DNA of 63,374 bases, counting the filler, from Rhabdomonas costata (lineage: Eukaryota): NCBI GenBank assembly GCA_019059605.1. It is 43 parts of 43 records of this genome, joined end to end, with 100 filler letters (N's around TTAATTAATTAA, not from the genome) between each part and the next. Parts side by side here need not be neighbours in the genome. Positions count along the whole stretch, not along the records: positions 45,765 to 47,142 come from JAHMHO010017789.1; 42 more parts are not named here. One strand, given 5' to 3'. The notes under the pieces are model-generated. The model saw only the letters and a program-made list of their open reading frames with translations, made no database searches and was not told the origin of the DNA. The translations under genes and the position numbers were made by a program. Shown here piece by piece: positions 1 to 63,374 of this stretch. Numbering within the stretch: the stretch's first letter is position 1; every line of letters starts with the position of its first letter.

Positions 1-252
1 TTGTGTCGAGGGAGGATGTTGGTGCGTAGGGTGTGTGTGCTGTCATCCTAGTGGTTATGGGCATTGGCACATCCAAGCCATCCACGCCCAGCAACCCACC
101 GAAGTCAGCCCGTGGGTTCATGGCCGATGCAAAGGTCGGAGTGAGCGGAAGCACCCTATGGTGGAGAAGCGAACGTAGAGACACGTGTAGAAGAAGAGCA
201 GGAGTGAAGGGTCGCATCTTCGCTGATGCTCCGATGCTCCACGTGTTGATGC

Positions 253-1068
253 TGGTTCGTTCCACAGCCACAAGGCGCTTCCACTCACTGAACCCGAAGA
301 GGAATGCCGAAGAGGGAACTCAGACTGACGTCGGTACGTTCCTCCTCTTGACGTCGTGACTCTCGGTGCCTCGAGTCCCTCCTCTTTGTGTGGGTCGCTT
401 CACCACCCTAAGGATGGTTACGCTCACTGGGTCAACTCAATGCATAGACGTCAGCATTCTCGGTGCCTCGAATGCTTTCTCTGTATGTTGGCTCGCTCCA
501 CCGCTGTCACGGCTACGCTCACAGGTTCACAATCGCCCTATCGTCGCTACGCTCCTCAATGTCCTCATGTTCTCAATCAATGGCTGTATTCTGGTCACTC
601 CGACTCTCACTCGCATCAGCTCGTTCGTGTCTTCGTTCCTTGGTCGCTGCGTCACAATCGCTACGCTTATGTTCCTTGCTCCTGTTGGGTATTCTGTTTC
701 TCGGTCGTCGCTACGCTCCTTCCTCGTTCCTTGGTCGCTCATTCGCATCAGCTCATTCGCTCCTGACTTCAGGATTCTCAGGGCTTCGAATCCTTCCTCT
801 GATGGTGGTTCGTTCCACCGGCATAGGCCGCTTCCACTCACCCTACCTGCGGTGCTAGAGAGTAAGAGTAAGAGAGGGAAGGGGCTCGAAGGGTACTGAG
901 AGACCCAACAGTGGGGTTTATGCTGGTCGTGAGGTCGCTGCGCTCCCTCACTCCCTAGATGTTGAACTCAAAGGGTGCTGTCGGTCGTCACTCGCTACGC
1001 TCGTTCCTCTCGACGTCAGGATTCTCAGGGCTTCGAATCCTTCCTCTGATGGTTGGTTCGTTCCACCG
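253..1068 (+). repeat. Mosaic of shuffled short repeats, including a ~56-nt direct repeat (765-820 / 1012-1068)
   Basis: Recurrent TCGCTACGCTC-like, GGTTCGTTCCAC (x3), CGCTTCCACTCAC (x2), TCTCGGTGCCTCGA (x2), TCGTTCCTTGGTCGCT (x2) and TCGCATCAGCTC (x2); the long repeat contains the hairpin AGGATTC-N10-GAATCCT. Confidence 0.85.
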
Positions 1069-1378
1069 CCATGAGGACCTATGTCTACCCCTCCTGCATC
1101 TCTCATCTTCGCATCCAATACTCCCTCACACCACTCGATTTTACCCCGTTTTGGTCTTTAAGTCCACATCATGGTCCACTGGTATTCCACATCTCCTGCA
1201 CTCATGCCTTTGATGGTAGGGTTGGTGTCAGGGGTCTCAGGATGCAGGTAGGTCCATCATACCCCATCATCTCCCCGGGGTCATGGGCTATCTTTCTGGT
1301 AGGGTGGGAGGGTCCGTTGGTCCCTAGGGTCCCACCTACGTCTACCCCTTCCCTCAGGTCATGGGGACCCCCCCACCC

Positions 1379-1478
1379 NNNNNNNNNNNNNNNNNNNNNN
1401 NNNNNNNNNNNNNNNNNNNNNNTTAATTAATTAANNNNNNNNNNNNNNNNNNNNNNNNNNNNNNNNNNNNNNNNNNNN
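1379..1478. other. Artificial contig-joining spacer N44-TTAATTAATTAA-N44 (first of ~42 copies, one every ~1475 nt)
   Basis: Identical 100-nt spacer recurs at regular intervals; TTAATTAATTAA gives stops in all six frames. Neighbouring contigs are not biologically adjacent. Confidence 0.98.
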
Positions 1479-2001
1479 TATTATGGGGAAAAACTACAGG
1501 GACATGTCCATCACCTCCCTACCCCCTGCAATAAGCTTCTATTGGAATCCACTGTAAATCAGTTGGAAGAACCGATGAACTGGATCCCAGTGGACCCAGG
1601 CATGGCCTACTAACCCCCTGCCATCTCAGGAAGGGACCCATAAAATTTAATTATATAGTATAATGGCTAAAATACCCCATTATACGGGCACCCCCCCCCC
1701 GAAGTATTGTCCGCGTCACCTCAAAAAGTCACAACTTACAAAAGTGTGCACTAAATCAGGTGTTTTCGGACTTAGAAGCTAAAACGGATGGTGAAAAGAC
1801 TGGGCTCCAGTGCATATCGGTTGTGCTTAATCTTTCAAGCTGATTTTAACCTTCTACGGTCACCTCTTACTGTTGAGGTGACGCGGGCCATATATTTCAG
1901 TAGGCTTATGGAGCCTGTGTTGTATATTTCTCTGAACGATCAGCTCTGTGTTATCAACCAGCCCGATGCAGAATCTTAGCGGCATTTTTTGCTCGACACA
2001 G

Positions 2002-2266
2002 CTTTGCCGGGGGCGCCCCTGTGGTATCCCGAACGACTGCATTTGCCCGGATGAACTTGGATGCTCTGCGAGGCACCAATGACCCCACCATTTACATGGC
2101 TTCTGTCACCCCCAACGAGTTCTACAACGCCAGTGAGACGGTGTACTTCTACGTCGACCAGGAGACAGGGCAGCCTGTCTCTGCCCTTTTCCGGCAAACG
2201 GGTCCGCTGGTGGTTTCGTCGGCCGACCTCGCCAGCCCGGAGTCGTTTGTGTGGAAGAACGAGCTG
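2002..2266 (+). CDS. Internal exon of an unknown protein (FAGGAPVVSRTTAF...FVWKNEL)
   Basis: CAG acceptor, GTACGT donor, open frame with GC3-rich codons; no family recognised. Confidence 0.55.
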
Positions 2267-3674
2267 GTACGTGGGACATCAAGAGAAGGCTTGTCCGTTT
2301 TCCCCCTATTTTGAGTATAGAGCTATTTGGAAAGTCTGTGTGGTGCTCTGTGTCCTCCTGAAACAAGCACAGCGCAATTGTCTACGAAAGCACGTAACAA
2401 ACTAACTTGCCTGTGAGATAAGGTAGATATGAGATTGAAAGAGAACAGGGAGGGGAAGGAACAAGTGAGAGGGAGGTAAAAAGTGCAGCAGTGGGTGTGG
2501 AGAAGACTAGCTACATCGAAGGCCTATATGCCGTGGGAAAGCACGTTCATCTCACTAAGCCGCTTTCTATGTTCAGGTAAGTTGAATGCGAGAGATTACT
2601 ATGCTTGAGGGTCATCCTTGCATTACTGAGGAACGTTTTCTGTCCACTTGTCTGTTGCAATTGGAGCCTCTCTGTGAACCTGGTCCTATTGACAGGGGGA
2701 ACGGTTCCCACTGGTAACGGAAAACATATCAAAGTTGCTCTAGCTGATGCAAGCACCCTGTGCCAGTGTCCAATCTTCGTTTGCACATCAGATATGGTGC
2801 TGGTCAAGGGAGCCAATAGCTGAGATACTGGCGGAGGAGTTTGAACCACCACCCNNNNNNNNNNNNNNNNNNNNNNNNNNNNNNNNNNNNNNNNNNNNTT
2901 AATTAATTAANNNNNNNNNNNNNNNNNNNNNNNNNNNNNNNNNNNNNNNNNNNNGGTTTTTGTGTTAAAGATCAGAGACACGAGGTTGTTTCTGTTCATT
3001 TCCCACAGATCACGTTTAACTCCATTTTTTGGACCTTTTTTTTATACCTTTTTCGAGTGTTGAAAATAGAGCAAAACTCTCAGCACTCATCACCGCGCAC
3101 CCACATGCCCCCCTTCCAATATTCACATACAATGTCTCTCTGGTTGGTTGGGGACTCTCAGTTGATGAAGGTGGTGGTGGGGAAAGCCAACGCACAGATG
3201 TCGTGCCCCGCCGCAAAGGACAGGGTGACAAGGGCCAAGCACAAGCACAAACACACAGACACGTGGGAAGAGACGACACGAAGATGTCGTCTCTTCCGTC
3301 AAAAGAAAGAGGAGAGATAAGAAACAGAAGTGGCACCTTGGGGCCTGCGATTCTCGCAGCTCCATGGTAATCCGGCGCCAGAAGCTGTGTCTATGTCCTT
3401 ACCCGAATTCTCACACACAGAGGTTGTACATGCTGCAACACACTGCCATCTACTCATTAAGTGACCACGTACTATTTTGCTGGAAACTTGGGAGGGGGGG
3501 TGATCTGCTCGAAGACAAGCAATTTGAAGAGAAACCCGGAATTTCCCGATAACACGCGAAAAAAGGCACACCAATGTCAACCCCTCTTTCTCTCTCTCTC
3601 TCTCTCTCTTTTGTTTTTTGTGTGTGTATGTGAGTGTGTGTGTGTGTAAGTTGTGAATATGTTTGCGTTCCCAG

Positions 3675-4116
3675 AAAGAGATCTCTAAGCGTGCTGGTCG
3701 GTGTTCCAAGTTCCCCCAGTTCCTTGTCGATCGTGGAATACATTTGCTGATCAAATGTGGAGGGTTAGCTTCTAGCCTGTACCAAAGCACCTGCACCAGA
3801 ACACCTTCAGCGGAGGCACCTCCAATGTGTTCGCGGCTTTGCGCTTTCACTTGGCAGACCAATTTGCACCCGTCTAGGGAAATGTCTCGCCTCAGTGTTA
3901 AAGTTTGGAATCCAGGCACGTGTTCCTTGCGCCCTGGAACCTCATTGCTGTCTCCCTTTAGCCAACACCAGCACGACCGCCTCCTTTGTGAACGCTTTCG
4001 CTGCCCGAGCAGGGTTTTTCGACCCTGTGCTCTCGCTGCAACCGGTGCTGGAGCGACTGGCGGCTGGGGGCTCCTCCCCTGTTACGATCCCTCCGTCACT
4101 GCTGACTCTCAAGGAG
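3675..4116 (+). CDS. Three exons of an unknown protein (3675-3700, 3878-3915, 3962-4116); second intron is GC-AG
   Basis: Phases join into KEISKRAGR-EMSRLSVKVWNP-ANTSTTASFVNAF...LLTLKE; intron 3701-3877 is GT-AG and intron 3916-3961 is GCACGT...TTTAG. Confidence 0.5.
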
Positions 4117-4901
4117 GTCCACATCCAATGTGTTTTTTTGGGGGGGGGGGCGACACCGGCTTAAAAAAAAAAGGGCAGAAAAAACCGAATACTTGGTCTT
4201 GGTCTTGCCAACTTCCCAGCTCTACTCCTTGTTGTACGAAATGCAAAAAACAATAGCCATAAAAATGGAACTTCCAGTGATGGGAGCAATGTAGGTCTGC
4301 GGCACAGCAATCTGTAATCTGACACAGCCTCNNNNNNNNNNNNNNNNNNNNNNNNNNNNNNNNNNNNNNNNNNNNTTAATTAATTAANNNNNNNNNNNNN
4401 NNNNNNNNNNNNNNNNNNNNNNNNNNNNNNNTTGTGGGTTGTCATGCATTACTTCATATTTCTTGTGTGTTGAGTTGCGGGTTCGGACAATAGGAGGGTT
4501 AGGACAATAGTTTGGAAGGCGAGAGAGGTTCGGTTGAGCCATTGCATCCTGGCACTTCGTGCACGTGACTCTGGTTGAATTATAAGAGTAGTAGAAATAT
4601 GACAGCAGCGCTTCATGCACCTCAACTGGAGAAGCAGGTACAGAAACAGTGTCAATGACCCATCATGACCCATGATGTACTGATATGAAACATAGTACAA
4701 AATGAACTTAAAGTACAATGGTGACTGTACACCCAAGAGGCGGGTCAGGGTCCGTTTCCCAGTTATAGGCGAGACGAAGACGAGTTGCAAGGCAACAAAA
4801 CCCTGTGTGTTACCGCAATTTCGGCCAATATCCAAGTTGGTGTGCTTGTGTCTTCGGACAGCACCCTTATTGCTACATAGACCCTCTCATAGCAGACGGA
4901 C

Positions 4902-5441
4902 CTCCCTGATGGAGCAGCAGATGCACCCGTTGGCCATCTGCACCAGCTTCTCCTCGCCGTTCCCGAGCGCCTTGATGGAGTCGATGCTGATCTCGCTCAG
5001 GTCGTTGACAATCACTGCAATCTTCATCCCGTGGTTCTCCTGAAGAATGCGCTTCAGGAGAGTTGTCTTACCTGCAGAGGGGGAACCATTACCATGGTGA
5101 TCACGATGACCATGGTCGTAATCGCAGTGAAGTGCACTGGTAATCGTGAATGACGCTGCTCATCAATTAAGTCTGGGACACATTTCTGCTCGATATGATC
5201 TGGTCTCGGAGAGGGAGGATAAAGACATATTTCTAGTATCTATTTGGTGACTATAAATGAGCATACTCAAAAAGTCCTAATTACAACTGCAGGTCATGGT
5301 ACCCCCACCCCGCACACAAGGTTTGCTGCAAACTGTGAGGCTCAGTGAGATGAACCAAATTGCCCGCATATCCCCCTTCCTCCAAGTACCAGCCCCGAGG
5401 AAACCACTTAGGACCGTCGTGGGCAATCGCTGGTCTGCCAT
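4902..5441 (-). CDS. COG0523 (CobW/YciC/ZigA) G3E zinc metallochaperone GTPase, first two exons (5441-5390, 5071-4902)
   Basis: Spliced MADQRLPTTVLSGFLGAG|KTTLLKRIL...KIAVIVNDLSEISID...EEKLVQMANGCICCSIRE: Walker A and GCxCC motifs; GT-AG intron 5389-5072. Confidence 0.93.
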
Positions 5442-6020
5442 GAGCAGGAAGAGAGATGTGGGTCAGTACAAACACTGTTGACAAACGAGGCCTTGCGATC
5501 CCACAAAAAACCTGACAAAATGGGATAGCCAAAGTGCCGAGGCCAACTTCCTGACACCATCAGGCCCGGACTCACTCGCAGCAGCGAAGAAACCATTGAA
5601 AACCCAACGACAACTTCGGAAACATCAATGCATATGAATGGCACCAGCAAGGCCCTTGACGTTTTTGTTTCAGTTTGAGGAAAAGACAACAAGACAACAA
5701 TAAAAAAGCAAAGGACAATTGTGGGACCCTTGTTTCGGGCGAGCGATCAGAAAACTGGCCTACAGGGAAAGCACTGCCTCAGCTGGCCAGCCCTGCTGCC
5801 AACACACANNNNNNNNNNNNNNNNNNNNNNNNNNNNNNNNNNNNNNNNNNNNTTAATTAATTAANNNNNNNNNNNNNNNNNNNNNNNNNNNNNNNNNNNN
5901 NNNNNNNNGGGTGTTGTTCATTGCCGCAGTGCGGCTTTTTTTGGAGACACCTTTCCACTTTTCCTCGGTTCTCTTTTCAAGAAAACCGTTTTAAGGAGTG
6001 AAATACATTTTGTTTGTCAG

Positions 6021-7045
6021 GCGGAGACGGAGAAATTCACGTTTCAGCCCATCACGCAGGAGGAAAAGCCCTATCCGGAAGGCCTGTTCAAGATGCTAAA
6101 CTTCATCACTCCAGAGGTGTCCTCTGTCTTGTCACGTCTACGAGTGCCTCTGCTTTTTTCCTGCTGCTTGCTGCCAGGAAAAAAAAGTTGGATGAGGTAA
6201 TCTTCCGAAGGGGCACTGTGCAAATAAAAATGTCAAAAAAGCGTCCAACGCGACCACCTCCAACAGTGTGTTCATCTTTCGCGTCTCCGAGCGTGACTTC
6301 CTTGAATGCCTGTGCCTCGGCCCTGCGTCTGTCTCATTTCCTGCCGTTTAGCAGCGGCTTACTTACTTGCTTCCTGGTTTTTTCTTATACTCGTCGATAA
6401 ACCCTCCGCTGCGTTGGGGAAAGAAGCCGCAGATAAAAAAGGAAGAGCCGCCAAGGGGCAGGGGTGGGTACCGGCCTGAGGTTGCAAGGACCGGCCTACT
6501 GTAGCGTTTCTGGAGGCCCGCTGTGTATACAAAATACCCGGGGCATGTTTCGGCGTCGCCCTCCAACGTTTTGTGCTGGTAAATTTTTAGCTCCCTGCTG
6601 CTGATCACCTGTCATTCCCATCACTTTTTTATACTCGTTTACGCTATTGTGTTTCGCACAGCAGCTCTTGATCATCGCATGGTAACTCCGCAATTAACCT
6701 GTGCAGAGCAGACCAACGCCCCCCGACTCCAGACTACCCGTTGCCTCAGTTGAACGAACGAGCGGATAGTTTTTGAGAATTTCAAATTCCCAGAGAGGGG
6801 GATTTGAGCAGCAGCCCGTGTGGGGCCGACACTTTAGTGCGAGCAGTGTATGTTTGGGTGCATGTACGGGCGTGGTGCAGGAAGAGAGCATTTTGGCGGA
6901 CGAGATCTACCGCGAGAAGTGGTCCAGTGACCTGGCCCGCCGCACGCAGCAGTTCGGGTTCAAGTTTGTCCACCGCACCAGTGAGATCGTCCCGGCGGAC
7001 CCCATTCCAGAGTACTACACCCCAATCATAGCGAAGCTGTGCAGG
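6021..7045 (+). CDS. AlkB-family 2OG-Fe(II) dioxygenase, two exons (6021-6116, 6881-7045)
   Basis: PEGLFKMLNFITPE|EESILADEIYREKWSSDLARRTQQFGFKF fits the AlkB N-terminal pattern (PxGLxxxxxFIxxxEE...W...RRxQxxGxxx); GT-AG intron. Confidence 0.75.
6393..6561 (+). mobile_element. Structured dispersed element, copy A (diverged), in the AlkB-gene intron
   Basis: Shares AAACCCTCCGCTGCGT, AAGAGCCGCCAAG, CAAGGACCGGCC, GCGTTTC.GGAGGCC.GCTGT and TTCGGC..GCCC with the reverse complement of 46868-47137 and 62364-62619. Confidence 0.8.
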
Positions 7046-8926
7046 GTAGGGCTCAGCCCGTCAGTCTCTCCTTTCCTCGGTTTTTGATGAACTGCTTTTT
7101 GCTTCAAGCAGCCTGAGGCGGGCCGTGGTGCTTCCTGAACTGCCCCGATAAACGCAATCGCTTTATGATTTAATTGAAGCCCCATCTGCTTCCCCCCTTT
7201 CTGAATTCACGAATGCGTAAGATCCACTGAAAGCTCGTTCCAGGGCTAAAAGATCTCGAACAAGAGTTCGTCCGGACCCACACAANNNNNNNNNNNNNNN
7301 NNNNNNNNNNNNNNNNNNNNNNNNNNNNNTTAATTAATTAANNNNNNNNNNNNNNNNNNNNNNNNNNNNNNNNNNNNNNNNNNNNGTTGGGGTGGGGAAA
7401 GCAGCGAGTGGTCCAGCTAAGAAGAATGAGGAGTGGGTGGGTTGTGTGTTTGTGGGTGGGTGGCGTCCGACGGCGTTCGCTTTAGTTCTTTTTTCCCATT
7501 TGGAACGGTGCGATTGCCTTGATGCGGGAGCTGGCTTCCTTTGGGGGAGTGGGCTTCTGGTGTGGGCTGTAGCCTATTGTTTTGTGTTTGGGTGATGGTT
7601 CAGAGTCTTTTTTGTTAGGGACTGCGCTTTCCTAGTGAGCTGCATTTCCTTTGTGTGCTTTTTGTGCTGCAAATTTCCACAATTCCTGGGGGTGTTAGTT
7701 GACGCAACACCAGCGGTACAACACCACTGTAAGCACTGCGGTGGTTTTGGCTGGTGTGAGCTTCCACTCCACCGTTTTGCGTTATGCAGAGCTCAGGTTG
7801 CTCGAAGCAGCGCGGGCTCCCCTACTTTTTGAAGCCTCGTCGCGGAAGCTTTTCGGTTTCGCGGGCGGGTTCGTTCGGCAGTTCTAACTGAGCATCACCT
7901 GCCTTATGTAATGTCCGAGCCAAGACCCCAACTCTGGGCGCGCCACAGTGCCAGCCCTTGGCCTCCAGCGTCTTCTGGTCATCCAGAACAGCGCATCCTA
8001 CGGTCAACCCAAGGCGCACAGCTGCAGCAAGAGAAAGTCCGCACTGCGTTGGAACCGCATGGCGTTGCCGAAAGTCACCACGGGCAAACGGGCCCCGAAG
8101 AGAAGCTGCACGAGGAGACGCAGCGGACCCTGCGATGTTGTGTTTTGTTTGATTTTTCCAAAATTTTTATTATTTTTATTTTTTTCCAAATTATTTTTGG
8201 TCGGCGCCACATGAATGGTGAGAAGCTAAAGCTAAGCTATGGTCACCCGCACGTCGGGTAACTTTGGTATATCCCACAAGAAACACAAGAAGGGTGAGAC
8301 ACTTTGTTGGCATGGTTAACATAGGGAGACATTTTGAAATGCCCAAACCCCCTGGAAGTCCCTGAAAAGCGCTTTTTGGTACTTTTCCAACTCTCGCCTT
8401 TGTGGTGGAACGGGCGGGACACATGCAAAAAGTTAAAGTAAATCTTGAATAAATACTAAGACGTGATCACATCAAACTCGAAGAACCAGAAATAGCCACA
8501 AAAAAGATATGACCTAATCTTGAAAAAAAAATTAGGTTAAGATCCAACCTCCTGAAAACGCAAATGCTTTCAACAACACCTACGCGCTGGGACCAGCTGG
8601 GAGGACGAGAGGAAAAGCAAAAATGTATCCCCCAGGACGATTTCACGAATTTAACCCTTCACCCCAAAGGGAGATCGATACTGCGCCATTTCTTACCATC
8701 TCTTTTAGTTCTCCGCTTCCCTGCTTGTCCCTCCTTTCCTCATTTTCGGACACAAAACACCANNNNNNNNNNNNNNNNNNNNNNNNNNNNNNNNNNNNNN
8801 NNNNNNTTAATTAATTAANNNNNNNNNNNNNNNNNNNNNNNNNNNNNNNNNNNNNNNNNNNNTGTGTTGGGTGTGGGTGGGGTGTTGGGTCTGGTGTTTC
8901 CTTTCCTGATATCGCCTTTCCAGGCA

Positions 8927-9708
8927 AGGATGCCTCTGCATGGTTCCTTGGTTTCTGACGCTCAATGACGGCACCTCAGCAGTCTGAGCCACTGGCTGAC
9001 AAGCATCCCCCCCCTTCCTTCAATCGTTTCCGGACGAGATTCGGCGTTGGCACTGCAGCTTCATTTCTTTGGTTGCTCTGTGACTTACAAGGTGTGATGT
9101 CTGACTTTTGACAGGCCCATAGCAGGTCGCTCGCTTTTTCCATGCGAGTCGGCTAGTCACCTGGGCCAAGATGGCTTGTGTTGACCAGAACCAACAGACA
9201 GTGAGCGGTTTGGTGGTTAATTTTTTTGCTCCGTCTTCAACGCCCCCAGACCCAGTGCAGATCTTTTTTTTCTGAGTCGCCAATCACTGGGCCGAGACGG
9301 CTCCCCCTGTTCCGCGGCGGTTTTCAGGCCCATAGTTAATGTTGCAAAAATGGTACGTTTTTTATCCGTGAAACACTTTCTGTGTCAGTGTGGCGTGATG
9401 GAAATCGACCTTTTTTCGACCGTTTTTTCGACCGATGGGTAAGGTGGGGCGACACCTGGTGACGAACTCCGACTTTTGCTGTCCAAAAAAACATTGCTTG
9501 TGTTCACACACTTGTGAGATTTGAGTTGCGAAATTTGTAAGCGTTTACAATAACTGGCAAACCAATGGCAAACCAGCCCCCCCTCCCCCAGCATAAAATT
9601 CGGTTTGACCTGCGGACACACCTGACGTTGCGCTGGGTATAGCGAGGATGTCTCTGCATGGTTCCTTGGTTTCTGACGCCCTATGACGGCACCTCAGCAG
9701 TCTGAGCC
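8927..9708 (+). repeat. 64-nt direct repeat (8927-8990 and 9645-9708, 3 mismatches)
   Basis: AGGATGYCTCTGCATGGTTCCTTGGTTTCTGACGC...ATGACGGCACCTCAGCAGTCTGAGCC occurs twice, 718 nt apart. Confidence 0.9.
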
Positions 9709-9958
9709 CGCAAAGACCAGCTGTATTTCTTTGTTCTCGTCTGATGTTCTTGTTTTCTTTGTCGCCATTACAACTTTTTAGCGCCATGTCAGCATGCCAA
9801 TGATGGCCCCGTATCCCACCCGCTCCCTTTTGCTTCCGAATTGCCCAGCCACCCGAAAGTCACTTTTTTCGCTCTCGCTTCACTCACTTTTCTTCAACAC
9901 ATAGCGGCGCTTGGGAGGAAGCACTATGACTGTTCCGCCATTTGACACCCACGCACAG

Positions 9959-10230
9959 GTGCTGATATGCCCGTGTGCATCACCATCCTGAACTCCTACA
10001 GTGGGTGGGCTCTGGTATGCGAGGGCTTCATGCTGAACAACAGCCTGCTCACCATTGTGGGTTCCCTCATTGGAAGCAGTGGTGCCATCCTGACCTGGTG
10101 TGTGATGCTGAACTTCTGGGCTATGAAGACTTTGACAGAAAGTCAGTTGTTTTGGTCAGAGTATGCCCTGACCGAGCGTGTCATGGGGAATGGTCTGCTT
10201 TTCGTTGTAGGATCATGTGCGTGGCCATGA
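9959..10230 (+). CDS. NNT: NAD(P) transhydrogenase, beta (PntB-like) membrane region; exons 9959-10097 and 10211-10230
   Basis: (G)[53 protein letters not shown] is the canonical PntB signature; 113-nt GT-AG intron. Confidence 0.96.
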
Positions 10231-10340
10231 CCCCACAAANNNNNNNNNNNNNNNNNNNNNNNNNNNNNNNNNNNNNNNNNNNNTTAATTAATTAANNNNN
10301 NNNNNNNNNNNNNNNNNNNNNNNNNNNNNNNNNNNNNNNT

Positions 10341-10465
10341 TTGGGGTCAAGGATGTGGTTGGGGTGCATGGCCTTGCAGGCGAAGGTGGGCTCGGCCAGC
10401 AAAGCACAGGCGCGGTCGTTGCGGGCGGCCAAGGCCACAGCCAAAGGCACCACCCCGGAAGCATC
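10341..10465 (-). CDS. Exon, possibly ankyrin-repeat-like
   Basis: CAG acceptor, then DASGVVPLAVALAARNDRACALLA, resembling the ankyrin DxxGxTPLHxA pattern. Confidence 0.4.
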
Positions 10466-10561
10466 CTGCGAACAGACGAAGGAAATGAATGAAATGAAAT
10501 GAAAAATGAAATGAAGGAAAGGGATGGACGAGTGGAATTAATTATGGCCTTCCGTGCATAG

Positions 10562-11075
10562 TTGCGGGACACAGTGAAAACAGCTGAGGCTGTTGTTATG
10601 GGTGGAAGACAATGTATTGTGTTCTTCTGGGACCCACTCAGCTGGGGATTCAAAACGCCTTACTTTGAGGATCAGTCCCCAAACCCAATTCCATTGTTTT
10701 TCACAGAAACCTCTGAAAGGCGGTACGACGCTGTGGTGTGGCCGTACTTCTTTGCCCAGCATCGCCGAGACATAAACTCTATCTTATACCTTCAGCAAAA
10801 TGAGGGCTCTGTCAACCGATCCCAGCGCTTGGTCACGATAAAATACAGGGACATTGTTAGACATTAGGGAATCGGGTATTTTCTGTGGCACTGCCACCTC
10901 CGCTGAACCTGACTCTCTGAGTGCCTCAAAGTGGCAACTTTCATCACAAATACAATCACTGCAGCGACAGTGTACTCTGCCGATGTCTGGGGCGGCTGCG
11001 GCAGCAGCAGGAGCTTGTGGAGCTGTCCCCTGGGGGGATATGGTGGGCTACAGATTGCAAGAGGCTTGGGCTTCC
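10562..11075 (+). pseudogene. Intronless, stop-interrupted coding-like stretch of unknown family
   Basis: Same frame reads as protein-like (FKTPYFEDQ...DAVVWPYFFAQH...ILYLQQNE...GIGYFLWH...VYSADVWGG) across in-frame stops. Confidence 0.3.
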
Positions 11076-12029
11076 GTCGCCTTTTGTATACTCCAACAAC
11101 CACAAACGCACGCACGCAAACACGCACACGCAGCACAGTGCCACAGTGCCTGAGTAGTCGGGCTGGCGCTGAGCTTCAGGAGGGCTTCCACGGCAGGCGG
11201 GCTTCCGGTGAGCGCGGCGACGTGCAGGGCGGTTCTCCCTTCCGTGTCCTAGAAACACAGACACAGTGAAGGATACACCAATGCATTGGAGAGACCAACC
11301 TGCGCGGCACCACGGGAAGTATCCGTGCGTCGGGGGAGGGGGGCAATGATTCGTTGCAGTACTACAAAGTACCCGAATACTGTCATTGGCAAAAAGGTTG
11401 GGTGCGCCCCACTCCCTCCTGAAAAGGCACAACAATATTACGGTTCGTCCTGTTGAGGCTGCGGGCACGCACCGTCACAAATACCATAGCAACTACGATG
11501 ACATATGATGTGCGAGTCAGCCCACCAGCACTCGGAAAGTCACGCAGCGCTGGCCAGCAAACGATGCAGAGCACAGCCCAGACTCGCACAAGAATAAAAC
11601 GGGCGGCTGACTTCTTTTCGAAGCGGTGCCCTAGAGGGAAAGAACCCATACAGAAGTGAGATTGAAAGAAGTGTATACCTATCCAACCATGTGCAACCTA
11701 CGAATTCACACAAACCNNNNNNNNNNNNNNNNNNNNNNNNNNNNNNNNNNNNNNNNNNNNTTAATTAATTAANNNNNNNNNNNNNNNNNNNNNNNNNNNN
11801 NNNNNNNNNNNNNNNNGGGGGGTTGTGAGATAGACTTTTTCGGCTTGCTTGCCGGCGCAAAGGAAGCTGTCTATATGCGTGGTTGTGGCGTTTTGCGAAT
11901 GTTGCGAATGTGTTGCGAATGTTCGCACAGTCTCCACAATGCGGCGGCTTTCCTTCAACTTTGTGTTTCAGCGGATGAAGATATTATGTGGGACTTTGAG
12001 GTGATATCCTCCTTTGAGGCTGAGTGTGC

Positions 12030-12986
12030 ATGTCGGAAATGAACCGGAGGTTTGCTGGACTGAATTTTTCGCTGTGCCTGCTTTCGTGCCTGCTGCTTGG
12101 GGGCCTGCCTGACCCAACAGCAGCGCTCAACTTTTCGTTTCCTTCGTTTTTCCGGCGCCCGTGGAGCTGGCGCGGTGGTTCTAACGCCTCCGCCACGGCG
12201 TCTTCCGCTCCGCTCTTTGCTCCTGCCCAGGGTGGCAGCCGGAATGAGAGCCAAAACCCACAGTGCACAAGCTCGGTGCTGGTGCTTTTGACGGACTTCA
12301 AGTTCTTGGGAATGGCTAACCGCACAATAACTCAGGTCCGGATACCCTGGAGACCTATTGTAGATGAGAGTAGCTTTGCTATCTTGGTGGGAGGGTGGAG
12401 GGCGGTGCCAATAGTTTGTGAGCGTTCATGTTCGCACCAGCAATTTACCATACATTGCTTTTGTTTAGATTCCTGAAGTGGGGTTCTCCGGGTGGTGAGT
12501 ATTGGCGGTCCACCGCCTGTTGGCGCAGGGTGGTGGGATGGAAAACATTGAGGTGCCCTGTTTAGGGTCGGTGCTGCATTTCCTACGCCACAGGCTCTTG
12601 TCCGCGGCCGTTGGGACGGTGACATTGCTGTGCTGCTGGGATATGATGTTCCAATGAAGGCAGCTCGGGGAGTCTTTCCCGGGCGTACCCACCTGATGCG
12701 CTTTCCAGAGCTGCCCTTTGCGAACCAGACCGTCCCACGGGCCAGGATTCAGTACCACAAGCTCAATCTCTTCCGGGCAGAGTTTCGGAGGTGGTGTGAG
12801 ATTTTGTACATGGACGCCCGCACGCACGTCTACAAGCCGCTCTTCCATCTCCTCGCGGAGCGCCGGTCGACGTTCGGGATCCTGGCCATCAGCGACGCAG
12901 ACTCCAGGCACTTGGTCTCTGGATTCCCGAATCCTGCACCTGCAAGCCAACCCCGTTTCGCGTACCATTTTTGGTTCAAACTATGA
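12030..12986 (+). CDS. Secretory glycosyltransferase, GT8-like (GT-A); exon 12030-12335 and exon from 12594 (3' end uncertain)
   Basis: N-terminal hydrophobic signal; in-phase GT-AG intron; QYHKLNLFRAEFRRWCEILYMDA resembles the GT8 YxKLxxF...xILYLDxD region. Confidence 0.6.
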
Positions 12987-13601
12987 AGAAGGCATTCATC
13001 CAGTCTCCCCAGAGCAGGACAGAGGGACGGACAGTTGCGAAACTGCTGAGCAGGACAGTTGAATTAATCCCGGCCTTCTCTCTCTTCCCATTCCTTCACT
13101 CGCTTTTCTCTCTTCCTCTCTTTCACACACCCCCAAACTCTACCTTTGCCTCCATTCACTCTTCACCCGACCTCGCACAACCCACCTCAGTGCNNNNNNN
13201 NNNNNNNNNNNNNNNNNNNNNNNNNNNNNNNNNNNNNTTAATTAATTAANNNNNNNNNNNNNNNNNNNNNNNNNNNNNNNNNNNNNNNNNNNNGGTTTGT
13301 GTGCGAAGGAGCGATGAATGCTGCAAAAATTTGCACTAGCTAGCTTCGTCGACAGCCAGCAATGCTTCTTCTTACTTCTGACTTAGGGACAGTAGTGTCT
13401 GTTTGTTTGTGTTTGTATATGTTTGTGCGACGAAAAGACAGAAAAAAAACTTTTCGGGAATTCACGTGGCGTAAATTTGCTGCTTTTTCGACGGAAGCCC
13501 TCTGAACCTTAGTTGCTGGATGATTACCCAGTCGGTCAGTAAAGCCGGATCGGGACTTGGTCGAGAGAGGTTCTACTGTACTTGCTGGATGTGTGGCACA
13601 G

Positions 13602-14508
13602 GCCGCTCGGTGACGTTTTGCCCGTTGCGGCCTACCCTGCCGCTGACCATCATGGGCTCCGGCTTTGCCTTTGCCGGGGCCACGGCTCAGGTGGGCGACC
13701 GTCCGTGTGACACCACCAGCCATTTGCAGGACAATCTCCTGGTCTGCAGCGGGTGGCCGGTATCTTCTGCTCCCCCCGCCCTGCGTATCCTCCACAGATT
13801 TATTCATGGTTTGCCGGTGTGTTTGTGCCTCGTATTGTGGTTGCCTAACTCAGAAATGGGGATATTTGTATTGGGCAGGTTTTGTTTCGGGGCAGACCAC
13901 ACGTCTTACTTGCGTGTGGCGTCAAAGGAAAAAGTGCCAGCTAGGGGCAACAAGACTTCACAGCAACAACTCTTGTCACTTTGCCAAAAAAAAAGAGCAA
14001 CTTAGATGAGTTCCGGAACTCCATAAAATCGGGCTTTACAGCGTCCTTTCCCAAGATCCTCCTTCCGGCAGCTGTGAGGGTACCTTCATGCTGAGAACTG
14101 TCCAGGAAGCTCACCTAAGCTGGGCTGACTTCAAAGCCCACCAGAAGGTTGAAATTCCTCCACCGCGGAAATGGTTCCCATGCTCAACGGCAGCTGCTGT
14201 CTGCCCGAAAGTGATTCGGTGTTTGGTGTATAACAGTCCCCAGACGTGGTCCAAAGCACTCCTCCAAAGTAAACTCCTCCCGGAAATCGGTGACCAGTCC
14301 GGCTTCTTGGAGGAGGCAACTAAAGCCCTGCTGCACAACCACTGACTTTGATTTCTTGCCACATAGGGCCGAGGGTTCAACCTCTCCGTGGCCGTCTTCA
14401 CGGCCTATGGCACCGCGGGAGTCAGCGCTGACTCCGTGACGGTGAGCTACAGCCCGGTGCCTGTGCTGAAGTCCATCTCGGGCTGCGCTGATGTCTACCC
14501 TACAACAG
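13602..14508 (+). CDS. IPT/TIG-repeat surface protein, exons 13602-13759 and 14367-14508
   Basis: LTIMGSGF...AQVGDRPC...LLVCSGWP|GRGFNLSVAVFT...VSYSPVPVLKSISGC is the typical IPT/TIG repeat pattern; in-phase GT-AG intron. Confidence 0.75.
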
Positions 14509-15486
14509 GTTCCCACGCTCCCTATACTGTCAAACCCACCTCACCTCACACTCTTTGCGCCTTCACCTACCCACCTATAACCCTATGCTTTGCACAGTCA
14601 TCGGCTGACACATGTGACACAAGGCCACAAGATCTAGCAGGTGCACAGCAGGGCCACCCAGACCACCCACNNNNNNNNNNNNNNNNNNNNNNNNNNNNNN
14701 NNNNNNNNNNNNNNTTAATTAATTAANNNNNNNNNNNNNNNNNNNNNNNNNNNNNNNNNNNNNNNNNNNNGTTTGTGTGGGGGAATTTCCTCAGTTCTTC
14801 AACGACCTTTGAACCCGAAGCAGTAAGTAAGAAGCAGGCCATATCCCCTAACTAAACGTTTCGTATGTTACGAGTTTCCGATTGGAATTCTGGGAATGCT
14901 ATAAAATGCCGCCGGGCTGGTATTTGTGCGTCCGATACGTTTCAAGCATTTTTGGCATTCATCTTAGTAGAGACTGAGTGGGCTCCCTGGATTCGAATCC
15001 CCACCGCGGACATTCCCAAGTCGAGGCGATATGGGGAGTGTCGGAGTTGAACCCGCGACTCTTGGCATTTTCATATTCCTGAGGCTAATTACACGTGTTC
15101 TGAGTTTACGGTGTTTCGTGCTATATAATAACAATGCTGTGTTTGTATGTGTTCCTTCTCATATTTCACGGAATTTTGGGGACTATTCGGGGTGGCTGGC
15201 GTTTTAATTGGGCTTGCTGCCTTTGGAAAATGCTAAGCTTGGTCCAGACAAGAGTTTGCCGAAGATCTGTGGTCTGTGCTGATGGGATTGCATTTTTAAC
15301 TCCGTGTTGTGCATTCTTGCCGAACCACCGTGTATTGCTGAGTCGGGTCCCCGAAGCGCAGCGCAAATGCATGTGCACATCGCCCCGTAGCAGCTCCCAA
15401 TACATTTGCCCTGCCTCTGGGTCAGTGCTTGTGTCCGTTCCTGTGAGCCCGGACCCGGACCTTTTTTCCGGGTCAGTTGGGCAGTT

Positions 15487-15864
15487 GGGCAGCAGGGGGG
15501 GGGGGTCGCGTTAGACGTCTAACACCCATAGATGTCCAATGCCGTTAAACGTCTATCGCCCGTATAACGCTCCCTAACCCCAGGCATATGGCAGGAGCCC
15601 CCCCCCAGACCTCTCGTATGTGCATCGCCCCATAACCCCCTGCAAGTGTTTTATTGGAATCCCAGGGGACACATGTTTCGCCTTCGTAGCCCCCTGCAGT
15701 GTTTGTTTTGGAACTACAGGGAGCACGTGCATGCCAGAACACGGTGTTAGACGGGTGTTGTAGATGTTTAAGGCGCTCCCCCCTCATCTGTGGCCCCCCC
15801 CCCTCTTCATCCGGATTTTGGGGGTGGGTAGTCCTTGCTGTGCATTTCCCCTCCCCGCTGCTCC
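15487..15864. mobile_element. Possible MITE with imperfect G-rich terminal inverted repeats
   Basis: GGGCAGCAGGGGGGGGG versus CCCCTCCCCGCTGCTCC; internal GTTAGACG motifs; no target-site duplication identified. Confidence 0.35.
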
Positions 15865-16353
15865 AGAGGTGTCGGGTAACAGGCTTGAATTCGAGCGTAA
15901 CTCCTACATTTTGCTCTGAAGAGAGAGCTGACTTACTTGCTTTCGTTTTCAAAGCCAAGTTTATGTGAATCTGCTCCATTTTGCCGCAGGGTTGCTTTCT
16001 TCTTTTCTTTCTCCTTGTTCCCAACTTGTTTTTTCACTCTTTTTTCACCACACCTTCCTCTCCCTCGACGTTCGGGTTTAGTTCTTCTTGCACAGCCCTT
16101 TTTCCTGTTCGCTCAGACCCGGCTCTCCGTTCTAAGCCCCCAACCCNNNNNNNNNNNNNNNNNNNNNNNNNNNNNNNNNNNNNNNNNNNNTTAATTAATT
16201 AANNNNNNNNNNNNNNNNNNNNNNNNNNNNNNNNNNNNNNNNNNNNTTGTGGTGTGAGTGTGTTGTCTGCGGTTACGTCGCCTTTTGGAGGTAACCAGCA
16301 AAGCGAGAAGTCTACGGGGCACTGAAAACGTACAACTCCCTTCTCTCCCACAG

Positions 16354-17586
16354 CTCACCATTCTAGAGCGCATCCCGGGCTACGACGTGGGCTTCCACCC
16401 CGTGCAGTACTATGTACCTCCTGCCTTCTGGCGCCGATACGCCGGATGGGCTGACTCGACCTTCCGCAAGGGCAAGCAAAGGGGTTACGGTTACCTTTTC
16501 TGTAGCCAGTTCCTGGGTTATGACATGTATGCACGGCTCTCTGCTTCTTCTTTCTGAATCATCCTTTTGTTTTTTTTGAGACCTTTTACGTAGGTCGACT
16601 GAATTGTTTTCTGGAGACAGGCAAATATTTGTCTGGTGTCATTTACCGTGGCGGCAAGTTTGGCGCCTCACCAGCTTCCATAAACGAAGTCCGCTCGCTG
16701 TGTGCTGGAACATTCACATTTACTGTTCGCTCAGGATATCTTTGCCGTGCCTATGGCTCCTTCTGGATGTTGTGTGTTGTTGGTGACTTGTTGTCGCCTT
16801 TGCTTTAGATTTAAACACCCGCTGTTTGAGACCATCGAGTACTACTTCCGTTTTGATGAGGTTTCTGTTCACTTATTTTAACGTTTTTTGTGATCGTCCG
16901 CGCGATAATTGCTCGGAGCTAAGAGCGTCTCTGCGGCTCTCATTGGCGTTGAAGTGCGTTCTGATTCTAGTGTCCGTTTTCCGCACTCACACATTTGCAC
17001 TGTTACCTTTTCCAGAATCATCACGGAACAGTCCGTCGTCCTGCAGGAATCAAAAAAACCGGTGTCCCTTTTGCCGTGCATCGAGGTTCAGCAACTGCCA
17101 GTACTCCGGTAGTTTAAGAAGATGATTGCGCTTCGAATGAAACGTGAAACCTGAGCATGGGAGAAGTCACCTGCAATGCCTTACACCATTGCTTTGCCGA
17201 TGGCTCCACAGCGCCCTGTCCATGTCTCGCAGGACGCCCACCCGGCGCACCACTCCTGGATCACGGCCGACCCTTTTGTCACGATGGAAAGCCATCTTCG
17301 CAGGTGCGCCTGCGCCCCCGCTGATGCGGGACCTGGACCTGATGCCGGACAACCATGTTTGAAATGGGGATTAAAGTTTGTTGGTAATGAATCATCAGAC
17401 CTGTTTCCATGAGAGACATGGTTTTCATTAGGTAGCATCGAAGTTCATACGAATTCATTTCTGCCGTGCGCATTTTGCGTTATTGCTTTCGTGTGTTGGT
17501 GCAGCTTTGCCACGTCGCAGACCGGCCTGCTGTCTTTGGAAGAAGACAACAGCATCAGTGACCGAACCTGGGCCTACGTGGAACGG
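16354..17586 (+). CDS. GT15 (KRE2/MNT1-like) alpha-1,2-mannosyltransferase; exons 16354-16526, 16809-16860, 17233-17303, 17505-17586
   Basis: Spliced GYGYLFCSQFLGYDI|FKHPLFETIEYYFRFDE|DAHPAHHSWITADPFVTMES parallels GT15 YxHMCRF...FxHPLL..YDYYWR...I.YDPF..M; all introns GT-AG and in phase. Confidence 0.8.
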
Positions 17587-18610
17587 GTTTCTGGCACGCT
17601 TTCTCGCCCCCCCCCCCCTTTTTNNNNNNNNNNNNNNNNNNNNNNNNNNNNNNNNNNNNNNNNNNNNTTAATTAATTAANNNNNNNNNNNNNNNNNNNNN
17701 NNNNNNNNNNNNNNNNNNNNNNNGGTTGGGGGGTTTGGTTCGGCTGAGGCAGTTGGACTTCCCAGCGGAGGGTTCATCAGATGGGTCGATCCATCTTTGA
17801 CGTTTCAAGAGGAGAGGCTTGCTCCTCCGAACAATCCCGTGAAATTCAGCTCAGTTTCTTCGTCGCTGTGGCGCCGCTGGATGGTGTCGCCTTCATATTT
17901 TTGCCATTTATTGTTCACTGCTTGCCGGCTGTTTGCCTTATTGCGGAATTCGTTGAACTCCCCTTCCGTTTTGCTTAGAGGCCGCGGAGAATGGAGCCGA
18001 TGTACGTTGCACGTTGCAGTGCCTGCAATGTCTGGTTCTGCGAAACCATTGCTTCATTTCTTCGGATGAAAAGGAAGTGAGTGTGGTTGTGCTAATTTCG
18101 CCTTTGCAGTTTAATTGCAGTTTAGGTTTCCTTCTTACCTGTTATTCAGATTATATCTCTGAGAAATTCTGAATATTGTGGACGCTGCATGTTTATGGCA
18201 GAAGTCATTGTGTGAAAGTGTGGGAATGATGCGCGACTGCCAAATCTAATCGTTTAGTTACCGCATCAGGTCTGCCTGGAATCATTTCATATTTATTCAG
18301 TGTCTGCAAAATAATCCGTTTGATGTGATTTGGGCGAGAGAGAAAAACCTGGCCAGCAGATGGAAATCTCCGAGGGAGAGAGAGACAGAGAGAGCGAGAA
18401 TTGAGTCAGGGCGTTGAATCTCTGGATCTTTTTTGTGCAAATGCATGACTCGGGCATTTTTCGGTTCAGCTGTTATGCTGAACTCCTGGCTTCTGGTTGG
18501 TTGGGTTATCGCCCATAGCGATTTAAACGTATGGGCCGCTTACACAATGTGCTCTTCCTGTTATCGGGATTCTGGTGGCTTCCTCTTTTCAGCAGTAGTG
18601 TGCTTTTTAG

Positions 18611-18921
18611 CACGCCTCAACCACGTCCGGCCGTAAGGCACTGGCTGGAGAGGGTCTCGGGGGTGGGGGCTTCGCCGCAGCCTGCGAGCAGCTCGGCTCG
18701 CCTTGGGTCTGGCGCAAGTTTGGGTGTGTGCTGGGACTTCTGGCATTGGCCTTCGTGGTGGCCGTGAATTTTGGCCTGGCCACCCGTGTTAAGACCCTCA
18801 CTGTCCCCACAATGGTCGATTCCGGACACAGTGTTCACTCTGATGGTGGCAACGGAATGGCGAAGCTCAGGATCCTTATGGTGACTCTGGAGTTCGCCGA
18901 CCCTGTGTTCAGTGGAAATGG
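18611..18921 (+). CDS. Exon with signal anchor and start of a GT4-like (GT-B) glycosyltransferase domain
   Basis: Hydrophobic VLGLLALAFVVAVNFGL followed by KLRILMVTLEFADPVFSGNG; TAG acceptor, GTTCGT donor. Confidence 0.55.
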
Positions 18922-19396
18922 GTTCGTGGAAGTGCCTGCCGCTTCCTTTTTTATTGTGAAAGTTTTCTCTTTCCTTTTTCATTGTGAGATGTGTCGGAGT
19001 TTTGTCGTGCTTGTCATCTTTGCGAAAAGCTCGATCCACTGGTCCTTGCCTATGTTGGCGGGAAATTTTTTCCCATTGGAACGTTTTCCCACCCAAACCC
19101 NNNNNNNNNNNNNNNNNNNNNNNNNNNNNNNNNNNNNNNNNNNNTTAATTAATTAANNNNNNNNNNNNNNNNNNNNNNNNNNNNNNNNNNNNNNNNNNNN
19201 AGGGGGTCACAGGGTGATCGCACGAGGTTGGGAGTGCACGTGCACAGGTACTCATGCTTCACGTATCTACCCCAAATACCTGGTATCTCCCCTCTCCCCA
19301 TGATAATGATGGCAAAAATGACGACAGATACTGAGGGGGGGTGGGGGTGCATCCCAGAGTATTCTATCCAAGCCCAACATTAAGCAGCCATCGTAC

Positions 19397-20572
19397 CTTC
19401 GCAGACGAGGTCGGTCATCACGTCCTCCACACAGGACGTTCCACGAAAGACCAGCACAATGGACCGGGTCTGCGTGTCCCGGGCCAGATACCACGCAGGG
19501 TTGTAGATTGATCCTTGGAAGAAAGAAAACGAGAACGGAGTGGTAGAAGCTCCTGCCTTGAGAAGAAGTTCAACCTCAGGAAACAAGCGTACGGGTGAAA
19601 ATGCCAACCTCAGCCATGCTCAAATCGAGAAGAAGGCAGGTCGGGGCATGCACCTGTCCAGTTGCAGTCCAGGATATCTTCGGGGCCGATCCCCGTGACG
19701 TACAGAATGGCCGCCTTGTTCGAAACGATAGTGCTGGTGATGGGAATGCTCCCCAGAGCCTTCAGCGTAACCGCTCCGTAAGCGCACATCGCGAAGCGCA
19801 TGAACCTGGAAAAAATAACCCGCGACCTTCAGGCGATTCAAAGAGAGCCAGATCCATCTCCACCATTGTGGCTAGATCATTTTGGTGCATAAGGTGTGGC
19901 CAGTGATCGCATTGCGGATACGAAGAATTCAGCTTGCCCGATGTGCGACGTGATGTTCAATCACCATAAACAAACCTGCGGTGTACCAAGGTGCATGTGC
20001 CTGGCTGAGCACACCGAACGCCCCTGCATACCGCCCAACCATTGGCATGCTGTTGAGGTCCAGCGCATGACCGGGGATCCCCTTCGAGGACCGGCACTGC
20101 TTCTGGATGTTGGAGAACGTGCGGGCGGCCATGAACAGGTCCAGCAGGGAGATATCCTCCTTCGGGAGCCTGAAGTAGTTGTTCACCATGCACGCGATAG
20201 CATGAGCCGCCTCGGCCATCTCCTCCTTCCGCGTCAGCTTGCCGATGACTCGCAGCACCTCGCCCTGCTGCGCCCCCATCGAGGACAAAGCACTGGATGT
20301 GGCCTTCAGAGAGGCTCGGATGAAGCGCTGGGTGAAGCGGACCGACCCCACGGTGGCATCCTGAATCCGCTGCACGGTGAAGTCCACCCCCTTCGTCACC
20401 AGCGGGACGGGATTCAGTGGGGCGGGCACGACCCGTTCAAATGCAGAGGTCGTGGCCGTGATCCCAGCCCTGCTGACGGCGAAGCCTGCCCGCGCTGTCC
20501 TCATAGTGAGGTCCGTCCCCAGAGCCACCGCGGTGTCGGAGACGTTGATGATGTCCCGAGCAACCCAAACCC
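19397..20572 (-). CDS. Class 3 lipase (DAG-lipase-like); exons 20572-20032, 19805-19654, 19513-19397
   Basis: RFMRFAMCAYG...EDILDCNWTG|SIYNPAWYLARDTQTRSIVLVFRGTSCVEDVMTDL is the lipase_3 'RGT..xD..TD' region; in-phase GT-AG introns. Confidence 0.88.
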
Positions 20573-20672
20573 NNNNNNNNNNNNNNNNNNNNNNNNNNNN
20601 NNNNNNNNNNNNNNNNTTAATTAATTAANNNNNNNNNNNNNNNNNNNNNNNNNNNNNNNNNNNNNNNNNNNN

Positions 20673-21700
20673 AGTATTAGCGCAGGCACTGTGTGTATTA
20701 GGCCGTTTACCTCTGGTCGACTCAAAAGCAAGTTCAGACAAACCTGGTGGTTTGGTACTGAAGAAAACAGGTTTGCACCAGACGCAGATATTGTGTAGGT
20801 GAGTTTGATTGAACTGCTGGTGCGCATGTATAACTCAATAGTTTCGAAAAGACGCTTGTGAGCGTGGAGGTTGACATTATAGTCGGGCGACCTACGCAGA
20901 GTTTGCACTGACTTTGGAAGTGTCGTTGAAGGCGAACATTCTGAGGTGCACCCTAGTTTTTCTACGAATTGATGGATCTCGCAATCAGCTTGAAGGTGAC
21001 GCAAAACGTTTTGAATAAAGGAGAGGATGCAGTCAAGAAGACATTTAAGATGGATAGTAGTCGAGGAGGCACCTTTTTTCCATAAGTAATGATGATTTTT
21101 CGCTATTGTCTCGTGGTACTATTTAAGGAGTCAGTCGACAGTGAGAAGGAACGTGTCTGCGAACACTCAGTTTTTTCGCAGCGAGTGGTTTGCAGTTCAA
21201 GACGCAATGAGCAGGAGAACTCTTTGAGCTTTACCATGTTGTGGAAAAAGAGTCCATTTAGAAAGATGAATGTTGCTCATTGTTGGTGTTTGAGACAACT
21301 AGTGAGAGTGATGGAAGTGCAGCAAGAGAAAAGACGTTCGTGCCCAATGACGGATGTAGCATGGGGCTGAGTTGTGAAGATAGCTCAAAGTGGAGAGTGG
21401 TGGTTCTAAGAGCTTAGCATGGTGTGCGTCGCGCCTATCATTACAAACGCATACAAGCACATACGTGGATACAGTTCAGCGTCTCACGGAGGGTCTCTTT
21501 ATCCAAGAGTTCCATATCCTTCATGTATGCTCCACCGTCACTAATGAGACTGTAGCCACTGCCGCATATGGAGGTCTAATGCATCTTTCGCTTCGGGTGT
21601 AAGCGTCATGCGGTACGGCAATGCAAGCTGTCATTGCCGATGCACTTAGGCAGATACTGGATTCCCATGGTAGGAAAATTTAAAACACTATGACCACATG
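20673..21700 (-). pseudogene. Decayed intronless coding sequence, possibly a hAT-like transposase
   Basis: Broken frames, no splice signals; the fragment GYSLISDGGAYMK...CIHVC recalls the hAT 'DxAxxM...HxxC' region. Weak. Confidence 0.25.
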
Positions 21701-21782
21701 CTGTTCAGACTACCAACTAAGTAGCGCCGCAAGTTTGAGACTAACATACGGAAGTTCTCAGTTTCTACTTACCAGTCGTCGT

Positions 21783-22049
21783 TTGTGTAGATGTATTACT
21801 CTTCAGGAATAAACTTCAGTGATAAAAAAGCTTAGGAAAATTGTGAGGATTAGTTTGCAAGCATTAGCTGATGTCAGTGCTCCTTCTCCATTTTCCAAAT
21901 CAGGCGGATGTTATGCGCGACGCACCAGAGACATGAGGCAAAATGGAAAAGGAGCACTGACATTAGCTAATGCTTGCAAACTAATCCTCACAATTTTGCT
22001 AAGCTTTTTTATCTGAAGTTTATTCCTGAAGAGTAATACATCTACACAA
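21783..22049. repeat. Contig-terminal fold-back inverted repeat (21783-21894 / 21940-22049, 45-nt loop)
   Basis: Arms of ~110 nt are reverse complements with 3 substitutions and a 2-nt indel. Confidence 0.92.
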
Positions 22050-23625
22050 NNNNNNNNNNNNNNNNNNNNNNNNNNNNNNNNNNNNNNNNNNNNTTAATTA
22101 ATTAANNNNNNNNNNNNNNNNNNNNNNNNNNNNNNNNNNNNNNNNNNNNGGGGGGTTTGGCCAACAGGTTTTATTTTCCGTTACAATGGAGTCATGAGCA
22201 CTTGTGTCATGGACGCAATGTCGTGGGTAGTCAAAACTCCGTTTGTTGTGATCGTGTTTGGTTATATATTTGGCTAAACCCTGCCTCAGCTTTTTGAGCA
22301 AGAGAGGGAGAGAGAGCGTAGTTCTTCTTTCGTCAGGGAGGGACCCTTTTCAAATCGAGCTTTCTCCTGCTTCGGCTCAGAATTTGTTTGGCGTACTCAT
22401 ACGCTCCTTTTTTCGCTGTCACAAAGCTCTGGCATTTGTTTGATCGTTTTTTGTTCGTCACGGTAGCTGCATTCGTTACGATTTTTCAGTAGTTACGCAC
22501 CCCCCTGCCCCCTGTTCACCACCCTGCCGCTCTTTTTTTCGTGCTTCCATTTGCCGCTTTGTCGGGGTATGATGGAAAGAAAAACGTCATATGTGCAACG
22601 AAGACACGTTTCATATCAAAAGTACGCGGTCACGCTCTTTCCTGGGCAGGCGGCGGGCCAGTACAACCGAAGCGCTGCCGATCGCGGTGGTGTCGTATCC
22701 CGGCTGGGGCCCACTGGCCCCATCGCCCGCTTCCGTCTAACCCGGCACGCGCCGGTGCTTTCCCAATTACGTCGAAAGTGGTTCTGCCTTCCGCGTTCCG
22801 CCTTAATGTCTGAGGGCCAGCCTATGAGACGGCATCCCATGACAGCTTGCTATGGCGATGTTGGGCTTGGGGGCGGGCGGTAGCTATCATGAACCCGCGG
22901 AACAACTAGGAGCTTTTGGAGCGGACAACCAGAAAGGTTCACAAAAAACGCATGACCAGTGTGTAGTTACGCTCGGGCACTGCTTTAGCCCCGTAGAACT
23001 CATTCCTCGTCAAACTTGGACGAACCGCAGACAATTATATATGCTCCCAGCGGAAACCGTTTGGTAGCAATTTTCCCTGGTGGAACTTGCGAGAATGCTT
23101 AGGCGTTGGCCCATTATGTGGACTCGTGCGCGTTACGGCGTCCATTAATACGGGAGTGGCACCAGATGTACCCGTCACCGGGGGAGCACAATTACAATAA
23201 TACGTGGCCCAGCCATAAACACCTGGGAACTAAATCTGCATTGGTGGATCGAGCCGAAGAGCCTCTGAACGAATTGTGTTGTGACCATGCCCGCTGCTCG
23301 AATCTTTTTCGAATTAAGGGGAACCGTGCATCGTCGTCCAACTGCCCCCTCTTCCCGCAAGATGTTCCACTCAACTGGGCCTCGCGAGTGAGCAGTTCAT
23401 AAGGATCCGTGAAACATGCTGTTCATTTTGTTAACCAAAGTGCCACCGCTAAACGTTTAACATTGCTCAACGGACCCACCCCATGGAACGTACCAACCCA
23501 TCCGCCCGCTCCGGCCGCGCCGCAGNNNNNNNNNNNNNNNNNNNNNNNNNNNNNNNNNNNNNNNNNNNNTTAATTAATTAANNNNNNNNNNNNNNNNNNN
23601 NNNNNNNNNNNNNNNNNNNNNNNNN

Positions 23626-25001
23626 TTGTTGTGGTCTTGTTGCCGACCTTTCTCCATCAGAAACACGAATGCGTTATGGCTAATGATCTCCGAGTCGTTC
23701 TCCACTGCCACCGGTCCGTTGTTCCGACTGATGCACCTCAAAGGGAAGTAGAGAGCATCGCCATCTTGCGCAAGCTCATGAGCATCACACCCAGAGAAAG
23801 CGTCGGTTGAAAAGGATCGGCCATACGGGGTGAGGGTCCCTTTCGGCGGAGGAAGGGCAGCTGCTGCTGCACTGACGCCAGGCTGGGAAATGCTGGGCAC
23901 GTGTTGAGCGGCGTCCCGGAGAATGGCAGACAATTGCACAGCACCAATTGTGCGAGTGTCCAGGCAATCAGCGAAGTGGCCCAGCGCATACGAAAGCCGA
24001 GCAGACATACCAGCTACCTCTTCCAGCCTTCGCAAAAGCTGAAATCTTCCAGTAATCTTGACATCACTTCCTGGAGGCCGGTCTAGCATTGCTCGGATAG
24101 GTGTCAAACGCTCCTTTGCTTTGACGAGTTGGTTCTGAAGATCTGTTAGCTGGGCAGCACTAGGTCTGCCAGCTGCAAGAACAGCGGCCAGCTTGCGAAG
24201 CATCAAAGCAGTTGAGTCGAGCAAGAACGAACGCCCCTGGAAGGAATCACTCGATACGGGATCGGGGCAGAGAACAACTGTGCCAGCAACAGAGACTCCA
24301 CCTCGAACGGAGACAACGACTTTCACAGAGAGTTCATGGCCGACCGCAGCCGTCGGGGCGCGAATCCACACGTGATGTTCAAGGATGTTCGAGGAACCCA
24401 GTGGGACGGGCTGGCCAAGTTCTTCCTCTGAGAAACCGTGAGGCAGGTCGAGGGTGAGGGTACACTGGCCGGATGTTGCAAGCAGGTCTTCGATGGCTCC
24501 CACCAGACGTTCTTGAACGGTGGTCATACGGTCGATGTAGTAATAACGATCCCCAAATTTCTGACACAGTTCCGGGTTGTGGTCTGCTCCAAACGCAGCG
24601 ACACATGTGTAGCAAGCCCGCCCGGTTCCCCGCAGGAACGCCTTAAAGGTTTCACCGTGTTGCAATGCAATTTGTGCCGACGCAGCCATATCAAACGATC
24701 CCCCATCGCTCATGGAGGTGTCGTGACCATCGGTGAAAAGCAGCGAGCACACCGAGGCGTTGGGATGGGCTTCGCATTGCCTTTCAATGACTCGAGCAGC
24801 CGCCTCAAAGGCTGCACCAAAGGACGTGGTCCCTGCCGGGCTGTGTTGCTTCATCAGGGCCTGTAGGGCTGCAACAGTTCGGGGAACGGGAAGCTCCAAA
24901 GCCTGATGGTTGTAGAAGACGAGGCTAATGTGCAACGCCGGGTTGACAAGAACCGACTCCGTGAGCACGGCAACCACAGCTTCCATCACAAGCGGCCACA
25001 T
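23626..25001 (-). CDS. von Willebrand factor A (VWA) domain protein, one long exon open at both contig ends
   Basis: ~458 uninterrupted codons with SLVFYN, GTTSFGAAF, LLFTDGHDT and AFGADHN motifs. Confidence 0.85.
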
Positions 25002-25251
25002 NNNNNNNNNNNNNNNNNNNNNNNNNNNNNNNNNNNNNNNNNNNNTTAATTAATTAANNNNNNNNNNNNNNNNNNNNNNNNNNNNNNNNNNNNNNNNNNN
25101 NGGTGTGTACGCCGTTTTTCTTCGGCCCAATACTTGATTACACATGTGGTCCGACATGACTCGCCTGGGTGGTGACGCTGTCCTCGGGAGTTTCCTTCGA
25201 GCATACAAGCGGTGGATTCGCCATGGCTGATTACCTGGGGCAAGTCTGCAG

Positions 25252-25382
25252 GTGCCTGGTCCAATCCTGTCCTGCCGCAGGTCCCATTCCCAAGCTTGTT
25301 CTCGGCCCTGTACGCCGCGGAGGTAAAAGTCACCGACGTGATTATGCAGCGGCTCCGGTCCTCGTTTTGCGTGACTTTGAAG
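25252..25382 (+). CDS. Probable exon of an unknown protein
   Basis: CAG acceptor, AAG|GT donor, frame AWSNPVLPQVPFPSLFSALYAAEVKVTDVIMQRLRSSFCVTLK. Confidence 0.4.
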
Positions 25383-25540
25383 GTCTTTCTGAGCAGTACT
25401 TGAAGAGCCCAAAGCAAAAGCGACTGGCACCGGCAGATCTCTCTCGCTTTCCTTCTGTGAACTATTTGTTTGGTATTGCACAAAAAATCTTCAAAATCCT
25501 TTCCCTGTGCCCAGTACCTTGATATTTAACAACAATAAAA

Positions 25541-25633
25541 CCTTGGGGTTGGGAATCTGCTGACCCAAGGACCGGCCAAGAAGCTTTTGTGGAGACCTGC
25601 TGTACATACTAAGGGCTGCTTGTTTTTTGCCCC
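25541..25633 (+). mobile_element. Structured dispersed element, copy C (3' part only)
   Basis: CTGACCCAAGGACCGGCCAAG.AGC.TTT..GGAG.CCTGCTGTA.ATAC...GCCC matches the 3' half of the other copies. Confidence 0.65.
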
Positions 25634-26579
25634 CAAGAGACGAAAGTTTGTGAAAATCAAAATAGTAGCAAAATTAGGAAGTGTTTGACGACGACGGCTT
25701 TTTTGAAGTCGTTTTGGCATTGATGTGATGCTCCGATCTTTCCGATTCTGTTTGGCAACTGCGGTCCAGACAAGTGCAGTTGTACCAAATACATCAATAA
25801 ATTGGAGCAGACATTGGAAAAAGGTATCCGTTTATGGCTTTTCTTGTGGTTTCTCAGCCAACCGAGTTCTCCAGCAAACCAGCACCAGGGACAGCACACA
25901 AAGGACCCTGTTTCCTACACAAACAGGGTCTCTGATCCCTTGTGCGGGATAGGCAGGTTTCCTTGCGGAAACCTCCGTTTTTCTAGCAACGGGGAAGGCA
26001 AGACAGCACAACAGCACAGCACCACGGGATGCAATGGGCGGGAAGGCGCCGTTCATAGTCTCTAAAAGTGGTGGGGCGGGCGGGAGGGCAGTGACACGTG
26101 TCAACAAAAAGAATGAGAATTCAGGACGGGATCGAGAGAATGAGGTAGCGCCAGAACAGGTGGGGAGGAGGGTGAGAGAAGGGAAACGAGAGAAAGCATC
26201 TGCGGGATTACATGCGGAGGGAGTGAGGGCGAGCTGCATTTTTTGGCCGTGAGCAAGACACAGACGAGAGATCCGCGGAAGGAGACGCACGTGCGCCCAG
26301 ACACGACCGGAAACTCTCCCTGTGAGAACACTGTGTTAAGCTGCCTCGTTGTCCACAACAACACAAACGTGAGACAGGCCAGAGAGTGCAGCTTGGCGGA
26401 GACAACAGAAGACGCTGTAGAGCTCTGCGCTTTGTTGGGATTCCACCCAAGGGGGTGCCTGCACAGCCACAGCGTAGGNNNNNNNNNNNNNNNNNNNNNN
26501 NNNNNNNNNNNNNNNNNNNNNNTTAATTAATTAANNNNNNNNNNNNNNNNNNNNNNNNNNNNNNNNNNNNNNNNNNNNG

Positions 26580-27830
26580 GGGGGTGGTGGAAAACGCTGT
26601 GCACGCACGAAATTTTTTTGTCGAGAGGAGCGTCACCGCTGTGGGCGCGATCAGGTCTCCTTCGACCGGCACGCACGTCGGCGCAAGTCGGCATACCCGC
26701 ACATCAGTGCCCAGGGTTCCAGACAAAACTTGCGCCTCCACTACGATATTATGCAAGCGATAACTCTCCGCCAGGTCGTCCAGAATATCTTCCAACGGCA
26801 TGCCCTTAACCCCCACCCCCACCCCAAAAAAATGTGAGAAAAAACGGAACAAAAAGCAGCGGCCGCCTGGTTGTCACAAGAGCAAGACAAAGTCATGGAC
26901 CCAATCATCTTGGCTTTCCGTGCCGGCTGGTTCATCATCATCGAGCACAACCAGGGGAGACTACCACCAACACGATACTGGAATGCCTCAGCTCCTGTGA
27001 ACCTATCTGTGGGCTTCTCCAAAACAACGTTTAGAAACAACTCTTGCGCAACTTTATCCGAGAAAAAGCACCTCAAATGAGCACCAACCATAAAAGCGTA
27101 CAGCGTACCAATGCAAATCCCTCGGTCAGCTTTTGCTGAACGACATCCATAGAAACGTCGCACAGCAGCGCCATCTCCGTCGTTGTGGCAGGGCGGCAGA
27201 GTTGTTTCAGAAGGGCCCTTGCTGGATCGGGTAGGGCGCGCTGCAGCTCGCGCCTCCGATTCTCCGCGTGCCTGTACACTGCACAGATCTCCACGAGGGT
27301 CTTCTCCAAGATGACCCCTGCATGAACCAAGCATAACAAAAAGCAGGGCATCCCGAAAGCCTGCACAGCCAAACCGCTGTTGCCATAATAGTTCACGCTT
27401 CAGAGATAATGGCGAGAAAAGCGTCTCCAAACAAATCTGCCATTTGGTACCAAAGGATTCCGTGGTGTCGGGTTCAAAGAAGCCAACACCGATCCACCCG
27501 ACCAAAAAATGTCTCCCAAACCAACGGACAGCAAGTTTCAAAAGCTCCGGTCTGCACAAAAAATCCCTCTTCCAAAATATCACGAGCATGCATTTAGTCT
27601 TCGGGTTGCACACCTCAACCACCCCACCGCCACTGACTGGCGATTTCATTCCAAGGGGTTGGTGAAGTTCGGTTAAAAAAGGAACGGAAGTCGAGAGGAA
27701 GGGGATAGCCACTCACCCTTGGCAACGTCTCTGTTGATTTTTGCCACACACTGCGGAGAGGCAACCGAAAGCACCTCCGCCTCCTGTGGGCTCAGCTCAC
27801 GGTTCAGGGCCTCTGCAAAGCTCGCCAAGC
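26580..27830 (-). CDS. Multi-exon gene of unknown function (exon limits approximate)
   Basis: Coding-like blocks AEALNRELSPQEAEVL..., GVILEKTLVEICAVYRHAENRRRELQ... and MPLEDILDDLAESYRLHNIVVEAQ, with nearby AG/GT signals. Confidence 0.4.
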
Positions 27831-28315
27831 AGAACATTACAAAAAAGAGAAGACAGAAGGGGAAAAAAAGGAAAGACAACAAAAAATGGAAAAAAATCTC
27901 TTGAACTGAAGCAAGCGAAGGCAGATTTATGCGAACCGATTAGACAAACAAAACNNNNNNNNNNNNNNNNNNNNNNNNNNNNNNNNNNNNNNNNNNNNTT
28001 AATTAATTAANNNNNNNNNNNNNNNNNNNNNNNNNNNNNNNNNNNNNNNNNNNNGTGGTGGGTGTGTTTGGTTTTTGCTGGAACCACACACTTTTTTCAG
28101 CTTTGGAAGGGATGCATTTGTTGGTCGAGCGGAGAAAAGTTCAGTTACTTGGGTCTTCTTTCCTGTGAATTCACAACACATAGGGCTCTGCAAAAAAAGA
28201 AGCTTCCCTCCCTTGCATGAGGAGGACTTGATCAAAAGTGGCCAACACTGGCAAGCTCAGACACATCATCACAGAAGGGCTGATCTACGGTACAGCGTCA
28301 GACACCCACATGTAC

Positions 28316-29428
28316 CTCTGCAAATCTTGAGCTGCACTGCAGTGCTGGGACCACAGGGTTCAGGCTCTGAATAGCGTCCCGGAGCTGCACCAGGTACACC
28401 GCCAACTTCCGGAGGGGCCGAGTGATCAGCAGGTTCACCAGCACGGACATCATCACTACAAACACCACAAAGAACACCCCACCGAGCACCCCGACCACGT
28501 TGTTCAACTTCCAGATCTTCTGGAAGTAGTCCCGGTCGGGAAGGACGACCAGGATCCTCCAGTGCAGGTCACACAGCAGGGGGATGGGAATCACCAGCAC
28601 TTGGGCGGCCCCAAACGTGCTCAGGGCCATGCTCACCACCGCATCCTCGGGGGTGAAGGCGGGCAGCTGGCGCTGCACCTCGGACAGGTCCTCGGCTACA
28701 GTTCCCGGGCTGGAGGTGGAGTACTCTGCGACGGTCCCACCCTGCTCCAGAAAAAGCATCCCGCTGCTCTGAAGGAGGAACTGCGAGAGGTTCAGCTGCC
28801 GAGAGAACACCGAGAAGGGCACAAATACCGCGGCCACGCCCGAGGTCGAGTTGCTCACTACCATTGGCACTGAGAGCGCGACAAACTTCAGCCCAGAGCG
28901 GTTGGCCTCAGGGATTGAGCTGAACACTGGCGCCTTCGAAGCCAACGCGGCGGTGAACCACGGCTCACGGCGATACTCCACAGGCTCGGCAATAACGGCC
29001 GCCCCCCGAGACCCATCTGCATAGATGGGTATGCAGGTGACATTCTCCAGACTCCCTGGGGGACGGTAACAGATCCCAGACCCCTGATCAAGGGGAAACC
29101 GGGCTGCCCCGGCAGCCTCTCCATCCATGGTCACCCGCATCATGTACATCGACATCGTCGTCGAGTTGTCACTGAGCACCCTATAGGTGTAGTTCTGCAC
29201 ATCTGTGACGGAGGCATTGGGCAAGGTCCTGGTGGCGACCCAGCTGGCCAGGACCCACTTCATGGTGCGGAGGATCTCTTCGACCATTCGGCGCTCACTG
29301 ATGATTACCGCATGGTTGAACCTCCGCGCCAGGTCGCTGACCGAGTTGTTCGCGCCGGAGTACAGCAGGGCCCACATTGAGGAGAAGCAGCTTCCGGAGA
29401 GGATCAGCATCACCGCGACGAAGCACAC
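28316..29428 (-). CDS. Receptor with TM - extracellular dCache-like domain - TM - HAMP (probable cyclase/sensor N-terminus)
   Basis: Two TM helices flank EYRREPWFTAALASKAPVFSSI...FVALSVPM...GVAAVFV...WRILVVLP; HAMP start LITRPLRKLA; GTACAT donor. Confidence 0.8.
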
Positions 29429-31009
29429 AANNNNNNNNNNNNNNNNNNNNNNNNNNNNNNNNNNNNNNNNNNNNTTAATTAATTAANNNNNNNNNNNNNN
29501 NNNNNNNNNNNNNNNNNNNNNNNNNNNNNNGCAGCCCACGTTTGGGGCATCGATGAGTTGTGGGGAAAGTTTTGTGAGAAGTTGCTGGGACTATGCTGCC
29601 TGTCCTGCTATTACACTCATTCTTTCGCAGTAGATGCCCAAAGCCGAAATGGGTGACTTCTCTCATCCAATCTGTAAAAGCTGTGGGGGAACCCGCACCT
29701 GACAGGACCACCCGAGTCAGGCCTTTGAGAAGTGGACGGGCAGCGAGTAAGCCTCCCTTCAAAATACGAGCCGACGTCCTGAGTGGGGCTGCCCCTGGCT
29801 GCAGGCTCGTCTTCACACGAGCCTGGGGACCCAGGGTCCGGCATAAGGGCAGGCTGCTCCATGGTCGGCTCGGGAGCAGGGCTCCGCCGCTGCTTCCTCT
29901 CCATTAGAGTGTCACCTTGGCTCATTCTACTCAATGCCACACACAGCGGACAAAAAGCACGGCGAGAAACACTAAAGCGCAGGCATAACCAAAGCCCCAG
30001 GGGATCTACAGCTGGCGGCAGAGATCCTCACATTCATGTGGCCGAGGGCGAAGTGGGCCAGTCCCAGTCTGGAGGCCGAAGAGCCCGCGCTCTTGAGTAG
30101 AGTAGGAGAGCATATGATGAAATTTCCAATCACGGACCTCAAAGTGGGCATCCTTCATATCTCCTATTTGGCGTTGGACAGAGCAGCCGCGGGATCGACT
30201 GTGCGTTTCGCCGCCTCGGGTGCCTCACGCGGAGATGTCGGGTTGTGGTACAAAAGTAGCAGGGAAGGCTGGCGGGGTGTGGCTGTGGCAACAGCGATTG
30301 TCCCATGCCAGGGCCAACAAAATCGCCCTCACGTTCGACAATATCGAATGAAGCAGACCCCCATCCCCAAAGGCTTGCAGTTTGTGCCGTCACCTCGACT
30401 CAACGTCATTCTCAGTGCCTCAGTGCCAATGTCATGCGCAAATCAGCTTTGCTTGGCCGCGGAAAGATGCCACAATAAAATGTTGCACCACTAATCGAAC
30501 TGATGACCTCTTTCTCTCTTTTGCGCCCGCAACGGAGTCCAAGCCTCGCATTAGAAGACTCAAGTGAAGCAAACTCCCAATCGGAAGCAGGCACCAGAAG
30601 GTGACGAAGCGGAAATGGAGGAGGACATGAACCAGTGGACCGTGAGGTCTCCCGACTAACTAATAGTATACCTGGGAGAGTAACACACGACCGGGTAGAG
30701 CTAAAGGAACTGTTTGCACCACAAAGACGCGAAAAGACAGAACACTCACTACTACGCAATATTGGCATCCCCAATATGTTACTCAGCGACTCAACGGTCG
30801 GCTGGTGCGGCCCGTCATGCTCAGTCCACCATCGGGCTCTTCGGGACCATGACCTTCTCGTCCACCGTGTCCGCCAAACGGTCGCGCAGAGGGACGTAGT
30901 TCCGCTNNNNNNNNNNNNNNNNNNNNNNNNNNNNNNNNNNNNNNNNNNNNTTAATTAATTAANNNNNNNNNNNNNNNNNNNNNNNNNNNNNNNNNNNNNN
31001 NNNNNNTGT

Positions 31010-31972
31010 TTTGTGGACATCGTAGTGCTCCGCGCATTGGTCGACCACCCGGAACAGGTACCCGATCCACCGCAGCAAAGCCTCCGCAGACAGCGTGTTC
31101 GCAATCGCCGAGAACTGGCAGATGTCCGAGAAAAAGATCGCCGCCTGTTGCACAACAACACTAAACCCCAACCTCAACCCCAACTAACAGAAATAAACCT
31201 GCCGTCCGGCAACAAAAGCAGGAATTTTCAAAACGACTGACGCAAGCCTTCACGGCAAACTGATGAACCAGCCCACGAAAACTAAAATGCGCCGGAAAAA
31301 ATGCACTGCCTCTTCACGCCGCTTCCAAGTGAACGTTTGCAAATCTTATTTTGAGAGCTGTCTCGTTTGAGTTTCAGCGGGCAGGTTCATCAGTCTGCCG
31401 TGAAGGGTTGATAGATTCCCGTGTTTGCTGCCGGACGGCAGGTTTATTTCTGTGAGTTGGGGTTGAGGTCGGGGTTTGTGTTGTTGTGCAATAGGCAGCG
31501 ACCTTCTTCCAGGTTTCCATCACCAAAGCATAACCCGGAGTACAGCCCTTCCAAGCCCTTATTATAGCGCGCAACACTCAACGCGATAAAAAAATAAACG
31601 CAATGACTCTTCAAGCCGTTTCCAAGGTATGCACGCTTGCAAATCACATTTTCGAGTTGAAAACTCGAAGCCACTGCTGCTGTTGTTGAGGAATCATGCC
31701 AAAGGAGAACGTCTCATCCATGTCCGGGTCATCGCCCAACGAAACTTGGGTCGGTGGGTGAAGAGGAGGTGGAGGCGGGTTCTACGCTCAAAACCCAAGC
31801 CTCACGGGGAGTTACAGACGAAAGCAATCACACTCAGCCGGAAACAGAAAGAAAGAGACACCTTGGGGATTTCCACGACGATCTGGGATTCCCCCGCCAG
31901 AAGCCTCTCCGACGCGAACTGGGGGTACATCGCGGAAACTAGCCTCTCAAAGGCCTCCTTCTGGACCAACAC
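31010..31972 (-). CDS. Class III adenylate/guanylate cyclase; exons 31972-31862 and 31144-31010
   Basis: RLVSAMYPQFASERLLAGESQIVVEIPK|AAIFFSDICQFSAIANTLSAEALLRWIGYLF...HYDVHK; metal-binding FSDI motif; phase-0 GT-AG intron. Confidence 0.88.
31130..31509. repeat. Diverged internal inverted duplication (31130-31276 / 31377-31509)
   Basis: ACAGAAATAAACCTGCCGTCCGGCA / TGCCGGACGGCAGGTTTATTTCTGT plus flanking blocks, with many substitutions and an indel. Confidence 0.9.
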
Positions 31973-32815
31973 CTGCGATGTGTGAAGGTAGGCCATGAGC
32001 GGAGGAGCCACGGCATCGTTTTCGTCGCCGTCAACAACAACGCGACGACGGGCCATGCATGTGGAAGCGCGATGACGATGACGGCGTTACAGCGAAGACT
32101 GGCTGCGGGCAGCCGTGCGCATAACATCGCCACTGTTTTCTACGCCTGGCGGACGGGCTGAGGTGTACACTACATCGCCTCTAGCCTGTTTTCTCAGCCT
32201 CATGCCGGGCCTACGTATACCTGCATATATCACAGGACATCAGGCGAACAACCTGATAGGACAACCTTGAACAAATCCACCTCTAGAAGAGGAGGCCCAG
32301 GAAGGACCCGCAACGGGACGTGCAATAAAGAGAGGCCATAAGGCACCACCCCCCTCCAGACCTCTCTGCGGCTGCGCCCCCANNNNNNNNNNNNNNNNNN
32401 NNNNNNNNNNNNNNNNNNNNNNNNNNTTAATTAATTAANNNNNNNNNNNNNNNNNNNNNNNNNNNNNNNNNNNNNNNNNNNNGTGGGGTGGGGATTGCTA
32501 CGACCTACAAGCAAATTCCTTTTTCGCACACAATGCACATTCCATCTGCTGTATACAACTCTCTAAGTATTTCGATGGAACCTGAGGCTCACAAAGCGCA
32601 AGCCGCAGAAGACCTGAAAGTAAGACAAGAAGAGAATCGCCGACCTGGCCAGCCTCCAGGGGCCCTAAACTTTCAGCAGCAGACGTAATGGTGGGTCTCC
32701 TGGAAAGCAACAGCACACATGCAAAACAAAAAACAAAAGCGAAGATACCAACAAACCAAAATCACATCAATCAAGCTCCAGCAATTGTGCTGAGGCAGTG
32801 ACGTATGTGGTGAGG

Positions 32816-33250
32816 TGAAAACACACCAGCACAAGGAGTGAGCCCAAGCTATGCTGAGGAAGGCCACCAACGCGATTCCCACGAAGCCTCCGAGGAGGAT
32901 GAAGGAGATCACACTGGAATCATAGGTTTTGTGGGTAACCACGAGTAGGTACACGATGTACGTGTCGTGGGGCAGAGCCTGCAGCGGGAAAAGAACGGGG
33001 AACAAAAAACACGCAGCGAGTGAAACCCTCACAAAATGCCGACACCAAGAAAAAAACTCTAAAGACCACACCAAGAGAGCGAGAAACAGCGCTAAACCCG
33101 CTGTATGGTTTCGTGTGACGAAACAGGGGAAACAAGCATTTGACAGCACCTTGTTGGAAATCTTCACAGTCCACTCTCCAGGAAGGTCATCGTCAATTTG
33201 TGCAACCTGAAGAATGCATTGACGAAGCAGCTCGTTGGACGATGGATCGG
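32816..33250 (-). CDS. Exons of an unknown membrane protein (limits approximate)
   Basis: VAQIDDDLPGEWTVKISNK|ALPHDTYIVYLLVVTHKTYDSSVISFILLGGFVGIALVAFLSIAWAHSLCW, with GT-AG boundaries. Confidence 0.45.
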
Positions 33251-33981
33251 CAGGGTGGCAGCGAATTGTCAATAGAGGCATATCTGGCACTTTGAATCAA
33301 AAATAAAATCGCCACACCATTCTAAAGTTGTACCCTCGAGCGAGGTGGGGTGGGTCCTTGTTGTACCGGAAGTACGACTGTCGAAGGCATTCGTCTGAGA
33401 CATAGATCGACAAAAAACTGCTGGTCGTCATGTCAACATCAAAAAAGAATCATTTCCCGCGGGGAACTTACGCCCTTACTTCGGCCAACACAAAAGGAGA
33501 CTGTTCCCAATGTATGAGTCCGATTGAGTAAAATTTGGCGTTGCAATGCCAACTTTTACCAGCGGTGCATAATGCAGTGATTGAGGACAGCGGTGCTGCC
33601 TCATCGCAGTTGCTCCCAGGATTTGCACAAATAGTCCCAACCATATCCCACCTGACGAGAGCCACAAGAAGCACGAGCATGAAGATTCTTGTCCTGGAAA
33701 AGTTGGTATTTGAAAGTAGGAAATTATCCATGGTCTCATCTTTTCGTTGGACTCACCTTAAAAATTGTCGGCTGTCAATACCTGGTGTTACCGAGCCACA
33801 CACCACAGAAATGAGAGCGAAAGGGGGGAAATCAGCCTTCAATAACAACAGCAAGCAANNNNNNNNNNNNNNNNNNNNNNNNNNNNNNNNNNNNNNNNNN
33901 NNTTAATTAATTAANNNNNNNNNNNNNNNNNNNNNNNNNNNNNNNNNNNNNNNNNNNNGTGGGTTGTGTGCAAATAAAACA

Positions 33982-34983
33982 GTATTCCAAGGTGAAGGCC
34001 AGAGGAGAAGAGCTGGAACGCCTTTTGCGGGAGATCCACACCCAGCATGCCGAAGAGTTGCGCCAGCTTCAGGACAGCATGGGCTCCCTCTGTGAGGTGT
34101 GTCTCTATGTGCACCAGGTTTTCTTTTTTTGCCTTTTTGTTTTGGGGTCACGGACGAAAAGATGAGGATAGTTACACCCCCGAAACTCAGAGGAACCTAT
34201 ACAAATGCTCTCTTCTGCTGTGTGGCAATTCTAAGGTACCCCGCCCTTTAGGTGTGCAACAGCGGCAAAGAGGCATTTGCCAATGACATTTGGGTTTTCT
34301 TTTCTCTTTCTCTTATTCTTTTTCTTTCAGTTATGTTATATGATACTGAACACCACGTGAACACCAAATATTCAGCCTGCGCTGGCCACAGGGGTGATGT
34401 TTGCGATTTTGACGCATTCAGCCTGCGAAAAAAAGGAAAAGGTAGTTTTGAGTTACGGTGTAACGTATCTTACATTGTTACTCCAGAAAAGGTATCCAAG
34501 ACGGGCCTGTCCTCTTCGTCATTCTGGGGTATGCCTACGTCGCTATGGTGGTTCGTGTACGAAATTCAAGGGTTATCCGGAGGTTCGGAGGTCTGGAGGG
34601 TTGATTGCAACCTGGAGGCCATGTCTTGCGGTGTTGGGGGATGCTGCCGTGGTAGAAGTCCTGCTAGATTTCCGTCTGCTTTTTTAATTGTCTTGGATCA
34701 GCCCGGAAACCTTACACCTGAACCGAGGCTACGTTCGGAGAAAGCAAAACACCCCATCTCTTGCGTTACTTGCAGTTTAGCCATGCCACAGTGGACTGAG
34801 CAACGGGGGAGATTTTCTAGCAACTGGGTGTTTGGAAGCTTGGGAGTACATTTCCGTTTGCTCCCGGGATGACAGGTGAAGGCTCAGTTGGAGACGAAGG
34901 AAGGGGAGCTGGCTCAGGCCATGGGAAGGCTGGAGGAGATGCAGCAGAGCCACCAGCGACAAGCCGAAGAGCACTCCGCAAAG
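33982..34983 (+). CDS. Coiled-coil protein exons (about 33982-34096 and 34876-34983)
   Basis: VKARGEELERLLREIHTQHAEELRQLQDSMGSLCE|VKAQLETKEGELAQAMGRLEEMQQSHQRQAEEHSAK; GT-AG intron. Confidence 0.55.
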
Positions 34984-35935
34984 GTTACCTGTCTTACCTC
35001 TTTTTAGGATGAAAGGGGGAGGTGCAGTGTATTCCCACAGTGCTTCCTGCTTTCCTGCCCGGAGAGCATCCCCGATGCATATTCCGCTGCACTCGTACCT
35101 TGGTTTCCTTTGAATTCGCTTGACGGTTTTTTACGTGCCTCCCCCTCCTCCTGATTCAAAGGAGTGCATGTGTTCCGCTCCGTGCCCGTTGTTAATCTCG
35201 TTTTGCTCGTCGTCAGCAGAAACTATAGATGCACCTGACAACAAAAAGCGTCATGTGCGTCCGGTTTCTCGTCCTCGGTCCCCACACAGAATAATACAAG
35301 ACAGGGGTCACCCCTTTCCCACCCAACCCACCANNNNNNNNNNNNNNNNNNNNNNNNNNNNNNNNNNNNNNNNNNNNTTAATTAATTAANNNNNNNNNNN
35401 NNNNNNNNNNNNNNNNNNNNNNNNNNNNNNNNNTGTTTTTTGTTTAATGTTGGTTTTCTCGGTGCGGTGGCTCAAATCGCGTCATTCAATGGCGCCAGCG
35501 CTTGGGCCTCGGATGTTCATCAAGGCCAAAAAGACGATACAACTATCAACTATCAACCTTTATTGAGCACTATCATCTTTTTCCTTGTACCATCGTCTTT
35601 TGAATTCTCTAATATGAATTTTTCAACCCGGCGAAAAGATCAGTGCGAGAGGGTGACCCGCTCACTCACTTAATATCGCATTCCACTTACTCGCCGTTAT
35701 GGGGTTTTGCGCCTTTCTGCCCTGCTGTTCTTTTCGTGCTGTTTTCTGTTTCAGTGGTGGAACACTATGCTGAAGGGACTTACCTAGAAAACTATGGTTT
35801 TTTGAAAACCGACAGATTTGAGTTCAGTGTTTGCCTGTCCCCTTCACCGACTTGGGTGCGCAGCCACATTTGTTCCCTGGTTCTAAATTTCTTTGCTTGT
35901 CAGGTTGAAGCAAGCGGGTGTTTTTTTTTGACAGG

Positions 35936-36433
35936 CTGAGGAGCAGGCAGAAAAAATGATGCTCTGCTATCCCAATGCTGAAGAGCCAGTGGACATTCGG
36001 AAATACATTGCCCACAAAATTGCTCTGCTGAACTGGCTAAATGGTCATCCAAGATTGGGCGGACGGTTCTGCATCTCTTTGGAAGGTGCTCTTCTCCTCA
36101 CTTCACCTTATTCTTGAAATCTGCAAGTACTCAGGGTCGGTTTTGGCCATCGAATGCTTGTTAATCTGAAAAAGACGCGTGATTGTAGAATTCCGGGGGG
36201 ATGTTCCAGAAGGCCGAATTGGTTTGGCATTCGTTCATGTTATTTACATATGCCATTCTGAAGGCTTGAACGCAGTCCTTTTAGCTGGACAGGTATTCTT
36301 TAAGGTGGTATCTGTAGATTGGCACACGACAACTTTATTTCAGACCGTGACGTTGCCACCGAGGTGGTCAAGGTGAGACGCGGAAATGACAAGGTGGTGG
36401 AGAAAGAAGTCGAGCTTCAAGTCGTCATTAAAG
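35936..36433 (+). CDS. Exons of an unknown protein (limits approximate)
   Basis: AEEQAEKMMLCYPNAEEPVDIRKYIAHKIALLNWLNGHPRLGGRFCISLE and ...EVVKVRRGNDKVVEKEVELQVVIK, bounded by AG/GT. Confidence 0.45.
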
Positions 36434-36978
36434 GTGAAGATATTGCATGGTTATTTTTCAGTTTCACCGATTTTTCCCAGGATATGATCAGCTTTATATT
36501 GCAGCACTTTTGCAGCAAATCGAGGAAGTCCAATTCCTATATGCTGCCTTGCAACGCTCGTCATTTGGCGGAGTGTGAGGAGAATACCGTCGTGGTGGTA
36601 TTAATTTTTTTATCAGTGTAGACAATGGATTCATGGATTAACTTCAAAGTCCGCTCCATTTGAACGGCTCATTTTGAATCCATTCAGTCAGTATAAGTAC
36701 TCCCGAGGTCCGCTCTAGCTCAAGTCATGAGGCCCATGTTAGGTCTCCGGCTCGGGTCCTGTCCTGTCCGGTCTAGTTCACGGGTCACTTGGATGCCCCC
36801 CCCCACAAANNNNNNNNNNNNNNNNNNNNNNNNNNNNNNNNNNNNNNNNNNNNTTAATTAATTAANNNNNNNNNNNNNNNNNNNNNNNNNNNNNNNNNNN
36901 NNNNNNNNNGTGTGGGGTTGGGGGCAGGACCACTTTTTTATACCTTATTTCAGCCCTAAACGTTTCCCTGTTTTCTAG

Positions 36979-37169
36979 ATGACCTATCCCATGTTCACTC
37001 CATGAGGATGGAAGACCAAGCAAGAAACCAAGCTTTTTCTAGGAGGCCAATGTACTCAACCTACCTACGCTTTCGGCTGGAGCTGCGTAGCTTCCCTAAG
37101 GACAGAGCCCAGGATTTCTTCATGCTGGCCCCGGAGTGGCCCGGAATTCTGTTTACGGAAGCTGTGTAG
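36979..37169 (+). CDS. Terminal exon of an unknown protein
   Basis: TTCTAG acceptor, then DLSHVHSMRMEDQARNQAFSRRPMYSTYLRFRLELRSF...GILFTEAV and a stop. Confidence 0.4.
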
Positions 37170-38235
37170 GAGTCATTGTGTGGTCTAATGCGGTCTTTTG
37201 GTCGATTTTCTGAACAGTCCGGCATGCTTCCCGATAAGAGAAAGAATTGTGTGTGTTGGCAAACCGTCCGCCTGGTCCCATGCGGGTGTGCCAGCAATGA
37301 CCTGTGTGTGTGTGTGTGTGTATGTGTGTGTGGTGTGTGCTCGAGCTCGGGGGTTGTTCTAAGCTGTGTCCAGGGCATGCCTTTTCATTTTGCTCCGTCC
37401 TCCTATGGGCTCAGTTTTTCTCCAGCCGTTGAGGAGGTACAGTGTTCCCCCATTTGCCTGCGGTATACACACCTCCACACACACGAAGACACAGCCCCGA
37501 ACGGCACACACTTCAAGGATAGTGCAACACCCACAATGGCAGGCACTCCAAGACCCTTTTTTCGCTGCTTGATTGGACACCCACGCGTTGAACGCAACAC
37601 TGTGTGTGGGCTGGTGCCCTCAATGGGTTGGTGGCAGTTTTCCTTCCCCCTTCATCTCCTTCATCATCTCTGCCATTTTGCAGGTGTGGTGTACCTCAGG
37701 TAATCCAATTTGGCAGCAAGACCTGGATGTTAGGTGTTGGTAAGTGGTAAGTGTCGTGCGATGCATTGGAGGGGGAACAACATTAAGCGGAGAGTTGCGA
37801 AACTTGGAGTTTTGCATTGCTTACCTTCCCTCAGTATTTCCGGTGTTGTAAAGGGGCTTCAAGTGACTCTGCCTAAAAAGTGCGATGAATGGTACCCCAG
37901 GGGATGGCACACCAAAGGTGCAGAGTTGTTTTAGTGGCGAAGGTCCAGCTGCAAGACTCCTGGAGAGAAGCATAATGGCCGGGTCTCGGACAAGACTACC
38001 AAATCGGGGTGGACAGAACATTCGACTGGTGCCTGCTTTGGGAATCGCAAGCAGAAGAGCGCAGTTACCCCTCACCGCTGTTTTCTGTCGCTACAGACTT
38101 TTCTTTCTCTGTCCTCCCCCCCTCCCTGCCCTTTTCTCCCTCCCTTCCTCCCCATTTGCCCTGCCACGTATGGTGGTCCTTGACTTGCGCTCCAGCATTT
38201 CTGTGATCTGAGAGGTGACCCTCTTCGCCAAGCCG

Positions 38236-38285
38236 ATGGAGAACTATCGCAGGGGCGAGAAGCTCGGTCACGGCGGGAACAGCTG
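38236..38285 (+). CDS. Possible start of a protein kinase (Gly-rich loop), cut by contig end
   Basis: MENYRRGEKLGHGGNS resembles kinase subdomain I (Y...EKLGxGxxx); only 16 codons. Confidence 0.4.
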
Positions 38286-38747
38286 NNNNNNNNNNNNNNN
38301 NNNNNNNNNNNNNNNNNNNNNNNNNNNNNTTAATTAATTAANNNNNNNNNNNNNNNNNNNNNNNNNNNNNNNNNNNNNNNNNNNNTGTGTTGAGAGAGTT
38401 TGGGGTTGGGGGTGAAGTCCATGAGCGATTTAAAGTATGTCCGTTGCATCCTTTTGTCATTGCAAGGAAGGCATTTTGTGAGCGATGGTTTCCTGTGATC
38501 AAAACATCGTGGTGAGCGTGTAATTGTGAGAATTATTGCAACCTGTGCGAATAGATCTTCGCAACTCTTCCGCTTGTTACTCTTGATACGATGTGAGAGC
38601 TCGCTGACCAACGCGGCTGCCTTGCGTTTCTGATAGGAAGAGGGTCAATATGTGTGGACCACCGCAGGTGTGGCGCGTTGAACGCATTGGTGAGGTTTTC
38701 GAAATACGTTCCCATTATGGCGGAAGCGTGCTTCCCGCGTTTCACAG

Positions 38748-39576
38748 GTTGGGAGATTGCGTGCTGAAGCGGGGAACGATTATGTTCTCCGACATCCGCA
38801 ACTTCACCACCCTCTCGGAGCGGATGGGCCCGCGGCAGAACTTTCAGTTTTTGAACCGCTACCTCCACGAGGCCGGGCCATGCATCCGCACCAAGCATGG
38901 GTTCATCGACAAGTTTCTGGGCGATGGAATCCGAGGTATCCGAGGCGAACCAATTTCAACGGCACAGCCACAGTTCATTTTGCAAAGCTCTCCTAACGAC
39001 ACAGGGGGCCAGGCCCCGGAATCCCTACTTTGTCAATTCCTTTGCTTGCGGTGAGGTCTTTTGATATGCTCGGTGGCCGAGCTAATAAATTTGGCTTTTG
39101 CTGTGTTGGTTGGTCCCACAAGACTTTTTCGCCCCACTGCTGATTATTGATCATTCTGTTTTATTCATATAGGCAGATTAAGAGTTACAAACAAGTAGAA
39201 ACTGTTTTTTTTCATCCGGTAAAGCAGAGGGCAATTACAAATGAAGGTGCGATATTCATGTGTATATGTTTGTTAATCTTCTGACTGCGCGCTTCTCGTG
39301 CTCTATTTCAGCCTGCTCCCGCGCAAACACTATCATAAGGCTTTCTTCGATCTTATTGGCTGCAACTGAGTGGGTCCTCGTGCCTTGTTTTACTCTCTTT
39401 CGCTGCTGGCTTTTAAAAAAGCCATCTTTCTGGATGCCAATGAGGCCGTCGAGGGAGCGCTGGCCCTGCTGAATGCCGTGGAGAACCTGAACCAAGAGCA
39501 GGCCAACTCCGCCTTTGCGTTTCAGATCGGGGTGGGCCTGCACACCGGGGATGTCCTGCTGGGTACCATCGGGGAG
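38748..39576 (+). CDS. Class III adenylate cyclase catalytic domain; exons 38748-38935 and 39422-39576
   Basis: LGDCVLKRGTIMFSDIRNFTTLSERMGPRQNFQFLNRYL...GFIDKFLGDGIRA|IFLDANEAVEGAL...QIGVGLHTGDVLLGTIGE; both metal-binding Asp and the ATP-specifying Lys (DK) are present. Confidence 0.95.
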
Positions 39577-39755
39577 GTAGTATCCTTCCTGTAATTATGC
39601 GTACACCCGTGATTTAGGTTTGACATTTTCAGGCTCATTAGATTGAGAATTCCGAAGTCATCATCTGCATTCCAATTGTGAGCCTGAAAATGTCAAACCT
39701 AAATCACGGGTGTACGCATAATTACAGGAAGGACACTACCTCCCCGATGGTACCC
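39561..39755. repeat. Contig-terminal fold-back inverted repeat (39561-39637 / 39679-39755), includes the exon end
   Basis: 77-nt arms, 1 mismatch, 41-nt loop. Confidence 0.92.
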
Positions 39756-39921
39756 AACAACNNNNNNNNNNNNNNNNNNNNNNNNNNNNNNNNNNNNNNN
39801 NNNNNTTAATTAATTAANNNNNNNNNNNNNNNNNNNNNNNNNNNNNNNNNNNNNNNNNNNNGTGTTGGGTGTGGTTGGGTGTTTGGGTGGATATGTGTAA
39901 AAAGCAAGTGATCCATTTCAA

Positions 39922-41237
39922 CCTGACAGAGAGGTGCTCGAGGTATCTGATTGGGTGAAGGAAAGCGTGAGCGAGCTGCTGGAGGAGGCTGAAGAACTCA
40001 GCGTATGGGTCAGCGTCTCCGAAGGCACGAGGCTGCGAAAAAACCGGGGACAAAGGGTAACCAACAGGGTCGCCGAGAGAGCGGGGGAAACTTGGGACCG
40101 AGTATAAGGCACCGCAACCCACTTCCAAGTCCGCAGAGCAAGACGCACAGTTGGGGGGGGAATGGCCAAGGCAGGACCTGAGTGTGGAGGAGATTGTGTC
40201 TTCGGATGTACCTGAAAGCGAAAAAAGCGAGAGCGAGCGAGAGAGAAAGCACCCAGGTCAGGCTCCCTTCATAATTTCAGAACCTCTACACTGCGTGACT
40301 TGGGTCTAAATCCTGCCCGTGCGTGAGAAAAACAGGTCCAAAGCAACTGGACATCACGATAGAGCTTGCATCGGAAGTTTCAGGGTCACACTACCTTACG
40401 CTTCCCGCTTCCCCGTCTGCCCTCTTCAAGCCACGAAGAAAGATGGAAGAGGAGTACACAGCAAATCGGTCTTCCAATGGAACAATAAGGAATTCTGTCA
40501 CCCGGACTTCGGGTGGGTGTGTGGGTGAATGGAGTAATCAGACTGCCAGGACCCTCTAATCTCTCGGAAATCTCGAACAAGAACAAAGGAAGGAAGCTGC
40601 TTCAGAACTGCTGGACTCATGTAACATACGCGTCCTCGTGAGGGAGGAGCTCAAGGTGGCCGACAGGCTGGAGAAGGAGACGCTCTGGGACTCAGACTGC
40701 GAGTCAATGGACGGGGTCAAACACACATGGTTGAGGAAACGCATACGCATGCTTCCCCCCTCCCATCATTGGTCCCTCCCGGTTATTTTTTGCCATCACC
40801 CGCCCAACCATTTGGCTGCACATGTTTTGACTAACTCCGCAAGAGGACAGGCAGAAGTGAACAACACAGACACTGGCGCATGATGCCGATGCTATCAATT
40901 TCGAAAACAATAGGCAGTTGACAGAAGGGTGGCGATCAGGAGTAAACTCCTGAATGCCGTGGTGGCGGAAAGATCTCTTTCAACAGCCGCTCGGGCCGTT
41001 AATACACACCACTCCGCTGAATTCGAAAGAACAGGGAGTGCTCTGAAAACCCCCCAACAACACGAGAAGAAATGTCATACCAACCGCAGAGAGACTGATG
41101 ACGAGCGAGAGGGTGTCGCTGTTGAAGATGGGGTAGGCGTGGGGGTCGGAGTGGGCGTGGGCGTTGGCGTCGGGGAAGGAGAGGGCGTCCTTGTGGCAGT
41201 CGCGGTCCTAGTCGCCAACGCCCACGCCCACCCCCCC
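39922..41237 (-). CDS. Ser/Thr/Pro-rich mucin-like protein exons (limits approximate)
   Basis: TRTATATRTPSPSPTPTPTPTPTPTPSSTATPSRS; SESQSVSFSSLSATLSSSLTRT; SLVPSETLTHTLSSSASSSSSLTLSFTQSDTSSTSLS, with CAG/GT boundaries. Confidence 0.55.
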
Positions 41238-42815
41238 NNNNNNNNNNNNNNNNNNNNNNNNNNNNNNNNNNNNNNNNNNNNTTAATTAATTAANNNNNNN
41301 NNNNNNNNNNNNNNNNNNNNNNNNNNNNNNNNNNNNNGTGTGTGTTTCACACCCTGGTCAGTGTTGGGACTTAACGGAACTATTTTCTCAATGCTGGTGA
41401 AAAAGAACTTTGATCATTGATACACATTGACAGGGGTAATTTAGAGGCAATTTAGGGGTTCAACAAGTGCAAAGTTCAGCAGAAGGTGCATCTGTAAAAG
41501 CGGTGAAATTTCTGGTCTCAGCAAATGGTTCCACTGCGACTGGCGGGCTGTCAGGACTTCACCTTCCAGGCGACTCTTAGCAGTTTTCTGGACCAGCAAA
41601 ACCCCTGCCATATACCAGCGGGTTACGCATCGCACGGGGCTGAAGATGATATGTGAGTTTTCCTGATCCCATTCTCCATTCTCTGTACCCTAAAAGTGGT
41701 GTGAGACACCCAACGGCAGATTGTAGCTGCCATTGCCGAACAGGAGTGGAGAAGGAGAGGGAGGCAACGGATTTACACAGTGAGAAAAAGAGAAGCACAG
41801 AGGTGTACATGTCGTTGAAGGGCTACAAGGAAGGAAAAGAAACCAGAGGGAAACCCAACACGCCACTATACACACGCCACTATTGAGATGGGGGGATTGT
41901 ATTGACAGCAGCTCAGGGAAAAGAGCTGTTGTGAAGCCCATCTATCCACAGTGGCACGCACCCACACACCCACCTACGCATTCGCCCCCAACAACCGTAC
42001 ATCACACACTCGCACACCCGCGGGCACACGCGCACACAGAACCGCCCACAGCATAACCGCGGAAAGGCACGTCCGTTAGGCTGGGAAGGTGCAAAGTTGG
42101 TATGGAAGGGCCCGGCTACAGACAGTGATGTCTTTTGACGCTCAGCCGTCATGAACTAAAGCAAACAACACCTCACAAGTGTGAAAATAATGCACCGCAA
42201 CTTCCATAATGCACTTTATCACAGTGATGTTCAATCGAAGGCTTTTGGGTGTTGAATAACCCTTTTACCCTTAAGTCACAAGTACTTCATGTTGTAACCT
42301 GTTTTTGCTCATTCACTTCCAGTACTGCGGTCTCGAGTAGTCGTATTGTTTACCAACCTTACTGAAGGTTGACGGTGCTCTGGTCCACGTAGGCACATCA
42401 GCCACCTTGAGGAAACGAAACGCCAATTCAGGCGATATAAATCATAGCCAGGCATTTACTAGATGAACCTATATCCAATAATGCGCAGACAGACGTACAT
42501 CACCGATCTGCACGCAGACACACACAGACTCACGCAAGGGGGGAAGAACAAAACCGGTAACAACTACTGCGCACAAAAAGGAGGAGCAAATAGTTCACAG
42601 CAACGGCACACCGCAAGCGCAGCCAAGACAAAAAAGCACACAACATTGCTACTCAGAAACAACAAGCACAATATTACATTGTTAGCATGCAAGCTTCTTC
42701 CCAAACAAAACACNNNNNNNNNNNNNNNNNNNNNNNNNNNNNNNNNNNNNNNNNNNNTTAATTAATTAANNNNNNNNNNNNNNNNNNNNNNNNNNNNNNN
42801 NNNNNNNNNNNNNAC

Positions 42816-43013
42816 CTCACTGAAGCTAGCAGAGGTGGGAGACAGGTTGGCAATGAGCATGATCTTGGAGCCAGGGTCGATGAACGAAGAGCGGAGCAGA
42901 CGTGTGAGCTTAGAGTCCCTGTAGGGAATATGCTTAGAGCCCATGTACAGCCCGTTCACCACGTTGCCCAGGGCGGACAAAGATTTGTTGATGTGCTGAG
43001 CTTCCTGAAGAGC
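42816..43013 (-). CDS. Kinesin motor domain exon
   Basis: [16 protein letters not shown]...[16 protein letters not shown]...[12 protein letters not shown] acceptor, GT donor. Confidence 0.96.
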
Positions 43014-44532
43014 CTGCGTGGGACCAAGTGGTGAAAAGAGGAAAAGAGGGAAAACGTGCCTCGGCGATGAAATGGCGAGGCTAGTACCCTCCTTCGGGGG
43101 CTCGCGCTCACTTACAACCACTTCTCCTCTTCCCCCCTTTTGACCATTCTTGTTCCGTGTTCCCCCTTGTTAATTCTGTGTTATTTTTTTCTGTGTTATT
43201 CCCCACTGCTTGTACTCTTCTTCGTTTTTTCCCCATGTGATGCGCGTCCGTGCGCCCCTTTCTGCCTGCCAATTCACTCGGCCACCCTGCCTGGTAGAAT
43301 CCCTTCTCTCAGTTCTCTGCCACACCGCACCCCGTCAGTGCGGGCATGCGAGAATTGGCGACTGATTATCCCTAACAAAGCGTCATTGAGGACTTGCAAT
43401 CATGGGGCCGGGAGGAGCACAAAATGGGTGGACCGAGGCCAAACCACAGAACAGCCAAAGTGTGGTAGCACACCTTGCCTTCCACCCCAGAGCGCTTAAC
43501 GCGCTCGGAACCCGCCAAGTCCTGTGAATTAGCATAATAAGAAAAAAGGAAGTTGGTCCAAATCGACGAGAGAACCCAATGGTTGAAGAAATCGGCTCCC
43601 GTACCACAAGGCAAAGTCTTGAAACTTTGGCGTTAGCGCTCTCGTTCCCAGAGTCCGCCTCGGGATGCTCCAACGGATTGGAGTCGGGGTTCTCCCTGGG
43701 ACACTAAGCACGGAAAGAAAAAGAGAGGCCTGAATTCTTCCTCATTTCGGCATAAAGCGGAATGAAGAAGGAATTGCAGTGGCACTGCACCTGAACTAAG
43801 TCAACGAAGAAAACTGCATGACTTCGAGAGGAGACATCGTTCATAGAGGTGGCCGTGACTGAAAAAAAAAGCACCGTAGCACCGGTTAGAGTGGCTCAGA
43901 TGCCCACGAATGAGCAGGATTCACGGAGGCGCACCAGTCCTTTCCGCAGTCGCAATCTTGTAGTAATGGTACACGGAATGAAGAGAGTCCACCTCGACCG
44001 TGGTGAGATTCGGAATTTGCACTGTATCAGGCAGAAACATGCCCCATGCATCAGTTAAATCGTTAAGCAAGAATCGTTAACAGTTCGGGTCACTTGCAAG
44101 AACAAGAATCCGAAATTAGACAGGGGGAGGAGAAACCGTCATCTTCAAGTTCACGCAGAGTGAGTTTGTTTTTCTTGGCCAACCCCCCCNNNNNNNNNNN
44201 NNNNNNNNNNNNNNNNNNNNNNNNNNNNNNNNNTTAATTAATTAANNNNNNNNNNNNNNNNNNNNNNNNNNNNNNNNNNNNNNNNNNNNGGTTGGGGTGG
44301 CGATTTACGCAAAAAGGCGACACGTACGGGGGTTGATTCCTCACCGCCCGCACTTGTGGCTTCTTCGCTTCTTGTGCAGGTCTATACCGCCAAAACCAAT
44401 GGATCAAACCGACACTTGCATTTTTCATCATTGCACAAGTTGCCCTTCGATTGTACTGTGATGGACTTTAGTAATCTCTAAGGCAAGAAACACACGTTTC
44501 CGAAGGAAACAAAATTTGACCAGGCTGAATAC

Positions 44533-45267
44533 CTTTTTGTCGTCGAACATGATTCGAAGCTCCGCAGTTGACAGAGCATGTCCAGGTAGCTCCTTTTCGG
44601 AAGCGTAGCTGCTGACTTGTCCGCGAGCAAGCCGCCCAGCTGTGCTGAAGTCCTTCTTCTGCATCTCTCGAGTGACGCTGCGGTTTTCGCTCTCCCGCTG
44701 CTTGCGCTCAAAAATTTCCTGCTGCAGTTGGTCCCGGTGCTCTGAAATGGTCTTCACATCACCTTTGCGATTTCTGCGGAAGGCAAGTGAAAAAACTGAC
44801 CGAAAAAGACTGCCAGAAAGAAGGAGTTCTCAGCGAGAGCAAAGTTTCGAATGCTCTGGGGAAGTGAACGTGCCTCATAGGACTCACTAAAGTTGGGAAA
44901 GGCAGTTGGGGTCGGGGGACGATGGATAAAAAGAAACGGTCTTCTCCCAGCTTTAACTCAAACCAAACATTTTGTTCAAAACCATATTTGTCCTTTTGTT
45001 CTGAGTCCGAAAGCCACTTATGGCAACCAGTTTTTAACGGCGGAATACGTGAGAGAAAGTGAAAACAAAGCGCACATGCGAACGGCAGGGCTGCGGAAAG
45101 AAAACTTGAAAATGGCGACATGTGGAGACAGTGGCCCCCAAGGACAGGAGAACAGGAGGAACCTGAGCTTTTCGGCCCAGTTAACAATTTCCTCCTCCTC
45201 CTCATCCCCGTTATCTTCATCGGCCTCTTGTTTGTCCGTTGAAATAGCCCCGTCGGGTGCATCACCC
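44533..45267 (-). CDS. Exons of an unknown charged protein (limits approximate)
   Basis: GDAPDGAISTDKQEADEDNGDEEEEEIVNWAEKL and KTISEHRDQLQQEIFERKQRE...RIMFDDKK, bounded by AG/GT. Confidence 0.45.
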
Positions 45268-46312
45268 TGAGTTGAGAAAAAATGTGACACTGAACAGGGG
45301 ACCCAAGAAATGCAATGCAAAAAAAAATAATGAGAAAACAGATGCAAAGTCTCCTCCCTTCACACTTCGCTGCTCACCTCACTGTCACCATTTTCGCCCA
45401 CAGGTGACAAACCAGCAAATCCAACACGAAGGATTGGAAGAGACACGCGTGAGTCTCAAAGGCCGCCCACTCCAACTAATTTCACTTGGGCGGTATTTTG
45501 AGACTCACCCATATATGCTTGCAGTTACAGTATCCACATGGAGCCTCACACACTCGTTCAGAGAGGGAGCGTCGGGAATCAGAAAGAAAAAACAGAAGCC
45601 TGCGCAACGCAAGAAAGCGTGAAAGGGATAAAAGACTCGGACCCAACAGAAAAACCAACAACACNNNNNNNNNNNNNNNNNNNNNNNNNNNNNNNNNNNN
45701 NNNNNNNNTTAATTAATTAANNNNNNNNNNNNNNNNNNNNNNNNNNNNNNNNNNNNNNNNNNNNGGTTTTGTGTGGCCTACCGGTCACGTCACCCCCGGT
45801 TCCTTAGAGGAGGGGAACTCGGCGTTGTGGTGCCGGGTATCAGTTGGGTTTGCGAAGGCGGTGGGGCGGCAACTGGCCAACACTGTGGTTTTGGCAGATC
45901 TGGAGCTGTAAGTCCCCCCTCCCTTCCCAACCCTCCCTTCGACCATAGAGTACATTCATGCGGGTTTTGTTGTACGTTTGTGCTTCCTACTCCGCCTTCT
46001 ATGCTGCTTTCTTTTCTCCTCTCGCTTCCGCACGCGTTTTTTTGCCCGCACTCTCTTTGAACCCCATCTCCATCTCCGCAGTGCCACTGACACGCACTTC
46101 CACATTCTCACCCTCCCATCTCATCCTTCCGACTTATGCTCACCAGCCTCTTCAGCTCCGTTCCCGCATCCCATATCGTCATGTGGCCCCCACTCGCGCT
46201 CCTTCTCTCCCCTTTCAATCCTTGTCCCCATTTGTTTTTCTCGTGTTAATAATGATGCTCCTTTGTGTCCCCAGCTCAGTGCCCTCATCTGCACATGGGG
46301 AAAAGTTCGCAC

Positions 46313-46527
46313 CTGAGTGACATGCCATCCAAAGGGCACGGGGTGAGCCACCCAGGCCGTGGGCCTCCCTCGTCCTCCTCGGGGTCCCTGCCTTCACTCT
46401 CGTCCTGGGTCTCGCGGTCATCGTCCTCCTCCTCTTCATCCTCGGTCTCGCCCTGCCCTGCTGCCCTGCCCGCTGCCAAATCCGAACTCCTGAACTCCGG
46501 TGATGATGAATCCACATCAATATACAA
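46313..46527 (-). CDS. Acidic exon of an unknown protein
   Basis: TTATCAG acceptor, LYIDVDSSSPEF...ETEDEEEEDDDRETQDESE...PCPLDGMSL, CAG|GTGCGA donor. Confidence 0.65.
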
Positions 46528-46867
46528 CTGATAACGGGAGCACCTACAAAGGTTTTGAGCTGGAGCCTGCGGAGGTGGTAAAAACTGTGAGTTCAAAACC
46601 AGCATCTGAGCCAACAAGACAAGAGCTCAGAAAATCTTTTTGAACACTGGACTTGTGAGGTTTTGCCGCTGACAAAATCTATCCAGATCAGGAGACAACC
46701 AAAAACAAGAAAAGTGTTTGCTTATCAAATATAACAACGGCAAGAAAAACAAGTGCGCAACAAGCAGAATTTGTTTTAAGCAAAGTAAAACGAGTTTCAG
46801 AGAGAATCCAAAACCAACACATAAATATATAAGTTGAAATAAAATGAAATTATAAAATTGGGGTTGA

Positions 46868-47137
46868 GGGCTAAGCCGAAGCAGGCCTCGGGTCTTTTGC
46901 ATATACAGCAGGCCTCCCGAAACGCTGCGTGGCCGGTCCTTGGGGTCAGGAGAGTCCCGACCTTTCACCCTCGGCCGGTGACGGTGCCGCTTGGCGGCTC
47001 TTTCGTAACCCTTTTGCGCCGCTTCTTGCCCACGCAGCGGAGGGTTTACGACAGCACCCACAACGTACTTTACAGCGAACCACCCACGCCGAAAGGGGCT
47101 CGGCAACTGGCTCATGGCTGCCTGTAGCCCACAAAAA
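46868..47137 (-). mobile_element. Structured dispersed element, copy B (most complete)
   Basis: Nearly identical to 62364-62619 over ~250 nt; lies upstream of the minus-strand acceptor at 46528. Confidence 0.92.
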
Positions 47138-48720
47138 ACACCNNNNNNNNNNNNNNNNNNNNNNNNNNNNNNNNNNNNNNNNNNNNTTAATTAATTAANN
47201 NNNNNNNNNNNNNNNNNNNNNNNNNNNNNNNNNNNNNNNNNNGGGTGTTGGGGCTGAAGAATTCATTTTGAAGAGCCTGCGATGAATAGAAAGGAGGCTA
47301 AAAATACATTTTCCAACACCGCTTCGTCACACAACCTATTGCGACCGACTTAAGCCTGGTGTCAGGAAACAGTGTTGGTACTGACTGCGCAGGTTCAAAC
47401 CAAACTTGCTTCCAACGTATTGCTTTTTCAATTTAAATGGGTTTTCAAGCTCCAAAGCCAAGAGAGGAAAACTCCTTAGTTGCTGAGCTGGGGCACAGTG
47501 GATCGAAGTCGCACTGCAATTTGCCATAGCAGGTGTGCTTTCAAGTTAATGCAATTGACAAACTCTACGGCGTGACAGCAGAAGTTCAGGGTTCTGCGAA
47601 AAAGAGAGAAAAGATTTGCGGAACATGAAAATGGCTCTAACGTGGGAAGTACCATTTTTGTACAGTATCCCCTCGAATCACTGCCGCTTACAACGGACCC
47701 GGTTGATCGGTCCTTGGTACAAGCCGTAGCGTCGTGTCAGATTCCCCTCATGCTCTTCCTCAACCTGAATGACATGGCCACGGCCAAAAACTGCTCCATG
47801 TTTCGGGTACCGCCCCTACTCGTGCCTCGAGACCTCACCCAGCCAATGTCCAGCTACTCAAGGTCCCTTATTACGCACCACAAGTCTCGCCTTGGGCGTG
47901 CGTCAACCGCAAGGTCTGGATTTACCCACCGACGGTTTTGATGGCAGCTATGCGGGGGTCCACCGAACAATGAATCCCACCGGGCGAACGCTCCAAAAGG
48001 ACGGAATACAAAAGCAACGTGGGTGAATGCTCTGGCCAGATAATCCAGATTGCAGTCTTCTAGGCCAACGCGCAAAAGTTCAGGTCACGACACAATAGAC
48101 CAAACGGAAAAATTACAATCATTGGCAAGAAAAAGGAAAACGTGGGGGAGGGGGGGAGACAGAACTACAGAACTAATTACAAGACCACACGCACACACAC
48201 ACCAGAAGAGACACACGGCACAAAAAAGAATGGCAGAGAGTGGTTTTCTCTCATTCTCTCAGACTGGCCCTGCGGGGTGAGGGCCTCCTCCAAGTTGACC
48301 GGATAGTGCTCGAGGGAGGAGGGGATGTCAGAGAGAGAAAAGAAAAATACTATGGCTGCCCCTTCGATTCCACGACCACGGGAATGGAAAGCGACTCGCC
48401 ACCACGGCGAATCTGCAGCGTGATCTGCTCCCCTGCAGAACAACATCACAACGATGGATGCAGAAGCGTGCATCTCCAGTACACGTGTACCCCCTTTTGA
48501 ACACCCTCCGTTGACACTCCGTTGACACGCATTCCAAAAGAATGCTGCATAGAGTCTACTGTCTGGTCCGATTTCCGTAGTCATCCTGCTGCACAGACCA
48601 CCCTCATGAAGGTGTCGAGNNNNNNNNNNNNNNNNNNNNNNNNNNNNNNNNNNNNNNNNNNNNTTAATTAATTAANNNNNNNNNNNNNNNNNNNNNNNNN
48701 NNNNNNNNNNNNNNNNNNNG

Positions 48721-48815
48721 GTTTTTTGAACTACAAAGACCAGATGCCCCCCCCAGAGACTGTCTCGGCCTCCCGGGACAAGGTGCGGGCATCTGGTCTT
48801 TGTAGTTCAAAAAAC
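48721..48815. repeat. Contig-terminal fold-back inverted repeat (29-nt arms, 37-nt loop)
   Basis: GTTTTTTGAACTACAAAGACCAGATGCCC / GGGCATCTGGTCTTTGTAGTTCAAAAAAC. Confidence 0.9.
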
Positions 48816-49371
48816 TGAACACTGAGCACCGAAGCCCCTGGGGCAATTGACAAGAAAATTTGCAAAGAAAAAAGAAGTACGGGTCAAAAATTGCATAAAA
48901 GAGAATGGCATTGCTGAGGTTCAGTCCCCTTTATATTCTCTGCCTCTGCCATATTGTGTGTGGGGTCTTTTTCTCAGTTCCCAGCGATTGTGATTGTCCG
49001 TGTATCTTTCGTGCGCCGAATGCATTTGCCTCAGGAGCGTTTGCGAGTTCCTTCTTCACAATGCAACAAGAGTCTTAGCATCGGATGTTTAGGCTCTCCA
49101 AAGCCGCTTCATGGGGGTTTCAGGTTCCTTCCATGCTCCGGATGCCAGCTCCTGACCTCCTCGGTGTTTTCATGCTTGGCGGATCCTTTTAGCTGGGCCT
49201 GCCTAGCGTGAGGGTAACTGAAATGCTGGGAGCTTTTGGGAAATCTGTGCCTTACCACGTCACAGTAACACTTTCATTCTCTTCCTCACTCATTTCCTTT
49301 GAATGGGTGTGCACGCGCGGAGTGCCTATCTGGTTGAGCTTCCGCCGAGGTGTGCTGCGCTTTTTTCTCAG

Positions 49372-49903
49372 GGATGCCCGTACTTCTTGTCGTGGCGTCT
49401 GCCCCTGTGCCTGCCCCTGTGGGAGTGCCTAACCTGCCTGAGAGAGGCCAATGCCCAGAAGGTCGCCGAGATAGAGGCCGAGAAGTTGGCCAAGAAGGTC
49501 GCCGAGATAGAGGCCGAGAGGTGGCCAAGAAATGGGCAGAGGTGGGCGAGAAGGTGGCCGAGAAGTTGGCCGAGGTGGGCGAGAAGGTGGCCGAGAAGGT
49601 GGCCGAGAAGTTGGCCGAGGTGGGCGAGAAGGTGGCCGAGAAGGTGGCCGAGAAAGAGGCCGAGAAGGTGACCGAGGTGGGTGAGAAGGTGGCCGAGGTG
49701 GATGGAGCTGGAGAATCTGGCAGCGAGGACGCGAGCAAAGATGAGGAGACCGGCCCCTCGGACGCTGCGCTAGTGTGCTGGGCCTGTGCGCAGTGTTGCC
49801 ACGCGGGCCACGAGCTGAGGTTGCGTCCCCCGTGCGGCGCCCCGCAGCTGCCCAAGGAGCACTTCTGCCACTGCGGGGAGGCGAGCCACGACCTCAAGGC
49901 GCG
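49372..49903 (+). CDS. UBR-box zinc-finger exon interrupted by an AEK/VAE tandem repeat; apparent 1-nt deletion near 49519
   Basis: CPY...LWECLTC in one frame and VCWACAQCCHAGHEL...FCHCG in the other together form the UBR-box Cys/His pattern. Confidence 0.75.
49455..49700 (+). repeat. Coding minisatellite of 9/12-nt units (GGCCGAGAAGGT / GGCCGAGGT)
   Basis: Directly visible tandem units encoding VAEK/LAEV/GEK. Confidence 0.9.
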
Positions 49904-50184
49904 GTGTGCTTCACATTGCAAGAGAAGAGAGGGAGACGAGCTGATGAGGGCGTCAGCTCCACTTGTTCCTTACCACCAATACCCAGGCAAGTCTCAACGC
50001 CTCAGGGTAGCGTCTCAACACACGCACAAGACCGGAGAGTAGGGGGGGGTCTGTTCCATGAACTTTTCCCTTGTACTCCCTGGCCCGCAACCCCNNNNNN
50101 NNNNNNNNNNNNNNNNNNNNNNNNNNNNNNNNNNNNNNTTAATTAATTAANNNNNNNNNNNNNNNNNNNNNNNNNNNNNNNNNN

Positions 50185-51356
50185 NNNNNNNNNNGTGTTG
50201 GGTGGTTCAGACCTTCACGGGGAATCTCACATTGGTCTGTGTTCTTTTGCAAGTGAAAACTTGATTGCGACAGAGCGCTGGCCTCAAAATCCCCTCTCGA
50301 AGAAGATTCCACAGAGTTACAAGCAGGCTCTGCAACGCGCTCCGAGCATGCTTGCAAACAGCTTAGGTTGCAGGGGACGTTCTCACCGACTGAGAAACCG
50401 GAAGGTTGGGCCGGAGCACCTGATTGGACTGCAGGACTTGAACTCTCAGGGTCAGCCGTGGCAGTAACTGGCGGAATGGGAGGAGTCTGTACCAATTCAG
50501 GATTCATCAGTGATCCAGACAGCGAAATCGCAGCGAAGCGGGGGGACGAAACCCCAATGGTATTCTGGTTTCGCAAAAGAAAAGGAGAACACACATCGGA
50601 AACGTCCGATGAACGGGCGGCTTCAGCAACACTCTGATGGTTTCCAGGAAGAGCCGAAGACCGAACAGCGCAATGCTCCGCACAACCATCACCAAGTTCA
50701 GGGGCCGAGAGCACTACATCACAGGGAGACTCTGTGGCTGGGGGGAAAAACCCATTCAAAACAAAACGGCTGTCCCGTCCAGCGCCTGGGACGACCTTCA
50801 CACACCCACTGTACCCAGCGTCCGGCGGCATCCCGGGAAACACCACCCCGCTGCTAATTGTCTTCCCGCAACCCAGTGAGTACAGCGCCGTGAAGACTGC
50901 CGTGGCAATCGGAACGGGGGCAATGAACTCGCTTGAGAGGCACACGAAAGAAAGCACAACAAAACCGATGGTCGATAGCAGCAGAATGGGCCGTGAGGAG
51001 GCGATCGTGCAGAATAGGAAGTGCAAGATCGCTGGAAGGCAGGGGTACGCCGGAAGCGCAAACACATGATGGCAGGCTGCGTACATTCCCAGGCACATTA
51101 CGTGAGCAAACGCGGCAAACACCTCCCCCGTGGTGTTATTGGCTCTGTTTCTGTAGCACCACACTGCTGCCATGCAAATCGCAACAACAATCAGGTCCGC
51201 CACAACGAGAATATACAGTGCAACGGAAGGGGTCCCCGTGATAAGGAAAAGGGTGGCCAACAAAACCGTGAACAAGGACCAAACGATGACGCGGTCCAGG
51301 ACACGGTCGAGTTTTGCCACGCGCAGCAAAAAATTGATCACGCTTCCGGTTGGCAT
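50185..51356 (-). CDS. Multi-pass membrane protein with a Ser/Pro-rich cytoplasmic tail (5' part)
   Basis: ~390 open codons from MPTGSVINF, with about six hydrophobic segments. Confidence 0.7.
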
Positions 51357-51418
51357 ATTTAAGAGGCACTCTGTGAAGCAAAAGGTCGACAAAGTCTTGC
51401 AGGCCGATTTGTTGCGGA

Positions 51419-51563
51419 TGGAAAATACAATGAGTGCTGTTAAAAAGAGAATGGCACAAATAGGATGCTGCCTTTTCAGGCGACCCCCGAATGTGGTGAT
51501 CACTGACACGGCAGCATCCTATTTGTGCCATTCTCTTTTTAACAGCACTCATTGTATTTTCCA
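51419..51563. repeat. Contig-terminal fold-back inverted repeat (54-nt arms, 37-nt loop)
   Basis: TGGAAAATACAATGAGTGCTG...GATGCTGCC / GGCAGCATC...CAGCACTCATTGTATTTTCCA, perfect match. Confidence 0.92.
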
Positions 51564-52666
51564 CCCACACNNNNNNNNNNNNNNNNNNNNNNNNNNNNNN
51601 NNNNNNNNNNNNNNTTAATTAATTAANNNNNNNNNNNNNNNNNNNNNNNNNNNNNNNNNNNNNNNNNNNNGACATTTATGCACCACTTTTTGTGGTGCTC
51701 TGTTCTGTGTTTACTCATCACGTGTGTGGGTCACAACACAGGATTTCTCTCTCACACTTGTAAAAGAAAAAGACAAGCAAGAAAAGCTGCAGCAAAACGC
51801 AAAAGAAAAGAAAATATGAATGTAAAAGCTAAATTTTTTTGAGGTGACCGTGATACTGAGAAAATCACGGATCTGTTTATCATCATGTAAAGGTGTGAAA
51901 AAAAGTCAGAACAATGGGATGATGCGTGTAGTGTAAACACAAATTAACAAACGAAATTTACTCATTAAAAATAGATGTGAAAATCGTTGCGCGGCTTTGA
52001 GCATCCCCATTGGTGATGGAGCTTTCCTTCGGTGTCCCCCCCCCCTTCTCTATTGTAGATTGTGCTCGTTCCCTTGGGATGGGTCATTTTCGGCGCGTGG
52101 CACCCATCGCTTTTGTGGACTTCCCTCTCCTAGTGTTTGTGTTGCGCTCCCTGCCGTGTGCCCTGTTGTTCTGATTGTTTTTTCCCAAAAGAAACGGTAC
52201 ATTGTGTTTGTTGGTTTGGCAGCCGGTTTATCCGCCGGACTTGGTTTTGCTGTTGCGTCACTGAAGCCTTTAGAACCGAGCGGAAGTTGTTTTTTTTAAC
52301 TTTTGTTGGAAACGCTGCCGCCCGCGCGTGAAATAATGCCCTCACTTGATCATGTCGTTTTTTCCCTTCCTCTTCTTCTTTGAATTTTTCAAAGTCTCAC
52401 AAGTCTTGGTCATACACCCGCACATGCTGTTACACAGCGTTTTAGGTTTTTCCCAACTGTTCGGAGACCTGCTTTGTTCCGTTGTTTGTATTTTAGATGA
52501 GTTTTTTTTCCCGGTTTTGAGATACGGGAGAAAGCGCAATAAATCAGTTTTTGCCGATAATTTATCCGCATCAGGCATCTGCGCCGACCTCTTTATTTGA
52601 GTGTGTTGGGTGCATACATGAGTATTTTTGCTTGTTTTTTTTAATTTTCGGACGGGCTGCGCGCAG

Positions 52667-52791
52667 ATGTCTGCGTCACCCTTGGCCTGCGGCAGCCCAG
52701 GGTGCTTCGCGGCAGCTTTAACCGTGCCAACCTGGCCTATGAGGTCCGTTTCAAGGCCCTGCTGCCCGACCCCCGACGAGACGTCTTACAG
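52667..52791 (+). CDS. recQ: RecQ-family helicase exon (possibly RECQ5-like)
   Basis: DVCVTLGLRQPRVLRGSFNRANLAYEVRFK matches the RecQ 'SFNRPNLxYEV' motif; CAG/GTGCGC boundaries. Confidence 0.85.
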
Positions 52792-55700
52792 GTGCGCAAT
52801 CCCAGAGCGTCCTTGCGGTTTACCTTTTCCGGAAAGTTGTCAATTTCGAGCAGAAAACCCTGGATAACGGGACGTGGAGAACCTCTTGTTCGGCTTGGTA
52901 TACTTTCTGCGGGAATTCAACTGCGCTATGTTCCCTGCTTATTTCCTTGTTTTTCACACTTAACACAAGCACTTGATCCATTTGTGCCCAACGACGCACG
53001 CGGCTGCTTCCTGTTCTTCCACATCCTCCCCTGTAACCAACCACNNNNNNNNNNNNNNNNNNNNNNNNNNNNNNNNNNNNNNNNNNNNTTAATTAATTAA
53101 NNNNNNNNNNNNNNNNNNNNNNNNNNNNNNNNNNNNNNNNNNNNGGGGGTTTGTTCGTTCTTTTCCAGAGATTTGCATTCAGCTTGGGGAGAGCCAAGGC
53201 AGGACCTACTCACTTAGCATGGAAAAACGTACTACTCGGGCAGGAGGTAAAATGAGGAATAAAATGCTAGAGGACAGTACTTTTAGGAATGGAATATCGA
53301 TATCAAATCCGCCAATCACGCGCTGTTAGTTTGTTGAAAATATCATACTATGATTTGATGATGTGTGTGTGTGTTTCGAAATCGGTTGTGTTCAGAAGGC
53401 CCACTCAGGCACTGGGCTGCTTGCTCTGGTCTGTATGACTCACTCTCAAGGCCCGTCGTAAGGGGAAAAAAATAACTTCTTCTAAGCGGGATGCAACCAC
53501 CCCAAAAAAAACGATTGTGTAGAAAGGGGCGAAAGTGCATAAATTTGCACTGTCCCACCTCCATATGGAAACGAACCCCTTCTGCCGACCCACTCCCCGA
53601 TGCGGAGGCAGGTGGCTTGTGGATGGTTTGGTTAGGCGTGTTTGGGTGTTCGTCGTAGTAGCGTGCACGTTGGTGCCTTGCGTGCGGTGCTGCTTCGTTT
53701 TTGTGGCTAACCTCATGAGCTTGCAAGGTCAGCCAGCTTCCTTCTCCGGTCCGGTAGAATGCTGTGCTTGTTTGAATTTCGCAGTACCCTCGTACCACCT
53801 GGCCGCGGCGCAGGGGGTAGCTGAGGTTGACATTACGCCTGATCTGACCGGCGGGCGCCGTATTGCGTTTGGCTGAAGCGGGTGGGTACTATGTGTCCCT
53901 CGCGGTGACACCTTTTCCCTGGCTCAGTCACATTTGTACATCCCCGCTCATTTTTGGGCGCAGTTTTTCTGTTATAGTGCAGTGCTTCTTTTGTAGTCTC
54001 AGTAAGTTCACCCCCCATTCCCGAATGCCCGTTTCATGAGTGAGCTTAACTTAGAACAGTCTCAGGACAGTCTGCGACCGTTTCAATTGGGGTGGTGTAT
54101 TGTCCGTCCTCATGACACATATATTCTGCATTCCACGGGGAAGCGCTTTTTCTGGCCTGGGTTTCCGACTTTGGTGCTTGTACGCTAATCAACGAGGAAC
54201 GTGGCAAGGGACCGCTGCTGGACGAGTGTGCGGGGATCCTTTGCTCTCCTCGCGTTGACGAGCAGAGATTTACAGCGGTTGGTTTTTCACGTTCCTTTTC
54301 ATGTTTTGCGCTGCTCTTCATGCCTTTTCTGTTCTATGTGCGCTCCGATGGGCCTGTGCTCATCGCCTCGATGCCCCCCCTCCCCCGCCTCTTTCTTCTT
54401 CTTCCGTCAACGTCTTCCTCTTCATCACATTTGTCATATCTTTCACTGTCTTGCTAAATGTAATTCACCGTAAACGTCCCCACCCCCTCTCTCTGCCAAA
54501 CCCGACTGCTACAACCAACANNNNNNNNNNNNNNNNNNNNNNNNNNNNNNNNNNNNNNNNNNNNTTAATTAATTAANNNNNNNNNNNNNNNNNNNNNNNN
54601 NNNNNNNNNNNNNNNNNNNNGTTTGTGTGCCGCGACTGAAACGGGTGTGTTTGCGTGGACAGGCGATACGATGAGCTTTCGGAAAGTTGATCGGCCGATT
54701 TCTGTTGCACCTTATGGTTTTACTAGGCCCTTTTGATGATGAGCGGTTGCACGCCGACTTTGACCAGGTGCGTGGTGTTGGGGTTTTCGTCTTTCCCGAG
54801 CTTTCCAAGTTCCGTTGTGTTCTTCTTTTTTAACATTGAAATGAGTGGTCCCTTCTTTTGATTGCACCCACCAGCCTCCTTCGGGGGCCACGGCGGTGTT
54901 GGAACATTAGCCCATGATACATTGGCAGACTGTGCAAGTCAGAACAGCAGACAAATTGCATCCCCACTCACTAGTTTTATTTGACTGTCTCTGAAGTGCT
55001 TCGGAGGACTTCGCACATGCCGATATCCGCACAAATACCCCACCCATGCGCTCCTTCCCTCCGTTTGTGCTGTTGTTACCCCGTCCCCCTTTCGCAGCAT
55101 TTCCCCCACAAAAGAACATTTTCCAAAAAAAATGCATTTGATGATTTCCCTTTCCCGTCTTCCCTATCCTAGCACCGGACGAAAAACCGGTGCTTTTTCC
55201 CGTCCCGCGAGTTGTTTGGGAATCCTTCTCTTGCTATCCTTCTCCCCACTTCCCCCGGTTGCTACAACATTGGTGGACACCTTCTTAAGGAGGTCTGCTT
55301 TTCTGGCAATGTCACCCGATCTGTGAGTTTGCGTTGCTGTCGCCCCCCCTCCCCCCGCGTTGCTTCGGGAGGGTAATTAATTGGGAATAATCTAGGGTTC
55401 CGTTCAGGTTTTTGCAGGGATCGTTTTCTGCTCTTCAAACTGTACATAGTTTGCACCTTTGCGAGGAGTTTTGGTACTTTTCCACGGTTTTCAAACTCTT
55501 TAAGAAAGTGGAATGTAATCTGTGGTACGAAGCCCATTTCCCTCAGTCCTGCCCCAAACCACCGGTCATATCTGTGGCGGGAAGGCCCAGGGGCGGTTGT
55601 CAATTCCACAGAAGTCCTAAAAAGGGCAACGTGAACTGGTGGAGAACATGCGGCAGCAGATGTGATGAGAAGACTGCCCGAGGGGGGAGACAAAGAGGGG

Positions 55701-57064
55701 CAGAGGGAAAGAAACAGAAGCCCAAGCGAAAGGCAACTCATCTGATGTGTCTCTCTCGTGGGAGGGGTCGTTTTCCATTCTATATGTCCCTCTCGCGATC
55801 ATCAGCGCAATTTTCGCCATCAGGGCTGCCAGTCATACGACCACAGCCCGTGGTGATCTCCCGCCAAAAAAGCACTTGTGCGTGGTGGCGCGTTGGAAAC
55901 TTGCTAGCTTGCGCTGCAAAACCCTGGGATGCTGTGCTGTGTGGGCATGCTTGTTCGGTGCTGGTATCAATTCCCACGAAAGTGCCACCCCAACACNNNN
56001 NNNNNNNNNNNNNNNNNNNNNNNNNNNNNNNNNNNNNNNNTTAATTAATTAANNNNNNNNNNNNNNNNNNNNNNNNNNNNNNNNNNNNNNNNNNNNGGGG
56101 TTTGGTGCCGAGATATATATTTCTACAGGAATTGATCGGTGTGAGCTTTTACATCCGCACCCGCTGTCGGTAGGCGATCGCTTCAGAGACGTGGTGACGT
56201 CCCTCAACATTTCTACCGAGTGCGCCGAGCAGAGAGTCTGTGAAGCAATTGACTCAATTCGCTCTCTCTCTCTACCTGTTGCTTTCTTCTCTCCCCTTTC
56301 AACGTTCCTCTTTCTCACGCTCTTCATAATTTGTCCTCTTCCAATGAGTTTTGTGGACTGCGCGCAGTAGTTTGGTGATGCCTTTTGCTGAATTCACTCC
56401 CTGAAGGTAGCAGTCTAATGACAGGAAAGTTGTATAGTAGGGGATAGGGGGCACCATCATCTCCGAAAATGCTTGGTCTTCACGCAGCCTTCAGGCTCAA
56501 TCTGTGATACGGAAGGAGGAGGATGCCAGAAACTTCGCTGCAATGACAACAAACCTGTATTTGGCCTGCAATCGGCGTTTCCTACATTCCTAGGAGTCGT
56601 TGTAATGAGCTGAACTACGGTTTGGCTATGTGTGCGTCTGTCGGGCACCGTCGAAGTTGTTTGGCATTCTCCATTTTTGAATCTAACGAAGGCCGAAAGG
56701 GTGTGACGATCGGGGGAGGGGGGAGCAGCAGAGCTTCCCTGCCGTATCTCGAATCTGCTCGCAAAAAATGGTGCCTCTTCGTGTGTCGTGGGGGCGCGGA
56801 GATTGGGAGGAGATGTATGTGACAACCGGTGCAGCCTTGGATGATGAAACACACCTTGTTATCGGTGCTACTGCGTGTGTACATGCGAAGCCGCAAGTAC
56901 TTCTTTTATTGATGATATTAGTAGGGGGTAGGGGCTGGGGACTTCTGAATTTCTGGGTTTCCTAGCTCCTCCTCCTCTTTGTAACATATTTTTCTCTTTG
57001 AGTTAACTTTAGGCTCTTTTTTAAAGTTGGGCTTCATCCGGAAATCGTTCGCGCGCGTCCGCAG

Positions 57065-57147
57065 GGGCTCGGCGTGGGGCGACCAAGGCTACGCCTACAT
57101 TCGGATGGGCAGCGTAGCCTTCTCGCAGAACTACGTCACCTTCCAAC
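57065..57147 (+). CDS. Papain-family (C1A) cysteine protease exon
   Basis: (W)GSAWGDQGYAYIRMG matches the NSWGxxWGxxGY motif. Confidence 0.75.
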
Positions 57148-57789
57148 GTGTGCGCCCTTTCGAACCGTATTTCCTTTTGCCCATCCATTTAACGCACTCA
57201 CTTGGACACACGCTGACCGATGTGCTCACCTGCGCACTCGTAAGCAGAGAGACTCCTACACATCCCCCGATGGACGATGCGCACTAAAAATCTGATGAAA
57301 ATCTTGAGAAGTCATTCTCCTTATCGTCCATCGTTGCTGTTGGTAACTCACCTTTTCCTCACCTGTGAAGTCCAAAACAAGCAAGCACTGCTCTTTGCTG
57401 TGCACCAGGCCACCGGAAGCCTGCAGCAGCATCCGCGAACCAGATCTTTCAGAGTACCATGAACCATACATCANNNNNNNNNNNNNNNNNNNNNNNNNNN
57501 NNNNNNNNNNNNNNNNNTTAATTAATTAANNNNNNNNNNNNNNNNNNNNNNNNNNNNNNNNNNNNNNNNNNNNGGTGGTTGGGACCATCCGCCTCACAAC
57601 CTCTGTTCAACTCTCCAAGCCAAGGCTCTGAGCAAAGCAAGGCTGTAAGGCGGATGGTCCCGACGGCCCCAAGAAGTGCAGAGAGGGGTTTCCGAGAAAG
57701 AGAGAGAGCGAGCCAATGTGATGCGAAAAAGGGAACCGAAAGAGAGAAAGGGAACTCGGAATCCAACGGTCAGCTGTAGAACCAACCGC

Positions 57790-58313
57790 TCAGCTAAACT
57801 CAGTCTTGAGCAGGGTCATCTTGGCCATCGCCTTGGTCAGCTCGGCGAGCTCCGTGTTAATCGAAGCCAGCTGCACACAGATATTGCGATTAGAGAGAGT
57901 GTGTGTGTACGGGTGCAAGGAGGGAAAAAATTTCGAACATTTCCAACAAATATTAACAATGCTCTTTTACAAATATTTCACAATGCTCTTTTACAACTTT
58001 TTGGGAAACTTTTTGAAGTTGCTCAGATATAGATGTGCCTCGTTTTCAAAGCCCATTTCTTCCGGTTCATCTACCTTTGGAGCCAAACCAGGCATGTTTC
58101 CCTCCACCGAAAGGTTTCACAGGCCAAACAGCATTGTGCACAAGGACCCAAAAGGGTCCTACCCACAAAAATACCCAACTGCAGCATTCTCTCTATCTGT
58201 GAACAGTGGTGGGTGGCAGACGAAGGGCGAGCGCAGGCGCATGCCCACAGATTGCGACGCGTTCTCAGCAGCCATACCGTTCGCGTCCAAAAGTCACGCG
58301 GCCACACACACGC

Positions 58314-58346
<33 letters not shown>

Positions 58347-58915
58347 CACCCTACGTGCACAAGGTATGTCTTTGGTGGATTTTTCCGCCTCCAGTGGGCT
58401 TTCATATCTTTCCCCGCTGCATGGCCGCTTCTCGGAGTCCGGATTCCTCTGCTGGCGGTGGGAAACCTCAATGGCTTGTGGCACCGCGGTTCTAGGAGGC
58501 ACCAACACTCGCGCTTGTCTAGTCCGCTCATATCGCACGGCCTCTCGTCACCTCGTCTTCTGCCTGGGATTTCCAAGTCAACTCTGACCAAAAGGCTCCC
58601 AATCGTGGGGGCTCGGGCACTTGTAGGTGGGAAAATTTTTCGCCAAAAAAAACAGAAAGCAACACGTCGACAACCGACACAGCACGTCAACAGGTCGATA
58701 ACCGAAAAAATGATTATACTCAGCAATGTAAGTAACACGCACGCACACACGCATGCGTACACACACACCTCCTCGGAATTCCGGCGCTTCACCTCAGCAG
58801 GGACCTTCTCGTATCCCGGAGCGGACTTACGCTTCATGGCGCTGTCATACTGCTTGGTGGTAGCCGCGAGCTTCTTCTCTAGTCGGGCCAGCTCCTTGTC
58901 AGGGTTCACCAACCC
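57790..58915 (-). CDS. VARS1: Valyl-tRNA synthetase C-terminal coiled-coil arm; last exons 58915-58769 and 57870-57790
   Basis: GLVNPDKELARLEKK...APGYEKVPAEVKRRNSEE|LASINTELAELTKAMAKM...stop fits the ValRS tRNA-binding arm; phase-0 GT-AG intron. Confidence 0.85.
58305..58349. repeat. (GCAC)n/(CA)n microsatellite in the ValRS intron
   Basis: Directly visible. Confidence 0.85.
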
Positions 58916-59146
58916 CTTTTGGGCAGGAGGGAGGCACGCACCACAACCNNNNNNNNNNNNNNNNNNNNNNNNNNNNNNNNNNNNNNNNNNNNTTAATTAA
59001 TTAANNNNNNNNNNNNNNNNNNNNNNNNNNNNNNNNNNNNNNNNNNNNTGTTGGGGTGTGAACCACACGCTGCAGTCAAACAGGGGTACACACAGGACCC
59101 CGTGCTCGCGTTTTGGGCAGTGGTGGTGGAGAGCCGTGGAGCAGAC

Positions 59147-60152
59147 CATGTCTAAGGCCTCTTCCGCCGCGGTGAACTTCACCTGAAGGGCCAGCAAGAA
59201 AGGAGGAGATGGAAACTGTCAACTCTGAACAGCTGACATTGACTTGAAATGAATTGACCCCTGGGCACACCGTCATGGAACTTTGAGGTCAACACAACTC
59301 TGCTGGTGCGGTCGGGGTTTAGAGACCGTGCACAACGACATTGACCTCTGACCTTCTTTACACGGGGAGACCATCCTTAAAGGAAAAAAGGTTGTATTCA
59401 AAAAACCGTTTTTTCGTTTTTACGAAAACAAAAAAAATTAGGTTTTTTTACAGCCCTGACATCAGCAAATCAGGTGGAGACAAAAGAGTGAAAAGCCTCT
59501 GCCGGCACCAAAAAACGGCTTGGAAACTGGTTGGGGAAAGATAAGATGCCTGCCGCCCTCCCCACCAAATGTTCATAATACAAACCCTGTGTGTGTCGGC
59601 TGTGCACTGCACACTCGTGCCTGTGGTTGTTCCTTTCTTACTCTGGGGCAAAACGGAAGTTTTCAGAAAAATACGAATAAAACATAAAAAAGTGGCAAGC
59701 TCAGCAAAGAAAAACCCAGCCCTGGCTGATTGATGGGGACTAAATGCTAACATACATAGATGTAGATGTATAACAAAATGGGGGAGGGGCGGCAAGCGAT
59801 GGTGGGCAGCAAAAAGTTGGACATGAACGTTGGTACTTACAGTTCAGAGTTTAATTCAAAGTTCAACGTAAAGACATTGTACTTCGAACATCGTAAAAAT
59901 ATCCTTGAAAACTGGGCCAAAGTTCGCGGTCAGAGTTAAAGTTCAAGGTACAGCAGTTCAAAGAACAAAGTTCAATTCCATTCTGATGCCACATCCGCTG
60001 AGGTAAACGCACCTCCGTGGGAGTAATCAGACGGACCCTCACCTTCAGCCCCGCGGGGAGGTTTCTTTTCCCTCGGGTGATCCTCTCGGTCTTCCACTGA
60101 AACGCGAGCTCCTCCAGGAAGTCCATTAGGGCTTCCTCCTCCTGGCTAAGGG
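59147..60152 (-). CDS. Two exons of an unknown protein (about 60152-60043 and 59182-59147)
   Basis: ALSQEEEALMDFLEELAFQWKTERITRGKRNLPAGLK|VKFTAAEEALDM; GTGAGG donor, CAG acceptor. Confidence 0.5.
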
Positions 60153-60523
60153 CCTGCGGAAGACGACGCGACCCTGAGGTGTTCTCTATTCATGAATGCG
60201 ATCGCAACTCAACCATGTACATGAAAACGTTTTCATCACCTCTCTCTTCTAACATTTCACAGAACCCTGTCACAGAGCAACTTGGCACAAGTGCATAAAA
60301 AAGTTCCAGGAGTAAAACGCTTTCTCGCGCTGCTACTGGGCGTAAAACGCTTCCATACGAACACAAAACCCCTGGGACAAAAAAATTTTGCGCAGAGCCA
60401 AACACCTGAGCTTCACACACCCANNNNNNNNNNNNNNNNNNNNNNNNNNNNNNNNNNNNNNNNNNNNTTAATTAATTAANNNNNNNNNNNNNNNNNNNNN
60501 NNNNNNNNNNNNNNNNNNNNNNN

Positions 60524-61354
60524 GGTTTTGTGGGGCCTGCCGCGCTAAGTTCGGGGTGGACGGGCCCACAGCGCTGAGCATGCTCCGGGCCGCGATTGTG
60601 GCCACGGATGAGGAGGTGGTGGACTTGCAGTTTCTGCAGGTCTGCAGGAAATGGATTAACCCTAAGTCTAACTCCACCCTACCTTGCTGGGAAACCTAAC
60701 CGCAACCCAACGAACACTTCAACGTTGTCCGAGGTTATTGGGGCTTGTTGGGGCGAACTTTGGGGTGGACGGGCCGACCTTGCGTGTTCTTTGACTAGAG
60801 TGGCTATCACCAGCACCGACCCGAATCTTTGTTCTCACATCAATCTGAACTTCGAACAACTAACTGGAAACCCCCGGCCCCGAACTGCTAACCCTCATCC
60901 TCCTTGGCGTCCTCACCTAAGCTTGCAGACCAAGTGCCTAAACTACACCCCGATTCGGTCGAATGAGGATGAAAAGAGTAATGTTCACTTGTGTTGTGTC
61001 CCTGCCCCCATCTCTCACCGCAGAGGTCCCCTCTACCATTTGAGCGACATGCACTTGCGTCGAAACAGCGTGCAGCGCATCTTGCGATGTATGCACACGC
61101 ACATAAAAAATTCCGTGCCTGGATGTCATTGGGGTGGGCAGGAGCTGGTAACGGCCATGAAGAGCGTGGTGCCCCACCTTGCCGAGGTGAAGACCTACTC
61201 CGGGGATATCTTGGAGCTGAACCTTTTCGACCAGTTTGCGGCAATGCTGGCATCCATTGAGGGGGTGGAGGAGCGAGTGAACGGCTGGATCTACCGTCGG
61301 GTGCAGTTCGACGAGGAGATCTGCTCCGTCAGCTCCGACATTAACGCCATGCAG
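60524..61354 (+). CDS. Formin FH2 domain exons (to 60639; 61142-61354)
   Basis: LRAAIVATDEEVVDLQFLQ|EL...VPHLAEVKTYSGDILELNLFDQFAAMLASIEGVEERVNGWIYRRVQFDEEI resembles FH2 'Y.GD...L...EQF...L..I....R...F'. Confidence 0.7.
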
Positions 61355-62043
61355 GTCGGAGCTCGTGTGGCTGCTTAGTCCACACCTTCTGGGTTCCCTA
61401 CGGTTTGTACGGTTTGGACCCCGGGTCACGGTTCCTTTGATCGATTCTGCATCGCACGCTACCGGGAGCAGCATTGGGTTCCAGTCTACCTTTTTGGGGA
61501 GGTGGGGCGTTGAACGGTGCAACGCCGTAATACGATATAACTGATAACATGATACGATACGACGGTGCTATACGACGAAGGACGAAACTAAACCACGGGG
61601 CCCCGGCCCACCTAGACAGTAGTGAACATGCTTCGGTTTGACGTGTATCGCCACGTAGTATTGAAATTTACCCCCAGGCAATGCCCCCGCCTCAGCTACC
61701 CGTCCGGCCCTGAAATAATTTTAGTCTGTTGGCTAAAGCCCAGCAAGAAATGAGCTCCCACTACCAATAGTAACCGAAGTGAAACGCAACGGAAAGGCAT
61801 TTTTTTTCAAAACCGCCTCATGACCGATGACCGGATGACGGCTTTGTACCGTATAATATTGCCGTTTACCCCCACCCCACACCAACCACACCCAACACNN
61901 NNNNNNNNNNNNNNNNNNNNNNNNNNNNNNNNNNNNNNNNNNTTAATTAATTAANNNNNNNNNNNNNNNNNNNNNNNNNNNNNNNNNNNNNNNNNNNNTT
62001 TTTTGTTGCCAAACTTGCAGCCCAAAAGTGGACATGAACATAC

Positions 62044-63331
62044 TCGCGGAATTCCTGCTTCAATGGCTCTGCGAGGGAGGGGTAGGGCGTCGCCAGCAGT
62101 GAGCAAGCGGAAGTCCTCGATGTGGCCCAGTCCTGCTTGAACAGCCGCCTAACCAGCCCCACGTACTCTGTGGAGAGCTGCTCCGCGGGCAGTTCCCGGG
62201 CTATCGCATTGAGCGAAGAAACAGCCTGTGTGTAGTGAGCAAGTATGGCTGACAAACAGTGTTCCTAGAATGCTTTGCTCAATGCGATCAACCTTCATCT
62301 ACAAAATCAGCGCTTCGGCAGATACCCGAACCCCCCAGGCAAATAAAATGCGATCACCGTACAGGGCTAAGCCGAAGCAGGCCTGGGGTCTTTTGTATAT
62401 ACAGCAGGCCTCCCGAAACGCTGCGTGGCCGGTCATTGGGGTCAGGAGAGTCCCGACCTTTCACCCTCGGCCAGTGACGGTGCCCCTTGGCGGCTCTTTC
62501 GTAACCCTTTTGCGCCGCTTCTTGCCCCACGCAGCGGACACGACAGCACCCACAACGTACTTTACAACGAACCACCCACGCCGAAAGAGGCTCGGCAACT
62601 GGCACGTGGCCCACAAAAATCATCGCGTCGCACAAAAAGCACCGTACAGGCAGTAATTAATGAAGGCTTGGACTAATAATGGTTCAATAATGGATATCGT
62701 TCAATAATGGATCAAGGGCCGATTTTTTTATTATAAAAAACCATTTTGAGCCAAAAAAATAACGGATCATCAATAAATGGATGAAGTGGAACCCCTCCAA
62801 CTGCAGGAAATTGTCTATTGGCGCCCAGACGGCGCCAGAGGAAGCGGCAAAGTTCAACTGTGACATCTACACATCACCGCTAGTTGGAATTTTGATGGAA
62901 AAGCGGGGGGTAAAGCTGGAAAGATGGGGTGAAACATCCAGTTAGGATTTCCGGGAACAACCCCCTGGTGCTGTACGTAAAGTCCCCGGCTTGCGGACTT
63001 CAAGACACTTAATAAGGAGGAGGTGGGCCTCCAAGAGGAGAAAAGAAAAAAAGTAAGAATCCCAGAGACTTCGTTCACGCGTGTAACAGTCGATGACAAA
63101 CACCACATGAGTATGTATGCGGGAATCTTTCGGTAAAATGATCAAAAGCCGAAAGAATGGTGAGAACACAGAAACGCACTTTCTCTCGGACAACAGTTTC
63201 GTCCACATTGCAGAAGCTCTCTAAAAGTGGGAACAGGCAAGGCGCTTGAACAGGTCCACCGACGTAAGGAGTGAACTTCCCCAGCTCTTCAGCTAAGGCC
63301 AGCAGCACCTCATCTTCGTCATCTATACTGT
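62044..63331 (-). CDS. PPP2R1A: Protein phosphatase 2A scaffold (A/PR65) subunit; exons 63331-63180 and 62225-62044
   Basis: [26 protein letters not shown]...[20 protein letters not shown]...[20 protein letters not shown] closely matches PR65 HEAT repeats 2-4; GT-AG intron. Confidence 0.96.
62364..62619 (-). mobile_element. Structured dispersed element, copy D, inside the PP2A-A intron
   Basis: Near-identical to 46868-47137; lies within intron 63179-62226. Confidence 0.92.
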
Positions 63332-63374
63332 CTGAGAAAGACAACCAAACTGTGGCGAAGCCACCGCAAGTCAG

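What the first reader, a model, noticed from the sequence alone, without database searches (positions are those of the whole stretch)
46868..47137. Recurrent, highly base-paired intronic element, always sense to the host gene (copies 6393-6561 +, 25541-25633 +, 46868-47137 -, 62364-62619 -)
Seen: four copies in ~59 kb of unrelated contigs. Two lie in well-defined introns (AlkB on +, PP2A-A on -); two lie next to probable exons on the same strand as the element. Read in the sense direction it folds extensively. CCTCC-GCTGCGTGG pairs at long range with CCACGCAGCG-tttcg-GGAGG, kept as CGCTGC/GTAGCG with a G-U wobble in copy A. GCGGC/GCCGC closes an A-rich loop. GGTCGGGA-ctc-TCCTGACC is a hairpin that copy C extends (CCTTGGG/CCCAAGG) and copy A shortens to its base (CCT/AGG). 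GCCGA-gccccT-TTCGGC is another hairpin, and TCGTAAACCCT/AGGGTTACGA is an alternative or pseudoknot pairing in copy B. There is no convincing ORF, long TIR, poly-A tail or obvious TSD. Inference: a high-copy non-coding mobile RNA (SINE-, retrozyme- or ribozyme-like, or spread through intron RNA), or a family of intron-encoded structured RNAs. I could not match it to hammerhead, HDV, group II domain V, C/D or H/ACA consensus by eye. Four of four in sense has a 1-in-8 chance probability, and the host strand of copy C is the least certain.
Basis: partly seen in the sequence, partly recalled or inferred. Interest (0 to 1): 0.75.

Follow-up and report, generated by a model that had tools for sequence, protein, structure and literature searches.

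The report
Short interspersed retroposon-like repeat in introns
The four look-alike stretches are real copies of a short, non-coding mobile repeat, most likely a retroposon, that has landed in introns of an unidentified eukaryote; this is an ordinary kind of genome parasite and not a new class of structured RNA.

Summary
The four copies are real, and no others occur in the window. The window is 43 contigs of about 1.4 kb joined by N linkers. C and D are 93.7% identical over 253 nt. A is an older copy starting further 3' with internal deletions, and B is only the last ~95 nt. All four share the 3' end (...GCCC) but differ at the 5' end. Copy D is flanked by a perfect 11-bp direct repeat, CCTGTACGGTG, which starts right at the 3' homology boundary; the positional chance is about 0.002. 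There are no terminal inverted repeats, no protein-family match and no Rfam or tRNA match. Whole-element folding is no better than shuffled sequence. Only a ~120-nt central domain closed by a 10-bp helix is mildly better. Covariation cannot be tested with three sequences. Sense orientation in an intron is proven for 2 of 4 copies (AlkB-type gene, PP2A-A), weak for B and unknown for C. Best reading: a non-LTR retroposon family, either SINE-like or 5'-truncated LINE tails. No genome or related sequence was available, so copy number and orientation bias stay untested.

The parts
62366..62639 (-). Copy D, the only copy with both ends on its contig: 274 nt between the two 11-bp direct repeats. It sits inside the PP2A-A intron, 540 nt from the donor and 140 nt from the acceptor.
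62640..62650 (-). Upstream (5') copy of the target-site duplication of D, CCTGTACGGTG in element sense.
   Evidence: family D4: CACCGTACAGG on +, 11/11 identical
62355..62365 (-). Downstream (3') copy of the target-site duplication of D. It begins right where homology to copies A, B and C ends, and its first 3 nt (CCT) equal the next 3 nt of the element in A and C (microhomology).
46862..47142 (-). It is 93.7% identical to D and its 5' end is cut off by the contig end at 47142.
6393..6569 (+). Copy A, an older and shorter copy, about 70-82% identical. It starts at ATAAACCCTCC, has internal deletions, and lies in the intron (6117-6880) of an AlkB-type gene.
6381..6394 (+). Upstream member of a 14-nt direct repeat around A (TTTCTTATACTCGT versus TTTTTTATACTCGT at 6625-6638, 13/14). 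This is a doubtful target-site duplication, because the downstream member lies 57 nt past the shared 3' end.
25544..25638 (+). Copy B: only the last ~95 nt of the element, about 80% identical, followed by an A-rich stretch. No flanking repeat was found.
62419..62536 (-). Central domain of D, closed by the perfect 10-bp helix CGCTGCGTGG/CCACGCAGCG. It contains the GCGGC/GCCGC and GGTCGGGA/TCCTGACC hairpins.
62372..62412 (-). 3'-terminal hairpin of D (approximate bounds): AGGCCUG, a 19-nt A/U-rich loop, then CAGGCCU. It holds the one compensatory change seen (U-A in C/D, C-G in A). Its 3' arm is deleted in B.

Best explanation
The element is a family of short, non-coding interspersed repeats that spread by retroposition, that is, target-primed reverse transcription by a LINE-type enzyme. 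It is either a non-autonomous SINE-like element of about 275 nt, or the 3' ends of a longer LINE that were truncated at different 5' points on insertion.

Shown:
- The copies are dispersed and have unrelated flanks.
- They share one 3' end and have different 5' ends.
- The one copy with both ends on its contig is bracketed by an 11-bp target-site duplication, with 3-nt microhomology at the 3' junction.
- There are no terminal inverted repeats and no coding capacity.

Inferred:
- The 3' part (the central helix-closed domain plus the terminal hairpin) is what a partner reverse transcriptase recognises, as in 'stringent' LINE/SINE pairs. This would explain why this part is the best conserved and why there is no poly(A) tail.
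- The copies sit in introns simply because introns tolerate insertions.
- The apparent sense bias is a small-sample effect.
For: 1. Four dispersed copies are found and nothing else in 59.7 kb.
2. C and D differ by 11 substitutions (5 transitions, 6 transversions) and 3 indels (10, 5 and 1 nt, 16 gap columns) over 275 columns. The flanks are unrelated and the reading frame is not kept.
3. All four copies end at the same ...GCCC[T/C]C. Their homology starts at four different places: model positions 4, 4, 97 and 159.
4. D has an exact 11-bp direct repeat whose downstream member starts at the 3' homology boundary. 11-mers recurring 200-340 nt upstream occur at 40 of 44,081 positions, which I group into about 7 separate loci. 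That gives roughly 0.002 for an 11-position window. An exact repeat of >=11 bp anywhere in the flank windows occurs in 40 of 1500 random placements.
5. No inverted repeats lie at the ends of D or A.
6. There are no Pfam matches at or below E 0.1 in 6 sense and antisense ORFs over the element; the only hit was INO80_Ies4 at E 0.16, 12.5 bits against a cutoff of 23.9.
7. The contig holding C breaks inside the element, as assemblers do at high-copy repeats.
8. The review PMC3747384 (passages read) states that most LINE copies are 5'-truncated to 100-1000 bp, that many SINEs share a ~100-nt 3' tail with a partner LINE, and that stem-loops are common in such 'stringent' tails.
Against: - Only one clear target-site duplication exists. 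A's candidate repeat lies 57 nt beyond the shared end, and B has none.
- No partner LINE, reverse-transcriptase ORF or longer copy was found. A regex for the YxDD motif found no credible hit, and only 4 copies exist to compare.
- No Pol III-type head was found: ARAGORN found 0 tRNAs, and there was no 5S, 7SL or tRNA match in Rfam at E<=10. By eye, two T5 runs near D's 5' end would stop Pol III.
- D has no poly(A) or simple-repeat tail.
- No empty site or second genome was available to prove insertion.
- The 2 verified host genes (plus 1 weak case) all have the element in sense. This does not contradict random insertion, but it does not rule out a bias.
Confidence: 0.6

Rival explanations
1. 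It is a non-autonomous DNA-level mobile element of another class, such as an atypical MITE, a Helitron or Crypton derivative, or a deletion derivative of a larger transposon. Its internal hairpins would be incidental or would serve the transposase.
For: The repeat is short, non-coding, dispersed and rich in internal inverted repeats. It has a flanking duplication. No reverse transcriptase or poly(A) tail is seen (sequence).
Against: No terminal inverted repeats lie at the ends defined by D's duplication or at A's ends. An 11-bp duplication is long for most cut-and-paste families (recalled knowledge). One shared end with differing other ends is the retroposon signature. D's flanks do not show the A|T insertion site of Helitrons (the Helitron rule is recalled).
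Confidence: 0.15
2. It is a family of functional, intron-hosted structured RNAs, or a self-cleaving or circular RNA element. These would be made from host pre-mRNA, which would explain the sense orientation.
For: Both verified copies are sense in GT-AG introns, and a third is weakly so. The central domain closed by a 10-bp helix folds better than shuffles: z -1.80 with 10 of 200 shuffles as good for D, and z -2.65 with 4 of 200 for C. A perfect inverted repeat of >=10 bp occurs in only 21 of 500 dinucleotide shuffles of D. In A this helix changes only to G-U pairs, and the 3' hairpin has one compensatory change.
Against: The whole-element folding energy is ordinary. The central domain was picked after seeing the helix, so its z-scores are post hoc. 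Covariation is not above control: 174 of 500 shuffles are as high, from 3 sequences. A lacks, and B truncates, large parts of the proposed structure. No Rfam family, ribozymes included, reaches its threshold. The best ribozyme row is a RAGATH-1 hammerhead on the antisense strand at 14.2 bits against a gathering score of 56.3, without the CUGAUGA core. D carries a target-site duplication, so it arrived by insertion. 2 of 2 or 3 of 3 in sense has a chance of 0.25-0.5.
Confidence: 0.08
3. It is an introner-type element that creates the introns it sits in.
For: It is a repeated sequence in introns, sense to the gene, in a eukaryote. Introner families are described as repeated intronic sequences with duplications at the intron borders (PMC11282704, passages read).
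Against: The element is only part of each intron. D lies 540 nt from the donor and 140 nt from the acceptor of a 954-nt intron. A lies 276 and 311 nt from the ends of a 764-nt intron. The splice sites are ordinary GT-AG and lie in unrelated sequence. D's duplication is inside the intron, not at its borders.
Confidence: 0.02

Closest known systems
SINEs with a LINE-derived, non-poly(A) 3' tail ('stringent' SINE/LINE pairs, for example tobacco TS SINE with an RTE LINE, and eel SINE/LINE pairs; review PMC3747384, passages read)
   Same: It is short (~275 nt), non-coding and dispersed. It has a flanking target-site duplication, a conserved 3' region with stem-loops and no poly(A). Copies that start further 3' coexist with the full-length form.
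   Different: No tRNA, 5S or 7SL-like head or Pol III boxes were detected. No partner LINE is available. No terminal short tandem repeat such as (TTG)n is present.
5'-truncated copies of a LINE (3' UTR fragments)
   Same: The copies share a 3' end and have different 5' ends, at least three among four copies. Lengths of 95 to more than 275 nt fall within the 100-1000 bp stated for defective LINE copies (PMC3747384). A target-site duplication is present.
   Different: No reverse-transcriptase or endonuclease coding sequence is seen in any copy or elsewhere in the window. The longest copy is only about 275 nt.
Introner elements / MITE-derived introns (PMC11282704, passages read)
   Same: It is a repeated element found in introns in the sense orientation.
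   Different: It does not span the intron, does not provide the splice sites and has no terminal inverted repeats. Its duplication is 11 bp, not the 3-5 nt described there for two families (Micromonas 3 nt, Amoebophrya 3-5 nt).
Retrozymes and other ribozyme-bearing repeats (hammerhead, HDV-like)
   Same: It is a non-coding, structured, repeated element.
   Different: No ribozyme model of Rfam 15 matches on either strand at E<=10, apart from a 14.2-bit chance-level row. It has no long direct terminal repeats.

Membership tests
SINE (strict sense) | Short, non-coding, dispersed multi-copy element | tested here: met
   There are 4 copies in 43 contigs with unrelated flanks. No Pfam match at or below E 0.1 in 6 ORFs over the element (one chance-level row, E 0.16).
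SINE (strict sense) | Flanking target-site duplications of variable length | tested here: inconclusive
   D has 11/11 at the boundary. A has a 13/14 repeat, but it lies 57 nt past the shared end. B has none. C cannot be tested because of the contig end.
SINE (strict sense) | Head derived from tRNA, 5S or 7SL with an internal Pol III promoter | tested here: not met
   ARAGORN found 0 genes. Rfam gave no tRNA, 5S or SRP row at E<=10 on D, C or A. By eye, A/B boxes are absent and T5 runs lie near D's 5' end.
SINE (strict sense) | 3' tail shared with a partner LINE, or a poly(A) tail | not testable with these tools
   No genome is held, and no further copies were found in three public collections. 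D has no poly(A).
5'-truncated LINE copies | Common 3' end with varied 5' truncation points | tested here: met
   nhmmer model start positions are 4, 4, 97 and 159, and ends are 262-264. See also the alignments.
5'-truncated LINE copies | Longer copies encode reverse transcriptase and endonuclease | not testable with these tools
   Contigs are ~1.4 kb. No credible YxDD hit was found in the window (a regex only). Copy C runs off its contig.
MITE / cut-and-paste DNA transposon | Terminal inverted repeats next to a fixed short duplication | tested here: not met
   The repeat finder on D and A shows only internal inverted repeats and none at the ends.
Introner element | The element makes up the intron and supplies or abuts the splice sites | tested here: not met
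   D is 540 and 140 nt, and A is 276 and 311 nt, from their GT and AG sites.
Self-cleaving ribozyme / retrozyme | Match to a ribozyme covariance model with the catalytic core | tested here: not met
   There were no matches at gathering score in the window. At E<=10 the only row is a RAGATH-1 hammerhead at 14.2 bits against 56.3, on the antisense strand and with the core missing.
Conserved structured RNA gene | Significant covariation supporting a common fold | tested here: inconclusive
   With 3 sequences, 43 pairs show 1 compensatory change. The covariation score is 0.109 against a shuffled mean of 0.093, and 174 of 500 shuffles are as high.

The most novel reading that the evidence does not exclude
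The element is not a passive retroposon but an intron-adapted structured RNA module. Its ~120-nt domain closed by the 10-bp helix would be functional, for example as a processing signal, a protein-binding scaffold or an undescribed ribozyme. It would persist or spread preferentially in the sense orientation of transcribed introns. That would make it a new class of intron-resident mobile RNA in a poorly studied protist lineage.
Probability: 0.05. Interest if true: 0.65.

Novelty: new member of a known kind. Interest (0 to 1): 0.2.

Why it matters
If the main reading holds, this is a routine repeat-annotation result. It defines one abundant retroposon-type family at about one copy per 15 kb of this sample. 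Such a family should be masked before gene prediction. It probably explains some contig breaks in this very fragmented assembly. It could also serve as a marker for insertion polymorphism. It would matter more only if a genome-wide census showed a real sense bias in introns or a conserved fold. Four copies cannot show either.

Tried and rejected
**Unavailable or empty searches**
- Related copies elsewhere: an IUPAC core pattern that matches all four copies gave 0 hits in metagenome, prokaryote-genome and viral contigs. A pattern from the 5' head gave 0 hits in metagenome contigs.
- Earlier notes of this scan: nothing for this genome or sequence. The word search returned only unrelated findings.
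- Literature: three short stretches of the element appear in 0 papers.

**Organism**
- It was not identified. Two word-indexed protein searches gave nothing, and the protein atlas returned only bacterial Cache-domain clusters. I make no claim about the source.

**Ideas rejected**
- A 5S-rRNA-derived head (a by-eye resemblance in copy C): no 5S row in Rfam at E<=10.
- A telomerase-template reading of TAAACCCT: the motif is deleted in D and absent from B.
- Similarity between the 3' flanks of A and B (score 21, p 0.02, one of 6 pairs tested): it was not reproduced by contig-against-contig blastn, so I treat it as chance in T-rich sequence.
- A conserved ORF: the sense and antisense frames are open in C and D, but the indels between them are not multiples of three and A uses another frame. 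No credible Pfam match (one row at E 0.16).
- Partial copies at other contig ends: none, only 12-mers.

Full report
**What the window is.** The 63,374 bases are 43 contigs of 1372-1378 bp joined by N44-TTAATTAATTAA-N44 linkers. G+C is 51%. It is a eukaryote with GT-AG introns. No whole genome is held and sequencing runs could not be queried, so every statement about the family rests on this window. I could not identify the organism.

**The observation.** With copy D as query, blastn finds the following:
- C at 93.7% over 253 nt (E 2.5e-108);
- A in two pieces, 82% over 78 nt and 78% over 59 nt;
- B at 80.6% over 67 nt.

An nhmmer profile of the four copies finds exactly these four, with E-values from 3.9e-85 to 2.5e-24, and nothing else. 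A self-comparison of the window shows this is the only repeat shared between contigs. No further partial copies sit at contig ends. So the four copies are real and far beyond chance. That is about one copy per 15 kb of sampled sequence, which suggests a high copy number in the genome (an extrapolation).

**Anatomy.**
- C and D are a young pair. They differ by 11 substitutions (5 transitions, 6 transversions) and 3 indels of 10, 5 and 1 nt (16 gap columns) over 275 columns. These indels break any common reading frame.
- A is 70-82% identical. It begins at ATAAACCCTCC, which is model position 97 of 264, and lacks about 20 nt that include the GGTCGGGA/TCCTGACC hairpin.
- B is only the last ~95 nt, starting at model position 159.
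- All four copies end at the same ...GCCC[T/C]C, so the 5' ends differ and the 3' end is fixed.
- C runs into the end of its contig, so its true 5' end is unknown.

**Insertion signature.**
- D is bracketed by a perfect 11-bp direct repeat, CCTGTACGGTG in element sense, at 62640-62650 and 62355-62365.
- The downstream member starts exactly where homology to A, B and C stops. Its first three bases (CCT) equal the next three bases of the element in A and C. This is the kind of microhomology expected if a nicked target primed reverse transcription (inference).
- The upstream member lies 17 nt beyond the last base that can be compared with C.
- 11-mers that recur 200-340 nt upstream occur at 40 of 44,081 positions in the window. 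34 of those belong to one tandem repeat, so I count about 7 independent loci, one of which is D itself. This gives about 0.002 for a hit within 5 nt either side of a given boundary.
- Without the positional requirement, 40 of 1500 random placements have an exact repeat of >=11 bp somewhere in the two flank windows.
- A has a 13/14 repeat, at 6381-6394 and 6625-6638. Its downstream member lies 57 nt past the shared end, and its upstream member may itself be weakly homologous to the element, so I treat it as doubtful.
- B has no flanking repeat.
- Neither D nor A has terminal inverted repeats.

**Coding and known RNAs.**
- Six sense and antisense ORFs over the element match no Pfam family at or below E 0.1; the only row is INO80_Ies4 at E 0.16, 12.5 bits against a cutoff of 23.9.
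- Rfam 15 gives nothing at gathering score in the whole window.
- At E<=10 on D, C and A it gives only chance-level rows. The best ribozyme row is a RAGATH-1 hammerhead on the antisense strand at 14.2 bits against a gathering score of 56.3, without the catalytic core.
- ARAGORN finds no tRNA-like sequence. So there is no recognisable tRNA, 5S or 7SL head.
- By eye, two T5 runs near D's 5' end would terminate Pol III.

**Structure.** As a whole, however, the element does not fold better than dinucleotide shuffles:

| Sequence | z-score |
|---|---|
| D sense | -0.29 |
| D antisense | -0.11 |
| A | +2.43 |
| C | -0.79 |

- The one feature that stands out is the perfect 10-bp helix CGCTGCGTGG/CCACGCAGCG. 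A perfect inverted repeat of >=10 bp occurs in 21 of 500 shuffles of D.
- The ~120-nt domain this helix closes has z -1.80 in D (10 of 200 shuffles as good) and z -2.65 in C (4 of 200). This region was chosen after seeing the helix.
- The four 3' tails are unremarkable, with z from -0.74 to +1.31.
- RNAalifold on C, D and A keeps this helix, with two G-C to G-U changes in A. It also keeps a 3' hairpin with one compensatory change, U-A to C-G.
- The covariation score, 0.109 against a shuffled mean of 0.093, is reached by 174 of 500 shuffles.
- With three sequences, two of them nearly identical, a conserved fold can be neither shown nor excluded.

**Host genes and orientation.**
- Copy D lies in a 954-nt GT-AG intron (63179-62226, - strand). 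The flanking exons match human PP2A-A residues 46-100 (E 7.7e-15) and 98-161 (E 1.3e-10).
- Copy A lies in a 764-nt GT-AG intron (6117-6880, + strand). Exon 6021-6116 is 69% identical to residues 27-52 of protein P0001, and exon 6881-7045 is 60% identical to residues 55-107 of the same protein.
- P0001 is named AlkB by its source. 7 of the 8 top hits scanned carry Pfam 2OG-FeII_Oxy_2.
- Both A and D are sense to their host gene.
- For B there is only a weak RuvBL1-like exon on the + strand, about 160 nt upstream of the element (Pfam E 0.04; PDB E about 0.1, with 11 of 12 rows RuvB-like 1).
- For C, none of the 7 ORFs of its contig that I scanned matched anything.
- Two, or at most three, out of the same number in sense has a chance of 0.25-0.5, so this is no evidence of bias.
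- The element occupies only the middle of each intron. D lies 540 and 140 nt from the splice sites, and A lies 276 and 311 nt from them. It is therefore not an introner in the sense of PMC11282704.

**Interpretation.** The combination of features is the signature of non-LTR retroposition: a fixed 3' end, variable 5' ends, a target-site duplication of non-standard length, no inverted termini and no coding capacity. The review PMC3747384 (passages read) states three relevant points:
- most LINE copies are 5'-truncated to 100-1000 bp;
- many SINEs share about 100 nt of 3' tail with a partner LINE that recognises it 'stringently';
- stem-loops are typical of such tails.

I therefore read the conserved, helix-rich 3' two-thirds as the likely recognition module (inference). 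I read the family as either SINE-like or LINE tails, with confidence 0.6. Strict SINE membership fails the Pol III-head test, and LINE membership cannot be tested on 1.4-kb contigs. The rivals are an atypical DNA transposon (0.15), a functional intron-hosted RNA (0.08) and an introner (0.02). The remainder is unassigned.

**Novelty.** The three short stretches of the element that I searched for occur in no paper of the searched library. The element has no match in Rfam or in three contig collections. Repbase and Dfam could not be consulted. It is best filed as a new member of a known kind, or possibly as an already catalogued one. Interest is low (0.2). It would rise only if a genome-wide census showed a true sense bias or covariation.

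Noticed in passing
window 21783-22049, 39557-39759, 51413-51569, 48721-48815, 31130-31509: Five stretches are their own reverse complement (71-88% identity), and four of them sit at a contig end. They are either fold-back assembly or amplification chimeras, or real long inverted repeats at which the assembler stopped.
   Followed up: no
window 62605-62642: The 5' end of copy D holds a 19-nt tandem duplication at 74% identity (ATGATTTTTGTGGGCCACG and GTGCTTTTTGTGCGACGCG in element sense). Copy C appears to have a single unit before its contig ends.
   Followed up: partly
window 25639-25700 and 46800-46867: The sequence just 3' of copies B and C is A-rich (B) or A/T-rich (C) for about 45-60 nt, whereas D is followed directly by its target duplication. 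These could be degenerate tails or simply AT-rich intron sequence.
   Followed up: partly
window 25254-25380 (+): There is a weak RuvBL1 (TIP49)-like exon with a degenerate Walker A region (Pfam E 0.04; PDB E about 0.1). It may be a diverged paralogue or a pseudogene.
   Followed up: partly
window 28298-29428 (-) and 38608-39054 (+): There is a dCache_1 sensor-domain ORF followed by a transmembrane stretch, and on another contig a short adenylate/guanylate cyclase-like piece. The atlas neighbours of the Cache ORF are almost all bacterial clusters (92-100% Bacteria). This suggests receptor-type cyclase genes in this eukaryote.
   Followed up: no
window 733-824 / 983-1072, 8924-8990 / 9642-9708, and 49453-49697: There are within-contig direct repeats at 87% and 94% identity, and a low-complexity repeat inside open frames on both strands.
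   Followed up: no
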